From NCBI GenBank assembly GCA_043803105.1, contig JAZDKJ010000006.1, forward strand, positions 320,001-384,000: 64,000 nt of DNA. The letters run 5' to 3'. The DNA comes from Candidatus Woesearchaeota archaeon (lineage in GTDB: Archaea; Nanobdellota; Nanobdellia; Woesearchaeales; JAZDKJ01). Under the pieces are notes generated by a model. The model saw nothing but the letters and a program-made list of their open reading frames with translations, ran no database searches and was not told the DNA's origin. Position 1 is the stretch's first letter. Every line of letters begins with the position of its first letter. Below, in pieces: positions 1-64,000 of the stretch. Position numbers and translations under genes: made by a program.

Positions 1-470
1 AGTGCTTCATTGAATTCAGATTCTGTCTCAATAAAGTGTTTAATCCTTGCCACCTTTGAACTGAAAGCGGGTGCGCCCAATCCTGCTACTAGCGTGCACA
101 TGAGAAAGGCGATGAACGGATCATCAGTAAGCTGCAGCATCAAGAATATTCCCCCAATCATGACTATGGTCAGGCCGAAAAGTATTGCTGTTATGCGGGT
201 CGCGCTTTGCGAATAATTGTCTGACCTGTGGGGCTTGATTCTGGAAAATATATCATAAGTGATCATGATTAGACCGAAGATTGCTACGCCAAGCACAAAG
301 GACTTTGGAAATGTTACTATCTTGTCAGGCAGGGGCAGCTTGCTGAGGATGACCCCTGTTGCAAGGAGCATTAGCTGCATCGGCATTTTCCATCTGTGGC
401 AGAAGAAAGAGACCACCAGCCCAACCACAAAAATGAATGTTATAGGGTACAATGCTTCTAGTTGGTACAT
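1..470 (-). CDS. Cation:proton antiporter (NhaP/CPA1-like), N-terminal part; runs off the window edge
   Basis: ATG at 470 with upstream GAGGT. Translates as MYQLEALYPITFIFVVGLVVSFFCHRWKMPMQLMLLATGVIL..., several hydrophobic helices, ending ...FIETESEFNEA, which resembles the CPA1 ES-x-x-ND motif. Not in the ORF track. Confidence 0.65.
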   Translation of the reverse strand, partial: MYQLEALYPITFIFVVGLVVSFFCHRWKMPMQLMLLATGVILSKLPLPDKIVTFPKSFVLGVAIFGLIMITYDIFSRIKPHRSDNYSQSATRITAILFGLTIVMIGGIFLMLQLTDDPFIAFLMCTLVAGLGAPAFSSKVARIKHFIETESEFNEA

Positions 471-565
471 TTATTACCTCTTTTTATTTGCTCATCTTGG
501 GTGTTGATTATATTAAATTTACTATTTTGCAAAGTTTTTTATAATCCCCATGTTAAGGTTCTGGC

Positions 566-1801
566 ATGAAAAAGATACTTGCAAATGTGCTCAAAGCGAT
601 TGTCCCAACCAGGCAAGAGGAGGAACAGGTTTTTTCAAAGATAAATGCCTTCCTGGCAAAGCTTGGTTCAAGCCTTGGTGATGCAGCACCCATCCTAGGC
701 GGCTCAATGGCAAAAGGCACTTGGATTAAAGGTGTACATGATGCGGATATTTTCGTCAAGTTCCCTTATAAGAAATACTCGGGCAAGACGAGCGAACTCT
801 CTGACATTCTTGAGAAAAAGATAAGGAGGCTTAAGCTGACTAGGCTTCATGGAAGCAGGGACTATTTCCAGATACGCCAAGAGTCCATCACTTATGAGAT
901 TATCCCTATCCTTGATATAGCAAAGGCTGATCATGCCTTGAACATTACTGACATTAGCCCTCTGCACGCAAAATGGGTCAAGAAAAACCTAAAGGATCCG
1001 AGCCAAGTAAGGTTAGCCAAAGCATTCTGCAAGGCGCAGGGTGTTTATGGTGCTGAAAGCTATATCATGGGATTTTCAGGTTATGTTGTCGAGATACTCA
1101 CTGTCTATTACGGCTCATTCGAGAGGTTTGTTAGGCAGGCATCCAAATGGGGTTCAAGGACTATCATCGACCCTATGAAATATCACAAGAATGTGATGTT
1201 TGAGGTCAACCAGTCAAAACTAGTCAGCCCCCTTGTGCTTATTGATCCTGTCCAGAAGGGCAGGAATACTGCAGCAGGTCTGAGCAAGGAAAACTATGAC
1301 CGTTTTGTGCGTGCCTGCCAGGCTTATTTGGACCAGCCTTCTGAGGATTTCTTTATTGCCAAGAAAGTCTCAAAATCAGATTTGTCGCAAAAAGCTAAGG
1401 ATAAGGCTCTTATCTTCGTCGAGGTTAAGGCAGTGTCTGGCAAGGAGGATGTTGTCGGAGGAAAACTAAAGAAGGCATTTGACTTTTTTTCTCGGGAGCT
1501 TGTCAGGCACGACTTTTTGGTTGCTGATAAGGGTTGGGAATTTGACATTCCCACAAAAGCGATTTTCTGGTACTTTGTGAGCCCGAAAGAGCTCCCAAAA
1601 AAGCGGGAATGGCCAGGTCCGCCACTGAAGAGCAGCCAGAACGTTGATGCATTCAAGAAAAAGTATAGCAACACCTTTACCAAAGGTAATCGCATATTTG
1701 CAACCATTACAAGAAAGTACACCAAGCCATCAGATTTGATTAAATCTCTTGGCAAAGACCCTTACTTGAAAGATAAATTGAAGTCTTATGAACTAAAATG
1801 A
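566..1801 (+). CDS. cca: Archaeal class I CCA-adding enzyme
   Basis: GGSMAKGTW..DADIF nucleotidyltransferase motif, GVYGAE..GFSGY, LIDPV..RN, GPP motif. Confidence 0.95.
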   Translation: MKKILANVLKAIVPTRQEEEQVFSKINAFLAKLGSSLGDAAPILGGSMAKGTWIKGVHDADIFVKFPYKKYSGKTSELSDILEKKIRRLKLTRLHGSRDYFQIRQESITYEIIPILDIAKADHALNITDISPLHAKWVKKNLKDPSQVRLAKAFCKAQGVYGAESYIMGFSGYVVEILTVYYGSFERFVRQASKWGSRTIIDPMKYHKNVMFEVNQSKLVSPLVLIDPVQKGRNTAAGLSKENYDRFVRACQAYLDQPSEDFFIAKKVSKSDLSQKAKDKALIFVEVKAVSGKEDVVGGKLKKAFDFFSRELVRHDFLVADKGWEFDIPTKAIFWYFVSPKELPKKREWPGPPLKSSQNVDAFKKKYSNTFTKGNRIFATITRKYTKPSDLIKSLGKDPYLKDKLKSYELK

Positions 1802-2136
1802 AACAGGTAATATTGTTGCGCGCAGATTTAAGGCTTGGTGTTGGAAAGGCCTCTGCCCAGGTCGCGCATGCAAGCCTGGATGCTGCTTTGAAGTCAAGCA
1901 AGGATAAGCTTAGCGAATGGAGAAAAGAAGGGATGAAAAAGGTTGTGCTGAAAGTAAAAGACGACAAAGAGCTAATCCAATTCCAGAATCTGGCCAAGGA
2001 CAAAAAGTTGGTCGCAAGCTTAATAACAGATGCAGGCCTTACTGAGATCCCTCCTGGCACTATCACATGTCTTGCGATTGGGCCTGATGAAGAAGGGCTC
2101 ATAGATTCTATCACTGGAAAGCTCAAGATGTATTAA
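1798..2136 (+). CDS. pth2: Peptidyl-tRNA hydrolase Pth2
   Basis: KQVILLRADL..GKASAQVAHA, KKVVLK, DAGLTEIPPGT.TCLAIGP; ATGA overlap with cca. Confidence 0.96.
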   Translation: MKQVILLRADLRLGVGKASAQVAHASLDAALKSSKDKLSEWRKEGMKKVVLKVKDDKELIQFQNLAKDKKLVASLITDAGLTEIPPGTITCLAIGPDEEGLIDSITGKLKMY

Positions 2137-2205
2137 ATATAGTCTGCATAATATATTTTATATTATATAAATCCTTAAATATGCTTTTTTACAGTTTTAT
2201 AGTCT

Positions 2206-2532
2206 ATGCCAACAGGTCAATTGGTTACTTGTGATCACTGCAGGAAGGGAATTCCACTTTCTGAAATAAAATATGTTCTTAAAGGCAAGGACCAGACTGT
2301 TCCTTTGTGTGCTGCCTGCAGGTCTAAGTACAAAACGCCTGTTGAGAAAAAGTCTGTTGAGCCAAAATCAGATAAGGTCCCGTATTTCTGCATAAGGTGC
2401 AAGTACAAGTTCAGGTACAACCCGAAGAGCGGGACTGCATTGAGATGCCCGTTCTGCGGCAGGGAAGATAAGGTCATTGAAGACAAGGTGCCTGATGCAG
2501 ATACCTTGATAAGGACTCTTCACGACGAATGA
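2206..2532 (+). CDS. Small double zinc-ribbon protein
   Basis: Four CxxC pairs (CDHC, CAAC, CIRC, CPFC). Confidence 0.7.
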   Translation: MPTGQLVTCDHCRKGIPLSEIKYVLKGKDQTVPLCAACRSKYKTPVEKKSVEPKSDKVPYFCIRCKYKFRYNPKSGTALRCPFCGREDKVIEDKVPDADTLIRTLHDE

Positions 2533-3114
2533 TTAGTTCTCAAGAAGCCCTTTCTTTTCCATCAGGAGGTAAGGATATCCTCTGAGGTCAGGGCTTGAAA
2601 TGTCAAGTTCTATGCTCTTTGCAAACTCTCCAATCTTTTTTCTTGCTGCGCTCACGCTCCCAAAATCTTTTTTTGCCTCAATCTCAACGTAGAACCCTAA
2701 CTCCTTTACCTTGTCTATCGCTACTTCAAACTCGTCCTTGTAAAGGTAGGTCTCCCTTTCCTTTTCTATGGTGACCAGTTTTTTCACGTCAAGGCTGATG
2801 AAGATTTTTCGCAGTTGCTCCGGGTTTGCCACTTCTGTTTCATACTCTTCACAATGCGTGTGCACCTGTGCATTTTCAGGATGAAAGTGCTTGTAGTTTA
2901 GTATTGTTATCTCTCCCCTCTGCCTTATGCTTAACCACTCGAAAGGGTATTCTGGTTCGACAAAGCTCCTGTGTGCTGGTGTATAATATTCATCTTTCTG
3001 CTTGGCTATCTTTCCAAATATTGCTATTTCTTTTAGTCTTGCTTTCAGTTTTGCCGCAATTTGTGCATCGATCTGCACCTTAACCTCAACCTCTGTGTTG
3101 TTGGCCATGGTCAA
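2533..3114 (-). CDS. CYTH-domain protein (class IV adenylate cyclase / triphosphate tunnel metalloenzyme)
   Basis: N-terminal EVEVK motif, Q.DEYY, KERETY, DKVKELGFYVEIE. Confidence 0.9.
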   Translation of the reverse strand: MTMANNTEVEVKVQIDAQIAAKLKARLKEIAIFGKIAKQKDEYYTPAHRSFVEPEYPFEWLSIRQRGEITILNYKHFHPENAQVHTHCEEYETEVANPEQLRKIFISLDVKKLVTIEKERETYLYKDEFEVAIDKVKELGFYVEIEAKKDFGSVSAARKKIGEFAKSIELDISSPDLRGYPYLLMEKKGLLEN

Positions 3115-3129
3115 TAGTACTCAATCTGA

Positions 3130-3675
3130 CTATTTAATTGTTGCGTGTTTGAGAAGGTCTGCAAGCCTCCTGAACGCCATCATGCGTATGTGGGCCTTGT
3201 CTATTGGCTCGCCCTCCATCTCGCCGTAGGTTACATCAAAACCCTCTGGCTGGAATATTGGGTCCCATCCAAAGCCAGAACTGCCTCTTGGCTTGACTAT
3301 CCTGCCCTTTACTTTGTGGTCAAAGAAAATTATCTCATTGCCATCAAAGTATCCTAAGGATACGCAAGCCTCTGCCCTGTCATTCCCAAGCTTATCAGCT
3401 ATTTTGTACAGTCCATCGAGCCCTATTGTTTTGATGAACCACTTGATTAGAGGGCCCGGAAGCCCATTGAGGCATTGCAGTGAGAGCGAGGTGTCGTCAA
3501 CGACAAAACGTCCTTTGTGGTGTTTTCTTGCTTCTTCCAGCTTTGCCTTTATTATCTCATGCTGGTCAATATGTTGTATCTCTGGGAGGTCTATTTCCAT
3601 GAGCTCAAGTTCAGGTATTATTTTTTTTGCTTGTGCGAATTTTCCCCTGTTCTGCGTTATGAAATAGATTGTCAT
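3130..3675 (-). CDS. Ham1/RdgB non-canonical purine NTP pyrophosphatase
   Basis: FITQN.GK, VDDTSL...[19 protein letters not shown]. Confidence 0.93.
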
Positions 3676-5993
3676 CTTGCGAGCGCTTCTTTTATGATGT
3701 CATACACTTTGGGGTGAAGGTCAGTGTCAAGCAGTGTTGCGTGCAGCATCTCAAGCCCATTGCACGTTCCGTTGACTACAGAATTGTTTGCTCCTTTGAG
3801 CCTTGCGTTCTGCTCTAGCACTACACCGTCACCATTTCCCTGGGGCATCTTGCAACCTGTGCCTATTATGTTGAAAACGGGTATTGTAATTGGAGCTTGG
3901 TTGACTTTGTTTATGAACAGGCTGTCTGCGTTCATCTCCTCGCATTCTGTCTGCGCCCCGACTATTGGGCAATAATCTGCTATCTCTCCTTCTATTCCAA
4001 GGTTTGGGGTGGCTATCAACATAACCTTGTAGAGGCTGTCAGCACCAAAGACCTGCATGTATCTTCTTGTCACAAGGCCTCCCATGCTGTGGGCAATGAT
4101 TATGACCTTGTCCTTTCCTGTCATGGTTTTTGCCTGGTTCACTATCTCCCTTAGCCTTATTGCATAGCTGTCTATGCCTTGTGTCTTTGTCTGCACCACT
4201 ACAAATTTCTCTGGTCCAGAAAAGAGGTCAAAATAAAAGCTTGATTTAAGATTCAGCGGCACTCTGGTCTCTCCGAATACTCCTGGCTGCACATTGCTAT
4301 ATGTTGATATCGCCCCAGCATCCAAGTAACCATCTTGCTCGAGCCTCGCTTCTATCTTGTTGAACGCATCCAAACTGTATTCAAAAGAGGTTTGCCTGTT
4401 AAAGGCATGGCCGTGCACAAAGATTATCGGGTAGAGTGTTGGTTCATAAGTGCACTCTCCGGCTGTGCAGCATTCAGCACATTTGTTTGACACGCAACAT
4501 TTTGCTACCGGCTCTGTGAATTGTATGCTCACCTGTACATCAGATGCTGTTGGGATATCGACAGTTTCAAATTTATACACGCTGAGCTGTTTTAATGTAA
4601 TGTTTCTGGGACTGCATCTGCTAGGCAATATCCGTTGAAGGTCTTTTGTAAAGTTCTGCCCTAGGTTAGGCAATGAATTTAATTGTTGTATAATCAGGTC
4701 AGAATTAGGATGGGTCGAGGACAGGTTGTCCGTGTATTTTGCTATAACTGTTTGCATAGAAAGGTTAGTTGAATTTTCGCTGGAAATATGCGCCAGTTGT
4801 TCTGTCAAATTTTCTAAATCATTGCATGCATTGCTCAATCTGAACTCGGTTTGCCTTGCCCTTTCGATAATGCTTGGGTAGCCATTGCAACTCAGGTTTG
4901 CCATGCAGAGCGCTGTTCTTATGACATCAGCCCTTACCTCGATATTAAGTGTCTGGTCCCTCAGCATTTCATTGATGATTAAGCTTGTTGTATTCACTTT
5001 CTTTAGCAAGCCGAGCACCGCTTTCTCTTTTTGCTCCATTGTGTTTCGCTGGTTGAATTTAAACGCTGCAAAGTTAAAATCATCAATTTCTGAGTTTGCA
5101 TTCTGAATTGGCAGCGGATTGTCCTGCAATAATACAATAATCTCATGCAGGATTTGTCCTGTTGCGTTGAGCTCGATCGCAGCTGTGTTGTAACGTTTCA
5201 CTAAATCAGACAGGCTTTTGTTGAAAATCTGTGTTTCTTGTTGCGATTGTGCATATTCTAGTTCAAAGGCGGCGGTATCATTCTCAAGCCTTGTATAGTC
5301 TTGTTCCTCCCAATAGGCCTGAAGGTCTCTCAAATGAGCAGTTAACAGGCTTAGCTTTACAGTCAAGTTGGAGCCTGTCTTCTCTATGCTGATTAGTTGC
5401 AGATTCTGTCCGAGCGCACCACTCACCTCTTGGAGCGCTTGTTCTGTTCCGAGCATCTGCCCGAGCCCTGCTGATAATTCCTCGAGCCTTGCTTTCAATT
5501 CAGCTTTTTGCTGTTTCTCCTCATCTGATAGGTCATAGTTTAATGCAACCAACACAGTTCTCTCAGTTGGCATCTGCGAGGTATGGCATAAGAGTGATTG
5601 CGCACTGTGGCATTCTATGCTAAAGCTGTAGAGTTCCTGGCCAAAGCCAAATTTTTGGACCTGCAAAGAGTATGTCTTGCTGAATGATTTTCCTGTAGAG
5701 AGTGTGAAATTGCTTTGGTCAATAAGGCGTCCTGAGCTTATGTCCTTGAAGCTTGAATTGCACATCGCATTGCAGAACAGGTTTGTTTGCGTTGTTGCTT
5801 CAAAGGTTACTGTTGCTGACTGCTCTCTCACAAGGTTGAACACCTCATTGTCAGCACTCAATTTAAGAATTATGTCGTTGCCTAAAAGAAGGTTAATATA
5901 AAGTGCTATCTCTGTGCCAAAGACCACCAAAAGTGCGGCAGCAATTGCTATGATTGTGATATACAACCATCTTCTGCTCTTCTTTTTTTTCAT
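3672..5993 (-). CDS. Membrane-anchored coiled-coil protein with C-terminal alpha/beta-hydrolase (lipase/PGAP1-like) domain
   Basis: Start taken at [11 protein letters not shown] followed by a TM helix. PIIFVHG, AHSMGG nucleophile elbow, IATPNLG, GDGVV, C-terminal His. Confidence 0.8.
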
Positions 5994-6029
5994 TGTCCTT
6001 AAATAAATAAATCTTATATTTAAATGTAG

Positions 6030-6064
6030 CACACTCACTGGACAATTAGCCACAGCATATTTAA
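6030..6064 (+). promoter_or_regulatory. Promoter of the RadA-like gene (TGGACA box plus TATTTAA), homologous to the polB2 promoter
   Basis: 26/35 ungapped identity with 8825-8859; the TATA element ends 20 nt before ATG 6084. Confidence 0.7.
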
Positions 6065-6083
6065 ATTAAAAAAATAATTCTGT

Positions 6084-6773
6084 ATGGTGGCACTTACTGG
6101 TATTAAAGGCGAGTATGCAAACACTGAGTTGCTCTTGTATGCTATAACCAATAAGCCGTCGCTTATCATTGACTGTGCTAACTGCGCAGATCCTCATAGC
6201 CTCTTCCCTTTTGTTTTTCCTGAGGATTTTGTTGATGTGCACGTAATAGAGATTGAGTTGCTCTACCTTTTGCGTGATGTGCTGAAAAGAACGGGGGCAT
6301 TGGCTGATGAGTTGAAGCTAAGATGCGTGGTCATCCCGACGTTTGATTATTTGTTTGCCTATGATGACAAGGAGGAGAACAATGAGATTTTTTCGCAGTG
6401 CTGGAAACTCATAAAGGATTTGTCGCTAGATCACAACGTTGTTGTCGCCATCCACAAGTCTCATGATGGTTTTGCAGCAGGCTATTGTGATAAAATTGTT
6501 GAGGGTGAATTTATGGGTCATACTGTGCGAAGCCAAAGGTGCAACCTTGATGTCCTGCTTGAGGAGCTTAATGCATATGGCAAGTCTTTGAATGCTAAGG
6601 ACAAGGAAATCTTTGAGAAGATGCTGAAGCTCCCTTACCTTCATGTGGGCAGCATCTCTTATGCAAACAGCTTCCATGCCTGGGCCTTTCTTCTTTTGTC
6701 TATAATGCTCGAGCAGGAAAAAAGGATTAAGGAATTGGAAGAAATGAAGGATTTTGCCAACGAGATTAGCTAA
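6084..6773 (+). CDS. Degenerate RadA/RecA-like domain fused to the PolB2-associated small helical protein (arCOG07300-like)
   Basis: N-terminal part has IIDCAN..DP and VVIPTFDYLF but no intact Walker A. From Met144 (ATG 6513, preceded by GAGGGTGA), MGHTVRSQR...ELNAYGKSL..KDKEIFEKML...LLSIMLEQ resembles the MGRTVPS-type protein encoded beside polB2. Confidence 0.7.
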   Translation: MVALTGIKGEYANTELLLYAITNKPSLIIDCANCADPHSLFPFVFPEDFVDVHVIEIELLYLLRDVLKRTGALADELKLRCVVIPTFDYLFAYDDKEENNEIFSQCWKLIKDLSLDHNVVVAIHKSHDGFAAGYCDKIVEGEFMGHTVRSQRCNLDVLLEELNAYGKSLNAKDKEIFEKMLKLPYLHVGSISYANSFHAWAFLLLSIMLEQEKRIKELEEMKDFANEIS

Positions 6774-6784
6774 ATTTTGCCTGG

Positions 6785-7099
6785 TCACGATTCATCGAGA
6801 ACGCAAACCTTCACTCTTGAGGCTCCTGCATATCTTGTGCTGCACTCATCACTCCTGATCAAGTCTACATAAGCTGCATCGCTTGTCATAACCCAATAAT
6901 GATTATACTGTTCTACCGGTTCTTTGACACGAATGTATTTCTCTGACTGTGTGCCCATCAGATGGAACACAAACCCTTTTGCCTCAGCCTCAAGGCAAGG
7001 GGTGCATTCCGCAGTTCTTTTCAGTTGCAATGCCTCTTTCCTCAACAATAAGAAGCTGATGTCGCTGGTTGATTCGCAGAACAGGACCTTCATTGCCAA
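6785..7099 (-). CDS. Hypothetical protein
   Basis: 104-aa ORF filling the space, with a TATA-like element upstream; no motif recognised. Confidence 0.45.
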   Translation of the reverse strand: MAMKVLFCESTSDISFLLLRKEALQLKRTAECTPCLEAEAKGFVFHLMGTQSEKYIRVKEPVEQYNHYWVMTSDAAYVDLIRSDECSTRYAGASRVKVCVLDES

Positions 7100-7402
7100 T
7101 GCTAATCAAAGATATCTATTAAACTTTGCGCTGCCGAGGCAGGTAGCAACTAAACAATCGGCCTAGAATTCAATATCATAGCACCACCCCTTGCGGTACC
7201 TGCAGGCATCTTATAAATGAATTTGGGTCGCCTGCAACCACAGTCATATGCATGCAATACATTCAAAGAAGGAAAAACTGGATTTTTCCTAAGATAGAAA
7301 AATACAAAATAGAAGAATTGTATCCCCATCATTATACACCCGTTAATTGGGTTGGATGGCGAGTGGACTGAATTGACTGAGCGACCTTTCCAAATGTTGT
7401 GT

Positions 7403-7885
7403 TCAGAAACATGCACTGCATGGTTCTTGGTTTTTCCGACTTTCCACAGGTTTCTTCCTTTCCAAGAGACTGGGTAATTCTCTGATGTAATCCACCAAAT
7501 GTTGATACAGGTCTTTCTTCCTAGAAGGCTCTTTTTCTAACCATGACAAGAATTCCTCTGTCGTTATATCATCTATACTGCTCCTTGCTGGAAAAACATC
7601 ATCCGCTTTTCGGTCGATGAAAACTCTTTGAATACCTCCATTGTAAGCAACATAGAATTGATGACCTTGTAAGTCTGTTTCACTAATGGTCTCATACTTA
7701 TTTGTTAGGTTAGCGCTGGGAAGTCTATATGCCTTATTCACCAACAACACACCATCTAAAAGGGCAGCTATATCACAAGTGTAACGGTCTTGGAGTGGAC
7801 CAGTAGCTTGTGTTTTTGATTGAAATTCTTTTGGCATTTGAATCATAAAGTCCTTTGCATATTTAATTCTTTTGTGTTTTATCAT
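7403..7885 (-). CDS. Hypothetical protein
   Basis: 160-aa ORF overlapping the end of the GNAT gene; AT-richer than the flanks. Confidence 0.55.
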   Translation of the reverse strand: MIKHKRIKYAKDFMIQMPKEFQSKTQATGPLQDRYTCDIAALLDGVLLVNKAYRLPSANLTNKYETISETDLQGHQFYVAYNGGIQRVFIDRKADDVFPARSSIDDITTEEFLSWLEKEPSRKKDLYQHLVDYIRELPSLLERKKPVESRKNQEPCSACF

Positions 7886-8729
7886 AGTCCCTTCTTATCA
7901 AGTAAAAGATGGTAGGTTGTTCCGGATCTATTTTTGCTCCGCGGTCTAAATACATTGGCACAAGATTGCCTCTAGCTGCCCCCCTAATTTCTATTGCATG
8001 ATTTGCTAATGCGAGGCTATTCAATGCATTGTGCAATCTTACGGATATGCCTTTTCTCCTGCTTCTTTGGGATACGAGAACTTGGTGAGCATGAATGATT
8101 ATTTTATTGTTGTTTTCTTCGACAGCCGATAGTAATACCCCCTCTATATTGCCATCGTCATAAACAAGACAAGTGGAAGGTGACATGTTATATAACAATC
8201 TCACAGCCCTATGTCTTAAAGTATACTCTTCCAAAAAGAGTTTTTCAACAAGAGGCACATCTGAGTCATTCATCGCCCTTATGCTTTCGTCAATGATATA
8301 GTGACTATCTTTTGTGACAGGGATGTAAATAGGAACTAATGCGGCAGCAGTTCTGTTAATAGGGATTTCATTTTCTAGTTTATCAGTTAATGCACAAAAT
8401 CCATGGTTTTTGAATGTAGCATAGTCCCTTTCATTACATCGCAAAATTTGCGGCACTTCGAATATTTTATCTAATACAAGAATGTAATCTTCCAGTGTTA
8501 TAGCATCACCTTTAAGGCTGACAAGATCGCATTGATCAATCGTGAAATTAACATAAGGGTCCGCAGCTTTTTGCCTCCATATCTTGATAAATCCAATAGC
8601 AGATTTATCAGTCACAAGAATATACTTGTCGTAATAAGTAAACTCTTTTCTGACTTGTGACCCTGGATCAGGTCCCAATTTGTTGATTAAAGGTCCAATA
8701 TTTTCAACTGTTAAACATTCATAAAACAT
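7863..8729 (-). CDS. GNAT-family acetyltransferase (C-terminal GNAT domain)
   Basis: IRAMNDSD start of domain, VLVSQRSRRKGIS acetyl-CoA motif A, PMY..RG. Confidence 0.75.
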   Translation of the reverse strand: MFYECLTVENIGPLINKLGPDPGSQVRKEFTYYDKYILVTDKSAIGFIKIWRQKAADPYVNFTIDQCDLVSLKGDAITLEDYILVLDKIFEVPQILRCNERDYATFKNHGFCALTDKLENEIPINRTAAALVPIYIPVTKDSHYIIDESIRAMNDSDVPLVEKLFLEEYTLRHRAVRLLYNMSPSTCLVYDDGNIEGVLLSAVEENNNKIIIHAHQVLVSQRSRRKGISVRLHNALNSLALANHAIEIRGAARGNLVPMYLDRGAKIDPEQPTIFYLIRRDYDKTQKN

Positions 8730-8824
8730 CAGTGCATTGCGTTCAGCGTGCTTAAAATGTCTTGTTTAAGAACAACCGAAAATTTTCCGAAATGTACAAA
8801 GGATTTTCAATTTTGTGCGCAAAA

Positions 8825-8859
8825 CACCCTCATTGGACATCCTGTCAAAGCCTATTTAA
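8825..8859 (+). promoter_or_regulatory. polB2 promoter with imperfect palindrome TGGACA-N3-TGTCAA upstream of TATTTAA
   Basis: Homologous to 6030-6064; GTG start 24 nt downstream. Confidence 0.7.
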
Positions 8860-8882
8860 GTCAGAAAAAAGATTCTCAACCT

Positions 8883-11456
8883 GTGAAAGCATGGCTCATG
8901 GATTCTTACAGGAGCAGGAACTCTATAGTGCTTTGGATAAAGACTCCTGACTCTGACATAAGGCTTGTGAGGCGCTTCAACACATTTATCTACGTTGATG
9001 TGCGAGCAGAGCCTTTTTTAAAAAAGCAGGGCCTTGTCTACTTTAGGCTGCAGAAGCAGACCTATCTTAGGAAGTGGAAGACTGTCCTTGCTGTGCTTGT
9101 GCCAAATCTTTCTGATTTTGAGAGGTTTGTCTCCTGGATTGAAAAAAGCACTAACTACACAGTCCCCATGTATAATGCTGATATTGTTCCTGAGCAGATG
9201 TTTTTTTACGAGCATAGGCTTGTCCCATGCAGTGCTGTCGAGATTGAGAACAACGTGATTATGAAAATGCCCGATGATGTCTCGATTCCTTTAAAGACCA
9301 TGGAGGTCAAGATTTGCACTAAAAATGCAAGGGACAATACTGTAAAGGTTGATTCTATTACTCTTGCTAACAAGCGTTTTGAAGGTGATGAATCATCTAT
9401 ATTAAAGTCATTTGTTGATGAATTTGTTGCTTTCGACCCTGATGTAATCGTGATTGAGCACGCATTCTCGCTTTTGCCTTATCTTGATTACAGGCTAAGG
9501 ATGAATGGATTGCATTGCCCTTTCCATCGCTGGGACGAATTGCCTATAAGGTACAGAGGCGGAAAGTCTTATTACACTTATGGCAGTGTGCGCTACCAGG
9601 ATTTTGCTATCCGCCTTCACGGCCGTTTTCTTGTTGATTCTTCTACAATGATAGGCGCAACCTGCGAGATTGATGCTATAATCGAGCTTTGCCATCTCTC
9701 TCACACAAGGTTTCAGGAGCTTGCCTCAAGAAGTTTTGGTGCAGTCTTTCAGTCTTCCCTTGTTAGGGAGATGGTTAACCATGGCTTTCTTGTCCCTTTC
9801 AAGGAGAAGCCTGTTGACAAGCCTATAAGTCTTTTCGAGCTGATGAAGTCTGACCAGGCTGCTCACAGGATTGACCCTAAGCCAGGCTTTCACACTGATG
9901 TTGCAGAGATTGATTTCTGTTCCATGTTCCCCTGGATCATCTACAACCATAACATCAGCGCTGACACAATACTTTCTGACAATGGTCCTTTCGAGCATGT
10001 TCCAGGCATTCCTGTAAGGATTTCCCTTAGCCATAAGGGCCTTGTCCCTATAGCAATAAAGCCAATACTTGATAGGCGCATGGAATACAAGAAAAACCCT
10101 ACTGCTGTGAACAAGGCCAGGGCAGTTGGCCTAAAATGGGTTCTTGTTACAAGCTATGGCTATCTCCGCTTCAGGGAGTTTAAGCTTGGCATTGCAAGGT
10201 CTCACATGGCTGTATGTGCTTATGCTAGGGAGATTCTTCTTTCTGCCATGCGACTTGCAGAGGAGAAGGGCTTTGAGGTGGTTCACGGCATTGTTGACTC
10301 GCTCTACATCAAGAAAAAAGGTATTGCAGAACAGGAAGTCAGGGACTTTTGCAGGGAGCTTGAGATGATGACAGGAATCCCTGTGGGCCTTGAAGGAATT
10401 TTCAAGTGGATTGTTTTTCTTCCAAGCGTTGTTGACAAGGACAGGCCTTTGCCTACCTGCTATTATGGGGTTTTTCATAATGGCGACATAAAGGCCAGGG
10501 GCATAGAAATCAGGAAAAGAAGCTCGCCTAATATTGTGAAGTATTTCCAGAAAAAGGCTCTTGAAGAATTGAGCAGCTGCTCCACAGAAGAAGAGATTGT
10601 GCAAAAGGCTCCAAAGCTTTGTTCTCTCCTGAAAAGGACTATCGGCAGGCTTGCAAGCCTTGATGCTAATGCCCTGTCCTGCTGTCTTCGGCTTGCCAAG
10701 CCTGATTACAAGTTTGATATTCCACAGAAGAAAGTTATGAGGCTTTTGGCTAAAAAAGGCATTTCTGTTTTTCCTGGCCAGACTGTGAGCTTTGTTTTCC
10801 AGCAGAACAGGTTGGTCTTACCAGAGGATTATAATGGCAAGCCAGACATCGCGTTTTACAGGAAGCTTTTGTTAAGGGCTCTTTTTGTCGTATTGCAGCC
10901 TTTTGGCTTCACCAAGGAAATGCTTGAGGAGTTGCTTAAATCCCAGACAAAGCTCCTTGACTTTGACACTGTTAGGCATGTTTTTGTCCCGATGCAAAAA
11001 CAATATTCTGAGCGGCAAGGTTTATCAGAGCGCATCCTTGCGAGGCGTTTGATAAAACAAGGCTGGTCTGTATGGAGGGGTGGCTTGATTAATATAGTGA
11101 ACAAGGACGACCTTTATCCCAATGTGAGAAAAAGATATGAGAAGCTTAACTCCCTTCTTTTCAAGCACCGCCCTGACCTCTTAGACTATCTGCATTATCT
11201 GTGTGATGTCCATCATGGCATGCCTGATTTCATATGCTTCAGGAACGGTGTTTTCAAGTTTGTGGAATGCAAGCTCGGCCATGAGCAATTAAGCGTTAGG
11301 CAGAAGAAATGCATTGCAAAGCTCCAGGAGATTGGATTTGTTGTTGAGGTTCACAAGCTTGTTGAGAGCTGCACAAAGGCAAGGATTGCACAGGTTAATC
11401 TTGCTGAGGGCACTAAGGTTGTGTTTGAAAGGCAGGCTAGACTTGTTTTATACTAG
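8883..11456 (+). CDS. polB2: Family B DNA polymerase, PolB2 group, fused to a C-terminal VRR-NUC-like PD-(D/E)xK nuclease
   Basis: Motif A IDFCSMFPWII, motif B LKWVLVTSYGY, motif C HGIVDS (PolB2-type variants); degenerate exonuclease domain; PIP-like QTKLLDF; then SE...GMPDF...FVECK....LS..Q. Start placed at GTG (VKAWLMD) from promoter spacing; the ORF is open from 8748. Confidence 0.88.
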   Translation: MKAWLMDSYRSRNSIVLWIKTPDSDIRLVRRFNTFIYVDVRAEPFLKKQGLVYFRLQKQTYLRKWKTVLAVLVPNLSDFERFVSWIEKSTNYTVPMYNADIVPEQMFFYEHRLVPCSAVEIENNVIMKMPDDVSIPLKTMEVKICTKNARDNTVKVDSITLANKRFEGDESSILKSFVDEFVAFDPDVIVIEHAFSLLPYLDYRLRMNGLHCPFHRWDELPIRYRGGKSYYTYGSVRYQDFAIRLHGRFLVDSSTMIGATCEIDAIIELCHLSHTRFQELASRSFGAVFQSSLVREMVNHGFLVPFKEKPVDKPISLFELMKSDQAAHRIDPKPGFHTDVAEIDFCSMFPWIIYNHNISADTILSDNGPFEHVPGIPVRISLSHKGLVPIAIKPILDRRMEYKKNPTAVNKARAVGLKWVLVTSYGYLRFREFKLGIARSHMAVCAYAREILLSAMRLAEEKGFEVVHGIVDSLYIKKKGIAEQEVRDFCRELEMMTGIPVGLEGIFKWIVFLPSVVDKDRPLPTCYYGVFHNGDIKARGIEIRKRSSPNIVKYFQKKALEELSSCSTEEEIVQKAPKLCSLLKRTIGRLASLDANALSCCLRLAKPDYKFDIPQKKVMRLLAKKGISVFPGQTVSFVFQQNRLVLPEDYNGKPDIAFYRKLLLRALFVVLQPFGFTKEMLEELLKSQTKLLDFDTVRHVFVPMQKQYSERQGLSERILARRLIKQGWSVWRGGLINIVNKDDLYPNVRKRYEKLNSLLFKHRPDLLDYLHYLCDVHHGMPDFICFRNGVFKFVECKLGHEQLSVRQKKCIAKLQEIGFVVEVHKLVESCTKARIAQVNLAEGTKVVFERQARLVLY

Positions 11457-11520
11457 CACTCTCAAATATATTATGGGTTATAATAAAACATAAAAACAAG
11501 CTGCTCATTATTTTCTGCCA

Positions 11521-12246
11521 ATGATTACCCCTGTCAGGAACATTGTGCGTAGTGACGGCAAGACCTTTGTCATCAAGGGACCTGTCCATAAAGCTTTTCC
11601 CAACGATTGGATTTTAGCAACTGGCGACATTGACGATAAGTCTTATGTATTCTTCCCCGAAGACCCGGGGCCAGTGCCCTCCGTTTACACAATGGAGGAC
11701 AGGCACACTATCACGCTTCACAAGCGCTCAACTGAGGCGAAGAAGCTCTACAGTCTTCTGGCCTTTGAATGGCAGAAATACGTCGCTGACCTTGACGATC
11801 GACTGTCTAATTTGTTTATAGAGACAAAGGAACTCATCGAGCACGGTGATGTTTTTGTTGCAGAGGAAGAGTTAGACTACATCCAACATAAACTGCAAAT
11901 TAATAGGACTGTTGTAGAGCGCCTGCTGAAAGACAGGGATTATGATGTTAGTCCCTTACAGGCTGCCCTAAGAAATGCTTATACCAAGGGGGTGGAATTC
12001 TATATTGGCATGGCCATCAAATACGCACCCAAGTTTGGCAGAGATGCTTTGGAGCATTTCTGCAACTGTGCTATTGTCTGCGCCCAAAAATCCAACCTTG
12101 AACAGAAGGTTTACGACATTCAAAAAGTTTGGACAGAACATTTGCCTGTAGCTCAGAATGCAGACATAAGGAACGAGGTTGAGCAGCTTCAGACAGGAAG
12201 GATACTTCACATGCTTAGCATGTGGCCGTCTATACCTTCGGCATAA
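11521..12246 (+). CDS. Hypothetical protein
   Basis: 241-aa ORF, helical C-terminal half, no motif recognised. Confidence 0.6.
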   Translation: MITPVRNIVRSDGKTFVIKGPVHKAFPNDWILATGDIDDKSYVFFPEDPGPVPSVYTMEDRHTITLHKRSTEAKKLYSLLAFEWQKYVADLDDRLSNLFIETKELIEHGDVFVAEEELDYIQHKLQINRTVVERLLKDRDYDVSPLQAALRNAYTKGVEFYIGMAIKYAPKFGRDALEHFCNCAIVCAQKSNLEQKVYDIQKVWTEHLPVAQNADIRNEVEQLQTGRILHMLSMWPSIPSA

Positions 12247-12272
12247 TCCAAAAAAAATAAAAAGAAAAAAAT

Positions 12273-12470
12273 CTACTCCTTATATAAGAAGTATATCATG
12301 TACAGGGCGGCCAAACCAACCAAGATGTAGATTATGGTTACCAGCATGCTAATGCCACCAAAAATTGCTGTAACCAGATTTAGGTTAAATGCCCCAACCA
12401 GTCCCCAGTTCAGCCCTCCTATGATAACAAGGATCAGGCTAGTCCAGTCCAATGCGTTTTTTTCTGCCAC
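12273..12470 (-). CDS. DUF378 small membrane protein
   Basis: LVIIGGLNWGLVG..NLV..IFG...IIYILVGLA; GGAGGTG ribosome-binding site. Confidence 0.92.
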   Translation of the reverse strand: MAEKNALDWTSLILVIIGGLNWGLVGAFNLNLVTAIFGGISMLVTIIYILVGLAALYMIYFLYKE

Positions 12471-12596
12471 TTTACCACCTCCAAACTATATATCAAAACC
12501 TGGCTATTCTCCTATATAAAAACTTTGCGCTTAAACCACCCTGTGTATGATGGTCGGTGCAAATCTTTTTAAATTCCATGGTAACAACCTTTCGCT

Positions 12597-13004
12597 ATGA
12601 AATACTGTAAAATCCCAGAACCTCCTGTTGATCCAGTAACCGGTCTGCGAATAGGCACCAGCAATCTGGTAATGTCATGCCTTGAGGATGAACTCCAAAA
12701 GGTGCAAAAAGCGCTGGAAGGCACTGGCTGGACAGTGAGGCAGATTCCAGGGGTTTTGCCTTATTGCCGTATCCCATATCTTCTCCCAGTACAATCAGGA
12801 AAGTCTGTTGTCTATCTCGCGCAGATTAGCGACCCCACTGGAACGGTCCTTGCCAACTTTGACGAAAAAATAGTCCGGCGATGGTTCAGTCCTTTTGATA
12901 CTGTCAACGCTATATTCAAGCTTCAATCTCCTGACGGGCAATGTCTAACTATTGAGTTTCCTGTAAAGGATGCGGGAGTTTATTGTCAAAGAAATCACAA
13001 ATGA
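12597..13004 (+). CDS. Hypothetical protein
   Basis: 135-aa ORF about 25 nt after TTTTTAAA. Confidence 0.55.
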   Translation: MKYCKIPEPPVDPVTGLRIGTSNLVMSCLEDELQKVQKALEGTGWTVRQIPGVLPYCRIPYLLPVQSGKSVVYLAQISDPTGTVLANFDEKIVRRWFSPFDTVNAIFKLQSPDGQCLTIEFPVKDAGVYCQRNHK

Positions 13005-13010
13005 GTATGC

Positions 13011-14117
13011 CTATTCTTTCTTGTTCACCAGCTCTACCACAGACTCGCTATGGTTTGTCTGCGGGAAGAAATCAAAGAGTGCAGCGCTCTTTACTCTGTA
13101 GTTCTTGAATTTAGGGATGTCCTTCGCAAGTTGTCCCACATTGCATGAGATATATATTATGGCTTCAGGCTCAAGCCTTTTCAATTGTGTTATTGTCTCC
13201 TGCTCCATTCCGCTCCTTGGAGGGTCAGCAATTACGAAGTTATGCTTTTCAAACCTTAACCTTCCAATCTGCCTTGCTTCAAGGTTAACTGCCTCAGCAT
13301 TCGTGACTTTGTTTTTCTGTATATTGTGCTTTGCAAATTCCACTGCGCGCTTGTAGCTTTCGACCATTACCACTCTCTTAAACAAATCAGAGTTTATTAT
13401 TCCGAAGGTTCCCACTCCAGAATACAGGTCTAACAAGGTTGCTGATTTGGTTGGGTAATCCTCAAGAAGTTTTCTAACATATCTATGCATCTCCTCTGCC
13501 ATCTCATGGTTGTTCTGGAAAAATCCTTGAATAGAGTACCTGAATTCTTTGTCCAGCAGGGTCTCGGTCAAATAGTCCCTTCCCTTGATAATTGCGAACT
13601 CTTCAGACACTCCTACATTTGTTCCTTTAGGAACGTATGTTACTAACACATTGTTTGCATTTGACCTAAAACCTTTAATCTGCTCAACAGCCTCATTGAG
13701 TCTTACTGATTCTTGATTCAATACAAAGGATATGCTCGAATCACCCGGTGGTGTCCTTATGACTGCAAACTTGTTTGTGCCGGTGAAGTTCTTGAAATCA
13801 AAAAAATCTCTATCCTTAAATTTAGAGTTAACCTCCGCAAGGAGCTTGTTTATCTCAGCGCTAGCTATCACGCATTCCTCTACTGCTATTACTGTTGTGG
13901 GCTCCCTTTCCTTTCTAAAGCCAAGGCCTTCCTTACAAAAAACCAAGTCCATCCTTGTCCTGTAGCCATACTCCTTGCCAGAAAAGACCTTGATGTCATC
14001 AATCTTGACAGCCTTCTGTAACACTTTTTTCTTGTTCTCGAGCTGCAATTCATAGGTGATATGCTGGCTTGTGCATCCCCCGCACTTTCCAAAGTATATG
14101 CATTCTGCCATACGCAT
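13011..14117 (-). CDS. RlmD/RumA/TrmA-family RNA m5U methyltransferase without a TRAM domain
   Basis: CIYFGKCGGC Fe-S motif, FFQNN, LDLYSGVG, DPPRSG, YISCN, DFFPQT.HSE. Confidence 0.92.
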   Translation of the reverse strand: MRMAECIYFGKCGGCTSQHITYELQLENKKKVLQKAVKIDDIKVFSGKEYGYRTRMDLVFCKEGLGFRKEREPTTVIAVEECVIASAEINKLLAEVNSKFKDRDFFDFKNFTGTNKFAVIRTPPGDSSISFVLNQESVRLNEAVEQIKGFRSNANNVLVTYVPKGTNVGVSEEFAIIKGRDYLTETLLDKEFRYSIQGFFQNNHEMAEEMHRYVRKLLEDYPTKSATLLDLYSGVGTFGIINSDLFKRVVMVESYKRAVEFAKHNIQKNKVTNAEAVNLEARQIGRLRFEKHNFVIADPPRSGMEQETITQLKRLEPEAIIYISCNVGQLAKDIPKFKNYRVKSAALFDFFPQTNHSESVVELVNKKE

Positions 14118-14185
14118 TTGGAGTTCCTTCTTGTATTAAACTTTATGCAAAAAGCTTTTTAAGTGACATAGTAATTTTCCTGGCA

Positions 14186-15286
14186 ATGACGCCTGTACCG
14201 GTAACTTATGTGCCAGCAACTTATAATAGACTAATCCATTTAAGCTCAAGTCAGGCTGTCGAGCTGATTGCCCAATCATACCAAATCAAGAAGGAAGAGC
14301 TTGTCGAGCTCGTAAAAGGCAATTTTCGTGACAAACTCCCGCATTCTGCATGGCTAATACTAAATAGTTCGCACAAGAATCTTAAGATCCCTAAGGAAGA
14401 CTGTCTTACCCAGATAACTCCTGCAAAGATTGCTGCATTGGTTACTGATTGGTCTTCGCCCGTCTCAGACACGAAAGGGATTGAAAACATCCTACCCAAT
14501 CCTTACGGAACAGATGACCCAGTTACCGCACTTTCAAATTTCCAGAGAAAGACTGCAGAAAGGCTTTGGGGCAAAGGTTATGCCTATCAAGTCGGTGAAC
14601 CAACTCCTGCCAAGAAAGATAAGAGGTCGGTCTGGGCTAGGGACTTGAATGTTTATCATTTGTTTTTCTTTGGTGCTGTTAAGGCAGCCGGCACGCCTTA
14701 CGATGATGGAAGATTAACAATCTCTGGCGAGGCTGAAGATTCTGTATTCTATAATACCTGTCTTGAGGGTATGCTGAAAACTGTGTTCAAACTTAACATT
14801 CGAACTCAGGCAGAGTCCATAAACCACCGGAACGGCAAAGAGAACTGCATTGACCACCGTGTCCGTTTGTATTCCAGGTCGTGGAAACTCCATTCATATC
14901 TTCAAAACAGGATTGATTTATTTGATAAAGAGTGTTCTTTCTTGCCGCTAAAGCCAGAGCACCTTGTAAAAGACCAGACAGAGGCATCAAATTTTTCTCT
15001 AGCGTATCTTATGGGTATGATTGCTGCAGGTGGCTATTTCAAGATGAGGGATTATGGCAACTCGCTTCAATTCGATGACTCCAACCGAGAACTTATCCAC
15101 GACATAAAGCATGTTATTGATTCAAATTTTCTGCCCTTTGATTATCGCAATCCATCCAATAGTCCTGGCCACCTTACCTTTAGCCAGGCTGAAGTGCAAA
15201 AGATGGCTGAGCAATATGTTCCTTTTAAGATAGTCCCTGGCCAGATAGGCTTGCTCACAAACCTGAAACATATTGCTCGCTTGTGA
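14186..15286 (+). CDS. Free-standing LAGLIDADG-like protein with two motifs, both lacking the catalytic acid
   Basis: FFFGAVKAAG...RLTIS and LAYLMGMIAAGGYF...LQFDDSNRELIHDIK. Confidence 0.6.
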   Translation: MTPVPVTYVPATYNRLIHLSSSQAVELIAQSYQIKKEELVELVKGNFRDKLPHSAWLILNSSHKNLKIPKEDCLTQITPAKIAALVTDWSSPVSDTKGIENILPNPYGTDDPVTALSNFQRKTAERLWGKGYAYQVGEPTPAKKDKRSVWARDLNVYHLFFFGAVKAAGTPYDDGRLTISGEAEDSVFYNTCLEGMLKTVFKLNIRTQAESINHRNGKENCIDHRVRLYSRSWKLHSYLQNRIDLFDKECSFLPLKPEHLVKDQTEASNFSLAYLMGMIAAGGYFKMRDYGNSLQFDDSNRELIHDIKHVIDSNFLPFDYRNPSNSPGHLTFSQAEVQKMAEQYVPFKIVPGQIGLLTNLKHIARL

Positions 15287-15322
15287 ATAAAGTTTATATA
15301 TAGAAGATTCTTATGTATCCTC

Positions 15323-15433
15323 ATGAAAAAGAAGAAGAAACTGCTTGATGAAGAGCCCTTGGACATTGAGGACAACAGTGACATAGTGGTCCACGAGCCT
15401 TATGTGAAGGAAGAGCACAGGAAAGAGGTCTAG
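15323..15433 (+). CDS. Putative 36-aa charged microprotein
   Basis: MKKKKKLLDEEPLDIEDNSDIVVHEPYVKEEHRKEV; TTTATATA about 25 nt upstream. Confidence 0.4.
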   Translation: MKKKKKLLDEEPLDIEDNSDIVVHEPYVKEEHRKEV

Positions 15434-15474
15434 CACAAACTTTTTTATATAACCCTAGATGCCAGTCTGCTTGC

Positions 15475-15590
15475 GGGCCCATAGCTTAGCAGGTAGAGCA
15501 TCCGGCTCTTAAGATTCAAAGCAACCGGAAGGTCGGGAGTTCAAAAGGCTCTTAGCGCATGTTAAGGCATTGAAAGCCTCCCTGGGCTCA
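15475..15590 (+). tRNA. tRNA-Lys(CTT) with two introns: 37/38 at 15512-15523 and 59/60 at 15546-15576
   Basis: Acceptor GGGCCCA/TGGGCTC, anticodon stem TCCGG/CCGGA with CTT, T stem GGGAG/CTCCC. Bulge-helix motif TTCA/TGAA with AAA and AGC bulges. TATA upstream and T-run downstream. Confidence 0.9.
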
Positions 15591-15613
15591 CTTTTTTTCT
15601 CTGAGCAATTTAC

Positions 15614-16318
15614 TTAAGTTTGTTGTAAGAAATCTACTTTCTTTGTTGCCATTAAAGTCACAGATTCAAGTGCCTTAGGTGCTTTGTAAGGCCCTGGCCC
15701 AAGGCTTGCCTCTATTCCCGGTATGCTGCTTATTTGTTCATTTACGAACCTACTAAGATCATTTGGGCCAAAGGTAATATGATAAATGTTGGTTGCCTCT
15801 TCTGATTTCATCCTTTGAAGCACCACTTCTGGATGAGTGTTCAAATAGTCCTTTACCAGCCGCAAAGCCAACATCATCTGATCCAGCAATATTGGTCCAC
15901 TTTTCATGCTGATTGACAATTTCTGGTAATTGATAGACAGAGTCTTTATAACCAGTTCGTCAACCTTCTCAACCAAAGTTCCTTTGCCCAGGAAATTTGA
16001 CTTTAATGGCTCATCAGGCTTTTCTTTGCTGCAGCGAACGTAGAACATCTCGCTTCCATCACTAACTTGGAGATAGTAATCACGAACTCCTTGTTCAGTC
16101 ACTTTTGTTGTGGTCGCTTCTCCAAATGCTTCCAGTATTGCCAGTGTATGCCCCTGGTGCCTGTCCAAAAACCTTTGGTGGTCGTCTTGCGGCACCGCGC
16201 CTTGCGTCATTTCCTCAATAGTTTTGCCTTTGGCAACATTGTACTCAGGCCAATTGTCAAAAGGCGAAATTGGCTCTGCCTTTTTGCAGTCTCTACAAAA
16301 CCTGAATGCCTTAGCCAT
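15614..16318 (-). CDS. Hypothetical protein with N-terminal CxxC and HxxH (possible Zn site)
   Basis: FCRDCK...FLDRHQGH. Confidence 0.6.
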   Translation of the reverse strand: MAKAFRFCRDCKKAEPISPFDNWPEYNVAKGKTIEEMTQGAVPQDDHQRFLDRHQGHTLAILEAFGEATTTKVTEQGVRDYYLQVSDGSEMFYVRCSKEKPDEPLKSNFLGKGTLVEKVDELVIKTLSINYQKLSISMKSGPILLDQMMLALRLVKDYLNTHPEVVLQRMKSEEATNIYHITFGPNDLSRFVNEQISSIPGIEASLGPGPYKAPKALESVTLMATKKVDFLQQT

Positions 16319-16366
16319 AGGAGAGAGGAATCACCAAATGTTTATAATGTTTAACCTTTACAGAAA

Positions 16367-16876
16367 TCATTTTGTCTTTCGCATTCTGCGCAGGGCTTCT
16401 AGCTCTATTGGCCTCATTGTACTCTGAAGGCGCTCATAAGTCTTTTCCAGGTTCGAAAGAGTCCCCGGCTTATAGCCATTTTCTTCTAGCCACTTAAGAT
16501 AATCGCTAACAACACCCTGTATTGGGTACTGAATGGCTGATACATTGTTCTCCAGCCTGCTTATCCTGACCCTTGCAGATTGTACATTCTTTGCTCCTAA
16601 TTTGTTTGCAAGGTCTGCCAGGCTTAATCCTTGAATTTGCCTTATCATCCTGGCTTGTTTTCCGTCAAATGGCTTGTATTTTTTTGAGTTAACGCTTAGC
16701 TGCATTGCTACTGCCTCAACCCTTTGCACATAATCCAGTCTTTCTTGTCTCGGTAGCTTATGGAAATGGTCTGCCATTTGTTTCAGATAAAGCCCGAGAA
16801 CATTCTCAAGAGAACTGTCAAGTCTTTGCTTCGCCTTTTCCAGTTGTGCAATATATTGATGGTCATCCAGTACCAT
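16367..16876 (-). CDS. XRE-family helix-turn-helix protein
   Basis: IRQIQGLSLADLANKLG....RVRISRLEN. Confidence 0.75.
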   Translation of the reverse strand: MVLDDHQYIAQLEKAKQRLDSSLENVLGLYLKQMADHFHKLPRQERLDYVQRVEAVAMQLSVNSKKYKPFDGKQARMIRQIQGLSLADLANKLGAKNVQSARVRISRLENNVSAIQYPIQGVVSDYLKWLEENGYKPGTLSNLEKTYERLQSTMRPIELEALRRMRKTK

Positions 16877-17087
16877 TTTGGTTTGATTATTTCATTAAGC
16901 CTTAAAAAGCTTATCCCAGCCCTATCTCCCATTAGGCAATACGAAATTCATATATGGAAATTCCCAAAAAAACTAAACCTTTATAAACCCTTTAGGTTTC
17001 TTAAGTGCGAGAGAGAAAGAGTGAGGTCAAATTCAGAAAAAACTACTTTCTCGGCAATAAAATTGCTGTTTTGGAGAAAAAAGATTG

Positions 17088-17438
17088 ATGAACAAAATCA
17101 AGCCGATTTTGCCCAGCTTAAGGGAAAGAAAAAGGTATTTGGCTTTCGAAATAATCTCTGAAGACAAAGCACACGACTTTTCCGCTGTTTCAAAGGCTCT
17201 TTGGCAGGCTTTTTACAAATGCCTGGGAGAATTTGAGTGCAGCAGGGCAGGTATTCAGATTGTGGCAGAGAAGTACAACGCAAATCTGCAAAGAGGACTG
17301 TTGAGGGTAAACAATCGGTACGTAAACCATATAAAATCAGCCTTGATTTTCATCGATCATGTCAGCGGCACCAATGCTATAGTAAGGAGTGTTGGCGTGA
17401 GCGGCATGATCTCAAAAGCGCAACGGCAATACTTATAA
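17088..17438 (+). CDS. rnp2: Ribonuclease P protein Pop5/Rpp14
   Basis: PSLRERKRYLAFEI, VGVSGMISKA; directly upstream of psmA. Confidence 0.9.
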   Translation: MNKIKPILPSLRERKRYLAFEIISEDKAHDFSAVSKALWQAFYKCLGEFECSRAGIQIVAEKYNANLQRGLLRVNNRYVNHIKSALIFIDHVSGTNAIVRSVGVSGMISKAQRQYL

Positions 17439-17454
17439 TTCGGAGGTAAGAAAA

Positions 17455-18189
17455 ATGCAACAACCAATGCCCCATCAACTTATGGGTTACGATAGGGCTA
17501 TAACTATGTTCAGCCCAGACGGAAGGCTGTTACAGGTTGAATATGCTAAAAAGACTGTCAAGCAGGGCTCTACTGCCATTGGAATGGTTTGCAGCGATGG
17601 TGTTCTTCTTGTAACAGACAAGAGAATCTTAGACAAGCTCGTTGTTCCGGATTCTGTTGAGAAAATTTTCCAGATCGATGAGCACATAGGCGCAACTGCC
17701 TCAGGCATTCTCTCTGACGCGAGAGTGCTCATTGAGCGTGCACAATTGACTGCTCAGCAGCACAAGATTACTTACGATACTGCAATTGATGTTATTAGCA
17801 TAGTTAAGGACATCTGCAATTTGAAGCAGATATGCACTCAGTCAGGTGGTTTAAGACCTTTTGGGGTCTCTATCCTGGTTGCAGGTATAGACAGGAACGG
17901 GCCACAACTGTATGAGACTGATCCAACAGGAATTTTCTTCCAGTATAGGGCTACTGTCATTGGCGAAGGCGAGACAGAGATTGAGGACATACTTCACAAG
18001 CAGTACAGCGAGAAGATGAACCTTGATGAGGGCTTGAAGCTTTGTTTGCGCGCCTTAACCAAAGTGCTTGACCAGAATTTCACCATTGAAAGGCTTGATG
18101 CTGCGTTTATTCCTGTGGATAAGCCATTTTTCCAGAAGGTTTCAAGGGACAAGCTCGACAAGTTCTTGAAGGAAATAAAGAAGAAGTGA
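17455..18189 (+). CDS. psmA: Proteasome alpha subunit
   Basis: GYDRAITMFSPDGRLLQVEYA, RPFGVSIL. Confidence 0.98.
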   Translation: MQQPMPHQLMGYDRAITMFSPDGRLLQVEYAKKTVKQGSTAIGMVCSDGVLLVTDKRILDKLVVPDSVEKIFQIDEHIGATASGILSDARVLIERAQLTAQQHKITYDTAIDVISIVKDICNLKQICTQSGGLRPFGVSILVAGIDRNGPQLYETDPTGIFFQYRATVIGEGETEIEDILHKQYSEKMNLDEGLKLCLRALTKVLDQNFTIERLDAAFIPVDKPFFQKVSRDKLDKFLKEIKKK

Positions 18190-18194
18190 TTTTG

Positions 18195-18914
18195 ATGGCA
18201 GGCTTTAGTTTTGACAGGGAAAAGCTGCACCTAAACATTGCAAGGATTCACAAGGCTAACCAGACATTTGAGATAGCCGTTGACCCTGACCTGGCAATGG
18301 AGTTGCGCCAGGGCAAGAATGTTGACATTATTGATGTGCTCAAGAGCGAAAAAGTCTTTTCTGATGTAAGGAAAGGTCTTTTGGCCTCTGAGCATGTCAT
18401 GAAAAGCATTTTTGGCACTTCAGACCCTATGGAGGTTGCCAAGATAATAATTGCCGAAGGTGAGGTGCCGGTAAGTGCTGCCTATAAAGAACGGCAAAAA
18501 GAGGAGAAGATAAAACGGATTATTGACATCATTCACAGGAATGGTGTTGACCCAAAAACGCATCTGCCTCATCCCATCACAAGGATCGAGAATGCTATGG
18601 AAGAGGCAAAGGTTAAGATTGATGACCACAAGTCTGCAGAGGACCAGGTCATGGATATCTTAAAGGATCTAAGAGTCGTTTTGCCAATAAGGTTTGAGAT
18701 GAAGGAAATCGCAGTCAAGATCTCACCAGAGTATGCTGCAAAGTCATATTCTACGGTGAAGAGCTTTGGCACAATCCTTCGAGAGGACTGGCAATCAGAC
18801 GGTTCATGGTCAGTTGTAGTTGAGATCGCCGGTGGAATGGAAAGCGATTTCTATGACAAGATCAATGCGTTGACGCATGGAAATGTTGAAACAAAGGTGT
18901 TAAACACAAAATGA
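18195..18914 (+). CDS. Ribosome maturation factor SBDS/Sdo1
   Basis: FEIAVDP, FGTSD, VDPKTHLPHP.TRIENAM; superoperon position. Confidence 0.95.
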   Translation: MAGFSFDREKLHLNIARIHKANQTFEIAVDPDLAMELRQGKNVDIIDVLKSEKVFSDVRKGLLASEHVMKSIFGTSDPMEVAKIIIAEGEVPVSAAYKERQKEEKIKRIIDIIHRNGVDPKTHLPHPITRIENAMEEAKVKIDDHKSAEDQVMDILKDLRVVLPIRFEMKEIAVKISPEYAAKSYSTVKSFGTILREDWQSDGSWSVVVEIAGGMESDFYDKINALTHGNVETKVLNTK

Positions 18915-19648
18915 GCGAAATAAAAGTACAGGAAAAGGAAGTAGTGACTCCGGGAGAAGTCCTTGCAGAAGGCATTGATTTCATCCCAAGTCAAGGAACA
19001 TACAGGCAGGGCGACAATCTCATGGCTTGCCGCCTAGGATTAGTCAGCATTGAGGGAAAGGTCTTGAAGATAATTCCCTTGAGCGGAAAATACCTGCCTA
19101 AGAGAAACGATGTGATCATAGGAAAGATCGTCGAGATACTCATAAGCGGCTGGCGCATGGAGACAAATTGTGCCTATCCAGCAATGCTCTCAATGAAAGA
19201 GGCAACCTCTGAGTATATTGCTCGAGGTGCTGATCTCTCAAAGTTTTTTGACATCGATGATTACATTGTCACTAAGATTGTGAATGTCACAAGCCAGAAG
19301 CTTGTTGACGTTACGATGCGTGGCCCTGGCTTGAGGAAACTCGTTGGCGGGCGCGTAATAATGGTAAACACCAACAAGGTGCCTAGAATCATCGGAAAGC
19401 AGGGCACTATGATAAGCATGGTCAAGCAGACAACAAACTGCAGGATTATCGTAGGACAGAACGGCCTTATCTGGGTCTCTGGTGATGATCCGAAAAATGA
19501 GCTTATTGCTGTGCAGGTGATTAAGAAGATTGAGGAAGAATCCCATTTGACTGGTCTTACTGAGCGGATAAAACATCTGCTTGAGGAAAAGACTGGGAAC
19601 AAGGTTACAGAAACTAAAGGTGATCAGAATCAGCTACAAGAAACGTGA
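18911..19648 (+). CDS. rrp4: Exosome RNA-binding protein Rrp4
   Basis: VVTPGE, YLPK..DVIIG, KVPRIIGKQG, IIVGQNGLIW. Confidence 0.96.
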   Translation: MSEIKVQEKEVVTPGEVLAEGIDFIPSQGTYRQGDNLMACRLGLVSIEGKVLKIIPLSGKYLPKRNDVIIGKIVEILISGWRMETNCAYPAMLSMKEATSEYIARGADLSKFFDIDDYIVTKIVNVTSQKLVDVTMRGPGLRKLVGGRVIMVNTNKVPRIIGKQGTMISMVKQTTNCRIIVGQNGLIWVSGDDPKNELIAVQVIKKIEEESHLTGLTERIKHLLEEKTGNKVTETKGDQNQLQET

Positions 19649-20330
19649 TGATGGTAGAGAATTTGACGAAACCAGGCCAATTGAGGCAAAGGCAGGGGTT
19701 ATCCCGAGGGCTGACGGTTCTGCCTACTTCAAGATTGGTTCAACTGAGGCTTATGCAGCTGTCTATGGCCCAAGGAATCTTTATCCTAGGTTCCTTCAGG
19801 ACCCTTCAACAGGCATTCTGAGGTGTCATTACAACATGATGCCTTTCTCAGGCTCGGGTGAGCGGGTTCGGCCAGGAGGCAGCAGGAGGTCAAAGGAGAT
19901 TTCTTCAGTCACAGAAAAGGCGCTTTTGCCTGTCCTTGACTTGACAGAGTTCCCTAATGCTGTTGTTGACGTCTTCATTGAGTTCCCGCAGACAGATGCT
20001 GGCTCAAGGTGTGCTGGCATTTGTGCAGCATCCATTGCCCTTGCTGATGCAGGCCTCTCGATGAAGGATCTTGTGAGCGCAATCGCAGTGGGTAAGGTTG
20101 AGGACAAGATTGTTGTCGACTTAAACTATGCTGAGGAGTCTCACGAGGGTGATGTTGCTGATGTGCCTCTTGCAGTCGTGCCCAGCACTGGTGAGATAAC
20201 CCTGCTTCAGCTTGATGGTCTCATTGACAAGGATGATTTGATCAAGGCTGTCAAGATGGGGATGGAAACGTGCAAGAAGATCAATCAAAAACAGCGCTTG
20301 GCGCTTAAGGAGAAGTACAGGTTAAAATGA
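19620..20330 (+). CDS. rrp41: Exosome catalytic subunit Rrp41 (start codon uncertain)
   Basis: RDDGR...RP, RADGSAY, AVYGPR, SRRSKEIS, DAGSRCA. Confidence 0.95.
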   Translation: MIRISYKKRDDGREFDETRPIEAKAGVIPRADGSAYFKIGSTEAYAAVYGPRNLYPRFLQDPSTGILRCHYNMMPFSGSGERVRPGGSRRSKEISSVTEKALLPVLDLTEFPNAVVDVFIEFPQTDAGSRCAGICAASIALADAGLSMKDLVSAIAVGKVEDKIVVDLNYAEESHEGDVADVPLAVVPSTGEITLLQLDGLIDKDDLIKAVKMGMETCKKINQKQRLALKEKYRLK

Positions 20331-21109
20331 ACAAGGACATGAAACAACATATTGAAGAGACCCTTTTGAAGGGTATTCGATTCGACGGTAGGGCCCCAGA
20401 CCAATACCGCGATATTTCTGTTGAGCTGGGTGTAACAAAAAACGCAGAAGGCTCTGCCAGGGTCAGGATTGGTGAGACTGATGTGATTGTCGGAGTAAAG
20501 CTTTCAATCGAAAAGCCCTTCCCTGATACTCCCGAGGAAGGCACTATGGCTGTGAACGTTGAGCTTCTGCCTTTGTCAAATCCAAGCTTTGAATCTGGGC
20601 CTCCGGGTATCCAGGCGATAGAGCTTGCTAGGGTTGTTGACCGGGGTGTACGCGAATCCAAGACAATTGACACTAAGCAATTGTGTGTTGAGAAGGGAGT
20701 GAAGGCTTGGTCAATCCTTATTGACATCTGCCCGATCAATGACTCAGGAAATCTTTTTGATGCCTCAAGCCTTGGCACTATTGCTGCATTGTTTGACACA
20801 AGGTTTCCAAAGTTTGACGGTACCGAGATTGATTACAAGGAGCACACTGACAAGCCCCTTCCCATGAAGATAATGCCTCTGGCAGTGACTGTTTATAAGA
20901 TTGGCAAGAGTCTAGTGGTAGACCCCTCGACTGAAGAGGAGGAAGCTGCAGACTCTAGGATTACTGTTTGTGCTACTGATGAGGGTAAGATTTGTGCTTT
21001 GCAGAAGGGAGGCAACCAGCCTCTCAGTATTGATGAATTGTCCCAGATGGTTGACCTTGCGCTCTCAAAGGTTAAGGAGCTGCGAAAGAAGGCAGGGGTG
21101 AAAAAGTGA
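20327..21109 (+). CDS. rrp42: Exosome subunit Rrp42
   Basis: RFDGR, AEGSARV, PFPDTP, ELARVVDRG.RES, LQKGG. Confidence 0.96.
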   Translation: MNKDMKQHIEETLLKGIRFDGRAPDQYRDISVELGVTKNAEGSARVRIGETDVIVGVKLSIEKPFPDTPEEGTMAVNVELLPLSNPSFESGPPGIQAIELARVVDRGVRESKTIDTKQLCVEKGVKAWSILIDICPINDSGNLFDASSLGTIAALFDTRFPKFDGTEIDYKEHTDKPLPMKIMPLAVTVYKIGKSLVVDPSTEEEEAADSRITVCATDEGKICALQKGGNQPLSIDELSQMVDLALSKVKELRKKAGVKK

Positions 21110-21336
21110 CTGATGAAATAACTGACTATACAAAATATGAGATCGCAAGGATTTTGGGTTCAAGGGCTCTGCAGATCTCGATGGGAGCTCCGATCCTGAT
21201 TAAGCTTGAGGAGCAGGACCTTGAGAAAATAAGGTACAATCCGATTGAGATTGCAAAGCTTGAGTTCAGCAAGGGGGTCATTCCTATCACTGTAAGACGG
21301 CCTTTCCCGAAAGTAAAAGAGAATGTGCCTACTTAG
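21106..21336 (+). CDS. rpoK: RNA polymerase subunit K (Rpo6)
   Basis: YTKYEIARILGSRALQISMGAP...PITVRR. Confidence 0.95.
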   Translation: MTDEITDYTKYEIARILGSRALQISMGAPILIKLEEQDLEKIRYNPIEIAKLEFSKGVIPITVRRPFPKVKENVPT

Positions 21337-21457
21337 GGCAGATTCCCAAATTTATTGGTATTATCCCCTTGGCTATCAGGTACATCACAATCAAGCCTAC
21401 AAAGAACGCGATTACACCCATGAAAAACGGATGGTGTATAAACCCTTTTCTGTTCAT
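21329..21457 (-). CDS. 42-aa membrane microprotein with a class III signal-peptide-like N-terminus
   Basis: MNRKG-FIHHPFFMGVIAFFVGLIVMYLIAKGIIPINLGICPK; AGGTGA ribosome-binding site; not in the ORF track. Confidence 0.65.
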   Translation of the reverse strand: MNRKGFIHHPFFMGVIAFFVGLIVMYLIAKGIIPINLGICPK

Positions 21458-21572
21458 TTGTTATCACCTTTTTTTATTATAATGATTCTCCAAATATAGG
21501 ATTATTTAAACGTTTCTATTTGGCGGGTTCTTTGTCAAAAAGCTTTTTAAGAAACAAGGATTATCCGTTCAC

Positions 21573-21851
21573 ATGCTTGAAAAAAAACTGGAACCAGAAG
21601 ACAGTGCTCTTTTTAAAAAGGTCCAAGAAGCAAGTGACCTCATTTTGGGGCTGGCTCACCAGGGGTTTATAGATAATAGTAAGTTATGTAAAGTTTACGA
21701 ACTGTATCAGGACCTTAGAAAACATCGAACAGATTGTCCACACTACCCTGCAATTGAGGCAGCTGCTGATTCGCTTCATGGTCTTGCAGAGCATTTTTTG
21801 AAAAAAGACCTTAACCACCCTGACATTATTGCCTGCGAGGTTCTTAAATAA
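21573..21851 (+). CDS. Hypothetical protein
   Basis: 92-aa ORF after an AAAAGCTTTTTAAG promoter-like element. Confidence 0.55.
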   Translation: MLEKKLEPEDSALFKKVQEASDLILGLAHQGFIDNSKLCKVYELYQDLRKHRTDCPHYPAIEAAADSLHGLAEHFLKKDLNHPDIIACEVLK

Positions 21852-21869
21852 TTATTCAGTACCAGGTAA

Positions 21870-22130
21870 TCACTTGAGCGCAATCACCTGGAATCCATGC
21901 TTGTCAACATCCTTTTTGGTCCAGTACCTCATTTGCTTTGTCTTAAGAACATAGCTGACTTTCTTCTTTACCGTCCTGCCTGTATACTTCTTTTTCTTTG
22001 GGTCCCACTCCCTGAACACCATGATGTCTCCAGGCTTGCATTTAAAGTCATTCAGCCTCAAGTCAAATGTCTTTCTCTTTTCCTTTATTGCCTGAAAAGA
22101 TTCAGGCCAGCTTTTCTTTTCTATTATCAT
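21870..22130 (-). CDS. DUF3850/ASCH-like protein
   Basis: KSWPESFQAI...KTFDLR.NDF...GD...REW....YTGR. Confidence 0.85.
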   Translation of the reverse strand: MIIEKKSWPESFQAIKEKRKTFDLRLNDFKCKPGDIMVFREWDPKKKKYTGRTVKKKVSYVLKTKQMRYWTKKDVDKHGFQVIALK

Positions 22131-22894
22131 CCTATATAGCTCATGTCTTGCTTTTTCCCGCTTTTCTTGACAACATTTGATAGCTCTTCTGATCTCTTGA
22201 TTATGTCCTTTTCCACAGTCTCAATCTCTTTGTCAAGTTCCTCGAGCTTGAGTTTAAGCTTGAAGCGTGCCTTCAGTATCTTTAGTATTTCCCGTGCTCC
22301 CTTTACCCCGATGTACATCGGGTGCCCATAGGTTTCTGCAAGCATCGCAATACCTGAGATTTTTTTCTTGGGTGCCAGGCCTATGAGTAGTCCGGTTACT
22401 CCCATAATTGGACCAACCACGCCATAAAGATTGTTGTCCATTCCTGTGCCGTATTTCTTTATCACGTCCCTGCTGGTCGCTGTGCAATATACCTTTGGCT
22501 TCTTCGGGATATCTCCTAATCCGATACCTCCCAGGGTTATCAATTCTTTTCCGCCGAGCTCCTTGAAAAGGTCAAGTATCATTTCGCAGAACTCGTAGCA
22601 GCTCTCTTCGTCTATTGGCTGTATGTCTCCCACAAGGAACAGTAGGTCCTGGCTGTTGTGCTTCTTGTAATGCAATTCTATGCTTGGCAATTCTACCAGG
22701 TTCTTCTCATTTACAAAAACAGAGTGCGGAAATCTGTGTGAGCTGAATGAAAAAAGCCTTGTGGTTCCTAGCTTGTCCACAATAAAATCAACAGCCACCT
22801 TGCCAACATTTGCAATCCCTGGAAGGCCCTCAATCAGTATAGGATTCTTTAGCTTTGGTGTTTTTGTGATATTTTTGACTTTCCATAGTGCCAT
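22127..22894 (-). CDS. PAC2-family proteasome assembly chaperone homologue
   Basis: LIEGLPGIANVGK, GDIQP, ITLGG, GPIMGVTGLL, AETYG. Confidence 0.92.
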   Translation of the reverse strand: MALWKVKNITKTPKLKNPILIEGLPGIANVGKVAVDFIVDKLGTTRLFSFSSHRFPHSVFVNEKNLVELPSIELHYKKHNSQDLLFLVGDIQPIDEESCYEFCEMILDLFKELGGKELITLGGIGLGDIPKKPKVYCTATSRDVIKKYGTGMDNNLYGVVGPIMGVTGLLIGLAPKKKISGIAMLAETYGHPMYIGVKGAREILKILKARFKLKLKLEELDKEIETVEKDIIKRSEELSNVVKKSGKKQDMSYIG

Positions 22895-22989
22895 GTTTAC
22901 TTGTTTTGGACAGCCCTATAAAAATATTTCTAAGAATGAAACTTGCGTAAAACCTTAACTTTGGATCTAACTCCAATAAGTATTTAAAC

Positions 22990-25044
22990 GTGCTCAGGGA
23001 ACTTGCCAATATGGAATCTAGGCAGGTGATGGCTGCTGTTGTCCTTGGGTTCTCTTCGCTTGTGGCCCAGCTGCTTCTGACCAGAGAATTCATTTCAGTG
23101 TTTTCAGGAAATGAGCTGGTCATAGGCGTCCTTTTTGCCAACTGGCTTCTCTTGACTGGCTTAGGCGCATTGCTTGGCAACTACTTTCACTTAAGAAAGG
23201 AGTCTGTTCTTGCTTTCTTGTTATTGGTGTTTGGGTTTCTGCCCTTCCTCCTGCTATTGGCATTAAGGCGGATTTCTACAGGTTATGGTGTTATGGTTAG
23301 CCTGCAGCATGTTTGGCTTTTCTCTTTTGTTATTCTGCTCCCTTTCTGTCTCTTGAGCGGCTTTATCTTCACCTTTCTTGCAGGCCTGCTCAAACGGGCT
23401 GGCAAAGTATATTCACTAGAAAGCCTCGGCTCTGTGTTCGGTGGCGTCTTGTTCGGTTTCTTCTTGATTTTTTATGCTTCACCCTTCCAGACTGCGCTCT
23501 TGATACTTGTGCTCAACCTCATTGTTGTGCTCTGGCATTCAAAACGCCCGGTTTTGTGGGTTTCGGTTCTTATCATTCCTGTCCTTGCAGGCCTGCTTGT
23601 TGATTTTGATCTCTTGAGCCTGTCCTGGCAGTTTCCTGGAGAACAAATCCTTTCCCATGAGAACTCGCTTTACGGTCAGGTCGTCCTGACCAATAGTTCT
23701 GGCCAGCTTAATCTTTACTTTGACAGGATTCCGATCCAAAGCTCGAACAGCACGATAGTTAGCGAGGAGTCTGTGCATTATGCCCTTTCTCAGGTTGCTA
23801 ATCCTCAAAAAGTTCTCGTTGTCTCTGGTGGCATGGGTGTTGTCCTTGAGGCGTTGAAATATCCCAATTCTTCCATAACCTATCTTGAGCTCGATCCTTC
23901 AATAATACGGTTGGCCTTTCCTGGTTTTGCAGATGAAAGGGTCAGCCTGATTGCCGCTGACGCAAGGTCATTTATTTCTGGCTCTGAGCAACGCTTTGAT
24001 GCCATCCTGATTAGCCTGCCAGACCCACTCAACGGGGAGATAAACCGCTATTATACCAGGGAGTTTTTCACAATTGCAAAGAAGCACTTAGCTCCGCAAG
24101 GGGTGCTTTCTTTGAGCCTTACTGGCTCAGCAGATTATATGAGCGAACAGACAAGACAACTTGCCTCTTCCGTACAGAAGACGCTGCACTCTGCCTTTAA
24201 CAACATTCTTGTTTTTCCTGGTGAAAGGCTATTTTTTGTTGCTTCTGATTCGAACATTTCATACGCCAGAGCCTATTCTCTCTCAAGCAGGGGAATACAG
24301 GCCAACTATGTTAACCAGCATTACCTCGACGCCAATCTTGCAGAGGACCGCTTGGCTTATGTGCAGTCTGCTGTCAATGAAAGCGCCTCTGTCAACACTG
24401 ACTTTAGGCCTGTATCATACTATTATGCCTTGCAGTCATGGATGAACCAATTTCCCATCAACCTGCCGCTTGTGCTTTTCATTCTCCTGTGCGCCTTGAT
24501 TGCATACTGTCTCTTTCTTGAGCCGCTGCAGTTTTCGATTTTTACCACAGGCCTGTCTTCCTCTGCACTCCAGCTTGTGTTACTCTTGTCCTTCCAGTCT
24601 TTATACGGCTATGCCTACTTTGAGATTGTTGTGCTTTCAACCAGTTTTATTCTCGGGCTTGCCTTTGGTTCTTTCTTGACTTCAAGGCTTGTGCTTCACT
24701 TCTCGAGAAGGCAGATATTGCTTACTGAACTGGTGATCATAGTTCTAGTCTTGCTGCTTCCCTTAACCCTGATGTTCTTGCGACTCCCAACACTTGATCT
24801 CATTATTTTTCCAACATTCTCCTTTGCCTTGGCTGTCTGTTGCGGCTCACAGTTTGTCATTGCTTCAAGGGAAGATTCTGCAATGCGCTCTGCAAGCAAA
24901 CTCTACAGCTCAGACCTTATAGGTGCAGCGTTCGGCGCAATTGCTGCCAGTGTTCTCTTAGTCCCATTGATAGGCCTTCTTTACACCTGTCTTGTACTTG
25001 CTTTGCTTAAGCTGTCAAGCTACCTTTTGATGAGGGCTTCTTAA
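22990..25044 (+). CDS. Multi-pass membrane protein with a central spermidine-synthase-like SAM-binding domain
   Basis: N- and C-terminal TM bundles (VYSLESLGS..G, LYSSDLIGA); SLYGQV, EESVH, KVLVVSGG, ELDP, DAR, FDAILISLPDP. Confidence 0.85.
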   Translation: MLRELANMESRQVMAAVVLGFSSLVAQLLLTREFISVFSGNELVIGVLFANWLLLTGLGALLGNYFHLRKESVLAFLLLVFGFLPFLLLLALRRISTGYGVMVSLQHVWLFSFVILLPFCLLSGFIFTFLAGLLKRAGKVYSLESLGSVFGGVLFGFFLIFYASPFQTALLILVLNLIVVLWHSKRPVLWVSVLIIPVLAGLLVDFDLLSLSWQFPGEQILSHENSLYGQVVLTNSSGQLNLYFDRIPIQSSNSTIVSEESVHYALSQVANPQKVLVVSGGMGVVLEALKYPNSSITYLELDPSIIRLAFPGFADERVSLIAADARSFISGSEQRFDAILISLPDPLNGEINRYYTREFFTIAKKHLAPQGVLSLSLTGSADYMSEQTRQLASSVQKTLHSAFNNILVFPGERLFFVASDSNISYARAYSLSSRGIQANYVNQHYLDANLAEDRLAYVQSAVNESASVNTDFRPVSYYYALQSWMNQFPINLPLVLFILLCALIAYCLFLEPLQFSIFTTGLSSSALQLVLLLSFQSLYGYAYFEIVVLSTSFILGLAFGSFLTSRLVLHFSRRQILLTELVIIVLVLLLPLTLMFLRLPTLDLIIFPTFSFALAVCCGSQFVIASREDSAMRSASKLYSSDLIGAAFGAIAASVLLVPLIGLLYTCLVLALLKLSSYLLMRAS

Positions 25045-25081
25045 CGCAAGTTTTTTATCTTGTATATGAACAATATGCGGT

Positions 25082-25777
25082 ATGTCTTATGAAGTGTTGT
25101 GTAATACTGGCGACTTTGTCCGGCTGAAGAACAAGATGGATGGAGACCTCACCCCTGAAGGGTTGAGGATTGCGTCTTCAGAGGTGTACATCATCAACAG
25201 ACATATCATGATTGATTCCGGTTCCAGAATGTATGCTGTGGTTCTCCTGGACACCCTAAACGCGCTAAGAATTTGGATTACGCACATCATCCCGACACAC
25301 TTGCATGCAGATCATCTTGGCTGGCCTGCCTATTTTCCTGAAGCAACAACCTGTATTAAGGGTGAATACATGGATATGCTAGAGAAAAACCCACTCGCAG
25401 TTCTTGATTACACTACAGGAAAAAACAAGATGACTGTTTCCGAAGATGCGTTAAAGCTCGCCAGCAATTTGCAGAAGTTCAGGAAGAAGCCTCTCGAAGA
25501 ATGCGTTTTGTGCGAAGAGGTTGATCCTGATAATTTTGGTTCTGTTATAGACGATAGGTTGCGTTACACTGTTGTCACTGGTCACGCCAGGTTTGATCTA
25601 GTGTTTTCCTACCGCAACTATATCATTCTGGGAGATTGTCTTGACATTTTTCTTCCTGAAAAACAGGCTTCGCTTCCAAGCGGCAAAGCCCTGTATAAGA
25701 AATTGAGGCGCAGGCAAAATAACCTGCAATTCTTCAGGGGTCATGAACCTTGGAGCAAGATTAGAAGCAAACTTTAA
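25082..25777 (+). CDS. Metallo-beta-lactamase-fold hydrolase
   Basis: IDSG, THLHADH, GH, GD, GH motifs. Confidence 0.85.
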   Translation: MSYEVLCNTGDFVRLKNKMDGDLTPEGLRIASSEVYIINRHIMIDSGSRMYAVVLLDTLNALRIWITHIIPTHLHADHLGWPAYFPEATTCIKGEYMDMLEKNPLAVLDYTTGKNKMTVSEDALKLASNLQKFRKKPLEECVLCEEVDPDNFGSVIDDRLRYTVVTGHARFDLVFSYRNYIILGDCLDIFLPEKQASLPSGKALYKKLRRRQNNLQFFRGHEPWSKIRSKL

Positions 25778-25782
25778 ATAAA

Positions 25783-26982
25783 ATGATTTTTTCTGTTGAT
25801 AGTATGAAAAAATCTTCCTTCTGGACAAAACCAATATCAAGGAAGGAATTTATCAAGAAAGGCGTGCTTGCTGCAGCAGGCCTAGGCATTAGCGGATATC
25901 TTCTTAAGGAGTATCTTGACAGCAGCCAATCTCTAGGCCTTGGTGACGCACCCGCTCCTAAATTGTGGAAATGGTCCAAAGAAGCATATCACTATGAACA
26001 GCTTGGTTTGAATGTGCAATGCCATGTTTGCCCTAACCAGTGCATGCTGGAAGAAAACGCACGAAGCATTTGCCGTAACAAGACAAACATCAAAGGCAAG
26101 ATGTACACTCTTGCCTACGGCAATCCTTGTGCTGTGCATCTTGACCCTATAGAGAAAAAGCCCTTGTTCCATTTTCTTCCAGGCTCTAAGGCTTTCTCCA
26201 TTGCGACTGCAGGCTGCAATTTCCGTTGCTTAAACTGCCAGAATTGGGAGATAAGCCAACAGTACCCTGAAAATACCTCAAACGAGGAGCTCTTTCCAGA
26301 TTCTGTAGTGCAAAACGCAAAGTCAACGGGTTCTCGCTCCATCGCCTACACATATTCTGAACCTATCGCCTATTATGAGTATATGTATGATACAGCCAAG
26401 CTTGCGAGGCAATCAGGCATTAAGAATTTATGGATAACCAACGGGCACATCAGGGAAGATGCTCTAAAGGACCTTGCCCAGTTTATCGACGCTGCAAACG
26501 TTAACCTCAAGAGCTTTAAGGAAAGCATTTATGGCACTCTCAACTCCGGAAGGCTTCAGCCTGTGCTTGATACCCTAAAGACCTTAAAATCAATGGGTGT
26601 CTGGTTTGAGGTGACAAACCTTGTTGTTCCCGGGTGGACAGACGACCTCGATATGATTAAGGAGATGTCTCAGTGGCTCTACAAAAACCTTGGACCTGAT
26701 TACCCACTGCATTTCTCTAGGTTTTATCCCTTGTACAAATTGGCAAACCTTGCCCAGACTCCACTCTCAACCCTGGAGAAGGCAAAAAAGATTGCTGTTG
26801 GCGAAGGATTGCACTTTGTCTATATCGGCAACACGCCTGAAATAGATGGAGAGAATACCTTGTGCTTCAAGTGCGGCAAGCTGCTTGTTGAGCGCAAGGG
26901 TTTTTCAGTGCTTCAGAATAACATAAAGGATAGTTCATGCAAGTTCTGTGGTCAGGGCATTGCCGGTGTATGGCAGGCTTAA
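25783..26982 (+). CDS. amrS: AmmeMemoRadiSam radical SAM enzyme with a Tat-like leader
   Basis: SRKEFIK plus hydrophobic stretch; CHVCPNQC, DPIEKKPLFHF.PG, GCNFRCLNCQNWEISQ, AYTYSEP, LHFSRFYP. Confidence 0.93.
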   Translation: MIFSVDSMKKSSFWTKPISRKEFIKKGVLAAAGLGISGYLLKEYLDSSQSLGLGDAPAPKLWKWSKEAYHYEQLGLNVQCHVCPNQCMLEENARSICRNKTNIKGKMYTLAYGNPCAVHLDPIEKKPLFHFLPGSKAFSIATAGCNFRCLNCQNWEISQQYPENTSNEELFPDSVVQNAKSTGSRSIAYTYSEPIAYYEYMYDTAKLARQSGIKNLWITNGHIREDALKDLAQFIDAANVNLKSFKESIYGTLNSGRLQPVLDTLKTLKSMGVWFEVTNLVVPGWTDDLDMIKEMSQWLYKNLGPDYPLHFSRFYPLYKLANLAQTPLSTLEKAKKIAVGEGLHFVYIGNTPEIDGENTLCFKCGKLLVERKGFSVLQNNIKDSSCKFCGQGIAGVWQA

Positions 26983-27542
26983 TGGTATCTTGTCTCAAAG
27001 GGCAATTCTGATTTTGTTTTCTGCCTTATCTCAAATTCTGTTAAGAACGGATACATTATGTGGAGTACCTCGTGTTTCTTTACCTCTTCAAAGTCCAGCC
27101 CGAAAAGGTGGTCTGCAATCTTAATTACTCCTGCGCCAGGATACGCTACCCCTAAGACTCCATGACCAAGCTGAGCCTGAGACACTTTCATTATTGTTAT
27201 GCCTGCAGGTGTGTATACAAAGAAATATTCTTGTGGCTTTTGGATGGCAGAAATGTTGTAATAGTACTGCGGCATCCTTGGTAGCACTTTCTTGTAGTCT
27301 GGCTGCCTTCTCTGCTTCTGAGCGCTTTCCATGCTATCGATTATCTCTTGTCCTGTTACCGCTCTTCCCCCAATCATGCTTTTTGGCTTTTGCAAGCTTT
27401 CTATGCTATTGATTATCTCTTTTTTTATTTTTTCTGGGTCCTCTTCGCGCTCACCAAACATGCTGTTTGTGAATTGTTGTTGAATATATTCAAATAATAG
27501 CTCGTCCACTTTAGGTCCAGAGGTTGAGTTGACAAATTCCAT
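26979..27542 (-). CDS. Hypothetical protein with C-terminal HExxH (possible zincin-like domain)
   Basis: GVLGVAY...I.I....EEVKKHEVLH. Confidence 0.65.
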   Translation of the reverse strand: MEFVNSTSGPKVDELLFEYIQQQFTNSMFGEREEDPEKIKKEIINSIESLQKPKSMIGGRAVTGQEIIDSMESAQKQRRQPDYKKVLPRMPQYYYNISAIQKPQEYFFVYTPAGITIMKVSQAQLGHGVLGVAYPGAGVIKIADHLFGLDFEEVKKHEVLHIMYPFLTEFEIRQKTKSELPFETRYH

Positions 27543-27595
27543 TGTTGTTTAAAAAATGAAAAAGTATAAATACCTTCTGAATAGGTTAATTCCAG

Positions 27596-29011
27596 ATGAA
27601 AAAGAGGCATATTGTCTGGATCGTTCTTGTGATATTGATTATTTTTATTGGGCTTGCAAGGACTTCTCTGCACTCGCCTTCATTAACAATAGCAACGACT
27701 CGTTTGCCTGCTGTTGCAGGCTCATGGTATCCTGGGGACAGAAATACCTTGAATAAGACAGTGTCAGATTATCTCTCAAAGGCTGATAATCTGGGTCTGG
27801 GCACAGTCAAGGCGATTATTGTCCCTCATGCTGGTTATGAGTATTCAGGCCAGGTTGCAGCCTTTGCGTTCAAGCAGCTCGCCAATGATTATGATAACGT
27901 CATTGTTCTCGGCACCAGCCATCATTTTCCTCTTGTTGGCGCTTCAACAGTGAATTACACATATTACAACACTCCTCTCGGCAACCTCAAGGTCAATCAG
28001 ATTCCTGGCATACCTGTCAGGAATGATGTTGACAAGCCAGAGCATTCCATAGAGATGGAGCTTCCTTTCCTTCAAACTATCTTAGGCTCTTTTGAGCTCG
28101 CTCCAGTTATTGTCGGCCGAGTCCAACCTGTAGATTTTGTTAAGACTCTTGAAGCTAATATTGATGAGAGAGCTCTATTAGTTGTTAGTGTTGATATGTC
28201 ACATTATCATCCATATGAAGAAGCCCTCAAGCTTGATAACTCGACCATCAATAATATCCTTTCATTGAATGCAAATGATATTTTCAGCAATGAGATTGAT
28301 TCTCCCTGGGCAGTCTCCACTCTCTTATTGCTTGCAAAAGAAAATGGATGGACTCCTCATTTGGCTAAATATGCAAACAGCGGTGATGTGACAGGAGATA
28401 GAAGCAGCGTCGTCGGCTATTCTGCGATTGTGTTCACTGAACAAACTGGTTTCACAGAACAAGAGCACGCTTTCCTATTGGATTTGGCAAGGAAAACTCT
28501 TCAATCCAAGCTTGCAGGCGGGACCTTACAGACAGTTGATGAGTCAAAGCTTTCTCCTGCTTTGCTTAAAGAACAGGGGTGTTTTGTAACGCTGAATGAG
28601 AAAGGCCGTTTGCGCGGCTGCATTGGTCATATATTGCCGCAGGAAGCCCTGTACAAATGTGTCATGGACAACGCGTTGAACGCTGCCTTACATGATTCAA
28701 GGTTTAATCCTGTTGCAGAGGACGAACTAAAGGATATCCAGATAGAGATTTCTGTTCTTTCAATTCCGCAACAGCTTGACTTCTCAGGGCCTGAAGACTT
28801 GAAGAGCAGATTAGTTCCCTTGCGTGACGGTGTTGTCCTGGAATCAGGCTGGCAAGGTGCGACTTATCTACCGCAGGTCTGGGAAGACCTGCCTGATAAG
28901 GAAGAATTCCTGTCCTCCCTTTGCGAGAAGGGTGGCGCTGTTGCAGATTGCTGGAAGGATGACAGCACAAAGGTCTACACCTACCAAGCAGAGGTGTTTT
29001 CTGAAAAGTAG
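27596..29011 (+). CDS. amrB: AmmeMemoRadiSam protein B (MEMO1) - protein A (AMMECR1) fusion with an N-terminal TM/signal helix
   Basis: R.PAVAGSWYP, PHAGYEYSG, EHSIE..LPFLQ, D.SHY; then GCFVTL...LRGCIG, ATYLPQVW. Confidence 0.92.
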   Translation: MKKRHIVWIVLVILIIFIGLARTSLHSPSLTIATTRLPAVAGSWYPGDRNTLNKTVSDYLSKADNLGLGTVKAIIVPHAGYEYSGQVAAFAFKQLANDYDNVIVLGTSHHFPLVGASTVNYTYYNTPLGNLKVNQIPGIPVRNDVDKPEHSIEMELPFLQTILGSFELAPVIVGRVQPVDFVKTLEANIDERALLVVSVDMSHYHPYEEALKLDNSTINNILSLNANDIFSNEIDSPWAVSTLLLLAKENGWTPHLAKYANSGDVTGDRSSVVGYSAIVFTEQTGFTEQEHAFLLDLARKTLQSKLAGGTLQTVDESKLSPALLKEQGCFVTLNEKGRLRGCIGHILPQEALYKCVMDNALNAALHDSRFNPVAEDELKDIQIEISVLSIPQQLDFSGPEDLKSRLVPLRDGVVLESGWQGATYLPQVWEDLPDKEEFLSSLCEKGGAVADCWKDDSTKVYTYQAEVFSEK

Positions 29012-29016
29012 CCTGG

Positions 29017-29310
29017 TCAACTTCGCGCCACTTCAGCTAGCGAAGGATCTAATCTGCGTAAGGTTTGGTAAAAAACAGAGGCTTCCACTACCATTCTCTC
29101 CAGACGGGAGGTTCTGTTATTCCTGCCTTCTTTCTCAAAGATCTGCGTAATCTCGTCATATTCCCAGGGATTGATTGTCATTCCTCTTCTCTCTGCTCTT
29201 TCCTTCATACGCTCTATGTAGAAGTTCATCAAACCTTCAAATCCACGTTCGGCAAAATAGCGTGCATGCTTCAAATCCCGCCAATCCTTAAAATAGGTTG
29301 TGTCTGTCAT
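29017..29310 (-). CDS. Hypothetical protein
   Basis: 97-aa ORF with TTTATAAA upstream. Confidence 0.5.
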   Translation of the reverse strand: MTDTTYFKDWRDLKHARYFAERGFEGLMNFYIERMKERAERRGMTINPWEYDEITQIFEKEGRNNRTSRLERMVVEASVFYQTLRRLDPSLAEVARS

Positions 29311-29349
29311 ACTACAGGTTTTTCTTCAAAGATTTATAAAGATTTTGCC

Positions 29350-30042
29350 TCAGTACCTGAACACCCATAAGAGCAGGATTCCAAATTCAAACAAAAGTAT
29401 CATCGGTATCATGACAAGGATCTGTGTCACAATGTCGACCCCTGGAGTGATTATTGCTGCAAGTATGGTAATCGCTACGTAGATATATTTTCTCTGCGAG
29501 CTAAACCATTTTGAATTGGCTAGGTTGAGTTTCACAAAAGTCAGCATTATTAGCGGTATCTCAAATATGAGTGCTGTGCTGTAGATGGTAATGAAAAGGA
29601 AGTTTACCAGCGCGTTAAGGCTCCAGATATTTGCTATTCCTGCCGAAGGTGCAAACGGTGTGATATATTTCATTGTCAGGGGCATGAACAGGAAGTATGC
29701 AAAGGCAAGCCCTGCAAAGTAAAGCACGATAAAGACCGGGATTATGCTGCGCAAAATTTTGTTTTTTTGGATTGCAGGCTTGACAAATTGCATCAGCTCA
29801 TAGACCATTAACGGTGTCGCCACAATGATGCCCAAGTACAGACCTATCTTCAATTGCACAATAAAATACTCTATAGGTGTGAGTACTATCAAGCTGGCTC
29901 CTGCACCCACAAATTTTCTTCTAAGCTCTGCAAGAATTGGTTGTGTCAGCAAAACTCCGGCAATAAAACAAGCTCCCAGAAAAACAATTACAACAATTAT
30001 TCGTGTCCGAAGCTCTTCAAGGTGCTCTATCAGGGGCTTCAA
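29350..30042 (-). CDS. tatC: Twin-arginine translocase subunit TatC
   Basis: PLIEHLEELRTR, LTP.E, FVKPA, FEIPL, RKY...AAIITP..D..TQ...P..LLFE. Confidence 0.95.
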   Translation of the reverse strand: MKPLIEHLEELRTRIIVVIVFLGACFIAGVLLTQPILAELRRKFVGAGASLIVLTPIEYFIVQLKIGLYLGIIVATPLMVYELMQFVKPAIQKNKILRSIIPVFIVLYFAGLAFAYFLFMPLTMKYITPFAPSAGIANIWSLNALVNFLFITIYSTALIFEIPLIMLTFVKLNLANSKWFSSQRKYIYVAITILAAIITPGVDIVTQILVMIPMILLFEFGILLLWVFRY

Positions 30043-30052
30043 TAATGCCCAC

Positions 30053-30226
30053 CTACCCTTTCAGCTCCTTGGAACTCTTTTTTGGTTTATCCTCAGAATT
30101 GACTGTCTTGCGGTACTCTTTCACAGACTGTCCTATTGCCCTCGCAAGCTCCGGAAGCCTTTTGGGTCCAAATAGGATGAGCACCACGATAAGAATCAGC
30201 AGCACCTCAGTCATCCCAACGGCCAT
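30053..30226 (-). CDS. tatA: Twin-arginine translocase subunit TatA
   Basis: MAVGMTEVLLILIVVLILFGPKRLPELARAIGQSVKEYRK (57 aa; not in the ORF track); GGGTGA ribosome-binding site. Confidence 0.95.
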   Translation of the reverse strand: MAVGMTEVLLILIVVLILFGPKRLPELARAIGQSVKEYRKTVNSEDKPKKSSKELKG

Positions 30227-30272
30227 CAAATCACCCTATCAACAAGACATACAGTTGGGATATAAATGTTTC

Positions 30273-30787
30273 GATTAGTCTGGCTCTGTGTAAATAGTGG
30301 TTTATGTGTAAAAAGTATTAAATACGACTTAACAACAGGGGTATTATGAATGAAAACAAAATAGTAATTGTAATAAATAAGTCTATTAAAGAGGTATTTG
30401 AATTTACCACTAATCCAAAAAATACACATCTATGGATTCCTCAAATTAAAGAAGAGTTATCAGATAAGTATCCTCCAGAAATTCATACAATTTATAAGAA
30501 TCGTGGGAGTTCAGGAAAGTGGAATTATTATACAGTTATAGAATTTGACAAAGATAAAATTTTTACATTAAAATCCTCAGATTATAATTATTTTGTGCGA
30601 TACACATATGAAAAATTAAGCGAAACAAAGACTGAAATGGAGTATTTTGAGTGGGTTAAGGAAGGAAAAATAAAAAACCCATTTACGCAGGAAATTTTGC
30701 AAGGTTTAAAAGAAATTATGGAAAAATAAAATTCTGTGTAAAAAGTAACCTCAGATTAGGACTATATACGCAAAGCAGATTAGTCTG
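30273..30787. repeat. 10-bp direct repeat GATTAGTCTG at 30273-30282 and 30778-30787 flanking the AT-rich SRPBCC gene
   Basis: Exact match read from the sequence. Confidence 0.55.
30346..30729 (+). CDS. SRPBCC/START-like protein
   Basis: IVINKSIKEVFEFTTNPKNTHLW; markedly AT-rich. Confidence 0.8.
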   Translation: MNENKIVIVINKSIKEVFEFTTNPKNTHLWIPQIKEELSDKYPPEIHTIYKNRGSSGKWNYYTVIEFDKDKIFTLKSSDYNYFVRYTYEKLSETKTEMEYFEWVKEGKIKNPFTQEILQGLKEIMEK

Positions 30788-31328
30788 TGCCTAACGCTAT
30801 ATACAAAGCCTTGACATTTGGCGACCTGCGCCCAATGTAATTTTTTGCTATCTCAGCCAAAAGGTATATGTCAGGATAAAACCAGAGCCCATTCGTGGGT
30901 AGCAAGCCCTTCTTGTGCGCTCCCGTCAGTCTATCTGTGAATATGTAATGAAAGAATTGAAGCCCGTCAAATGCTGGCACAAATCTTGTCTCAGCACCCA
31001 TAAACATTGCCTTTTCAGAATCAACTATCCGGTCGTCCAATCCAATTTGGAAATTTGTCTGGATTTCGCTGGTTATGTAACAGCCTTCTTTAATTGTGTC
31101 GCGTCCAAGATGATTTGTGGATGCAACGATTTGGTCACCGTCACCCCTCAAATATGTTTCTGTCCTTATCCATGCCATGTCTTTAGGTTTGAGCGTGCCG
31201 AAAAGTTCCAAGTAATATGGCACTTCACTCCTGATTGGACTGGAAAAATCAAGCAACCGTGCAAGGCTATCCACAGTCTGGTGAAATCCTTTGGTGTCGC
31301 GAAGAAAATCTTTGGGCTCCATAGACAT
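30780..31328 (-). CDS. Hypothetical protein
   Basis: 182-aa ORF with TTTAAAAA upstream. Confidence 0.55.
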   Translation of the reverse strand: MSMEPKDFLRDTKGFHQTVDSLARLLDFSSPIRSEVPYYLELFGTLKPKDMAWIRTETYLRGDGDQIVASTNHLGRDTIKEGCYITSEIQTNFQIGLDDRIVDSEKAMFMGAETRFVPAFDGLQFFHYIFTDRLTGAHKKGLLPTNGLWFYPDIYLLAEIAKNYIGRRSPNVKALYIALGTD

Positions 31329-31355
31329 GCTGGTTCTGCAGCCCTTTTTAAAGCT

Positions 31356-31529
31356 TTATAGAAGGCCCTTCTCTTCCAGTTCTTTCTTCTTAACCTTTCT
31401 CCTGTATGCTGCGTATTTGTCGTCAGGAGAAAACCTTGCTGGTCTTGGAGAGACTGCCTTTCCTCCGCAGCTGCATTTCTCCTTCAATGTGTATTTGCCG
31501 CACTTCTGGCACTTTAGAATATGGAGCAT
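31356..31529 (-). CDS. nop10: H/ACA RNP protein Nop10
   Basis: ILKCQKCGKYTLKEKCSCGG....PARFSPDDKY. Confidence 0.95.
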   Translation of the reverse strand: MLHILKCQKCGKYTLKEKCSCGGKAVSPRPARFSPDDKYAAYRRKVKKKELEEKGLL

Positions 31530-31530
31530 C

Positions 31531-32307
31531 TTATTGTTCTTGCCTGATAAATGATCCTTCGCTCTTGTTGGCCTGCATGTACTCAATTGCCTTTTCGCTT
31601 GATTCCTTGAGCAGCTCTTCAGCATCTGGATAATCTTCTGCCGTGACGCTCAGATGATATTTTCCACCGCCTAGGTATATGATCTTGATGTTCTCGTTGA
31701 TTAATGACTTCCTTATTGCATCCCTGACTATCTCTACTCCATTTGGTTCATAACTCATCAATACCAAGTCTCCGTGAATCGTGACCTCGCTTGGCTTAAT
31801 CCTGTCAACTATCTCTTTTGTTAGCACTTCTGCAACTTTTTTTTCTATTCCCAGGTTCTCGAGCGATTCGCTTCCTTCAGCAACTGCTTGGAAAGCATAA
31901 TGTAGCATAGGATACTTCTTTGCAGTCTTCTGGAACACTTCCTTGTAGAGTTCAGATAATTCTTTGTTCACCTCTTTGGCCAGGTACTCTAATATTTTTT
32001 CTGCCTTCTGCTCCTGCTTCATCTCCTCAACCTTTGACCTTCGCTGCACCTCAGAGACCCTTCGAAGCGAGAGGTCTATCTGTCCCCTTTCCCTATTGAC
32101 TCTTAGCACTTTGCAGACAACAACCTTGCCTTCCTTCACAAAATCCCTGATGTTTCTTATCCTTCCAGGGCTTATCTCAGAGATGTGTATCATTCCCTGC
32201 TTTTGGAATTCGTCCAGATTGACAAAAACAGAATTAAACTGCACTTTTGCCACAGTGCACATCACAAGCTCGTTCTCTTCCGGATAACCTTCCTTTTTGA
32301 AAAGCAT
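31531..32307 (-). CDS. eif2a: Translation initiation factor aIF2 alpha
   Basis: YPEENELV, GMIHISEI, IRNIRDFV, IDLSLRRV. Confidence 0.96.
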   Translation of the reverse strand: MLFKKEGYPEENELVMCTVAKVQFNSVFVNLDEFQKQGMIHISEISPGRIRNIRDFVKEGKVVVCKVLRVNRERGQIDLSLRRVSEVQRRSKVEEMKQEQKAEKILEYLAKEVNKELSELYKEVFQKTAKKYPMLHYAFQAVAEGSESLENLGIEKKVAEVLTKEIVDRIKPSEVTIHGDLVLMSYEPNGVEIVRDAIRKSLINENIKIIYLGGGKYHLSVTAEDYPDAEELLKESSEKAIEYMQANKSEGSFIRQEQ

Positions 32308-32493
32308 TTATTCTAGTACCTCAAGGATCCTTGCCTTGACCTTTGATTTTCCGCCTGATGGTTCTGAGAGTACCTTTCCGCAGACCAGGCACTTTACTAT
32401 TGTTGATGCCTTCCCGAACACAATCTGCTCGTTCTTGCACTTTGGGCATCTTACTTTGATAAACTTGCTTTCCGGCTCTTGTATCATTTCCAT
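32308..32493 (-). CDS. rps27e: 30S ribosomal protein S27e
   Basis: SKFIKVRCPKCKNEQIVF...CLVCG..L..PSGGK. Confidence 0.96.
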   Translation of the reverse strand: MEMIQEPESKFIKVRCPKCKNEQIVFGKASTIVKCLVCGKVLSEPSGGKSKVKARILEVLE

Positions 32494-32801
32494 TATTTGA
32501 ACTCCACCTTCTTGGTTCTGATGTTTTTCCTTTGAACATGAGTCTTCTTGCACTCCTTGCACTCAAGCCTGAAGTCAGTCTTCTTGCTCTGCTTCTTTCC
32601 AGTCATCTTGAATTGTGATATGGCTGGCTTTGAATACCTGCCCATGTTACCCATTCCTCGCGATGCACCCCTCCTTCTTGCCCTTACTTTAGATCCATAG
32701 CTAAGAGTGCTTGCAGCCCTTTTCTTTGTCTGCGTAAGCTTGTGCTCAGTGTGCTTCTTGCAAAATGGGCAGTATCTCTTGACTGCTTTTGGTACTTTCA
32801 T
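32493..32801 (-). CDS. rpl44e: 50S ribosomal protein L44e
   Basis: MKVPK...RYCPFCKKHTEH...KK.DFRLECKECKK. Confidence 0.96.
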   Translation of the reverse strand: MKVPKAVKRYCPFCKKHTEHKLTQTKKRAASTLSYGSKVRARRRGASRGMGNMGRYSKPAISQFKMTGKKQSKKTDFRLECKECKKTHVQRKNIRTKKVEFK

Positions 32802-32838
32802 AAGCTCTGAGGATTCGAGGGCGCTTTATAAATGTTTC
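32795..32838 (-). promoter_or_regulatory. rpl44e promoter and start codon (copy 1 of a 44-bp direct repeat)
   Basis: GAAACATTTATAAA (BRE/TATA) through ATGAAAG; 39/44 identical to 33846-33889. Confidence 0.8.
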
Positions 32839-32863
32839 TGCCCACATTGGAGAGTTTATTTTA

Positions 32864-33257
32864 CCGGTCTGGAACATGCCATTGTAGCATACCCTTAACG
32901 TATCTTATGAATTTGCGACAGTCAATACGAAGGATGACAATTTGGTTGATGAATTATTTTTTAAGGGCTAATGGAATCCCTGCCACCACATATAATAGGG
33001 ATATGGAAAACTTTATTGTTCTGCGAAGACTTTTATCAGAAATTTTTGGAAAGGACATTTATGCTTCTCCAACAGAAATGGGGATAAACTTCATTAAGGA
33101 AAGTATAACGGATGACAATACAGTAAGGCAGGCCTCGCTCGAAGAAATTAAGAGAAGGTTTTGCATTTACAGGGAGAGGTCTGGATTGGGTAAAAAGGAC
33201 TATGAGCACTTCCTGTGGGCAAAGGAATTGGTGGCCAAACACAAGCTCGCTTTGTGA
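32864..33257 (+). pseudogene. DUF1846-family gene fragment with an in-frame TAG and a frameshift
   Basis: PVWNMPL*HTLNVSYEFATV..DDNLVD in one frame, then TTYNRD...YASPTEMGIN...ITDD..V..AS..EI.RR in another. Matches the remembered family pattern PIWNLPLKHPVN.AYEAAT...VNYNRD...SPTDMGVN. Confidence 0.7.
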
Positions 33258-33303
33258 TACTTACAGAACATTATTTAAGTAGGTATATTCTGTTTTTGAT
33301 CAG

Positions 33304-33762
33304 ATGAGAAGAATACAGGTTGAATGCATTGCATTCAGGAAAAAGTCGGGAGTTTATGAGTTTCTTCTGCTTAAAAGGATTCCAAAGAAGGGAGGATTCT
33401 GGCAACCACCCGGCGGCGGGTTTGAGGAAGGGGATGCAACAATCTTGGATGCAGCGTACAGAGAACTTTGGGAGGAGACTGGTATCACAAAAGAAAAAGT
33501 CATGCGCATAATCAAGGATGTTCACAAGTTTGAAGTTAAGAAGCATTACCTCACTGGGGCAACAATCCCAACCATTACTGAACATGTTTATGGATTTGAA
33601 GTACGTAAAGATATTAGAATCTCAATAGACAGCGACACGGAAAAGGAACATGTTACATTTCGATGGGCAACCCTGGAACAAGCCCTTAACCTTCTAAAGT
33701 GGGAAAATAACAAAACAGCATTCAAGAAACTTTATGATATCCTGAACGCTGAGACTTCGTGA
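33304..33762 (+). CDS. NUDIX hydrolase
   Basis: FLLLKR....GFWQPPGGG.E......AAYRELWEETG, EH..FRW. Confidence 0.92.
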   Translation: MRRIQVECIAFRKKSGVYEFLLLKRIPKKGGFWQPPGGGFEEGDATILDAAYRELWEETGITKEKVMRIIKDVHKFEVKKHYLTGATIPTITEHVYGFEVRKDIRISIDSDTEKEHVTFRWATLEQALNLLKWENNKTAFKKLYDILNAETS

Positions 33763-33845
33763 AGATATTAATCAGGAAGAATATCAGAAGCCCCAAAAAG
33801 ATAGTCTTGTTACAATAATCAGGGCATCGCTTTCTGAAAAAGCTG

Positions 33846-33889
33846 CTTTCATAGGTTCTGAGGATTCGAGGATGGTTTATAAATGTTTC
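33846..33889 (-). repeat. Duplicate of the rpl44e promoter and start (copy 2)
   Basis: 39/44 identity to 32795-32838; precedes only a 22-codon ORF. Confidence 0.8.
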
Positions 33890-33994
33890 CTCCCTAGTTT
33901 TCACAGTCAATTCCATCACTCAGGCAATTATTTATAACTGTTAAGTAGTTACAAAACCGTTAAATTTATATATTAGTTATTGTTACCACTTCTT

Positions 33995-34477
33995 ATGGCA
34001 CCAAAAATCTCACGCAGGGATTTTCTAAAAAATATAGTGAAAGCTGCGGTAGTAGTTCCACCTTCTTATGTAATTGGTACTAGCGTTGCTCATGCAGCCA
34101 GCAAAAAGCCACTCTTTGAAGGTACGATAGAAGGAAAGCTTGTCTCATACTACACTGGAACTACTGGTTGGATCTCAAACGACCCTGACAGGATGGAAAT
34201 CCGCAGCAACGATTTGCATGAGATTATCGAAGATTATGATAGGAACGAGAACATTGGCGACCACCCTGACGACAAGCTGACTGTCAATAATTGTAACGGC
34301 AAATTCACTTACACAAAGAATTTTATGATTGACAACCAGGGCAACAAGTATGCTGACGAAGGCATGATTGGATCAAAGGTTATGTGCGAGGCAAGGCGCA
34401 AGCTTTGCGATGCAAACAATGAGTACAGGCACCTAAAGTGTGTCATCGCCCAGATTATTGCAGACCGCGTTCGTTAG
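33995..34477 (+). CDS. Hypothetical protein with a twin-arginine signal peptide
   Basis: MAPKISRRDFLK...VAHA. Confidence 0.7.
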   Translation: MAPKISRRDFLKNIVKAAVVVPPSYVIGTSVAHAASKKPLFEGTIEGKLVSYYTGTTGWISNDPDRMEIRSNDLHEIIEDYDRNENIGDHPDDKLTVNNCNGKFTYTKNFMIDNQGNKYADEGMIGSKVMCEARRKLCDANNEYRHLKCVIAQIIADRVR

Positions 34478-34764
34478 TGACGAATTCTTTCTTATAAAAT
34501 TTTTAGCCAATCTTACGCTCGCATGATTGGCATTTTCATCAAGATGCTGGTTTCTAGTCAAATCTGAGAATAGTTATAAGCTTTAAAAAAAGGTAGATAA
34601 TTGCTTTGGAATATAAATGAGGGATAATATGGCTAGATGAGACCTTAAGGGAAAAAACGTTACAGAATATCTTGGAAATATTCCACCAGCAATTCTGGAT
34701 AGTAAAATTGGAATGGAAGATTATATCTTTTGAAGACAGCAACAATATTTCAATATGAAATTGC

Positions 34765-35220
34765 CTATTCCATGCCTTGTTCTTTTGTAGGCGCAAGTAT
34801 CTTGTATTTGAAAACATTTTCTATAATTCCTTTCTGCTTTACCACTGCGTTAAAGGTAACGGCAAGTTTTTCGTCGCAAACAGACGCGCACAGGTCACTC
34901 AATTCTGCTTTTAGGTTTACTCTTAATCCACGAGACAGCTCCAAATCAGGTTCAGGTTTCAGTAATATTCTGATTCTGTCAAATGTTGAATCATATGATA
35001 CATCTGCCTGCACTGTAGCATCAACACCGGCAGTTTCCATGGTCCCGATATATCCAGAGTTATTCAGCTGTACAATACCATCAACAACCTGTTTCAAATC
35101 TTTCAAGGAATATGGTTCAAAAGAATCTGTTTCAAATCTTGGAGCAATTTTTATGGTCGCCATAAGAATGATAATCGCCTTACCTCTTAAAAAGCTTTCC
35201 CTTACTTGCTTTGTGTTCAT
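34765..35220 (-). CDS. Hypothetical protein
   Basis: 151-aa ORF; chosen over the opposite-strand ORF because of its composition. Confidence 0.5.
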   Translation of the reverse strand: MNTKQVRESFLRGKAIIILMATIKIAPRFETDSFEPYSLKDLKQVVDGIVQLNNSGYIGTMETAGVDATVQADVSYDSTFDRIRILLKPEPDLELSRGLRVNLKAELSDLCASVCDEKLAVTFNAVVKQKGIIENVFKYKILAPTKEQGME

Positions 35221-35320
35221 TCATGCCAAGAATTCGGATGTTCCGAAAACAACGGATTATGATCCCTTCCGGTTGAAACCAGTTATAAATGTTATGCTTC
35301 CAGCTTTTTTTCCCGAAGTC

Positions 35321-35464
35321 TCATCCAGGATAACGATACAAGAACATCGCAGCGGTTATGACCATCACCGGAATTAGTATCCATAAAGTGACCCTAAAGG
35401 CAATCAGCCATATTACTGCGAATAGCATAATATATCTTGCCACAATGAACGCTTCTTTTTTCAT
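35321..35464 (-). CDS. 47-aa membrane microprotein
   Basis: MKKEAFIVARYIMLFAVIWLIAFRVTLWILIPVMVITAAMFLYRYPG; ATGA-coupled to the GINS stop codon. Confidence 0.55.
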   Translation of the reverse strand: MKKEAFIVARYIMLFAVIWLIAFRVTLWILIPVMVITAAMFLYRYPG

Positions 35465-36039
35465 TCCATCGCCTGCGCCCTGCCTTTTGTAATTAGGACA
35501 TCTGCTATGGCAGTCGGCAGGTTTGCAACATCCTCTTCTTCGAATGGGCCATAGACCTCTAGTTGTTCTCCAACGAATTTTGGCACAGGTGTGAGAAAGC
35601 GCACAAGCCTTGTCTCCTTCCTTATTTCTTCTTCAGGCTTTGCCTGATAGCCTTCCAGAAGAGGTTTCAGTATTGTTTCCCTGGACTTGTCAAGGAGACC
35701 GACCATCTGGTCGAAGAATTCTTTTTCATGTTTTAACAGCGCTGAGGTGTCGATGATGCTCGAGCCAGTCCTTGACTTGTTTACAGCAAGTGATATTATC
35801 TTTCTCTCCCTTAGCTCGTAGAGCTGCCTTGTCAGGCCTTTGACTTGTTCGAGCAGGTTCTTGTCCCTGTCGCTCACGAACATTCCTCCCTGCGAGAGCA
35901 CAATCTGTTTTTCATTGATGTATTTTGCCAGGTCATCAAGAAATGTGCTGCTTAAAGTTTGGAGCTCTTCCCTGTTCTTCTCAAGCCTTCTTAGCTCGAA
36001 GAGAGTCTCATATGTGATTGTTATCTCTGGATCTTGCAT
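35461..36039 (-). CDS. GINS complex subunit (Gins15/51-type)
   Basis: EK...ELQ.L...F, RERKII..A, E.EFF, C-terminal B domain VRFL..VPKFVG..L.VYGPF...DVANLP..A..LI..G.A. Confidence 0.88.
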   Translation of the reverse strand: MQDPEITITYETLFELRRLEKNREELQTLSSTFLDDLAKYINEKQIVLSQGGMFVSDRDKNLLEQVKGLTRQLYELRERKIISLAVNKSRTGSSIIDTSALLKHEKEFFDQMVGLLDKSRETILKPLLEGYQAKPEEEIRKETRLVRFLTPVPKFVGEQLEVYGPFEEEDVANLPTAIADVLITKGRAQAME

Positions 36040-36120
36040 GTTCCCCCTGCCTTTTCGAAACCTGTTTTGTATTTAATGATTTCGGAAATCTTTAATAACC
36101 TTCAGCTCTTCTGCCAGTTA

Positions 36121-37305
36121 ATGGCTAAATTGACTTTCCAGGACCTTAAATTTGAAGAGAAAAAAGATTCATTAAGAGTCTGGTTTCTTAGGATATTTTA
36201 CTTCGACCTGGAAAAGCCTGTCTTAGGTGATGCCAAAGCATCAGAGCATTCTATTGAATTTCCTGGGCTTGATGAATCTTCTGCCAGGAGAAGGTTCGAT
36301 TCTCTAATGAGCCTTGGCTTTGCAGGATTGAAGAACAGTCTGACAGGAAAGCCGACCATCTACATACATAAGAACAGCGGAATCCCGCTCATCGGCAATA
36401 TCAGTTTTGGTATCATCGACAGGAACAGCTCACTAATCGAGGTGAAGCCAATAACAGGATGCAATCTCAAATGCATCTTCTGCTCTGTTGACCAGGACAA
36501 ACGCCTTTATGATTTTGTTGTGGAGAAGGATTATCTTGTACAAGAGCTAAGAAAACTTGTGGAAATGAAGCAGCAAAAAGGTTTGGAGATCCACATAAAT
36601 TCCCACGGAGAGCCATCGTATTATGCACCCTTGAGAGAGTTCGTACAAGAAGTTTCAAAATGGCCTGAAATCCAGACCATCTCAATTGATACAAACGCCA
36701 CTCTCCTCACAGAAATAGTTGTAGACAATTTGGCAAAGGCAGGTCTAACAAGATTCAATGTATCCCTCAACGCGATTGACAGCGAGACAGCAAGAAAAAT
36801 GGCTGGTTGTAACTACGACGTAAGTAAGATCAAGAATATTTGTAAACACATAACTAAGGTATCACAATTGCTTATTGCCCCTGTGCTCGTGCCAGGCTTC
36901 AATGAAGATGAAATGCCAAAGCTGATTGAATTTGCAGACAGCTTGAAATCAAAGATAGGCATCCAGAACTTCCTGAGCTACAAGACAGGCAAGCACCCGG
37001 GAAAGCCTTACCAGATGAAAAAGTTCTTTGAGATCTTAAAAAATCTACAAGAAGCAACCAATATCAAGCTCATCTTTGACGAGAATGATTTCAGCATAAA
37101 GAGAACAAAGCCCCTTCCCAAGCCCTTCAAGAAGGGTCAGAAGATTGAAGCTGTTTTGCTCTGTCCAGGTAGACTTGCTCATGAGATGATTGCTGCTGCA
37201 AAAGGCAGGAACATTACCATAAAGGACACTGATAGGATAGGGATTGCAACAATAAGAATCACAGGAGACAAGCACAATATTTTCTACGGTTCAGTCTCTA
37301 AGTGA
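36121..37305 (+). CDS. Radical SAM protein with C-terminal TRAM-like region (COG2100-like)
   Basis: IPLIG..SFGIIDR, GCNLKCIFCSVD, GEP, APV.VPG.N. Confidence 0.88.
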   Translation: MAKLTFQDLKFEEKKDSLRVWFLRIFYFDLEKPVLGDAKASEHSIEFPGLDESSARRRFDSLMSLGFAGLKNSLTGKPTIYIHKNSGIPLIGNISFGIIDRNSSLIEVKPITGCNLKCIFCSVDQDKRLYDFVVEKDYLVQELRKLVEMKQQKGLEIHINSHGEPSYYAPLREFVQEVSKWPEIQTISIDTNATLLTEIVVDNLAKAGLTRFNVSLNAIDSETARKMAGCNYDVSKIKNICKHITKVSQLLIAPVLVPGFNEDEMPKLIEFADSLKSKIGIQNFLSYKTGKHPGKPYQMKKFFEILKNLQEATNIKLIFDENDFSIKRTKPLPKPFKKGQKIEAVLLCPGRLAHEMIAAAKGRNITIKDTDRIGIATIRITGDKHNIFYGSVSK

Positions 37306-37882
37306 TTATGCTTTCGCCATAGTCAACCCCATTGTACTGCGCTTCATACAATTGCCCGCTTCCGGTTCTCGTGAAGCTTATTCCTATTATGCCGGGGTTT
37401 GGCTTCTTTACATTCAGATAATCCTTGGTTGATTGTATGTCCTTCCAAAAGATTGTTATTGGCTTTGGACCGCAATCAGCGAGCACATTTTCCTTTTTTA
37501 CATAGAAGCTTCTTTGCAGTAGTGTGTAATCTCTCGCTTTAGGCTTGTCTTCCTTTCCAGAATATATGCCTACCATTATGTTTCCTTCAACAGGGATTAT
37601 GTTGCCTTGGTCGTCTGTGGGTAGCACCCTGAAGCTGAATCCCTCTGCTGTCTTGTTTATATGAGTGTCAAACAGCGTGACATGTATCTTTGTTATGTCC
37701 TGAGGCTGTAACGTGCTCGTACATTCCTTTGGCACCTCAGCAGGCTTCTGGTCAGGTATTGTCTCCTTTGTCACAACATTCTGCCTTGCGTTTGGTATTA
37801 CCTGCTGTAATACCGGCTTGTCTGTTGTGCAGCCAATTACCAGCACTAAGAACAAAAGCAGTGCAAAAACAATCTTACGCAT
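37298..37882 (-). CDS. Putative lipoprotein
   Basis: MRK plus hydrophobic stretch plus LVIGC lipobox. Confidence 0.7.
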   Translation of the reverse strand: MRKIVFALLLFLVLVIGCTTDKPVLQQVIPNARQNVVTKETIPDQKPAEVPKECTSTLQPQDITKIHVTLFDTHINKTAEGFSFRVLPTDDQGNIIPVEGNIMVGIYSGKEDKPKARDYTLLQRSFYVKKENVLADCGPKPITIFWKDIQSTKDYLNVKKPNPGIIGISFTRTGSGQLYEAQYNGVDYGESIIT

Positions 37883-37894
37883 GGTCTCCCCCCT

Positions 37895-38431
37895 TTATGC
37901 TACCTTTTTTATGTACACTTCTTTGGAGCTGGTGCCAGATACCTCGATTTCAGTTCCCTTGAACTGGTCCTTGTAAGAGGTAAAGTCTGCCATTATTCTG
38001 CAAGCCCTTCTTGTATCTTGGGCATTGAGCCCAGCTACAATTATTGATATCGATTTAGGAGTCTCAAAAAGCTTTACCATTGCAGTTCCTGGCTTGAATC
38101 CTTCCATGCAGTCTGCTGGAAAGCCCATTAGTTTGGCTGCTACAGGGTTTGCGCACGGCCCTCCCACTACTATCATGTTCTGTGATCCAACGTCTGTTAT
38201 TTCAGAAGCAAGCATTGATGCGCTCTCAATCCGTTTCGCGCTATAGAACTGCAGGCTTGTTGCTATGTCAACCGCGCCTATGGCATCAGCTATGTCTGCA
38301 TTATCACCGATAACGAAAGTGACGTCTACCACTCCTGCATTTGTGAGGAATGTTGGGTAATCGGAAAAGTCTGCAGCACAAGCAATATTTGCGGCGAGAA
38401 TAAGGACGATAATCACTGCAATCATGTTCAT
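37895..38431 (-). CDS. Small S-layer-related protein (N- and C-terminal S-layer segments only)
   Basis: DFSDYP...VIGDNA..AD.IGAVDIA.SLQ joined to LASEI....QNMIVVGGPCAN; directly similar to the neighbouring S-layer protein. Confidence 0.85.
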   Translation of the reverse strand: MNMIAVIIVLILAANIACAADFSDYPTFLTNAGVVDVTFVIGDNADIADAIGAVDIATSLQFYSAKRIESASMLASEITDVGSQNMIVVGGPCANPVAAKLMGFPADCMEGFKPGTAMVKLFETPKSISIIVAGLNAQDTRRACRIMADFTSYKDQFKGTEIEVSGTSSKEVYIKKVA

Positions 38432-38507
38432 ATGTCGATTCTTATCGCTCTTACTATATAATTTTTTCGCATTAAAGAAAAAATAAAAAAAAAGAAAAAA
38501 AAGCCGT

Positions 38508-40934
38508 TTAGGCTACAGCCGTAACTGTTATATCAGTCAAGCTTGTTCCGCTAACCTGCACTTCGGTTCCAGTGAGCTTATACTGGGCATAGTTTGCCAG
38601 CACTCTGCTCGCCCTATGGGTGTCAAGCGCTGTTCCACCTGCTACAAGCATGGCAACCTTTGTGCCCTCCTCGTAGAGCTTGAGCATTGCTTTGCCTTCG
38701 CTAAAGCCTGCCAAGCATGCCGGTACAGCCTGCTCCACTCCCATGACCTTTGCTGCTATTGCGTTTGCGCAAGGTCCGCCAACCACAATCATGTTCTGCG
38801 CTGTGATATCGCTCACTTCTGATGCGAGTTTCGCAGTGCCGACCTGTATTGGGGTATAGGTCGTGGTGGTTCCAGCGCCTGTTCCAGCCTGGACTACTGT
38901 TGTCACTCCAGATGTCACGAATGCGTTGGCAACTGCCTCCTGACCAGGGTAGCTTATGCTAATTGTGTGCTGGTCTGGGTTTGAGTCAAACTCTACGTAT
39001 GAGCCAAAGCTCGTGTACGCGGTCTGGAAGTTGTTCTTGCTGTCCCATGTTTGTAGGCTGAAGTATGTGTCACCGCTTGTTGGTGTTCCTGCCTGCAATG
39101 GTGTGCTTGAGGTTGTTCCCGAGCGCGAGACGTTCACAGTTATTGCTTTTACAGCACTTGTTGAGTCGTCTCTTGACCTTCCTGGGTACTCAGTCACGTT
39201 AAAGATGCAAGAGCTTCCAGCATCTTTTATCTGGACCTTTGCTTCTCCCGGCGTGTACAGTACTGCTCCATCATCTCCCATTGAGGTTGTGATGTTCAGC
39301 CTGCTGTTGGTGTAGTCAGCCTTGAAGTCATAGGCATACCCGTCCAGGTAGAATGTTCCTGCACCTGATGTTGTTGACACTTCGAAGCTGTCTCCTGTGC
39401 CCAGGTCCTTGAACTTGACCTTGTTGGTTGTTCCTGTCGTGAAGCTGTCCACTTCTAACAAGTGGCTGAACCTGTTGCTGCTCACGATGAACTGGTCGTT
39501 CTGTCGGATAGGTGTTGCAATTGCCGTTATTATCTTGTGGCTATCGTCCTTTCCTAGGTTGCATGCTACAGCGTCTGTGTTTGTGTAGAATGCATAGAAG
39601 TTCAGATCTCCACCTGTCTTTGTTGGCATTTGGACCCTATACTTGGTTGTTGCTCCAGACCTCAGGTTGATTGCTTCCGGTGTTCCGAAATCAACGCCCG
39701 CTAGCTCAAAGTCAAGGTTTTGCAAGAAGAGTTTTCCCTTCTCATCGCTCGTTAGCCTGTCAGACAACTTTCCACTAGCTGGGACAAACACGTTGTCTGT
39801 GGCATTCCACATGACTTCGATCTTGCTGATTCTTATCTCAGCTGCGCTTGTGGTGGCAACAATGTCCGCCTTGACGCCGCTGACTTCTTCAGAGCCAACA
39901 GTCAGTGTTCCTTGGTTTGTGCCTCCTGCGCCAAACTTGCTGTCTGCTATCTCGACTTTTGACGCACCGAGATAGAATTCAACAAGCCTTGAGCCTCCTG
40001 CGAAGTCCTGTGACAAGAGTGTCTTGACACCGATTTCAGTGCCGTCCTTCAGCTTGAAGGTTGTTCCTTCTTGCAGCTTGTCTGTTACCTCGCCGTTGAC
40101 TTTGAAGAGTACGTCACTGCCTGTTATGATAGTGACTTCAACCTCGTAGTCAACTCCGTTGATGGTATAGGTTTTTGTTTCCCCTTCACTTAGTGTGTCA
40201 AGGATTGCCCCTCCCATCAAGGTTAAGGTTCCTGTGCTATTGTCTGTGCTTATTACTGTATATTCTTTGCCCATCAAGGTCATTTTCTTGTTGTCCAGGT
40301 CTTTCCAGTGATCCACATTGGCTGCTGTTGAGGTTGTCACAATGTCAGACCGAAGCGCTGTCGGGAATGACAGCCTATAAGTGTATACCTTGTAGTTGTC
40401 GAGGAACTCAAGGTATAAGGCTGGGTCATCCGCTTGGTCGCTGTCTATTGTATAGACCACAGACGAATTGTCAGGCATATCAATGTACTGGTTGTAGGTA
40501 AAGGTTCCTTTTGCGTTTGTGATGACTCCATCAGCAAGTGCTTTCAGGTCACTTTTATCAACAACGGTTACAGGGCCTCCCCTGCTTCCTGCTCCCGAGA
40601 GTTGTTCTCCTAGGTTCAGCTTGTCGCCTGATTTCTCAACTTTGAAGGCGTCCCCTTCAACAGTCGTAGTTACCCCTGTGCTTCCTGTCACTGTGGTGCT
40701 TGTCTTGGATGCTTGTTGCAAAGATACTGCGATGTCTATAGCACCTACAACATCTTCACCAGCAGCCTGGTCGCCAACTACAATAATACCATCAAACTTC
40801 CCTTCCTTAATGAAAAGGGGGCTTGGGTACTGGCTCAAATCAGCCGCTGCGAGTGCACCCAAAAGAGTTGCTCCTACCATGGTTACTCCTGTTCCTAGAG
40901 CAACTACTTTCTTCATCACTCTTTTTATTTTCAT
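38508..40934 (-). CDS. S-layer protein
   Basis: MKIKRVMKKVVALGTG..MVGATL..A.AADL..YP, VVG..A...DV.GA.DI, LASE, IVVGGPCAN; Thr/Ser-rich; GGAGGTG ribosome-binding site; long T-run downstream. Confidence 0.9.
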   Translation of the reverse strand: MKIKRVMKKVVALGTGVTMVGATLLGALAAADLSQYPSPLFIKEGKFDGIIVVGDQAAGEDVVGAIDIAVSLQQASKTSTTVTGSTGVTTTVEGDAFKVEKSGDKLNLGEQLSGAGSRGGPVTVVDKSDLKALADGVITNAKGTFTYNQYIDMPDNSSVVYTIDSDQADDPALYLEFLDNYKVYTYRLSFPTALRSDIVTTSTAANVDHWKDLDNKKMTLMGKEYTVISTDNSTGTLTLMGGAILDTLSEGETKTYTINGVDYEVEVTIITGSDVLFKVNGEVTDKLQEGTTFKLKDGTEIGVKTLLSQDFAGGSRLVEFYLGASKVEIADSKFGAGGTNQGTLTVGSEEVSGVKADIVATTSAAEIRISKIEVMWNATDNVFVPASGKLSDRLTSDEKGKLFLQNLDFELAGVDFGTPEAINLRSGATTKYRVQMPTKTGGDLNFYAFYTNTDAVACNLGKDDSHKIITAIATPIRQNDQFIVSSNRFSHLLEVDSFTTGTTNKVKFKDLGTGDSFEVSTTSGAGTFYLDGYAYDFKADYTNSRLNITTSMGDDGAVLYTPGEAKVQIKDAGSSCIFNVTEYPGRSRDDSTSAVKAITVNVSRSGTTSSTPLQAGTPTSGDTYFSLQTWDSKNNFQTAYTSFGSYVEFDSNPDQHTISISYPGQEAVANAFVTSGVTTVVQAGTGAGTTTTYTPIQVGTAKLASEVSDITAQNMIVVGGPCANAIAAKVMGVEQAVPACLAGFSEGKAMLKLYEEGTKVAMLVAGGTALDTHRASRVLANYAQYKLTGTEVQVSGTSLTDITVTAVA

Positions 40935-41299
40935 CTAAACACCTCCGTGTTTATATTTTGGCTATCTTTACCTTGTAATAAGGCAAGTTCCTCCCAAAAC
41001 CTTGGCCTTGGTAACACTCTCACACACCTTTAGTCTTGCTACCAAACCCTATAGTTATGGTTGGGTTCTCAGTACTAGAACGCCACTGCTTTATAAAATT
41101 TTCGCAAGAATGTCGTCAAGAAAACCGTACCAAATGGGGTTATAGCCCTTCTAGAGCCATAATCCTGAGGTTTCAGCATGTTATTACTATAAAATGGTCT
41201 GACAGGCCTTTACAGCGTATTTTTGACTGATTTTACATATGGATAGGCTGACTGGCTAAGAACCCAAAAAAATGGCTTTGTAGGCTGTCTCCGGCCTTG

Positions 41300-41486
41300 T
41301 GAAATCAGTGCCTTTCCAAAAATGTCAGGATTTTCCATCCAGTCTCTGACTGGTGGCAAGCAAGGCTTGCAATGGGCAGCACCAATCCAGAAAATCCTGA
41401 GCACTAAGAACCGCCAGAAAGTTAGTTTGCAGCAAAGTGACCAATCGCCTAGGAATCCCGCCAGTCTATGAGTGGCGGTTCTTTAG
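41300..41486. other. Intergenic element with two large stem-loops
   Basis: Perfect 11-bp inverted repeats TCAGGATTTTC/GAAAATCCTGA (41325-41400) and AAGAACCGCCA/TGGCGGTTCTT (41406-41483). Confidence 0.5.
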
Positions 41487-41487
41487 T

Positions 41488-42009
41488 TTAGTTGATTCTG
41501 TTCAAGGTGTTGATGTATGGGCACTTTAAGGAAATCTTGTGGATTCGTTTCTTTATGTGGTCATAGTAATATGCCTTGATTGAAATCGTGTAGTCACTGC
41601 CTATGCTTCCAGAAATCTTCTTTTCCTGGGCTTTATACTGCCATTTGCGTTCTTTTCTTGCTTTTTTTATCAAGATAAGCAATGAAACTCCTTCTCCATC
41701 AATTTTCAACGATTTTTTGTCGCAATCAGTCAAACCATCCAGTTTTCCTATGTGTGAATGATAATCTCCCACTCTGCTATATTTTGATATCAGGCAATTA
41801 GTTCTGTTTATCCTTTTCTCATATTTGTCATCAACTGTTATCTCCTTCTTCTTGCGCTCTGCTGTCTGATGTGTTATGGCATACTTTATCACGTACGAGT
41901 TACCCTTTCTTCTGCCTATCAGAATTCCGCAGGTCTCTTTGTCATAGACCTCTACTGCACTCGTTAGTATCCCTAAAAGTGCACCCTCTTCTATCACCAC
42001 GCTGCGCAT
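41488..42009 (-). CDS. JAB/MPN (JAMM) domain protein
   Basis: KETCGILIG and VGDYHSH-x7-T-x2-D. Confidence 0.82.
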   Translation of the reverse strand: MRSVVIEEGALLGILTSAVEVYDKETCGILIGRRKGNSYVIKYAITHQTAERKKKEITVDDKYEKRINRTNCLISKYSRVGDYHSHIGKLDGLTDCDKKSLKIDGEGVSLLILIKKARKERKWQYKAQEKKISGSIGSDYTISIKAYYYDHIKKRIHKISLKCPYINTLNRIN

Positions 42010-42096
42010 CCTTCCTAAAGAAATTTCAGAGGATTTTAAGCATTGCGCTTTTGTGAGTGAAAATCTCAGAATTATATATGAAAATAATTGGTTGTT

Positions 42097-42693
42097 TTAC
42101 CTTGAGCTATCTGCCTGTCTTTCCAATTCGTTCTTTTTGGCTATTGCTGCAGAGTTTGGGCTCAGGTGGTATGCATTAACAATCTCTTCAGTGAGCGCCA
42201 TTACAATGCTTTTCTTGGAATTAAAGGATTTTACATATGCCCCTTGTGTCATGTATCTTAAGGCTATGTCCACCCTTCTTTGCGGCGCGCACTCAACTGC
42301 CTTTGGATACCTTGCGCCCCCGTATTCTATTGTTACTATCTCTTCTCTTGGTGCAGCATTCTCCAGCGCCTTGACAAACACCTCAATGGGGTTCTTCTTT
42401 GTCTGTTTCTCAATTTCCTGGAACGCGTCCTGGACTATGTTGTACGCTGTATGTGCCTTTCCGGTAATATGGCTGCTTGACTTGTGGTGCTTTTTTCCCT
42501 TATGGCCTGGAATCATTATCTTGTTTATCAGCCTCTCAACGATTAGCACCCTTGATTTGTGGAATCTTGCAGTAGCATATCTTGCCCCTGTCTTTGGGAC
42601 ATACTTTGGCTCTAGCGCTATGTATCCCTGTAAGCCTTGGTCCCCTACCTTGATGCCTTCAGTGCCCCACTTGTTGAAAAGCTTAACTTCCAT
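42097..42693 (-). CDS. rps7: 30S ribosomal protein S7
   Basis: KLFNKW, IVERLIN, NAAPREE, RRVDIALR, AIAKK.ELER.A.SSR. Confidence 0.97.
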   Translation of the reverse strand: MEVKLFNKWGTEGIKVGDQGLQGYIALEPKYVPKTGARYATARFHKSRVLIVERLINKIMIPGHKGKKHHKSSSHITGKAHTAYNIVQDAFQEIEKQTKKNPIEVFVKALENAAPREEIVTIEYGGARYPKAVECAPQRRVDIALRYMTQGAYVKSFNSKKSIVMALTEEIVNAYHLSPNSAAIAKKNELERQADSSR

Positions 42694-42694
42694 T

Positions 42695-43132
42695 TTACTT
42701 TCTTGCCTTCTCTATCCTGCCCTGCAATAATGCTAGGAGTGATTGGTCGTTTATCTTGATGACTTGCCACCTTACCCCAGGTATGTCTCCCTTCGCTCTT
42801 CCCATCTTTCCGCCGATGCACTCAATGAGCACCTCGTCGTGCTCGTCAAGCATCTTTGATGCAGCATCTCCTGGAACAAATGCTGTGACCTGCCTTCCGT
42901 TCTTGATTAGCTGTACCCTTACGCATTTTCTCATGGCTGAGTTTGGCTGTTTTGCCTCAAGCTGGATCTTTTCCAGCACTATTCCCTTTGCCTGGCTTGC
43001 TCCCTGCAATGGGTCTGACTTCTTCTTGAGGTTGAGCGCTCTCTTTATGTATCTCCTGCTTGACCAGCGTGACTTCTTTCTTCGTTTTACAAGCTTTTTT
43101 GCGCTGTTTATTCCTGATGGTTTTTTTCCCAT
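42695..43132 (-). CDS. rps12: 30S ribosomal protein S12
   Basis: [28 protein letters not shown]. Confidence 0.98.
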
Positions 43133-43133
43133 T

Positions 43134-43559
43134 TTATATGATCTTAACCTCTGTTATTGGAAAGTGCCTTTTGATTATCCCTTCGAATGCCCTTAGCTGC
43201 TTGGCACTTCTTCCTATGAGATAACCCCTTGTCTGCAAGTCAGGAGAAGTTATTATGATTTTGCCGTCCTGCTCGCTTATCTCCTTCGCCTTGAGCGGAT
43301 GTATCAGATTTCTCGTGAATTGCTTGACATCGGAGTTAAATTCAACTATTTTAAGCTTTCTGTTGAGTGCCTGCTCTATCCGTCGTGCTGTTGAGCCCTT
43401 TGGGCCTATTGCCCGGCTCGCTTCTCCTTCTGCAACCACCACTGTTATCCGGTCAGGTTCAGCGATGCAGTCCTTTACACTGACCATTGTAATGCTCTGG
43501 AAAATGGAGATTATCTTCATGAGGTCAGTGTCAAATTTTATCCTATTCATTCTTTGCAC
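43134..43559 (-). CDS. nusA: Archaeal NusA (KH domains)
   Basis: VKDCI, AIGPKG, KIVEF, LIGR; conserved operon position. Confidence 0.92.
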
Positions 43560-43824
43560 TCAAGACAGAAATAGAGAATGGTTTCTTGCATATGACACCA
43601 AGATCGGTCGATGCAAAACCCAGCTCCTCACAAGCCACCTTTCCGATTGAACAATAGTATTGTAAGCTCTTTCTTGTCCTTTCAGGGCAGTTTGATGACA
43701 CATAAACTTTCTTTATTGTGCCTAGTTTTATCCCCTTGATTGCCCTGTCTGTTCCAATCACAGCCTTCTTGGTGCTCATCAATAGCTGCAGTTCCTTCTT
43801 GATGTCTGTTTCTTTGCGTGCCAT
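43543..43824 (-). CDS. rpl30e: 50S ribosomal protein L30e
   Basis: VIG....K, SSNCP, LG..CKKPF.IS. Confidence 0.92.
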   Translation of the reverse strand: MARKETDIKKELQLLMSTKKAVIGTDRAIKGIKLGTIKKVYVSSNCPERTRKSLQYYCSIGKVACEELGFASTDLGVICKKPFSISVLSAKNE

Positions 43825-43825
43825 A

Positions 43826-44959
43826 TTACTTCTTTTCCTTTGTCAATAATCCCGGCAGCCCAGTTCCCACAGGTACTGGCTGGTTGAGCATCACGTTCTC
43901 CACTACTGAGTTGAGCTGGTCTGACTCGCCTGTGAGCGCTGCATTGACAATATGCCTTATAGGGGTCTCAAATGACGCCCTTGCTAGCACGCTTGCTTTC
44001 TCACCCACAACTCCGTAGCGGGTTATTCCCTTGATCTCTCCGCTCCAGCACATTGTGTCTGTGACGAGCATCACGTGTCGTATATCGATATTTAAGCCTT
44101 GTGCCTCAATGACCCTGTAAACCTCGTCTATGACAGCCTGTCTTGCTGCTTCGATTCCCAGCACCTCCGCTATTTCGTGGATGTTGTTGCAAATTGTCCT
44201 TGTCTGGTCAACCCAGCTAAGCTCAAGAACTGTCCTTAGGTTTGTTCCTGCAGTGATTATTATGAACTCCGCACCCCTTTTTACTGGAAGCACCTGCCTT
44301 ATGCCTTTTACTCCCTTGATATATGCCTCCTTTACCTTCTCTTTTATCTTGTATACCTCGTTCAGGTTCTCGTTCTTTTTCTTGGCTTTGACAATTATTC
44401 CGTCTTTTGCAGCCTTGACTGTTCCTTCCTTTAGGCTTTTCTCAAGTACTTTTGTGACCATGCCAAGGTTTAGTCCAAGAATCGACATTTTTTCCTTGCT
44501 AAGTTTCACTTCTATTGTTGATTCTATGACATTGATTAGGAACTCCGATGCTATGTCCTTTAATTTTGTCTCTTTAAGTGAAAGCGCCAGCTCTCTTATG
44601 TCCTTGCCCTTGTTGTATGGTGGTTTCAGATAGACTTCCATCATCGGCGTATCAAGCTCTTTTCTTCCGTCGAGAATCTCAATTATTCTTGGCAGGCCCA
44701 TTGTGACGTTCATCTCTGCAACTCCAGCAAAGTGGAAGGTGTTGAGTGTCATCTGGGTTCCAGGTTCTCCAATCGACTCAGCCGCAATGATGCCCACGCA
44801 TTCTCCTGCGTGAATCTTGGACTGCTCGTACTCCTGGTAAGTGCGCTCCACAATTTTCTTGATCCGTGCCTCGCTTGCGCCTCGCGGCATTTTCTCTTCC
44901 AGTTCCTGCAATATCTTTGGTGGAAGTTTTCCGACATATCTTTTTAGTATTGGGTTCAT
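43826..44959 (-). CDS. rpoA2: RNA polymerase subunit A''
   Basis: [27 protein letters not shown]. Confidence 0.98.
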
Positions 44960-44961
44960 TT

Positions 44962-47601
44962 TCAGGTGTTGTCTATTATGCTCTGGACGTTTAACTTACC
45001 TCCCTCTGATTTTGATACGTCCATGCTGTCTTCTCCGTAAAGGAATTGTATGATCTTTCCTGAAGCATCCCGCACAGTGTTGTCATACTCCACCTTCAGG
45101 TCCTGCATCGCGTTTGCCAGCCTTCTATAGAGGTATCCTGATTTTGGGGTCCTCAATGCTGTGTCCATGAGTGAATCCCTTCCGGTCATTGAGCCGAAGA
45201 AGAATTCTGCTGGGCTTAGCCCTTTCTTGAATCCATCCCTGATAAATCCGTGCGCGCTTGATCCCAGATCTCCTTTCTTGAAGTGGCTGATAGTCCTTCC
45301 CTGGTAGCCCTTGTCAATCCTCTTTCCCCTCATTGCCTGCTGGCCTACGCATGCTGCCATCTGGGCAAGGTTTAGGGGCGTACCGCGTGCTCCTGATTCT
45401 GCCATGATTATCGTGTGAGTTTTCTTGTCAGCGAATTCTGCCACTATCTCTCCTGTCCTGTTCCTGGTCTTGTTGAGTAGCTCCAATATCTTCAATTCAA
45501 GCGTCTCTTTGAGAGTCCTCCCTGGGAATGTCTCCAGTTTTCCGTCGCGATAGAGCGCAATCAATTGATTTACGTCCTCATCTGCCTTGTTGAGTTCTTG
45601 CTCTATCATCTGCCTTGCGTTCTCTGGCAGGTCAGTATCTGATATTGCAGTTGTGAATCCTCGCTTTGAAAGGACTGCTATTCCAAGCCTGAAGATGTTT
45701 TCAAGGATCTTTATTGTCTCATAAGGTCCATACTTCTTATGGAATTTCCTGAGCAAGAGTCCTGATCCCTCGCCAAGATTGCTTCTGTCCATCACTCCCT
45801 TTGTTAGCTGCCCTTTGCGTATCGTAACAACGTTGCTTCCATCCAGGTCTTTGGACTTTGATTTTCCGTCAAAATCGAAGTCATCCGGTAAGAGCACTGA
45901 GAACATCTCTTTTCCTGTCACCTTTTGCCTGCTTGGTAGCTTCGAGAGGTCTGAGATGCCAATTGAAATCATTAGCTCAACCGCTTGCGTTCTTGGCATT
46001 TCCATGAATTTTGTGAGTAGATAATTGCCTGAGATTGAGTCCTGGATGCAGCCTATCACAGATAGCCCGTATCTTGGGCTTATGAGCTGGGTCGGGACTG
46101 ACATAAGTATCTCTGCCTCAGCCCTTGCTTCCTCTGTCTGAGGTATGTGGAGGTTCATTTCGTCTCCGTCAAAGTCTGCGTTGTATGGATGGCACACTGC
46201 TGGATTCAGCCTAAGCGTCTTTCCAGGCAAGACCCTGACTTGATGGCACATCATGCTCATCCTGTGCAGGCTTGGCTGCCTGTTGAATATTGCGACGTCC
46301 CCATCAAGAAGATGCCTTTCAACAGAATAACCTGGCTGAAGTTCTTCCAGGCTTGCTTCTTTTGTCTCGTCTGTAATTTTCTTTTTCTTGCCGTCAGGCC
46401 TTATGATATAGTTTGCTCCAGGATATGTTCCGGGGCCCCTCTCTACAAATTTCTTGAGGTAGGCCATATTCCAAGAGTTTACGATTTCAGGCACTGTGAG
46501 TTTCATTGCTATTTCCTTTGGCACCCCGACCTCGCTTAAGTTTAGCATTGGGTCTGGGCTGATCACTGTCCTTGCGCAGAAGTTTGTTCTCTTTCCTGCA
46601 AGGTTATGTCGTATCCTTCCTTCCTTGCTCTTGATTCGCTCAGTGATTGTCTTGAGCGGCTGTCCGCTTCGATGCCTTGCCGGTGGCAATTGTGCTATGT
46701 TATTGTCAAAGAATGTGGTGACATGGTATTGAAGCAGGTCCCATAGGTCCTCGATAATTATTTCTGGTGCTCCTGCATTTATGTTTTCGAACAGTCTCTG
46801 ATTGATTCTGACAATGTCTCCCAATTTGTGTGTGAGATCGTCTTCAGAGCGCTCTCCAGACTCCAGAGTGATTGAGGGTCTCATCGTGACTGGTGGTATT
46901 GGCAGGAGTGTTAGCACCATCCATTCTGGTCTTACAGCCTTGGGATTTATTCCGAAAAGGTCAGCATCATCATCGGGAATCCTCTCCAATCTTGTCCTTA
47001 CCTCTATCGGATTCAGCCTTCGCTCGTTTTCCATGAAGGTTGTTGGTTTCTCGAGCAAAACCTTGTGTTGTCGTGCCTTGCAATAAGGGCACTTGTTTGC
47101 TGTCTTTAGGCTGTTCACAATTTCTTTGATGGCCTTTCTGCGTCCCTCTACGCCAGATTCCTTTTCCACTTTCGCGAGCTGGTCTTGGTAGTATTCAATC
47201 TTGTTTTTTGGGATAAGAACTCTTCCGCAATCCCTGCATGTGCACTTGAGGAGCGTTAGAATCACTCCCACAAACTTCACGTGCATTATCGGCCTTGCAA
47301 GTTCTATATAACCGAAGTGTCCTATGCACTCCTTTAATTTTGATCCGCATGTCTTGCACTTGAGTCCTGGATCAATGACTCCTAGCCTGATATCCATTAG
47401 CCCACCGTCAACAGGATAACCCTCCTTGTCATAAAGCTCAGGCGTGACTATCTTTGCCGAGGCCATCTGCTTTACCATCTTTGGGCTTAGCACTCCAAAT
47501 ACTATGCTGCTTACCTGCTTGTAAATATATTGCACAGGCTCTTCAGCTAGTTCCACGACCTCTTTTGTTAGTTCAGCTGCTGCTGGTGTTTCGTCTGCCA
47601 T
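44962..47601 (-). CDS. rpoA1: RNA polymerase subunit A'
   Basis: [11 protein letters not shown] catalytic motif, FNRQPSLH. Confidence 0.99.
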
Positions 47602-47605
47602 TTTC

Positions 47606-49408
47606 TCAATATTTGTTTTTCAATACAAGTTTAGGGTAGATGCATAGTGACTTGAATTCGTCGAGCATCAATTTGAACGCATAGCTCAATTCGATATTGT
47701 TTATCTCCACATTCTCTCCGCAGACAGGGCAGTACTTCTTGTCCTTGTATGCGTCGTATATTGCAATTATTCCGCAGTTCTCGCAGACTGGTACGACTGT
47801 CTTGTCTGAGTCGAACCTTTCTTTGAGGAGTAATGATGCTCCGTGAGCCACAAAGGTGTCCTTTTCCATTTCTCCAAGCCTTAGGCCTCCCTCTTTTGCT
47901 CTTCCCTCTGTTGGCTGTCTTGTGAGCAGTTGTATTGGTCCCCTTGCTCTCGAGTGTATCTTGTTTGCAACCATGTGCCTTAGCTTGAGATAATACATGT
48001 TACCGATGAATATCTTTGCCTCGAACCTCTCTCCAGTCTCCCCATTGTACATGGTCTCTGTCCCATTCTCCCTGAAGCCAAGCCCGAGCAACTCCTTTCT
48101 TATGTCTGACTCTTTTTCTGAGCTGAATGTTGTTCCGTCTACGTATCTTCCTGCCAGTGCTGCAGTTTTTCCTGCCACTAGCTCAAGCAGGTGCGCTATT
48201 GTCATTCTGCTCGGTATTCCGTGCGGTGAGAATAATAGGTCTGGCACTATTCCTGATGCGCTGAATGGCATGTCAGCATGAGGCACGATTAGTCCGATTA
48301 CCCCCTTCTGTCCATGTCTTGATGTGAACTTGTCGCCTATCTCGGGTATTCTCTGGTCTCTTACCCTTACCTGCATGAGTTTGTTTCCCTCTTCGTTTTC
48401 TGTTATCAATACAAAGTCCACTATTCCCTGCTCACCGTGCTTTAACGCCACTGAGCTCTCCCTTCTTGTGTTTGACGCTAAGCTATACTCATCCATGCCT
48501 GAGAGGAATCTTGGTGGGCTGGTCTTTCCTATGACAACGTCCTCTTCCTTGACTGGCGCTTCAGGGTATACTATTCCGTCAGGCTCAAGGAGCCTATAAT
48601 CTCTCTCGCTCTTATAGCCCTTTACATCTTTGTTTGGTATGCAGACATCGTCCATTAGTCCGCCCGAATACCTGAGCTCTTCCGTTATTGATGGTCGATA
48701 ATATGTGCTTCTTCCCATGCCCCTGTCTATCGATCCCTTGTTGATTATAATCGCGTCTTCCATGTTATAGCCCTTGTAGCTCATAACCGCAACAACAAGG
48801 TTTTGTCCTGCAGGGTGCTTGTCGTAGTCAGATATTTCGTGGATTATTGATTGCACGAGTGGCATCTGTGGTGTGTGCAGGAGGCTCACGTCCATGTCCA
48901 TCCTTATGTCAAAGTTGGCAGCGTACAACCCTATTGCCTGCTTTTGGTTCTTGCTTCCCATGTTCAGCCTTGCTCCCTGGGTAAAGTTACCGAAGGGCAC
49001 AAGCGCAACTGTTAGTCCGCACATTGCCAAGGGTGTTATCTCCAGGTGGGTGTGTTCTGCTGTTACGTCCTCTGGCGTGAAGGCAACAAGGGTGTTCTCT
49101 TCCTCCATTGCATCCAGGTATTCTATTACTCCTTGCTCTACAAGTTCCTTCCAGCCTATCTCCCCTTTCTGCAGCTGCTTGATGTGTTTTTCAGTTATGA
49201 GCGCTACTCCGTCCTTTACCACGATTAGCGGCCTTCTTACCCTGCCCCTAAGGCTTTCTATTCTTACCTCGTCGATTTTGTCATTGTAGTATACGTTTAC
49301 TGAGTCTGAGAGGACTCCCTTTCTTCTCTCTGCCTTTACCTGCTTTACAAAGTCCTCAGGATTATCGATTGTTCCCACATATTTGCCATTCAAAAAAACT
49401 TCGCTCAT
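47606..49408 (-). CDS. rpoB1: RNA polymerase subunit B'
   Basis: GDKFTSRHGQKG, GGLRLGEME. Confidence 0.98.
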   Translation of the reverse strand: MSEVFLNGKYVGTIDNPEDFVKQVKAERRKGVLSDSVNVYYNDKIDEVRIESLRGRVRRPLIVVKDGVALITEKHIKQLQKGEIGWKELVEQGVIEYLDAMEEENTLVAFTPEDVTAEHTHLEITPLAMCGLTVALVPFGNFTQGARLNMGSKNQKQAIGLYAANFDIRMDMDVSLLHTPQMPLVQSIIHEISDYDKHPAGQNLVVAVMSYKGYNMEDAIIINKGSIDRGMGRSTYYRPSITEELRYSGGLMDDVCIPNKDVKGYKSERDYRLLEPDGIVYPEAPVKEEDVVIGKTSPPRFLSGMDEYSLASNTRRESSVALKHGEQGIVDFVLITENEEGNKLMQVRVRDQRIPEIGDKFTSRHGQKGVIGLIVPHADMPFSASGIVPDLLFSPHGIPSRMTIAHLLELVAGKTAALAGRYVDGTTFSSEKESDIRKELLGLGFRENGTETMYNGETGERFEAKIFIGNMYYLKLRHMVANKIHSRARGPIQLLTRQPTEGRAKEGGLRLGEMEKDTFVAHGASLLLKERFDSDKTVVPVCENCGIIAIYDAYKDKKYCPVCGENVEINNIELSYAFKLMLDEFKSLCIYPKLVLKNKY

Positions 49409-50892
49409 TTGATTACCTTCAGCCCCAAGCCTTTGAGTGCCTTGAGCACCTCTTCCTCGTTTGTGTCTGCCGAGACGCTTGCGAGTAGCGCAAGGTTCTT
49501 TCTTAACCCTATATTTGTTCCTTCAGGTGTCTCGATAGGGCATAGCCTTCCAAGGTGGGTGCTGTGCAGCTCCCTTGCCGCAAAGTTCTCCTGCGAGGCT
49601 GAGAGCGGGCTCACCACCCTTTGCAGGTGCGAGACTGTCTCCAGGAAGTTTAGCCTCTGAATTCTTTGGCTGATTCCCTTCCTGCCGCCTACCCAGGCTC
49701 CTGTTGCCATCGAGCTGTATATCCTCTGGGTTAATAGCTTGTCCCTGATTATCACTTTGATGCTTGGGAATTTTCCCCTCTTTACTATTCTCTGGAAATT
49801 GTATAGTAGGTCTCCGATCAGCACTTTAAGGTTTACCCTGAATAGGTCTGCCAATAGGTCTCCTGAGCACTTGAGCCTCTTGTTCTTGTAGTGGTCCTTG
49901 TCGTCTTCCTCTACCTCTCCGTTTGACACAAGGATATATTTCTTGAGCATCTTGCAAAGGTTGTATGCTTTGTATATTCTCTCTTCTTTTTTCATTCCGA
50001 TATGGGGCATCAGGTAGCGGTCAATTATCTCGGTTGTTCTTTCGATCCTGATTTCCTTTGCTTGTGTTATGCCTATCCTTTTTGCTATGAAGTCTAATGC
50101 GTCTTCACTCGTCTTTATATCTGCGAAGCTGTATAGGTTCACGACCACCTCATCGAATTGCCTCTCCTTGGATACTGACTTCATTATATCTTCATCGTTC
50201 AGGAGGCCAAGTGATTTTATGACGATTATTAACGGAATTCTCTTAACTCTTGTAAAGGACAAATAGAAGATTCCATCCTTCATCTTTTCCAGTGTATGAG
50301 GTATCTTGTAATACCCATGCTCTGAGAATAGCTTGCCTGTGTATTCCGAAACCCCAATGTTTTGCTTCTCCACCAAAAGTTGGTTTGATGCGAGGTCTTC
50401 GACATCGATTAGTACCTTTTCTGTTCCGTTGATTATGAAATATCCTCCTGGGTCATCAGGGTCTTCACCCTTTTCTATAATCTCGTCCCTTGACATGTTG
50501 TGCAGGTGGCAAAACTTGCTCCTCAGCATGATTGGTATTGAGCCAACCTGGGTTACAAATGATTCTCTCTGCACATCATTGATATGGGCGCTTACCTCGA
50601 TGAAGCATGGGCTTGCATAAGTTATCTTTCTTAGTCTTGCTTCAACAGGGTATATTGCCCTCCTTGAGCCGTCTGCTTCTGTTATCTCCGGCTTTGTGAG
50701 CCATATCTTGTCAAGCCTTATCTTGAACTTGTCGACATTGCTTGGGATTATTGTGGGCTCTATATCTTTGTTTTCTTCTATAATCTTCTGCAGCTCGTGC
50801 TCTATAAAATAATTGTAGGACTCTATGTCTGACTTTATGAGGGAATAGCTTTCAAAATATTTTTGTATCAGCAATTTTGCAGTGTTAACCAT
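49405..50892 (-). CDS. rpoB2: RNA polymerase subunit B''
   Basis: GGYFIINGTE, LCPIETPEG.N.GL.KNL. Confidence 0.98.
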   Translation of the reverse strand: MVNTAKLLIQKYFESYSLIKSDIESYNYFIEHELQKIIEENKDIEPTIIPSNVDKFKIRLDKIWLTKPEITEADGSRRAIYPVEARLRKITYASPCFIEVSAHINDVQRESFVTQVGSIPIMLRSKFCHLHNMSRDEIIEKGEDPDDPGGYFIINGTEKVLIDVEDLASNQLLVEKQNIGVSEYTGKLFSEHGYYKIPHTLEKMKDGIFYLSFTRVKRIPLIIVIKSLGLLNDEDIMKSVSKERQFDEVVVNLYSFADIKTSEDALDFIAKRIGITQAKEIRIERTTEIIDRYLMPHIGMKKEERIYKAYNLCKMLKKYILVSNGEVEEDDKDHYKNKRLKCSGDLLADLFRVNLKVLIGDLLYNFQRIVKRGKFPSIKVIIRDKLLTQRIYSSMATGAWVGGRKGISQRIQRLNFLETVSHLQRVVSPLSASQENFAARELHSTHLGRLCPIETPEGTNIGLRKNLALLASVSADTNEEEVLKALKGLGLKVIK

Positions 50893-51127
50893 TTATCGCA
50901 CATCTGTAATAGTATGATTCTCCTGCAGTGCTGCTCTTTCGCGTTATCTTGACGACATCTCTCGGCTTTAGCTTTAGATCAATTACCGCAGGATCCTTGA
51001 TAAGTAGTTTTGGTAGTTCGTTCTCAGTAATGTGGAAATGCTCGAGCAGCTGTTTTTTTTCAGCCTCGCTAAGTTTTTTATGCTTAGGCACAAGAATGTG
51101 TTTGCTTATGTTGAATGATGGCTTCAT
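50885..51127 (-). CDS. rpoH: RNA polymerase subunit H (Rpo5)
   Basis: HILVPKH..LS, LPK....DP, ITRKS.TAG..YYR. Start moved to ATG 51127 because the longer ORF overlaps a tRNA. Confidence 0.96.
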   Translation of the reverse strand: MKPSFNISKHILVPKHKKLSEAEKKQLLEHFHITENELPKLLIKDPAVIDLKLKPRDVVKITRKSSTAGESYYYRCAING

Positions 51128-51138
51128 TTTAGATTGAA

Positions 51139-51265
51139 TGGGCCGGACGAGATTTTCTTTGTTTTTTTTTCCAAGTTGCATTCGAACTCGCGACCACCTG
51201 ATTGCTTTGCAGCTTAAAAGTCAGGTGCTCTATTGCCCTTATACTCCAGGCTGAGCTACCGGCCC
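51139..51265 (-). tRNA. tRNA-Lys(TTT) with three introns: D-loop 13 nt, 37/38 12 nt, 59/60 28 nt
   Basis: GGGCCGGTAGCTCAGCCTGG[AGTATAAGGGCAA]TAGAGCACCTGACTTTTA[AGCTGCAAAGCA]ATCAGGTGGTCGCGAGTTCGAA[28 nt]TCTCGTCCGGCCCA gives a canonical cloverleaf. Confidence 0.9.
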
Positions 51266-51280
51266 ATCGTGATTGAAAAA

Positions 51281-51446
51281 CGCCCTGGTCGGGACTTCCA
51301 ACAACAGACATGCCGTATGACATTTTCAGCTGATTTGAACCCGAGTCGAAGCCTTTTTGCGGTAGCAAACAGTAATTCAACCCTCCCTCTGGTTGAAAAG
51401 CCACCTCGACAGGGCTTCATGATAGGCCAGACTACACTACCAGGGC
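51281..51446 (-). tRNA. tRNA-Asp(GTC) with two introns: 37/38 at 51355-51406 and 59/60 at 51295-51333
   Basis: GCCCTGG/CCAGGGC acceptor, AAGCC/GGCTT anticodon stem, TCGGG/CCCGA T stem; intron helix GGTGGC/GCTACC. Confidence 0.9.
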
Positions 51447-51653
51447 TTTGACCTAGTTAAGCCTAATTTAAGCTTTCTAGCCACCAAGCAGTCCACATAG
51501 GTCTTCTTAAGCGCATAGAAAGATTGAATTGGCATGGCCCACCTATCTTCACACCTGTTTATAAAGCTTGTGGTTTTTTCCTGACTTATTCAGGTCTGCT
51601 TGAACTTTTGCTTGATTACTTTCAAATGTTCTGCTCGAATTAAAGCGAGAATA

Positions 51654-51780
51654 TCCCCGAGGCCGGAGTCGAACCAGCAACCTTTCGGTAACGGCTGAGT
51701 GTTTTTCACATTCTGCACTGAGTGCAATATCAAAACACTATCCCTACAGCCGAACGCTCTAGCCATTGAGCTACTCGGGG
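51654..51780 (-). tRNA. tRNA-Tyr(GTA) with a 54-nt intron at 37/38 (51690-51743)
   Basis: CCCCGAG/CTCGGGG acceptor, TTCGG/CCGAA stem with GTA, GCTGGTTCGACTCCGGC T arm. Confidence 0.92.
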
Positions 51781-51784
51781 AAGC

Positions 51785-51900
51785 TTTTTTCCTTAGGAAA
51801 AAACCTTGGAAAATATGTTTTTGCCAAGGCAAAAACGCTGCCTTTAAGGCAGCTAAAGTTGCGAGCTGACTTTTCAGCTCAGCTATTGAGCTACTCAGGG
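51785..51900 (-). repeat. Degenerate copy of the tRNA-Tyr 5' end followed by four palindromes
   Basis: 51881-51900 is 18/20 identical to 51761-51780; inverted repeats at 51785-51803, 51817-51836, 51837-51853 and 51863-51880. Confidence 0.75.
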
Positions 51901-51998
51901 ATAATTCAATGAATAACAAACAAGGGTCTTTTTATAAACATTTCTTATCTCTGTGTGTGCTTCTTTCTTCGGAACGACTCAGAATTTTGCTATTGCTA

Positions 51999-52358
51999 TT
52001 AGTGTACAATTCTCATTTTTCCAGCCATGACTAAATTGTGCTCAATCTCTAGCTTGTTGAATCTTTTTTCCATCGCTAGGATCTTATCGACTTTTTGCTC
52101 TGTTTGCTCTACACCGTTCTTTATCTTACCTAATTTGTATGCTCCCCCGAGAATCGAAATGCCTCCTCCAAGATATGGTATCATCTCTACCCACACTGGA
52201 GAGCGCACAATTCCAAAAACCTTAAGCAGCGCCCACAGGAGTATTGCCAGTGCTCCTATGACAATCAGGGAATCCCAGAGGTCAAAACTTGCGTTGAAGA
52301 GTTTTTTTAGCTTTTGAATTGTCCTCATGCTGGCAGCAATAATAAAAAGGTCGTTCAT
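51999..52358 (-). CDS. Small membrane protein with a C-terminal coiled coil
   Basis: Two hydrophobic segments; start may be at ATG 52328. Confidence 0.65.
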   Translation of the reverse strand: MNDLFIIAASMRTIQKLKKLFNASFDLWDSLIVIGALAILLWALLKVFGIVRSPVWVEMIPYLGGGISILGGAYKLGKIKNGVEQTEQKVDKILAMEKRFNKLEIEHNLVMAGKMRIVH

Positions 52359-52425
52359 AAACTTTTGTCTTCGATAAATCCAGATTGTATGAATGAGCCG
52401 TAAATCTTCCGAAAGTCACAACATC

Positions 52426-54375
52426 TTATTTCTGCGGTTCGCTCGATGTCCAGTCCTGCTTGCACATGTTGTCGATTGCAGAGTATGCAAAGCTGCCCAG
52501 AGTATAGTCGAGAAGTTTCCATGTCAAATCTCCTGCCAGGGCCTTGTTTGCCTGCTGTTGGGCTTCCCTCTCTGCTATTGCTTTTTGCTCGGCAGGGTCA
52601 TTGTATGCTCCTGCAGTCTTCGCACTCAACACACTGGCGTATACTATTCCATCCGTACCGAGCACTGTTTTTTCCCCACTTAGTGCTATCCTTTCAGACC
52701 TGATTGGCCCACCCTCATCAAATGTGTACTCTGTAACCATGGCCCCTGCTTGTGCAATATAGGTGCTTGATATTGCTCGTGTTGGAGGTGGAAAACTTTG
52801 TGGTGTACACACAGTGGGAGGAAATCCCTGCTTGACATATGCACCGTAAGGATACTCACTGTTAGGTTCTTGGTATTGGTAGTCCTGTTGTGCAAAATAG
52901 ACTTGGGTGAGTGTAGGATCCTGCGCAGCTTGGCTGGCGCTTATGTCTATGATATTTATATCCGGATATATTGTGCTTTTCCAGCAGTTGCAGTTTGTAT
53001 TGAAATGGTAAGAACCTTCTGATGCTATGCTTGATATCTTCCCGTTATACCCGTTTTGGGTTAGGTCAGTTTGGAGTGTAAGATAGCTCATCCCTGATTT
53101 TAGGAGAGGGGTGTTGCCCCCAGCCACAATATAGTAACTGTATTTACCTTCCTTGTCAGTTGCAGATTGGCTATCAATTTTGCTTATTATTATCTGCCCC
53201 TTGTTCCCGTCAAAAACAACCCCTGCCTTCACATCATCAACCGTAACTGAAGGTTTGACTACCTGTCCGTTCTTCGCTACCCCATCATACATTTTGTCTC
53301 CATTCTTGTCAACCAATCTGTAATTATAGGGCACGGGTCTTCCAGACAACCTGTTCTTTATGTCCTCAAAGTGCAGGTCAGTGCATGTTGGTTCATTAAA
53401 GCTCGTTGACATCCAGTTCCATGACTCTGTTACCTGTGATATCATTCCAGGAATGTTGGTGAGCTCCATCAATTTCAATACGCATTTTGGTATGGCTGCC
53501 TGCTTGATGATTTCTCCCAGCTGGCTTGCAAGGTATTTTGCCAGGATTGACATAAGTATCTTAGCCACAGTCTTTAGTATAGAACCTTTCCAGTACATGC
53601 ACAGCGCTTCATCTAGTTGTTTCTCGCATGCCTCTGTTGATATTCCTGCGGTGCACGCCTGTTCGATGCAGCAATTATACACCTGGTAGATTGTCTTGAG
53701 CTTTCTTATGTTAAATAGTATTGCAACTGGGCACAGGCAGTAAGTTGCAGTGTAGATGTTCTCATAAGGATTCAGGTGGAAATCTCCGATAGCCAGGTTT
53801 CCGTACCCTCCGCCTGTTGTTGTCTTTCCAACTCCAACCGTGTTGCTCAGGCTTTCAGAGTTCTGTCCTAGCACCGGCACGTTCTTCACTATTCCTCCGC
53901 ATCCAAACTTTCCTGTGCACCAGCCGCAGCTTACAAGACAGCACAATCCCTGCACTACCGGCAATTTGTACACGCTAGACCATGCCTTAAACACTTTTTG
54001 CATTGCTATGCAAAGTTTGGTGCCAGTGAGTAGTCCAAGCAGGCAGCAGTCCCCTGCCTCGTCTCCTGAGAACCCTATTAAGCTTGATATTGCCGATAGC
54101 ACGATGTCTATGGCGCTCATTACAGTGCATATCATGAGCATTATTGACGCTACGCTCTCAAGCGTTCCTATTACTCCATTGTCAAGCGAGTCAGCTATGC
54201 CTGAGCTTTTCTTGTGCTTCTCAATGCACTGCTGTCCAGCCTCAAGGTCTGTTGTGCCAGTTTCCTCTGTTGCCTTACCAGTAACTGGATTTACCTCTGC
54301 AAATGCGATTGAAGTGCAAAATGGGATGCTGATTATGAGAAAGATTAGGATTTTGGCTACTTGCTGTTTTATCAT
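52426..54375 (-). CDS. Large secreted or membrane Cys-rich hypothetical protein
   Basis: Signal peptide ending AFA; many Cys clusters (CC, CCLVSCGWC, YNCCIEQAC). Confidence 0.75.
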   Translation of the reverse strand: MIKQQVAKILIFLIISIPFCTSIAFAEVNPVTGKATEETGTTDLEAGQQCIEKHKKSSGIADSLDNGVIGTLESVASIMLMICTVMSAIDIVLSAISSLIGFSGDEAGDCCLLGLLTGTKLCIAMQKVFKAWSSVYKLPVVQGLCCLVSCGWCTGKFGCGGIVKNVPVLGQNSESLSNTVGVGKTTTGGGYGNLAIGDFHLNPYENIYTATYCLCPVAILFNIRKLKTIYQVYNCCIEQACTAGISTEACEKQLDEALCMYWKGSILKTVAKILMSILAKYLASQLGEIIKQAAIPKCVLKLMELTNIPGMISQVTESWNWMSTSFNEPTCTDLHFEDIKNRLSGRPVPYNYRLVDKNGDKMYDGVAKNGQVVKPSVTVDDVKAGVVFDGNKGQIIISKIDSQSATDKEGKYSYYIVAGGNTPLLKSGMSYLTLQTDLTQNGYNGKISSIASEGSYHFNTNCNCWKSTIYPDINIIDISASQAAQDPTLTQVYFAQQDYQYQEPNSEYPYGAYVKQGFPPTVCTPQSFPPPTRAISSTYIAQAGAMVTEYTFDEGGPIRSERIALSGEKTVLGTDGIVYASVLSAKTAGAYNDPAEQKAIAEREAQQQANKALAGDLTWKLLDYTLGSFAYSAIDNMCKQDWTSSEPQK

Positions 54376-54377
54376 TT

Positions 54378-56549
54378 CTAACTTACCTCTGGCGCAACAA
54401 ACTGTGAATAATCGTTAACTGTGTAATCTACCTGTTTTGTCTTGCCGTCGCAGTTATCATCGACAGTGATCTTTCCGCTTAGCCTGCTGCCATCAATGAC
54501 TGTCTCAGTGATGCTGTTTACCTCAAGGTTCTGGTCTGAGAGGAAATCCACCATGCAGTAGAATTTTATTTTGCTGCCCCTTAGGCTGGTTGCTTTCCAT
54601 CCAAAGTTCCCGTTGCCAATTATCCAAGGTCCTTCGTAGTTGGAATGCGTCAAGGGATTGTTGTCAAAGTCCACTGTCACTGTGTTGTCTCCTTCTTTAT
54701 AGGTTGAGGGCTTTATGACCACGTTGCCTTTGGCCAGCATTCCCACCCGATAGTTTCCGCTTCCTATTATCATGCTCTTCATTGTTGGGTATAGGACAGT
54801 AGGGTTTGCAGACGCCCCGTTTATTGATATTGTTATCTCGTCTTTTGGCCTTGGCTGGTAGCGTGTTTCCTGCAACATTTCTTCAGGTGTTTTTCCGCAG
54901 CTGCTTCGTAAATATCCATTTGTCAGATAATAGTTCTCCAGGAATTTTCTTGCAAGCACAAGCTCCACTTCAATGCTGTAATTCTTCAGTTTCTCCAGTT
55001 TGTATTCGCTTTTTACAGCATCAACAATCGTGCTGTAACCTGCCTTCTGCAACTTAAGCTGGAGCCCTGCGCATTTCGGCAGCTTTAAGGAGGCTCTGCC
55101 GCTGGAGGCTGTCTCTCCTGCATCGCATTCGTTGATTGTGTTGTTGCATTGGAATCTGACACCAACTCCAGGCAATAATCCTGTTTCATTCGTTGTGACT
55201 ACACTAGCCTGCGTGCTTACGTTGTTGCAGTCAAAGACACTTTTCATGGTCTCGCTTCCGAAAAATGCTGTCAGGTTCACTTCGCTATATGGATTCTGTC
55301 CAGTGCACTGCCTGTTCTGGTTTCCGCACAGGAAGAGTTGCATCGGGAAATAAAACGAGAAGCCCTGTTTTTCCTGCACCAAATTACCAATAATCTTGGC
55401 AGAATCGCTGTCTGTGATTTTTATCACCACAGGATGTGTCAAGAAGTACTTGAACCTGTAATCATAAATGCAGAAGCTTGGGAGGAATGGTATGCTTGTC
55501 TGCGATTCCTTGTCCGGGCTAATCACGTTGCCGCTTGTGGGTTTGATGTCAAATTTGTTATCTGATTGTGCAGGGTAACTGAATTCTACGCTTATTGAGC
55601 TAAGATTTTCGAAATAATTCCTGATAAAGCTGTCATAAACTCCCTGGACTGAAGCGTCGTTTGAAATCACTCTTTCAAACTTTGTTCCGGCCATCTTTAG
55701 GTATGGAAAATTTTTTGAAAGTATGCCTTCAAGATTTTCCTTGACTTCATCTTTCGTCCATGTTACGTATTTGCAATCTGTGCTTGAGTCAGAGAAGCTG
55801 AACGGCGGAAGGTCTTTTGCTCCCTTTTCTGCCCCGGTATAGCTGTACAGAGAAATCAGTGACTTTGCGTGGTCTTCAAGATAAGTGTCTGCAAACTCTC
55901 TTGTGACTAATTCCATAGCTATCTCATGGATCAGCGCCAGGTTTACATCCACCTGATAATTGTAGTTGTCCACTTCATACTGTTTTTCGTTCTGTGTGAT
56001 CTGGATTGGCCAGTGAAGATCAATTGTTGCCTGTTTGCCGAACCTCACTGTGGTGTTTATTGTTCCAGTCTTGATAACATAACTTTTTTTTCTGAAGACC
56101 TCAAAGTCCGTGCATCTCGGCAGGTTTTCTGTGATGTATCTAGCTAGCTCATTTTGCATGTAATCTGTTGAAGGTACAGAAATCGAATCTTCGGTGATCC
56201 AGTAAGGGACCTTGTTCTTTCCTGTGGCGTCAATAACCTGAATCATGCTCCCAGTTTTAACCACAGTCCTATCGCCGCTTATGCCTGTTGTTTGTAGCTC
56301 GGTAGGAATGTATATGAACCCCGCCTGAAGCCCAAGGATTTCTATTCCTGAATTTGCATAATCACTTAGACACTGTTCCACATATGTCTTAACCTGTTGA
56401 GCAGGCTCTGCAAGTTGTAATGCCCTTACCTGTTCGACCTGGATTGGCTGCTCTGTTGTTCTTGCCCAGCTAAAGTAGAAGATTGCCGCAGCTATCAGCA
56501 TGATTATTCCGATGATTATGAATATGGTTATCTGTCCTCTTTTTTCCAT
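54378..56549 (-). CDS. Large surface protein with a class III (prepilin-type) signal peptide
   Basis: MEKRG-QITIFIIIGII; VKTYVEQCL...G...LG.Q.G. Confidence 0.8.
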   Translation of the reverse strand: MEKRGQITIFIIIGIIMLIAAAIFYFSWARTTEQPIQVEQVRALQLAEPAQQVKTYVEQCLSDYANSGIEILGLQAGFIYIPTELQTTGISGDRTVVKTGSMIQVIDATGKNKVPYWITEDSISVPSTDYMQNELARYITENLPRCTDFEVFRKKSYVIKTGTINTTVRFGKQATIDLHWPIQITQNEKQYEVDNYNYQVDVNLALIHEIAMELVTREFADTYLEDHAKSLISLYSYTGAEKGAKDLPPFSFSDSSTDCKYVTWTKDEVKENLEGILSKNFPYLKMAGTKFERVISNDASVQGVYDSFIRNYFENLSSISVEFSYPAQSDNKFDIKPTSGNVISPDKESQTSIPFLPSFCIYDYRFKYFLTHPVVIKITDSDSAKIIGNLVQEKQGFSFYFPMQLFLCGNQNRQCTGQNPYSEVNLTAFFGSETMKSVFDCNNVSTQASVVTTNETGLLPGVGVRFQCNNTINECDAGETASSGRASLKLPKCAGLQLKLQKAGYSTIVDAVKSEYKLEKLKNYSIEVELVLARKFLENYYLTNGYLRSSCGKTPEEMLQETRYQPRPKDEITISINGASANPTVLYPTMKSMIIGSGNYRVGMLAKGNVVIKPSTYKEGDNTVTVDFDNNPLTHSNYEGPWIIGNGNFGWKATSLRGSKIKFYCMVDFLSDQNLEVNSITETVIDGSRLSGKITVDDNCDGKTKQVDYTVNDYSQFVAPEVS

Positions 56550-57271
56550 ATGAACCTCTCTGTGTAATGAGCATAATAGTTTCGTGCCCAGCTGATTAGT
56601 GGCAGTGCTATCATAACCATCACTAACAGCTTGAAGAACTGGTCTAATCTAGGGAGCACAAGAAATCGCAATATCACAACCATGAATCCTATCACCGCGT
56701 AGGGAACCACAAATTTATGGAACCTGCATCCAGTCCAGAAAAGCGCCTTGATGGATTTTTTTATGCTCCGCGTTCTGGCATAAGAGAAAAGTATAATGGT
56801 GTTGAAGTGCAATGTAGCCATCCCAATGATGACAAACAGGACATTATTATTCAGTTTGATTATTGAAAACAAGGCAATTACGATTGCGACACATAACAGG
56901 CCATAGTTGAGCAACGCCATTTGCCAGAAGTCTTTCAAGGAAAATCTCGTGCCAACCAGCCTGCTCCATATAATCCCTTTGAAGAGGCTAAACTCCGCTA
57001 TTGCTGCCACAAAGAACAATCCTATCAAAATGAACAGCGTCGAAAGAAAACCTGCCAGCATATGTAACTGTTCCTGCGCATGGGCTGGGTCAATTGCTGC
57101 ATTTAGGTTTACCGGCGTGGTTGCCCTGACTGTCAATGCCCACACAAGAAAGGTGCAGAATAGCGTAGCATAGAAAAGCAGGTCATAGCCATAGGCCACT
57201 AGAATCTTCTTGACTTCAAGACTTTGCAGAAGAACCTTAAGTTCCTGCTTAAAATACCCTCTTTCAGTCAC
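56528..57271 (-). CDS. Integral membrane hypothetical protein
   Basis: About 6 hydrophobic segments. Confidence 0.7.
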   Translation of the reverse strand: MTERGYFKQELKVLLQSLEVKKILVAYGYDLLFYATLFCTFLVWALTVRATTPVNLNAAIDPAHAQEQLHMLAGFLSTLFILIGLFFVAAIAEFSLFKGIIWSRLVGTRFSLKDFWQMALLNYGLLCVAIVIALFSIIKLNNNVLFVIIGMATLHFNTIILFSYARTRSIKKSIKALFWTGCRFHKFVVPYAVIGFMVVILRFLVLPRLDQFFKLLVMVMIALPLISWARNYYAHYTERFIWKKEDR

Positions 57272-57297
57272 AGATCTTTCTCAGACTGCAGCCCTAT

Positions 57298-58005
57298 TTA
57301 TATCTTTTTATGGATGTCCTTTACCTTGCCGAAATCCAATATTTCTCCATCAGAGACCACATAGGCCTCAAAGTCCCGGATTTTATTGTATGGTCCTAAC
57401 AAATCATCGCTTGTGATGTCAGTTCCGTAGCTGGCTGAGCTGAATGATGGCATCACTATCAAGTCTGCCTTGCCATATTTTCCCTTCAGAAAACACTTGT
57501 AAGTCTCTGCCCTGGCCCCTTCCCTGATGGTTATTGCAGGATGCATATGCCCGATTATTATTGTCTTTGCTTTCTTTGGAATCTTCTGCTCGACATGCCC
57601 ATGCATGAGAAAGACATCATCTATCATTATGTTGTCCACTATCCGTACATTCTTTTTCTTTGCTATTGGTTCGAGTATGATGTCATGGTTGCCCTTGATT
57701 AGCGTGACTTTTGCTGACTTGCTTAAAAGATCAAGCACCTTCATTGTCTCTCTCCATTCCTGGCTAGACACCTCTCCAAATTCGTGCTTGACGTCGCCAT
57801 TTATGATGATATGTTCTGGTTTTGTTTTTGCCATTATCTTTTCGAGTTGTTTCAATAATTCGCGGAGCTGAAACCTAGGTATGAAGAAGCCCTGCTTGTT
57901 CAATGCCTCCTCAAAGCCAATGTGCAGGTCAGAAATGACCAGTGTCTTACATTTCTTAAGGTGCAAGGCAAGGTCGATTATCTCGATTCCAGGATGTATT
58001 TCCAT
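57298..58005 (-). CDS. Metallophosphoesterase (COG1407 / Lhr-associated type)
   Basis: SDLHIGFE, NGDVKH, KGNHD, HGH, GHMHP, MPSF. Confidence 0.92.
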   Translation of the reverse strand: MEIHPGIEIIDLALHLKKCKTLVISDLHIGFEEALNKQGFFIPRFQLRELLKQLEKIMAKTKPEHIIINGDVKHEFGEVSSQEWRETMKVLDLLSKSAKVTLIKGNHDIILEPIAKKKNVRIVDNIMIDDVFLMHGHVEQKIPKKAKTIIIGHMHPAITIREGARAETYKCFLKGKYGKADLIVMPSFSSASYGTDITSDDLLGPYNKIRDFEAYVVSDGEILDFGKVKDIHKKI

Positions 58006-58076
58006 GAGCTGTGCAAAACCAGGTGGCTATAAAAGCTTTAGTAAAAAATATAAACCCTGATTGCCCGCCTTGTATT

Positions 58077-58433
58077 ATGAGAGAAACACAGGAGATAATA
58101 AAGAAATTCAATGATGAGCGGGCTTGGAGCACCCCACACAGCATCAAGGACCTGATGCTTAACATGAACGAGGAGATCGGCGAGTTCTGGACCTTGATAA
58201 AATAGGTTGACATCCCAACTCAGCAGAGGCTCATAAAAGAGAACAAAGCTGAGGTCGAGAATTTTGTTGGTGACATGATTTATCTCATCCTCAAGATAGC
58301 CTATCTTTGCGAAATAGATTCCAAAAAGGCCATTGATGATGTAATGCAGGAATATGAGATGCGCTTCCCAAAGGAGCAGACTAAGGGCAGGCACGGCAAC
58401 AAGCTTGCAGGCGGCATCGACCTTAAAGAATAA
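58077..58433 (+). pseudogene. MazG-like (dCTPase-type) nucleotide pyrophosphatase interrupted by an in-frame TAG at 58203-58205
   Basis: KFNDER.W...KDL...EEIGE..LIK*VD...EVENFVGD..YL...ID...RFP continues in frame to TAA 58433. Confidence 0.75.
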
Positions 58434-58435
58434 AT

Positions 58436-58567
58436 TTATTCCAGCACAAAGCCGCACTTCTTGCAGAACAATTCATCATTTTCAAAGACTACGCTGTCGC
58501 TTCCGCACTCAGGGCAGGTCTTCTCCTTGTCCTCGTTCTTCAAGTCATTAAGTGAGTGCTCATTCAT
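58436..58567 (-). CDS. 43-aa stand-alone TFIIB-type zinc ribbon
   Basis: KTCPECGSDSVVFENDELFCKKCGFVLE; ATGA-coupled to the upstream gene; not in the ORF track. Confidence 0.75.
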   Translation of the reverse strand: MNEHSLNDLKNEDKEKTCPECGSDSVVFENDELFCKKCGFVLE

Positions 58568-58737
58568 TGCTCTTCCTCTTCAAGCATTTTTTTAACCCTT
58601 CGTGCCTTTTCTTCGACTTTTTCCAGGAGCTCAAGGTCGCTGAAATTCTCTTTTGCACAGCTGTCGCAATAATAGTCAGAAGTGTCCTTTATCTGGAACT
58701 GGGCATCGGTGCCGCAGATGATGCATTTCTTGGGCAT
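58564..58737 (-). CDS. Small zinc-finger protein
   Basis: MPKKCIICG.....YYCDSCA.E.F. Confidence 0.75.
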   Translation of the reverse strand: MPKKCIICGTDAQFQIKDTSDYYCDSCAKENFSDLELLEKVEEKARRVKKMLEEEEQ

Positions 58738-58807
58738 GAGATTCTTACAATGTTTGTGCTGCTTAAAAAGGTTTTGGTTTTGCTTTTGCGGTTTTAAGTC
58801 GACAGAA

Positions 58808-59083
58808 TCATTCAAGCCCAAAGGATTCGACAAACTCTGTGATCAGTTTGTACTTGTTCAGGTATTCGTATCCCTTTTCGGTTAGCGAGTAGGTTCTTCC
58901 GTCCTTTGTGGTGTGCTGTACCATGAATCCTTTTCCCATGAGTTCAGTCAGGTACTCGTCCATCATGACATGGGAAAGGTTTGATTTGTAGAGTATGTGT
59001 GTGGGCTTTATTCTGCCGTCTCTCTCCCTTATGGCATTCAGGATGTCATGTATTACCTGAAGCCTGTCCCGCTTCTTGCTCAT
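58808..59083 (-). CDS. Winged-helix transcription regulator (ArnR1-like / HTH_45)
   Basis: KRDRLQVIHDIL, THILYKSNLS, YSLTEKG. Confidence 0.88.
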   Translation of the reverse strand: MSKKRDRLQVIHDILNAIRERDGRIKPTHILYKSNLSHVMMDEYLTELMGKGFMVQHTTKDGRTYSLTEKGYEYLNKYKLITEFVESFGLE

Positions 59084-59742
59084 TTTTTTACAATCAAAAT
59101 AAGATCTATAAGTATCAAGATATATGCTATCATCTCAAGGCCGTGCGCGATGAAGTAAAAAACTGCGTGGTTGACCGAGAAAATAAAGTGTATGCTTCCA
59201 AACAGGAGGAATGTAAACGCAACAAATACCATCAAGGTTTTTCCTTGCTTGTTTCCAAGAAAATTCATAAGGTAGTGTGATGTCACAAATATCAGAAGTA
59301 TGCTTGAAATGATGTAGTATGCATACAGTTTGTTTGCACTGAGCAGAAGCGCAAAAAGGGAGAGCAGGAACACCAAATACCAGAGCTTCGGGCCTCTTGT
59401 TTTGAATGACATGTAGACAAGAGTGACAAGCGCTGTTATGAACAGTAGGATATGCGTGTAAATGCCCACAAAATTGAGAATTGCAACATTGTTCAGCTGT
59501 ATGAGCCTTGAGATGCCTTCGTTTAGCTCGGTCATGACTGCGTAATTCATTGCAGATTGCACAAAATACGCAATTGAAAACAGCAAGAACGCTATTCCAA
59601 AAAGCCTGGATTGTTTTTGGTCGGAAAGCTTGTACACCTTAAAGGCAAAGATACTTACTGCCATGGTGATGATAGCAAAAGTGAACTGCAGCGCAACATC
59701 GTAACCAAGAAACCAGGCCGGTATTAGGTAAATATGAGGCAT
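59080..59742 (-). CDS. Seven-TM membrane protein coupled to the wHTH regulator
   Basis: About 7 hydrophobic helices; ATGA overlap with the wHTH gene. Confidence 0.8.
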   Translation of the reverse strand: MPHIYLIPAWFLGYDVALQFTFAIITMAVSIFAFKVYKLSDQKQSRLFGIAFLLFSIAYFVQSAMNYAVMTELNEGISRLIQLNNVAILNFVGIYTHILLFITALVTLVYMSFKTRGPKLWYLVFLLSLFALLLSANKLYAYYIISSILLIFVTSHYLMNFLGNKQGKTLMVFVAFTFLLFGSIHFIFSVNHAVFYFIAHGLEMIAYILILIDLILIVKK

Positions 59743-59879
59743 TTATCCTTGATAAACAGTCTGCCTTTTTTAAGGTTTATGGAACATTCTTTCAGAATAA
59801 TCTTCAGTATAACTCTTTAACAACGAATAAATAAAAGCCTTTGCTATTGATTTCTAACAGCTAAATGGAGGTGGGTGTA

Positions 59880-59999
59880 ATGAAAACCCGTCAAGACTAT
59901 ACGCATGAATTGAAGGCCAAGGAGGCAAGGATATCTGCATATGAGCCTGACTACATCAGGACAATTTATGACTTTGACTTTGAGGAGGTGCAAGCATGA
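59880..59999 (+). CDS. 39-aa microprotein
   Basis: MKTRQDYTHELKAKEARISAYEPDYIRTIYDFDFEEVQA; GGAGGTG ribosome-binding site. Confidence 0.6.
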   Translation: MKTRQDYTHELKAKEARISAYEPDYIRTIYDFDFEEVQA

Positions 60000-60115
60000 G
60001 GGTCGAGGATTATGAGTTCCTGCTTGTGGGCGACATATACCATTGGCAGCTGGATGGGCAGGGCCGCATTATGATTATGGAGAACGTCAGCCAAAAGCCT
60101 GCTACGTCTTATTAA
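59996..60115 (+). CDS. 39-aa microprotein
   Basis: MRVEDYEFLLVGDIYHWQLDGQGRIMIMENVSQKPATSY; GAGGAGGTG ribosome-binding site; ATGA overlap. Confidence 0.6.
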   Translation: MRVEDYEFLLVGDIYHWQLDGQGRIMIMENVSQKPATSY

Positions 60116-60185
60116 AATTTTATTTTTATTGTTCAAACAAAGGCTTATCTATTTGATAAGGTCAAATTGTAGTTGAGGTGAAAAT

Positions 60186-60416
60186 ATGCCTATGATGTAT
60201 GATTATGGTTACGGCCATGGATGGGGATCCTTCGGAGCCTTTTGGATGATAGTCTTTTGGGCTGCATTGATTTGGTTTATTGTCTGGCTCGTAAGGAGGA
60301 GCGATTGGCACTCGATGCGCGGCACAGAATCCTTAGAGATTGTAAGGCAAAGATACGCAAAAGGAGATATAACCAAGAAGCAGTTTGATGAGATGAAAAA
60401 GGACCTTAATGGTTAA
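60186..60416 (+). CDS. SHOCT-domain membrane protein
   Basis: TM helix then LEIVRQRYAKGDITKKQFDEMK. Confidence 0.9.
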   Translation: MPMMYDYGYGHGWGSFGAFWMIVFWAALIWFIVWLVRRSDWHSMRGTESLEIVRQRYAKGDITKKQFDEMKKDLNG

Positions 60417-63270
60417 TTCTTTGCTTGACCAGTTCTGATAACTCTTTCGGCCATTTTTCAATCTCAGATTTTTTCTTTCTTAAGAATTCAATAAATCCAT
60501 CTTTAACTTCCCTTCCTTCTATCATTTCTGCCAATTGTTCCTTCTCTGTTATTGAAAGCCCCTCGATGTTCCATGCTTGCATCTTAAGGCTGTCGATTTT
60601 GTCTTCTTTTTCTGCCTCAAGTTTTTCTTCCTGCTCTATCCAAAGCTCTTCATAGCTCTTGATTTTGTTCTCTGGCTGCTTCTTTCCCTGTTTCAAAGAT
60701 ATTTTTGCCAGTACCATCTCGTGCATTCTTTTCAGGAACTCCATCCTGTCCTCGATTTTCAACAGGTCTGTGTAGCCCTGCACTATGAGGTTGAAGGCGA
60801 ACGGGCTTGGCACTGTTGTTGCGTATTGCTGGATCTTTATCTTGCCATCTTCGATTTGCTTTAGCACAATGCTTGCGCTTTTTTCGTCCATCAGGTCTTC
60901 AAGCACCTCTCTTCGTGCCTCTTCGAGTATCGGAAATCTTGGGTTTATCCTCCTTACAGCGCTTATAAGTATTGTGGATGATACTTGCTGTCTCCCCACC
61001 CTTTGCGTCCTTCCCTTATATTGCCTTAGTATCATTAATGCCCTTGTTGCGCAGTGCCTAAACCTTCTTTTCAGTACCTCGCTCGTTTCTATTGCGTTTC
61101 TTAACACCAGGTCCAGCTTTTCTGATTTCAATAGCTCAAAGGCCTTCATCACATTGACCTTCTGATTGGTCATCAGGTAGAATCCATTGTCGTTGATTCC
61201 TACTGAAACATCCCTGTGGCTAACCCTTGATACTGCAAATCCTACCGCCCTTGATAGTGCGTCGTTTACCCTTCTCCCAAACAGGCTGTGCAGCAGGTAG
61301 TATGTTTGCTTGCCGTCGTTGTAGGTTTCCATGATTATTGACTTGTCTGTTGGTATTTCCAGGTACTCTGCCTGTTCTTTGAAATAATTGTATAATGCTT
61401 TCGCTGCTTTGCTGTCCACGTAAAGGTACTGGTTGATGAAGCCCATAACCTCTTCCTCGTTCTGCCTGGCTGAAAATTTCTCTTTGATTAATCTCCTGAA
61501 TCTGCCTATTTCTAAAGCAAGGTCAAAGCTTAATGGCAGCATCTCTGAGAACCATGATGGTATTGTTGGCGGCCTATACACTGATGTTCTCACGTACGCA
61601 ACCATGCCCTTTGCGTACAGGAACTCATATTTTTCCCCTCCCAAGACAAATACGTCTCCCTTTTTTAGCCTTTCAAGGAAAGCCTCGTCTATCTGTCCTA
61701 TTGCCTGCTCACCTATCTTCACTGTTATGTACATCTCGTCTGGTATCGTTCCTATGTTTGTCATGTAGATTACCCTGCCGAGCCTTCCTTTTTTCCCTAT
61801 CATATTGCTTTCAGGGTCATACCATATCTTTGCGTAGATGTGCCTGTCTTCGAGCGATGTGAACTTTCCCGCAAGGTATTGGAGTATATCGATGTAGTCC
61901 TTTCTTTGCAGGTCTTTGAACGGGTAGCTCTGCTTGATTATTTTGAAAAGCTCGTCAACATTCCATTTCTGCTCTAAGGCAAAACCATCTATCTGCTGTG
62001 CAAGCACGTCAAGGCAGTTTGTTGGCAGGTGTATCTTGTCAATCTTTTTCTCTATTGCGCACTTTAGCAATACTGAGCATTCCACCAGGTCGTCCCTGTC
62101 AAGCACTATTATCCTTGCCTTGACCTTGTCGTGCAGTTTGTGTCCTGACCTTCCTGCTCTCTGAAGAAATCTTGCTACTGACTTTGGCGAGCCAAGGCAG
62201 ATTACAAGGTCTATGTATCCTATGTCTATGCCAAGCTCCAGGGAGGTGCTTGACACAATGACCTTGAGCTCTCCATTTCTTAGTCTGGTTTCTATGTCAT
62301 GCCTGAGTGTTTTCGACAATGACCCATGGTGCGCTCCTATGTTTGAGGTGTACTTTTGCGGCCACCTGTCCTTGAGATGGTCGATTACTCTCTCTGTTGC
62401 CGACCTTGTGTTTGTAAATATGAGTGTTGTCCTATGGCTTTGCACCAGGTTGTCTATGAGCTCATACATTTTCTGGTGCATTACGCTGTGAGGCGTGCTT
62501 ATCAGGTCTTCAACTGGTGACATTACTTTCAGGTCCATTTCCTTTAGGAATTGCACGTCTGCTATTTTGCAGTCTCTTGGTTTATCATCCTTGAAGCCTA
62601 CCAGGAACAATGCAATCTCTTCTAATGGTGCGATTGTTGCGGAGAGGCCTATCCTTGTCATGTGCGGAGATAAGTAGTCAAGCCTTTCCAAAGACAATGA
62701 TAAATGAACACCCCTCTTGTTCTCCGCTAACGCATGTATTTCGTCTACTACACACCACTCCACTGCCTTGAGGTGGTCCCTAAACTTAGGTGAGGTCAGC
62801 ATGATGGCAAGGCTTTCAGGTGTTGTGATCAATATGTGCGGCGGCTTCCTTAGCATCTTTTGCTTTTCCGCTGTCGTTGTGTCTCCTGTCCTGACCCCTA
62901 CTCTTATCCCAAGCTTTTTTCCTGCAGCCTCTTCCATTTCTTTCAAAGGTTCCACAAGGTTGTGCTGGATGTCGTTTCCGAGTGCCTTTAGCGGGCTCAC
63001 GTAAACGCAGTAGATTTTATCCTGCAAAATTTCCTTTTGGGAGGAGTCTATTAGCTCGTTCAGAATCGATAGAAATGCTGTAAGTGTCTTTGTCGCTCCT
63101 GTCGGAGCGCTGACTAGGATGTTTGCCCTGGAGTGTATCTCCATCACCCCAAAGAGCTGCGGCAGTGAGAACTTCTCGAATTTCTTGAAGAACCATTCCT
63201 TAACGATTGGATTGAGGATTTGTTTCAGTTCTTCTTCAGTATTGGCTTTAACCTTATGCTCTATCATCAA
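60406..63270 (-). CDS. lhr: Lhr-family ATP-dependent helicase
   Basis: APTGATKT, SPLKAL, TTPESL, DEIH, GLSAT, HHGSLS, LELGID.G, QRAGRSGH. Confidence 0.96.
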   Translation of the reverse strand: MMIEHKVKANTEEELKQILNPIVKEWFFKKFEKFSLPQLFGVMEIHSRANILVSAPTGATKTLTAFLSILNELIDSSQKEILQDKIYCVYVSPLKALGNDIQHNLVEPLKEMEEAAGKKLGIRVGVRTGDTTTAEKQKMLRKPPHILITTPESLAIMLTSPKFRDHLKAVEWCVVDEIHALAENKRGVHLSLSLERLDYLSPHMTRIGLSATIAPLEEIALFLVGFKDDKPRDCKIADVQFLKEMDLKVMSPVEDLISTPHSVMHQKMYELIDNLVQSHRTTLIFTNTRSATERVIDHLKDRWPQKYTSNIGAHHGSLSKTLRHDIETRLRNGELKVIVSSTSLELGIDIGYIDLVICLGSPKSVARFLQRAGRSGHKLHDKVKARIIVLDRDDLVECSVLLKCAIEKKIDKIHLPTNCLDVLAQQIDGFALEQKWNVDELFKIIKQSYPFKDLQRKDYIDILQYLAGKFTSLEDRHIYAKIWYDPESNMIGKKGRLGRVIYMTNIGTIPDEMYITVKIGEQAIGQIDEAFLERLKKGDVFVLGGEKYEFLYAKGMVAYVRTSVYRPPTIPSWFSEMLPLSFDLALEIGRFRRLIKEKFSARQNEEEVMGFINQYLYVDSKAAKALYNYFKEQAEYLEIPTDKSIIMETYNDGKQTYYLLHSLFGRRVNDALSRAVGFAVSRVSHRDVSVGINDNGFYLMTNQKVNVMKAFELLKSEKLDLVLRNAIETSEVLKRRFRHCATRALMILRQYKGRTQRVGRQQVSSTILISAVRRINPRFPILEEARREVLEDLMDEKSASIVLKQIEDGKIKIQQYATTVPSPFAFNLIVQGYTDLLKIEDRMEFLKRMHEMVLAKISLKQGKKQPENKIKSYEELWIEQEEKLEAEKEDKIDSLKMQAWNIEGLSITEKEQLAEMIEGREVKDGFIEFLRKKKSEIEKWPKELSELVKQRINH

Positions 63271-63379
63271 ATACTCAAGAAATTCTGTTGTTTAAAAAGG
63301 TTGGTTTCAATTGGTAATCCACAAACTGACTCAAAGTTATGAAAACTTATATATACTGATCATTTGATATAACAAAACC

Positions 63380-63631
63380 ATGAAGAAGGCAATAATCATT
63401 TCAATAATGCTGTTGGTAATGCTGGTTGCCGGATGCAAAGAAAAAACATTAGAAACTGGACCTGAAACACCTTGCACAACTGACAATGACTGCTGGTGTA
63501 GGTCTTATACCGGCCTAGGTTTTATAGCAGGGAAGGGTCCAAGCAGATGTTGCACAGAAGAACTACAAGAAAATATGAACCAAAAAATCTGTCCTGCTGT
63601 CAACAAATGCAAGCGATGTTTATATCAATAA
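63380..63631 (+). CDS. Small Cys-rich lipoprotein
   Basis: LVAGC lipobox followed by 8 further Cys. Confidence 0.65.
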   Translation: MKKAIIISIMLLVMLVAGCKEKTLETGPETPCTTDNDCWCRSYTGLGFIAGKGPSRCCTEELQENMNQKICPAVNKCKRCLYQ

Positions 63632-63650
63632 TGCTCCTTGGCATCACTTT

Positions 63651-64000
63651 TCACACCAACTCACTTTGCAGTATATTTAACAGATACCCAGTAAAGATTA
63701 TTGCCAGAGTTGTTATTCCAAAAAATATTCCTATCAATTTTAGATTCATAGCCCTTCTAAGCATGATTGCTTCAGGCAGGCTTAAGGCAGCTACCGCCAT
63801 CATGAAAGCCAATGCAGTCCCCAAAGGGATTCCTTTTTGGAAGAGCACCACTGCAATCGGGACGATTGCTGCACAGCTGCCATACATTGGAACTCCTATC
63901 AACGTGGCTATTGGTACTGAAAAAATGCCTCCCTTGCTTATCAATCCTTGAATCAATTCAGAAGGCACATAGTTGTGGATTGCCGCTCCGACCCCTACTC
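63651..64000 (-). CDS. Permease (DUF318/ArsP family), C-terminal part
   Basis: IHNYVP, GVPMY, KG.P.GT.LAFMM...LSLPE. Confidence 0.9.

What the first reader, a model, noticed from the sequence alone, without database searches (positions are those of the whole stretch)
8883..11456. PolB2 polymerase fused to an intact VRR-NUC (FAN1-like) nuclease
Seen: PolB2-type motifs (DFCSMFP, KWVLVTSYGY, HGIVDS) and a proofreading domain without recognisable Exo I/II acidic motifs. A PIP-like box QTKLLDF (about 10944-10964) sits where such polymerases usually end. About 160 extra residues follow, with SE...GMPDF...FVECK...LS..Q, a complete PD-(D/E)xK signature of VRR-NUC type. Known: VRR-NUC domains act on flaps or junctions (FAN1, stand-alone resolvases), and PolB2 is linked to damage tolerance. 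Inference: a PCNA-tethered cut-and-fill repair or mutagenesis enzyme working with the RadA-like fusion at 6084-6773. I do not know of a described PolB2-VRR-NUC fusion. This is the strongest candidate for an undescribed system in the window.
Basis: partly seen in the sequence, partly recalled or inferred. Interest (0 to 1): 0.88.

Follow-up and report, generated by a model that had tools for sequence, protein, structure and literature searches.

The report
PolB2 repair polymerase fused to nuclease
A small symbiotic-type archaeon carries a known damage-tolerance DNA polymerase (PolB2) joined end-to-end to an intact FAN1-like DNA-cutting domain, a recurrent natural fusion that I could not find described in print and that hints at coupled cutting and copying of damaged DNA.

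Summary
Window 8883-11456 (+) is one 857-aa gene. It consists of a PolB2-type family-B polymerase (PolC motif HGIVD, Exo motifs lost), a PIP-like box QTKLLDF at 10944-10964, and a 163-aa VRR-NUC domain with invariant E, PD, ExK and Q.

The fusion is not an artefact. 64 of 120 database homologues and at least 19 of 401 genomes of the same order carry it. In a sister PolB2 branch the nuclease is a separate gene just downstream. Elsewhere it stands alone.

An AlphaFold model of the domain (pLDDT 91) shows a two-helix insert between strands 1 and 2. That topology is reported for FAN1's monomeric flap nuclease.

The "RadA-like fusion" at 6084-6773 is an iRadA-PPB2 fusion, so the locus is the published PolB2 "mutasome". 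What is new is the nuclease.

A promoter motif, CACTGGACA about 50 nt before the start codon, precedes both window genes, PolB2 operons of relatives, and unlinked stand-alone nuclease genes. This points to one regulon.

Literature searches found no description of the fusion.

Verdict: a new variant of a known system. The mechanism (PCNA-tethered incision plus lesion extension) is inferred.

The parts
8883..11456 (+). PolB2-VRR-NUC fusion gene (857 aa, GTG start, stop included)
   Evidence: a single open frame, and the gene call P0002 is identical to it. Pfam finds DNA_pol_B plus VRR_NUC.
8883..9911 (+). N-terminal and degenerate 3'-5' exonuclease region of PolB2 (aa 1-343), including the D-(K/R)-type loop motif (here DQ, nt 9852-9857)
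   Evidence: Exo I D/E aligned to K/C, Exo II Asp absent, Exo III in a gap. D324 is invariant and R325 is kept in at least 90% of 74 sequences.
9912..9932 (+). Polymerase motif A, DFCSMFP (catalytic Asp344)
   Evidence: D344 is invariant in 74 of 74 sequences.
10134..10163 (+). Polymerase motif B, KWVLVTSYGY
   Evidence: K418, G426 and Y427 are invariant.
10284..10301 (+). Polymerase motif C, HGIVDS (the PolB2-type HxxxD)
   Evidence: H468 and D472 are invariant. HxxxD is described as the PolB2 form of YxDTD in PMC8764526.
10944..10964 (+). Internal PIP-like box QTKLLDF at the polymerase/nuclease junction
   Evidence: Qxx[LIVM]xx[FYW] at this column in 102 of 114 homologues; hhalign places it on QQNLKGFF, the C-terminal PIP box of the genome's own PolB.
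10965..11453 (+). VRR-NUC nuclease domain (aa 695-857). Catalytic E716 (11028-11030), PD781-782 (11223-11228), ExK795-797 (11265-11273), Q807 (11301-11303)
   Evidence: The AlphaFold model has pLDDT 91.4 and pTM 0.86.
11118..11210 (+). Two-helix insert between strand 1 and the PD strand (aa 746-776), the FAN1-type feature
   Evidence: DSSP string shows H52-68 and H70-82 of the domain model. Compared with the description of FAN1 in PMC4103454.
11433..11453 (+). C-terminal tail QARLVLY, a second PIP-like motif at the very end
   Evidence: Q851 is invariant in 64 of 64 long forms. Qxx[LIVM]xx[FYW] in the last 16 aa in 21 of 64. Model confidence is lower here.
8831..8859 (+). Promoter of the fusion gene: CATTGGACA (8831-8839), 13 nt, then TATTTAA (8853-8859); the GTG start lies 52 nt after the motif start
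6084..6773 (+). iRadA-PPB2 fusion gene (229 aa). The iRadA part is 6084-6512. The PPB2 part starts at the internal ATG 6513 (MGHTV), which is preceded by GAGGGTGA
   Evidence: the two halves are separate adjacent genes just upstream of PolB2 in relatives; tblastn of the two halves; the MG[RH]TV N-terminus is conserved; the internal ATG and the Shine-Dalgarno-like word.
6036..6064 (+). Promoter of iRadA-PPB2: CACTGGACA (6036-6044), 13 nt, then TATTTAA (6058-6064); the ATG lies 48 nt after the motif start

Best explanation
The gene encodes the catalytic subunit of a PolB2 'mutasome', the damage-tolerance polymerase complex PolB2 + inactivated RadA + PPB2 trimer. In this lineage of Woesearchaeota-like DPANN archaea the subunit has picked up a catalytically intact VRR-NUC endonuclease of the FAN1 (monomeric, flap-cutting) type at its C-terminus.

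Proposed working, all of it inferred:
1. The complex is loaded at a damaged primer-template, probably on PCNA. Loading would use the junction motif QTKLLDF, the terminal QARLVLY, or both.
2. The exonuclease-dead polymerase extends past lesions or mismatches, as Sulfolobus Dpo2 does.
3. The tethered nuclease cuts a branched intermediate on the same DNA. Candidates are a 5' flap raised by displacement synthesis, a stalled-fork arm, or the strand beside a crosslink.

Incision and synthesis would then be done by one polypeptide.

The two transcription units of the window (iRadA-PPB2 and PolB2-VRR-NUC) are co-regulated through a shared upstream element, CACTGGACA. The same element drives the stand-alone form of the nuclease in relatives and about a dozen other genes of this genome, several of them nuclease-family genes. 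A DNA-damage or DNA-transaction regulon is therefore likely.

Shown: domain identities, conservation of all catalytic residues, recurrence of fusion and adjacency, the partners, and the shared promoter motif. Inferred: enzymatic activities, substrate, PCNA binding, and the inducing signal.
For: PolB2 identity.
- The HxxxD PolC motif, with motif A and B residues invariant, and lost Exo motifs. These match the description of PolB2 in PMC8764526.
- iRadA and PPB2 homologues lie directly upstream of PolB2 in relatives, in the order iRadA-PPB2-PolB2.
- The PPB2 N-terminus MG[RH]TV matches the 'MGRT' arm of PMC11791011.

Nuclease.
- Pfam VRR_NUC is above its cut-off.
- The profile of 29 domains hits 11 FAN1 chain sequences at E 1e-6 to 2.5e-5, with PD, ExK and Q aligned.
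- E, PD, ExK and Q are invariant in 64 of 64 long forms and in 29 of 29 fused, adjacent or stand-alone domains.
- The model is confident, with topology helix-strand-helix-helix-strand-strand-helix-strand. PMC4103454 reports this topology for FAN1 and says it blocks dimerisation.

Linkage.
- At least 19 of 401 genomes of the order carry the fusion: 17 intact frames plus G001 and G217, which are cut by contig ends.
- In 6 genomes of a sister PolB2 branch the nuclease is a separate gene downstream of PolB2 (gaps of 32-195 nt in five, 1.25 kb in one).
- Co-occurrence: 35 of 49 PolB2 genomes have the nuclease, against 22 of 352 without PolB2 (related genomes are not independent).
- All 28 longer proteins that hold this domain are PolB2 fusions or fragments of them.

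Regulon.
- CACTGGACA occurs 20 times in the genome, 11 of them in promoter-like configuration. Among 300 letter-shuffled 9-mers the mean is 0.23 and the maximum 3.
- The motif (at most 1 mismatch) lies upstream of 15 of 16 PolB2 loci of relatives.
- It lies at -51 to -54 of 12 of 15 truly stand-alone nuclease genes, and in a 13th at a position that fits a shorter ORF.

PIP.
- The junction motif aligns with the canonical PIP box of the genome's own PolB.
- Some stand-alone nucleases begin with it, for example MRQTTLLEF.
- A PCNA gene is present.
Against: - No activity, binding or full-length structure was tested.
- The coupling is facultative. 14 of 49 PolB2 genomes had no nuclease match. 22 of 57 nuclease genomes had no PolB2 at E<=1e-40, among them genomes listed as 100% complete.
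- On the PolB2 tree, fused and short forms are interspersed. At least 23 changes are needed, and 9 are forced by well-supported branches (FastTree). The fusion is therefore often lost or split. Some 'short' database proteins may merely be cut by contig ends.
- The FAN1-type reading rests on the secondary-structure string of one predicted model. The sequence match to FAN1 covers only the PD-to-strand-4 half. Homology of the helical insert itself is not shown.
- The terminal motif has its aromatic residue in only 21 of 64 long forms.
- The regulon's signal is unknown. Its members also include a transposase and two LAGLIDADG genes, which could point to mobile-element control rather than repair.
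Confidence: 0.55

Rival explanations
1. Co-expression only. The nuclease is an independent repair or recombination nuclease of the same regulon. Its fusion to PolB2 is a neutral by-product of operon adjacency (loss of a stop codon). The two activities do not act on the same DNA molecule in a coupled way.
For: - The nuclease stands alone in many genomes. 22 genomes show no PolB2 match, and there are no conserved neighbours.
- Fused and short PolB2 forms are interspersed on the tree, and the nuclease tree does not separate fused from stand-alone forms.
- Stand-alone genes carry their own copy of the promoter motif, so co-regulation works without fusion.
Against: - The fusion is kept with all catalytic residues in 64 of 64 long forms, at 45-66% identity.
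- Adjacency holds in a distant PolB2 branch.
- PolB2 is the only fusion partner found (28 of 28).
- The junction is a conserved linear motif rather than a random linker.
Confidence: 0.25
2. The C-terminal domain is a dimeric Holliday-junction resolvase, like bacterial and phage stand-alone VRR-NUC proteins. It dimerises PolB2 or resolves recombination intermediates made with the RadA-like partner.
For: - Stand-alone prokaryotic VRR-NUC proteins are dimeric junction-resolving enzymes (PMC4103454).
- A weak Hjc Pfam hit (E 0.05, 14 bits, below cut-off).
- A weak hit to the 92-aa nuclease chain 4qbo (E 0.053).
- A RadA-derived partner is part of the complex.
Against: - The model has the two-helix insert at the place where FAN1's insert is reported to cover the dimer interface.
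- The significant PDB hits are FAN1 only (11 of the 13 sequences listed).
- The genome has its own Hjc at 111 bits.
- iRadA is described as an inactivated ATPase (PMC4104785).
Confidence: 0.1
3. The nuclease replaces the lost proofreading function. It removes mismatched or damaged 3' ends, or short 3' flaps, for an exonuclease-dead polymerase.
For: - The Exo motifs are lost.
- Sulfolobus Dpo2 has no 3'-5' exonuclease activity (PMC8764526).
- A nuclease sits in the same polypeptide.
Against: - The VRR-NUC enzymes characterised in the papers read here cut 5' flaps or junctions, not 3' ends (PMC4103454).
- Many PolB2 enzymes, including 14 of 49 genomes here, do without the nuclease.
- PolB2's reported role as a mismatch extender would be undone by proofreading (PMC8764526).
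Confidence: 0.05

Closest known systems
PolB2 (Dpo2) mutasome: PolB2 + iRadA + PPB2 trimer (Makarova et al. 2014, PMC4104785; Timinskas et al. 2025, PMC11791011; Sulfolobus Dpo2 biochemistry, PMC8764526)
   Same: - The HxxxD PolC motif and the lost Exo motifs.
- The D-(K/R)-type loop.
- The iRadA and PPB2 partners, including the published iRadA-PPB2 fusion variant with a Shine-Dalgarno-like word before the PPB2 part.
- A clamp-binding-type motif at the end of the polymerase.
   Different: - A 163-aa VRR-NUC nuclease follows the polymerase.
- In the main text of PMC11791011 the words 'nuclease', 'VRR' and 'DPANN' occur 0 times. Its supplementary tables could not be opened.
- In the window the partner gene is separated from PolB2 by two opposite-strand genes and has its own copy of the promoter.
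FAN1 (Fanconi-associated nuclease 1) VRR-NUC domain
   Same: - PD, ExK and Q motifs align.
- A two-helix insert lies between strand 1 and the PD strand in the model, as described for FAN1.
- Both are linked to PCNA-type motifs. A PCNA-activated FAN1 is the subject of PMC12078661, of which I saw only the listing and the start of the abstract.
   Different: - No FAN1 N-terminal domains are present; the partner domain is a polymerase instead.
- The sequence match covers only about 57 residues.
- Extra strands lie at both ends of the domain (E2-9, E139-156).
- It is archaeal.
Stand-alone bacterial and phage VRR-NUC proteins (stNUC, saNUC, psNUC; PMC4103454)
   Same: The same Pfam family and catalytic motif. 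The domain also exists as a stand-alone gene of about 160-230 aa in relatives.
   Different: Those proteins have about 90-120 residues, are dimeric and resolve junctions. This one has the helical insert and N- and C-terminal extensions. No relatives were found in viral contigs.
Eukaryotic Pol zeta working after nucleolytic unhooking in crosslink repair (analogy only; the pathway is recalled, not read here)
   Same: A B-family, exonuclease-dead extender polymerase (the PolB2/Pol zeta parallel is drawn in PMC11791011) combined with a FAN1-type nuclease.
   Different: In eukaryotes these are separate proteins recruited by ubiquitin signals. Here they form one polypeptide. No evidence on crosslinks was obtained.

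Membership tests
PolB2 group of archaeal family-B polymerases | PolC motif YxDTD changed to HxxxD, with the second Asp kept | tested here: met
   HGIVD at aa 468-472. H468 and D472 are invariant in 74 of 74 sequences. The criterion comes from PMC8764526.
PolB2 group of archaeal family-B polymerases | Exo I/II/III acidic residues deleted or replaced | tested here: met
   hhalign against the genome's canonical PolB: Exo I D/E aligned to K/C, Exo II Asp absent, Exo III in a gap. No Pfam DNA_pol_B_exo1 hit.
PolB2 group of archaeal family-B polymerases | Encoded with iRadA and PPB2 (arCOG07300) | tested here: met
   - Window 6084-6773 is an iRadA-PPB2 fusion.
- In relatives the two halves are adjacent genes directly upstream of PolB2.
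- 40 of 49 PolB2 genomes also match this protein.
PolB2 group of archaeal family-B polymerases | Placement inside the PolB2 clade of a family-B tree with named PolB1/PolB2/PolB3 references | not tested
   - No named reference sequences were available to me.
- NCBIfam NF004416 scores 330 bits, below its cut-off of 516.
- Its control genomes did not tell which group it stands for.
VRR_NUC (Pfam PF08774), PD-(D/E)xK superfamily | Score above the Pfam gathering threshold | tested here: met
   25.9 bits for the whole protein and 29.0 bits for the domain alone, against a cut-off of 23.8.
VRR_NUC (Pfam PF08774), PD-(D/E)xK superfamily | Catalytic E (helix 1), PD, ExK and the conserved Q | tested here: met
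   E716, P781-D782, E795-K797 and Q807 are invariant in 64 of 64 long forms and in 29 of 29 domains. They align with FAN1 chains.
VRR_NUC (Pfam PF08774), PD-(D/E)xK superfamily | PD-(D/E)xK core fold (helix, three strands, helix, strand) | tested here: inconclusive
   The order of secondary-structure elements in a confident model fits.
FAN1-type (monomeric) VRR-NUC | Two-helix insertion between strand 1 and strand 2 that covers the dimer interface | tested here: inconclusive
   Helices 52-68 and 70-82 lie at that place in the model (criterion from PMC4103454). Packing on the sheet, the monomeric state and homology of the insert were not tested.
FAN1-type (monomeric) VRR-NUC | 5' flap endonuclease / 5'-3' exonuclease activity, with no junction resolution | not testable with these tools
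   Needs biochemistry.
PIP-box (PCNA-interacting peptide) | Qxx[LIM]xx[FY][FY] in a flexible terminal or linker region | tested here: inconclusive
   - QTKLLDF lacks the second aromatic residue. It aligns with the canonical QQNLKGFF of the genome's own PolB and is kept in 102 of 114 homologues.
- The terminal QARLVLY form is kept in 21 of 64 long forms.
PIP-box (PCNA-interacting peptide) | Binding to the organism's PCNA | not tested
   Complex prediction with the genome's PCNA (L052:1444-2199) was asked for five times and never ran.

The most novel reading that the evidence does not exclude
An archaeal FAN1-type nuclease is physically welded to a Pol-zeta-like extender polymerase and its RadA-derived partner. 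Together they form a one-complex 'unhook/incise and bypass' machine on PCNA. It is driven by a previously unrecognised DNA-damage regulon of DPANN archaea, marked by CACTGGACA upstream of the TATA box.

That would be a minimal prokaryotic counterpart of the nuclease-plus-translesion-polymerase step of eukaryotic crosslink repair, and a possible relative of the FAN1 nuclease module.
Probability: 0.15. Interest if true: 0.85.

Novelty: new variant of a known kind. Interest (0 to 1): 0.62.

Why it matters
PolB2 was long thought to be a dead polymerase. It is now known as the enzyme needed for damage-induced mutagenesis in Sulfolobus, but how its complex gains access to lesions and hands over is open.

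A natural fusion names a candidate fourth component of the mutasome: a structure-specific nuclease. The same link appears as gene adjacency in a sister branch and as a shared promoter element when the genes are unlinked.

The fusion also gives a compact protein in which incision and lesion extension can be studied together.

The FAN1-type helical insert in an archaeal VRR-NUC bears on where the monomeric, flap-cutting form of this nuclease arose.

The promoter motif offers a first handle on a repair-type regulon in uncultivated DPANN archaea.

Tried and rejected
- Assembly or gene-calling artefact. Rejected: the same architecture is present in 64 of 120 database homologues from many sources and in 17 intact frames among 401 genomes.
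- Sole Holliday-junction resolvase of a reduced genome. Rejected: the genome has an Hjc at 111 bits.
- Viral or mobile origin of the nuclease. No relative was found in viral contigs: 53 pattern matches, none confirmed. No conserved neighbours appear around the 16 stand-alone loci beyond within-genus synteny.
- Other fusion partners. None: 28 of 28 longer proteins are PolB2 fusions or fragments.
- NCBIfam NF004416 as a PolB2 label. Not decisive: no control genome scores over the cut-off.
- Tree of the nuclease domain. Unresolved: 3 of 26 inner branches are well supported. One row labelled 'alone' (L014) later proved to be a fused gene cut by a contig end.
- Post-hoc pattern TTTAA-N2-6-AAAAAA-N1-3-ATTCT. 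It is found only at the two window promoters in the genome, but I designed it from those two sites, so it is weak evidence.
- Text search for CACTGGACA. It returned only unrelated primer-type hits.
- Sequencing runs. No RNA holder was listed. One DNA run held a 0.06 share of the words, and I did not lay it.
- The phylum-level sample added one more fused genome (G418). All 37 matches were labelled 'same order'. The output does not say how many of the 401 genomes belong to other orders, so I make no claim of restriction to the order.
- Supplementary files of PMC11791011 and PMC4104785 could not be opened. They may list these Woesearchaeal proteins.
- Complex prediction gave no result at all.
This call adds it and changes nothing else.


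Full report
WHAT IS THERE

The ORF list shows one open frame 8748-11456 on the + strand. The gene call held in the protein collection is 857 aa and corresponds to 8883-11456 with a GTG start (P0002; translation). Homologue N-termini (consensus MxxWLxDAYR) fit that start. A TATTTAA word lies 24-30 nt upstream.

Pfam finds DNA_pol_B (E 5.8e-12). It also finds VRR_NUC at 25.9 bits against a gathering score of 23.8. The last 163 residues alone score 29.0 bits.

The PIP-like box QTKLLDF is at 10944-10964.

THE ORGANISM AND ITS OTHER POLYMERASE

The window is C6:320001-384000 of a 1.56-Mb, 13-contig genome with 96.5% completeness. Source names of the closest homologues are Woesearchaeota, Nanoarchaeota or Nanoarchaeia.

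The genome holds a second, canonical family-B polymerase of 823 aa. It has FDIET, GFD, YxxxD, DxxSLYPS, KxxxNSxYG and YSDTDS motifs and a textbook C-terminal PIP box, QQNLKGFF. The window's protein is therefore an additional, divergent PolB. It carries the only VRR_NUC match in the genome.

THE POLYMERASE HALF IS PolB2

- Against solved archaeal PolBs, motif A (DFCSMFP), motif B (KWVLVTSYGY) and motif C align. Motif C reads HGIVDS where the solved enzymes have YGDTDS.
- PMC8764526 (passages read) states that PolB2 enzymes carry HxxxD in place of YxDTD and lack Exo motifs. It reports that Sulfolobus Dpo2 is nevertheless a robust, exonuclease-free polymerase that extends mismatched and lesion-opposed termini.
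- In an alignment of 74 homologues, D344, K418, G426, Y427, H468 and D472 are invariant.
- A profile alignment with the genome's canonical PolB puts K and C at the Exo I Asp and Glu. It shows no Asp at Exo II and places Exo III in a gap.
- The D-(K/R) loop motif of PolB2 described in PMC11791011 is represented by invariant D324 and by R325 in at least 90% of sequences. The window protein itself has DQ.

THE PARTNERS

PMC4104785 (passages) and PMC11791011 (abstract, sections 3.1 and 3.3) describe a PolB2 operon. It includes an inactivated RadA (iRadA) and a small helical protein (arCOG07300 / PPB2). PPB2 is modelled as a trimer whose conserved N-terminal 'MGRT' arm reaches the active site. iRadA-PPB2 fusions are described, preceded by Shine-Dalgarno-like words before the PPB2 part.

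The window ORF 6084-6773 has no Pfam hit. Its two halves, however, match two adjacent genes that lie directly upstream of PolB2 in relatives. In G008, for example, they occupy C2:127641-128072 and 128032-128283, and PolB2 starts at 128282. In several relatives they match one fused gene instead.

The PPB2 halves begin MGHTV or MGRTV in all 15 relatives printed (M read from ATG, TTG or ATT/GTG contexts) and in the window. The window's internal ATG at 6513 is preceded by GAGGGTGA.

Two opposite-strand genes (7403-8729) split it into two transcription units.

THE NUCLEASE HALF

Conservation. In 64 of 120 homologues the polymerase is followed by a C-terminal domain of 156-187 residues. In those 64, the residues E716, G779, P781, D782, F793, E795, K797, E801, Q807 and Q851 are invariant.

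Sequence relatives. A profile of 29 such domains (fused, adjacent and stand-alone; alignment A1) finds 11 FAN1 chain sequences at E 1e-6 to 2.5e-5. The motif G(M/L)PD...FK(F/L)VE(C/V)K...LS..Q aligns. It also finds one 92-aa 'Nuclease' chain (4qbo) at E 0.053.

Model. AlphaFold2 on A1 gives a confident model with pLDDT 91.4 and pTM 0.86. The order of elements is:
- strand 2-9
- helix 20-31, which carries the conserved Glu
- strand 35-38
- helices 52-68 and 70-82
- strand 89-93, preceded by the PD dipeptide
- strand 96-104, carrying ExK
- helix 111-122, carrying Gln
- strand 126-133
- two further strands

Comparison with FAN1. PMC4103454 (passages) reports that FAN1's VRR-NUC differs from the dimeric, junction-resolving bacterial and phage proteins. 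FAN1 has a two-helix insertion between strand 1 and strand 2, just before the PD dipeptide. This gives a helix-strand-helix-helix-strand-strand-helix-strand topology that blocks dimerisation and biases the enzyme towards 5' flaps. The model has that order of elements.

This is a likeness of topology read from one predicted model. The structural search that would test it was switched off, and the sequence match to FAN1 does not cover the insert.

IS THE FUSION REAL AND RECURRENT?

Counts in 401 genomes of the same order:
- the nuclease domain matches in 57
- the polymerase core (E<=1e-40) matches in 49
- the iRadA-PPB2 protein matches in 42

Arrangements of polymerase and nuclease:
- Seventeen genomes have both in one open frame of more than 800 aa. 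One of them, G292, has a TAG inside the nuclease match.
- G001 (same genus) and G217 are fused but cut by contig ends.
- In six genomes PolB2 is only 32-33% identical to the window's, and they form the sister clade on the tree. There the nuclease homologue (29-38% identical) is a separate gene downstream of PolB2. The gaps are about 32-195 nt in five genomes and 1.25 kb in G096.
- In ten genomes the two genes lie on different contigs.
- In 22 genomes the nuclease is present without a PolB2 match.
- In 14 genomes PolB2 is present without the nuclease.

The cross-table (35 / 14 / 22 / 330) is strongly skewed, but related genomes are not independent.

Wider searches:
- All 28 proteins longer than 287 aa that contain the domain are PolB2 fusions or fragments of them.
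- Among 1.84 billion representatives, 573 match the profile at E<=1e-3 and 44 at E<=1e-30. Most of the latter are proteins of 160-230 aa.
- A FastTree of 122 polymerase cores needs at least 23 changes between fused and short states, 9 of them forced by well-supported branches. The fusion has therefore been lost or split many times. The direction cannot be read from these counts, and some short database entries may be truncated.

THE TWO Q-MOTIFS

The junction motif Qxx[LIVM]xx[FYW] is present at the same alignment column in 58 of 61 fused and 44 of 53 short forms. Short forms end a median of 18 residues after it. hhalign places it on the canonical PIP box of the genome's own PolB.

Some stand-alone nucleases begin with it, for example MRQTTLLEF or MRQTSLPEF. 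Others begin just after it. So fission has occurred on either side of the motif.

A second motif closes the protein, QARLVLY. Its Gln is invariant. The full Qxx[LIVM]xx[FYW] form is present in 21 of 64 long forms, and the model is less confident there.

The genome has a PCNA gene. A complex prediction was requested five times and never ran. Binding remains untested.

A SHARED PROMOTER ELEMENT

I found this while checking starts. Upstream of iRadA-PPB2 lies CACTGGACA (6036-6044), then 13 nt, then TATTTAA, with the ATG 48 nt after the motif start. Upstream of PolB2-VRR-NUC lies CATTGGACA (8831-8839), then 13 nt, then TATTTAA, with the GTG 52 nt after the motif start.

In the whole genome, exact CACTGGACA occurs 20 times. 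Eleven occurrences are in promoter-like configuration, meaning a TATA-like word 8-18 nt downstream and an ORF of at least 50 aa starting 40-100 nt downstream. For 300 letter-shuffled 9-mers the mean is 0.23 and the maximum 3.

The looser pattern gives 16 sites, against 2 for the reversed control. ORFs were found behind 12 of the 16 sites. Two are the window genes. The Pfam results for the other ten are:
- a PD-(D/E)XK nuclease (PDDEXK_1, E 4e-35)
- an RNase_H_2-superfamily protein (E 2e-32)
- a DUF1016 N-terminal domain protein
- two LAGLIDADG proteins
- a DDE transposase
- DUF4186
- a GMT-wHTH protein
- a weak DUF4258 match
- one protein with no Pfam hit

In relatives, the motif (at most 1 mismatch, same strand) lies upstream of the first detected mutasome gene in 15 of 16 loci. 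It sits 48-60 nt before that gene in nine loci (L037, L041-L047, L049). In four distant-branch loci it sits about 450-480 nt before PPB2, which would fit an undetected iRadA gene in between. It sits at -113 in L038 and at -55 in L048.

Most tellingly, CA[CG]TGG[AC]CA lies at -51 to -54 of the start codon of 12 of the 15 truly stand-alone nuclease genes. In a 13th (L030) it lies at +66 of an over-long ORF. These 13 sites are 13 of only 14 matches in 106 kb of searched sequence, both strands counted.

The unlinked nuclease genes therefore carry the same promoter element as the PolB2 operons. This is independent evidence for a functional link. The signal that controls it is unknown.

MOST LIKELY MECHANISM

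Inferred: a PolB2 mutasome whose catalytic subunit carries a FAN1-type, probably monomeric, structure-specific nuclease. The complex is tethered at or near PCNA, so that a branched or damaged intermediate is incised and the primer is extended by one complex. I put this at 0.55.

Rivals:
- mere co-expression of an independent nuclease (0.25)
- a dimeric junction resolvase (0.10)
- a stand-in for proofreading (0.05)

Main weaknesses of the preferred reading:
- The coupling is facultative.
- The fusion has been lost or split repeatedly.
- There is no test of activity, docking or PCNA binding.
- The FAN1 likeness has a thin basis.

COMPARISON WITH WHAT IS KNOWN, AND NOVELTY

Both domain families and the PolB2-iRadA-PPB2 system are published. 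The fusion is visible in automatic annotations: 49 of 120 listed homologues carry precomputed PF08774 plus PF00136, and one is named 'VRR-NUC domain-containing protein'.

I found no description of it in print:
- 'VRR-NUC' with 'PolB2' gave 0 papers.
- 'VRR-NUC' with 'PolB' and 'fusion' gave 1 paper. It concerns a helicase-pPolB fusion and a separate BRO-N-VRR-NUC gene in a dinoflagellate virus-like element.
- In the search of 'VRR-NUC' with DPANN, Woesearchaeota or Nanoarchaeota, none of the 20 listed papers contains the word VRR-NUC.
- The search of 'PolB2', 'nuclease domain' and 'DPANN' gave nothing relevant among the 15 papers listed.
- The word VRR is absent from the main texts of PMC11791011 and PMC7544198.

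I rate it a new variant of a known kind: real, recurrent, with a testable mechanistic suggestion and a bonus regulon motif.

TOOLS THAT WERE CLOSED OR UNAVAILABLE

- Fold search
- a second structure prediction
- Complex prediction
- The search of earlier findings
- The protein-atlas search for these sequences

Noticed in passing
window 6036-6044 and 8831-8839; genome sites listed; relatives L004-L050: A promoter element CACTGGACA lies about 13 nt upstream of the TATA-like box and about 50 nt before the start codon. It marks about a dozen genes of this genome, among them several nuclease-family genes. It also marks PolB2 operons and unlinked stand-alone VRR-NUC genes across the order. This looks like an undescribed regulon of these DPANN archaea.
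   Followed up: partly
window 6084-6773 (internal ATG at 6513): iRadA and PPB2 are fused into one 229-aa ORF. An internal ATG opens the PPB2 part (MGHTV) and is preceded by GAGGGTGA. This fits the published idea that free PPB2 is also made from such fusions. The Walker-A region reads GIKGEYANTE, with no GKT/S.
   Followed up: partly
window 7403-7885 (-) and 7863-8729 (-): Two overlapping opposite-strand genes are inserted between iRadA-PPB2 and PolB2, where relatives have a tight operon. One has only weak GNAT acetyltransferase matches below the Pfam cut-offs. The other has no family.
   Followed up: no
stand-alone nuclease proteins P0125, P0133, P0139, P0142: Some stand-alone nucleases start with the PIP-like motif (for example MRQTTLLEF) that sits at the polymerase/nuclease junction in fused forms. 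Others start just after it. The split point therefore varies around this motif.
   Followed up: partly
G000:C2:108293-110764 (L009:1432-3903, minus strand): The genome's canonical 823-aa family-B polymerase has all Exo and Pol motifs and a textbook C-terminal PIP box, QQNLKGFF.
   Followed up: partly
G292:C4:8539-9024 (L012): A closely related fused gene (63% identical in the nuclease part) has one TAG inside the nuclease match. This could be a sequencing error, a recent break or a recoding event.
   Followed up: no
window 3672-6053 (-): A 793-aa protein with an N-terminal membrane or signal-like segment, a Cys-rich stretch and a C-terminal alpha/beta-hydrolase (lipase-like) domain with modest Pfam scores. 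Its start faces the iRadA-PPB2 promoter.
   Followed up: no
G000:C6:307397-308194 and G000:C2:51824-52999: Two further genes behind CACTGGACA promoters encode an RNase_H_2-superfamily protein (E 2e-32) and a PDDEXK_1 nuclease (E 4e-35). They are candidates for further members of the same DNA-processing regulon.
   Followed up: no

Follow-up and report, generated by a model that had tools for sequence, protein, structure and literature searches.

The question raised by this locus of a Candidatus Woesearchaeota archaeon, located in a window (the whole stretch of DNA that was analysed) of 64,000 nucleotides, is whether an AmmeMemoRadiSam system, formed by the radical SAM enzyme AmrS and the proteins AmrB (Memo) and AmrA (AMMECR1), could operate outside the cytoplasm. 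Our reading is that the locus holds an AmmeMemoRadiSam system that is attached to the membrane and acts outside the cytoplasm, paralogous to the ordinary leaderless set of the same genome, and we give this reading a probability of roughly 0.65. No description of an exported radical SAM enzyme was found in the literature that was searched, at the level of listings and abstracts.

Gene content and the conserved module

All the genes named in the initial annotation were recovered where it had placed them, as open reading frames and by family matches (Table 1). The AmmeMemoRadiSam genes are clustered (amrS up to 26982, amrBA from 27596 on), and tatC and tatA are separated by 10 bp.

Table 1. Features of the locus, with positions counted from the first nucleotide of the window.
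Feature	Position	Strand	Product and evidence
Membrane protein gene	22990-25044	+	684 aa; PF01564 52.3 bits (cut-off 22.9), residues 256-398
MBL-fold protein gene	25082-25777	+	231 aa; weak match, PF00753 25.8 bits (cut-off 22.7), N-terminal 57 residues only
amrS (AmmeMemoRadiSam radical SAM enzyme)	25783-26982	+	TIGR04337 349.1 bits (cut-off 220), residues 76-398
AmrS Tat-type leader	25804-25908	+	read from sequence
ORF of no family	26979-27542	-	187 aa; contains HEVLH
amrBA (AmrB-AmrA fusion)	27596-29011	+	471 aa; TIGR04336 and TIGR04335
ORF of no family	29017-29310	-	97 aa; downstream of tatC, same strand
tatC	29350-30042	-	TIGR00945 155.4 bits (cut-off 132.7)
tatA	30053-30229	-	TIGR01411 60.8 bits (cut-off 53.9)

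The likeness to the canonical AmmeMemoRadiSam system is clear in that TIGR04335, TIGR04336 and TIGR04337 are all passed well over their cut-offs. The AmrB part of the fusion protein reached 205.9 bits with TIGR04336 (cut-off 26, residues 36-280) and 147.5 bits with PF01875, and the AmrA part 201.2 bits with TIGR04335 (cut-off 99, residues 293-468). The AmrA part shows the motifs LRGCIGH (RGCIG) and DSRF; the AMMECR1 motifs RGChG and DxRa are those defined in PMC2034487. AmrS has an N-terminal Cys-rich motif, the radical-SAM motif CNFRCLNC (CxxxCxxC) and a C-terminal Cys pair; translation probably begins in fact at M8 (25804), and an identical protein of 392 residues (P0001) is present in the database. 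According to the HMM scores, its nearest characterised radical SAM relatives are the glycyl-radical enzyme activases (PflA, TIGR02493), whose radical SAM core falls into the same subgroup, and JGI names homologs "pyruvate formate lyase activating enzyme". Nevertheless, the score of AmrS with TIGR02493 is far under the cut-off (52.9 versus 231.75 bits), the locus is devoid of a glycyl-radical enzyme, and PflA is cytoplasmic whereas AmrS is predicted from its sequence to be exported.

The differences from the canonical system are several. AmrS carries a leader of Tat type, AmrB and AmrA form a single protein with a signal or anchor helix in front, and a membrane protein with a SpeE-fold domain and MFS-like helices is added as a third conserved, obligatory partner. 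In addition, a second set of AmrS, AmrA and AmrB, leaderless and dispersed, was detected in the same genome, and in the phylogenetic tree the leader-type AmrS proteins form a clade of their own (SH-aLRT 99).

In a comparison of 86 archaeal and bacterial loci, the latter from five phyla, only three gene families recurred, namely the leader-type AmrS (84), the SpeE-like protein with 14 TM helices (70) and the signal-bearing AmrB-AmrA fusion (59), and the next commonest family appeared in at most 9. When the 80 related loci are considered, a homolog of the membrane protein is adjacent in 68 and AmrBA is present in 55. Because this trio recurs in 59 to 84 of the 86 loci, and tatA-tatC flanks amrBA in further genomes, the arrangement of the genes is not due to chance. 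As judged from gene content, the core module is formed by three genes, encoding the Tat-leader AmrS, the signal/anchor-bearing AmrBA and the MFS-like membrane protein with the SpeE fold.

The membrane protein and its SpeE-fold domain

The AF2 model of the membrane protein (pLDDT 88.5) comprises seven TM helices, a SpeE fold that includes its N-terminal beta domain, and seven further helices, i.e., 14 TM helices in total. The top match obtained with Foldseek was the SpeE structure 1uir (1uir_B; E 3.9e-12, 285 columns), and helices TM1-6 are homologous to TM9-14 (hhalign 97%, E 1.2e-10). For the model of the N-terminal half, nothing but MFS-type transporters appeared among the top 50 VIA matches (Z 16.0-11.8, with 158-184 residues aligned at an rmsd of 2.9-4.4), on a scale where helical bundles may reach a Z of about 14 by chance; none of the Pfam MFS models was matched by the protein. 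The model supports an MFS-like arrangement of 6+6 TM helices in which the SpeE-fold domain (residues ~215-475) is inserted between two extra helices. Given that seven helices precede the domain and seven follow it, on an MFS-type 6+6 repeat, the domain lies opposite to the termini. The K+R bias of the loops puts it outside, and from the positive-inside rule and the analogy with MFS proteins it is predicted to face outward.

One alternative, in our view unlikely, concerns the role of this protein: it could be a membrane-bound polyamine aminopropyltransferase of the ordinary kind, or an exporter, that shares an operon with the exported AmmeMemoRadiSam proteins but does not supply AmrS with SAM or bind to it, the link being metabolic (for instance through polyamine or envelope modification) and not physical. 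The complete SpeE fold agrees with this, and so does the match to PF01564, the only one of the SpeE models that is passed (a domain model), as well as the alignment with the model of the membrane-bound enzymes (NF002956/PRK03612), which covers TM1-7 and the SpeE-fold domain (query residues 13-402). The acidic residues that bind the ribose and the adenine are also conserved, E300 in 61 and D324 in 62 of 64 family sequences. On the other hand, the scores with the SpeE equivalog models are far under the cut-offs (TIGR00417, 58.9 versus 249.55 bits; NF002956, 131.4 versus 472; NF002010, 71.8 versus 260), and the second half of seven TM helices that follows the domain distinguishes the protein from those described by NF002956 and NF037959. 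The latter model, "fused MFS/spermidine synthase", resembles the window protein in combining a SpeE fold with an MFS half-fold in a membrane protein; it was matched at E <= 0.01 by all 38 aligned relatives (best 7.7e-22), but the window protein attained 35.9 bits against a curated cut-off of 40, and over the SpeE part only. In the alignment with 1uir, SGGMG and ISLPDP correspond to GGGEG and IIDLTDP. The acidic residue of GGG[DE]G and the first Asp of D-x-x-D-P, which from the SpeE structures we take to be the aminopropyltransferase residues, are mostly replaced in the family: the former position is hydrophobic in 45/64 sequences, and the latter is N, S or L in 40/64. The full-length membrane protein is also strictly tied to the leader-type AmrS, both being found in exactly the same 7 of the 201 genomes of the phylum.

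The modelled complex, in which AmrS docks on the SpeE-like domain, also speaks against a protein that does not bind AmrS. The ipSAE was 0.88 (runs of 0.87, 0.88 and 0.90), and 0.00 for the best of three controls; the mark used is attained by 116/157 solved complexes and 2/215 mismatched pairs, counts that hold roughly here given that custom alignments were used. Contacts agree by at least 93% between runs, with a partner pLDDT of at least 93, and the docking site adjoins the radical-SAM cluster motif. We know of no solved complex of SpeE with a radical SAM enzyme that the model could be recalling. The residues specific to the clade are not enriched at the modelled interface (4/38 positions versus 40/293 elsewhere). 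The target of PflA-type activases is itself a protein, and a docking of AmrS on a protein domain, as modelled here, is in keeping with this.

Export signals and linkage with tatA-tatC

The leader of AmrS has approximately 75 residues, since the match with TIGR04337 begins at residue 76. It shows a basic n-region, the motif S19-R-K-E-F-I-K25 (25837-25857), an uncharged h-region GVLAAAGLGISGYLL (25861-25905) and then a Lys. SRKEFIK is one residue off the canonical twin-arginine signal, with Lys for the second Arg, and so departs from the S/T-R-R-x-F-L-K consensus with its two Arg; a search of this leader with PF10518 gave no match at E <= 0.01. The initial annotation considered that RK weakens the Tat assignment. 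However, [ST]RR[DE]F[IL]K followed by a Gly/Ala-rich h-region is present in 111 of the 120 closest AmrS homologs in the database (3 have RK and 6 lack the motif), and RK and KR variants turn up repeatedly, in several lineages. The doubt is largely answered, because the window's leader is an RK variant in a clade whose norm is S/T-R-R-D/E-F-I/L-K. Single-arginine (KR) variants are functional in some natural Tat signals.

Other properties of the window's leader (a basic n-region, a moderately hydrophobic Gly/Ala-rich h-region, and a basic residue in the c-region) are within the values of the homologs. Over 114 leaders, the n-region has a median net charge of +4, the h-region has a median of 16 residues with a mean KD of 1.46 and 37% of G+A, and K or R directly follows the h-region in 94. 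With regard to cleavage, A-x-A is found after the leader in just 42 of the 114. A comparable design is known from Tat-dependent Fe-S proteins such as the Rieske proteins, in which the Tat signal is not cleaved and serves as the membrane anchor; the likeness extends to the Fe-S cargo and to an N-terminal motif of the S/T-R-R-x-F-L-K type with a moderately hydrophobic helix after it, and the difference is that the cargo here is a radical SAM enzyme. AmrBA begins with MKKRH-IVWIVLVILIIFIGLA, in which a hydrophobic signal or anchor helix spans approximately residues 6-21. An N-terminal hydrophobic peak was detected in 51 of 58 fusion ORFs of related loci, and four of the seven that lack it are cut at contig ends. 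In six archaeal genomes a run of basic residues and then a TM helix precede the fusion, and several AmrBA N-termini of the related loci carry a lipobox-like L-x-x-C.

In the window's genome tatC and tatA are present in single copy. Among the 201 genomes of the phylum, which are kin and whose counts overstate independence, TatC was detected in only 8; it is present in 6 of the 7 genomes with leader-type AmrS and in 2 of the 194 others (G013 and G066, in which the module is absent). In the seventh leader-type genome (G035) TatC was not found, and tatA lies only 18 bp away from the end of a contig. The co-occurrence of tatAC, leader-bearing AmrS and the membrane protein that had been put forward from the window thus holds for six of the seven leader-type genomes of the phylum. 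In all six, the window's and five further ones, tatA-tatC lies beside amrBA, so that the linkage is seen in other genomes of the phylum and the interpretation of the initial annotation withstands this check; the linkage did not extend to bacteria (0/76 loci), and in the five bacterial genomes that were checked TatC is encoded elsewhere.

From these data it is possible to weigh a second alternative, i.e., that the system is associated with the membrane on its cytoplasmic side, with plain anchors in the place of an export leader and of an AmrBA signal, with the SpeE-like domain in the cytoplasm, and with tatAC serving other substrates. SAM and reductants are indeed cytoplasmic, which favours it as a matter of general knowledge, and the unmatched Tat HMM and the unlinked bacterial tatAC point the same way; moreover, other Tat-like candidate substrates are encoded in the window's genome, and tatAC is therefore not reserved for AmrS. 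Nevertheless, we regard this arrangement as quite unlikely, considering that the conservation of S/T-R-R-x-F-L-K far exceeds what an anchor needs, that the n-regions are strongly basic with a basic residue after most h-regions, that the bacterial AmrBA N-termini resemble cleavable Sec or lipoprotein signals, that the 7+7 helices set the SpeE-like domain opposite the termini, and that TatC is concentrated in the module genomes of an otherwise TatC-poor phylum.

The idea that the adjacency of tatAC is inherited synteny of one archaeal lineage, functionally meaningless, with AmrS inserted by Sec/YidC or its leader a relic, draws on the fact that all the linked genomes belong to one order and on the variable gene order (amrS and tatAC are on different contigs in G048), but it is very unlikely in view of the six different families represented by the six linked genomes, of the tatA-tatC pair next to the membrane protein gene in an Aenigmatarchaeota locus (L002), of the natural loss of leader, TatC and the MFS-SpeE protein together in G199, a genome of the same genus as G126, and of the fact that, to our knowledge, Sec cannot export an Fe-S enzyme in the unfolded state for its clusters to be loaded outside, an established property of Tat substrates.

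Proposed mechanism and accessory genes

The export signals, the adjacency of the Tat genes and the membrane partner suggest, insofar as sequence features can, that the outer side of the cell membrane is the site of this chemistry. According to the extracytoplasmic reading, AmrS would fold in the cytoplasm and be loaded with Fe-S clusters there, TatAC would carry the folded enzyme across the membrane, and the uncleaved leader would probably keep it tethered. AmrBA would be exported via Sec and held by its N-terminal helix, and in bacteria it would be a periplasmic protein or a lipoprotein. The MFS-like protein would display the SpeE-like domain on the outer face, and AmrS would dock there with the radical-SAM cluster beside it.

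To work on the outside, a radical SAM enzyme requires both SAM and a low-potential electron donor on that side of the membrane, and no fourth conserved gene that might supply SAM or electrons was found among the 86 loci. We infer that the membrane protein may handle SAM, considering its MFS-type fold, the conserved adenosyl-binding residues and the modelled docking of AmrS. It is possible, albeit doubtful, that the MFS channel carries SAM or a substrate over the membrane to outward-facing SAM-fold enzymes, in which case the substrate would be a component of the membrane lipids or the envelope. An equally tentative proposal is a three-protein radical-SAM machine on the outer face, in which the MFS/SpeE-like channel would export SAM and hand it to the docked, Tat-exported AmrS, the product would be processed by the Memo-AMMECR1 fusion on a substrate from the lipids or the envelope, and Tat would be kept by these small archaea mainly for this machine. 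Such a machine would be the first extracytoplasmic radical SAM system, and would make the AMMECR1 and MEMO1 families, whose function is unknown, directly accessible to experiment.

The MBL-fold protein, which the initial annotation listed among the products of this region, does not belong to the system, because no homolog of its gene was found in the 80 related loci or in 43 loci of the phylum. The gene, situated between those of the membrane protein and AmrS and encoding an HLHADH motif that fits HxHxDH, is a local, lineage-specific insertion. Two minus-strand ORFs that the initial annotation did not mention are also encoded in this region (26979-27542 and 29017-29310), and neither had a family match in the profile searches. 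The product of 97 residues has homologs in none of the 80 related loci, and that of 187 residues has one, in the nearest relative (L004).

Gene content of the locus and the conserved module

Eight ORFs were called between positions 22990 and 30229 and assigned to families with Pfam and NCBIfam, and the gene set named there in the initial annotation was borne out. The genome that carries them (G000) measures 1.56 Mb in 13 contigs, is 96% complete and falls in an archaeal phylum with small genomes; the nearest relatives of its AmrS are labelled Woesearchaeota, Aenigmatarchaeota and Nanoarchaeota at source. The AmrB-AmrA fusion (AmrBA) begins with MKKRH, followed by a hydrophobic helix of 16 residues. 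The 187-aa ORF overlaps the stop of amrS by 4 bases on the opposite strand; it contains HEVLH, which is similar to the HExxH motif of zinc proteases, and it is conserved only at L004, the locus of the nearest relative. Archaeal housekeeping genes lie beside the locus (19581-21109 and 22127-22894): directly upstream is a minus-strand gene for a protein of the PAC2 proteasome-assembly chaperone family (PF09754, 124 bits), preceded by two ORFs that by eye resemble RNase PH-like exosome subunits. No tRNA genes were found in the window.

Features of the locus and related genes elsewhere in the same genome (G000; contigs C6 to C12)
Feature	Length (aa)	Position	Strand	Match or motif
Membrane protein with spermidine-synthase domain (MFS-SpeE)	684	22990-25044	+	PF01564, 52.3 bits; SpeE equivalog models all far under cut-off
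Weak MBL match	231	25082-25777	+	25.8 bits vs 22.7
AmrS	399	25783-26982	+	TIGR04337, 349 bits vs 220
Family-less ORF	187	26979-27542	-	
AmrB-AmrA fusion	471	27596-29011	+	TIGR04336, 205.9 bits; TIGR04335, 201.2 bits
Family-less ORF	97	29017-29310	-	
TatC	230	29350-30042	-	TIGR00945, 155.4 bits vs 132.7
TatA	58	30053-30229	-	TIGR01411, 60.8 bits vs 53.9
ORF with Tat-like leader	165	33980-34477	+	SRRDFLK, start APKISRRDFLKNIVKAAVVV; 3.7 kb from tatA
Leaderless AmrS	333	G000:C9:2097-3098		
Stand-alone AMMECR1		G000:C6:246479-247045		
Stand-alone Memo		G000:C10:25618-26454		
Lytic-transglycosylase-like protein		G000:C8:101412-102368	-	PF13406 SLT_2, 87.4 bits; RK-type TRKQFV
Trypsin-like ORF		G000:C6:439898-440698		TRRKFIE
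ORF without assigned function	329	G000:C12:144776-145765		NRRNFLQ

A scan of one genome per species returned at least 597 relatives, and the best 80 loci were kept, 4 of them archaeal and 76 bacterial (Bacteroidota, Thermodesulfobacteriota, Ignavibacteriota, Verrucomicrobiota and Planctomycetota). When the eleven proteins of the window were searched against every ORF of these loci, a homolog of the membrane protein was detected at 68, nearly always immediately upstream of amrS and on the same strand, and a homolog of AmrBA at 55; many of the missing homologs correspond to loci on short contigs. Homologs of TatC (L002 from Aenigmatarchaeota and L004 from Woesearchaeota) and of TatA were each present at two loci and that of the 187-aa ORF at one, while the MBL protein and all remaining proteins of the window had none at any of the 80, and the MBL hydrolase was accordingly dropped from the system in which it had been placed. 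Unsupervised clustering of the neighbours within 7 kb at 86 loci recovered AmrS at 84, the membrane protein at 70 and AmrBA at 59; the next most frequent family was present at nine, and within this distance there was no fourth conserved neighbour of any kind, electron donors and SAM carriers included. As judged from gene neighbourhoods, the conserved module is one of three genes and includes the membrane protein. A strongly hydrophobic N-terminal window was detected in 51 of 58 AmrBA-like ORFs, several of which look like the signal peptides or lipoprotein signals of bacteria; four of the seven ORFs without it are truncated at the end of a contig, and one of the seven belongs to the Bacteroidales locus L059.

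The AmrS leader and the Tat translocase

The family model of AmrS starts at residue 76, and the residues upstream of it hold SRKEFIK, then GVLAAAGLGISGYLL, then Lys. The protein is 57-69% identical to its best 120 database homologs, nearly all of which have 380-430 residues and align from the leader on. With a strict pattern, 111 of these homologs showed RR and three showed RK (the protein of the window itself, P0003 and P0016); six lacked the motif, five of them being records that are short at the N-terminus and the sixth having TRMQF instead. The consensus of the homologs is S/T-R-R-E/D-F-I/L-K, and in 114 leaders the uncharged stretch behind the motif has a median length of 16 residues, averages 1.46 on the Kyte-Doolittle scale and is 37% Gly plus Ala. 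A Lys or Arg directly follows this stretch in 94 of the 114, and the median net charge of the n-region is +4. Typical traits of a Tat signal are a basic n-region, a moderate Gly/Ala-rich hydrophobic stretch and a basic residue behind it. On its sequence features, the AmrS leader can be classed as a Tat-type signal; 42 of the 114 homologs have A-x-A behind it, a count that does not decide on cleavage.

Under the same pattern, the 80 genome loci gave RR in 34, KR in 28, RK in 5, KK in 1 and no motif in 12, the last class being mostly filter misses with a visible motif, so that only L059 and L061 are leaderless in appearance. The KR leaders are those of Bacteroidota and Ignavibacteriota, reading S/N/D-K-R-x-F-L-K, and some leaders from Thermodesulfobacteriota read T-R-K-E-F-L-K. 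Since RK and KR forms are found at several loci, single-arginine motifs recur in the AmrS family, that of the window among them; as read from these N-termini, the leader-type family has lineage-specific single-arginine forms, and the doubt that RK in place of RR had cast on the Tat assignment is eased.

The organism also has a second, leaderless set of AmrS, AMMECR1 and Memo, encoded by dispersed genes, and it therefore possesses both the ordinary and the predicted exported forms. A tree of 83 AmrS proteins was obtained by a quick IQ-TREE search with every other one of the 80 loci, the four archaeal ones among them, the loci of the phylum minus two duplicates, and the two copies from G000. Leader-type AmrS proteins of archaea and bacteria formed one clade of 53 rows (SH-aLRT 99), and the paralog from G000 grouped among leaderless archaeal proteins (SH-aLRT 99); the tree is unrooted, and for this reason no direction of transfer was drawn from it. 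Two Bacteroidales members of the leader-type clade, L059 and L061, have neither a leader nor a membrane-protein gene nearby. The AmrBA fusion of L059 is also devoid of a signal, which suggests a reversion to a cytoplasmic form at this locus.

Among 201 sampled genomes of the phylum, AmrS scored above the cut-off in 68, and most of the open frames have 330-360 aa and are leaderless. Leader-type AmrS was found in seven genomes (G000, G035, G048, G117, G126, G170 and G174), N-termini being read for the 30 automatic AmrS loci and for every hit with an open frame of at least 375 aa, and further hits with shorter frames being taken as leaderless on length alone. These seven genomes, and no others of the 201, encode the membrane protein in full length, with coverage of about 15-680 of its 684 residues; six further hits in the phylum are partial, with E 4e-16 or weaker. 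TatC was detected in eight of the 201 genomes (G000, G013, G048, G066, G117, G126, G170 and G174), that is, in six of the seven with leader-type AmrS versus two of the 194 others, counts that overstate independence because the genomes are kin.

In G000, G117, G126, G170 and G174 the tatA-tatC pair lies immediately beside amrBA and less than 3 kb from amrS; in G048 it flanks amrBA on one contig, with amrS and the membrane-protein gene on another. These six genomes represent six different families. In the seventh, G035, tatA stops 18 bp short of where a 4.6-kb contig ends, and tatC was probably lost to the assembly break. Linkage of tatAC to the module, as initially put forward, thus holds within the phylum (beside amrBA in six of the seven leader-type genomes) but not in bacteria, since both TatC homologs at the 80 loci are archaeal; in five bacterial carriers that were checked, TatC was present and not adjacent to the module. 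The genome G199 is of the same genus as G126, and its AmrS is sister to that of G126 (SH-aLRT 100). G126 (L112, G126:C1) has the leader-type AmrS, tatA-tatC and the MFS-SpeE gene, whereas the AmrS of G199 is leaderless, with no leader remnant upstream of the gene (L124, G199:C5), and TatC, TatA and the membrane protein were not found in its genome. Its AmrBA retains the N-terminal TM helix. By gene content, G199 is a natural loss case.

Four further ORFs of G000 bear Tat-like leaders, and on this sequence criterion TatAC is not exclusive to AmrS in this organism. The 165-aa ORF provides a second candidate substrate for Tat in the vicinity of tatA and tatC; it gave no convincing family match, PF10518 appearing only at E 0.14. 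The lytic-transglycosylase-like protein is an unusual enzyme to find in an archaeon, and its target may be a bacterial cell wall.

The membrane protein and its predicted contact with AmrS

The AlphaFold model of the membrane protein (mean pLDDT 88.5, pTM 0.88) consists of seven helices, a SpeE fold at residues 219-470 and seven more helices. Searched whole with Foldseek, it matched only aminopropyltransferases, and only in the SpeE domain (1uir_B, E 3.9e-12, 285 columns). Residues 9-181 are homologous to 510-679 (hhalign 97%, E 1.2e-10), from which it follows that TM1-6 are repeated as TM9-14. The N-terminal half modelled alone (pLDDT 91) had MFS-type transporters as all of its top 50 structural matches, with Z from 16.0 to 11.8, where helical bundles reach about 14 by chance, rmsd of 2.9-4.4 A and 158-184 residues aligned; Pfam gave no MFS match on the membrane part. 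The number of Lys plus Arg per sequence in 64 homologs is 2.27 at the N-terminus, 2.67 in loop 2-3, 1.53 in 4-5, 1.25 in 6-7 and 3.39 in 10-11, with 1.03 in loop 1-2 and 1.11 in 3-4, values that favour a cytoplasmic location of the N-terminus and of loops 2-3, 4-5, 6-7 and 10-11. Taken together, the fold model, the repeat, the MFS matches and these counts suggest a 6+6 MFS-like protein in which TM7, a SpeE-like domain at residues about 215-475 that is predicted to face outward, and TM8 take the place of the central loop.

In the SpeE-like domain the acidic residues that we take, from SpeE structures, to bind ribose and adenine are kept (E300 in 61 and D324 in 62 of the 64 homologs). On the other hand, 45 of the 64 have a hydrophobic residue in place of the acidic one of GGG[DE]G, and 40 of them carry N, S or L where D-x-x-D-P has its first Asp; because these residues, whose roles are presumably those in SpeE, are mostly replaced, the protein was not filed as an aminopropyltransferase. 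The earlier description as spermidine-synthase-like stands for the fold and the Pfam match, with the SpeE equivalog models all far under cut-off, and the domain is better described as a SpeE-fold one predicted to bind an adenosyl ligand.

When the SpeE-like domain (205-490) was modelled in complex with AmrS trimmed of its leader (45-392), the ipSAE was 0.88 (runs 0.87, 0.88 and 0.90), and the best of three controls gave 0.00; agreement of the contacts across runs was at least 93%, with a partner pLDDT of 93 or more. Of 157 solved complexes, 116 reach the mark used for ipSAE, as do 2 of 215 mismatched pairs, counts that are rough here, where own alignments were used. On AmrS, the modelled interface includes the DPIEKKP loop, which is invariant, together with residues 147-150 just behind the CxxxCxxC motif; clade-specific residues are not enriched at the interface (4/38 versus 40/293 elsewhere). 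The contacts in the model fall at 234-256, 380-388 and 439-457 of the membrane protein and, numbered on the 392-aa form, at 109-118, 147-150 and 308-323 of AmrS. The model supports binding of AmrS to the SpeE-like domain, and if the two bind, they must be on the same side of the membrane, in agreement with the two independent predictions that place each of them outside.

A predicted extracytoplasmic system

The AMMECR1 and MEMO1 families, uncharacterised biochemically, show conservation from archaea to humans and are linked to human disease. Burroughs et al. 2019, to our knowledge the likeliest source of gene contexts for Memo and AMMECR1, reportedly proposed a modification of nucleotide bases or isoprenoids and may already mention a SpeE-like or membrane partner. 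The AmmeMemoRadiSam trio is an already known, uncharacterised system, and RNA base modification has been proposed for the AMMECR1/MEMO1 families (PMC2034487). In an abstract-level search, with Burroughs et al. 2019 outside its scope, no paper was found that describes a form of the trio with a leader, linkage to Tat and MFS-SpeE as an obligatory partner.

Our preferred reading, to which we give a probability of about 0.65, is a membrane-tethered extracytoplasmic machine: AmrS would be exported in the folded state by TatAC, AmrBA would be exported through Sec, and MFS-SpeE would act as a docking platform at the membrane. A more speculative possibility, less likely than not, is that the MFS part delivers SAM or substrate. 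The main difficulty of the tethered machine is biochemical, as SAM and a low-potential reductant would be required outside the cell and no conserved gene for the supply of either was found at the 86 loci; the system poses the question by what route SAM and electrons would get to a radical SAM enzyme there. With all catalytic parts predicted outside the cytoplasm, the possible substrates are narrowed to molecules of the membrane or envelope. The predicted exported variant is widespread in anaerobic bacteria and several archaeal groups, and would help to explain why Tat has been kept sporadically in archaea with reduced genomes. MFS-SpeE would be a new obligatory partner, with a high-scoring modelled interface open to mutagenesis. 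Experiments are feasible, since carriers such as Mangrovibacterium marinum DSM 28823 (locus L030) are in culture.
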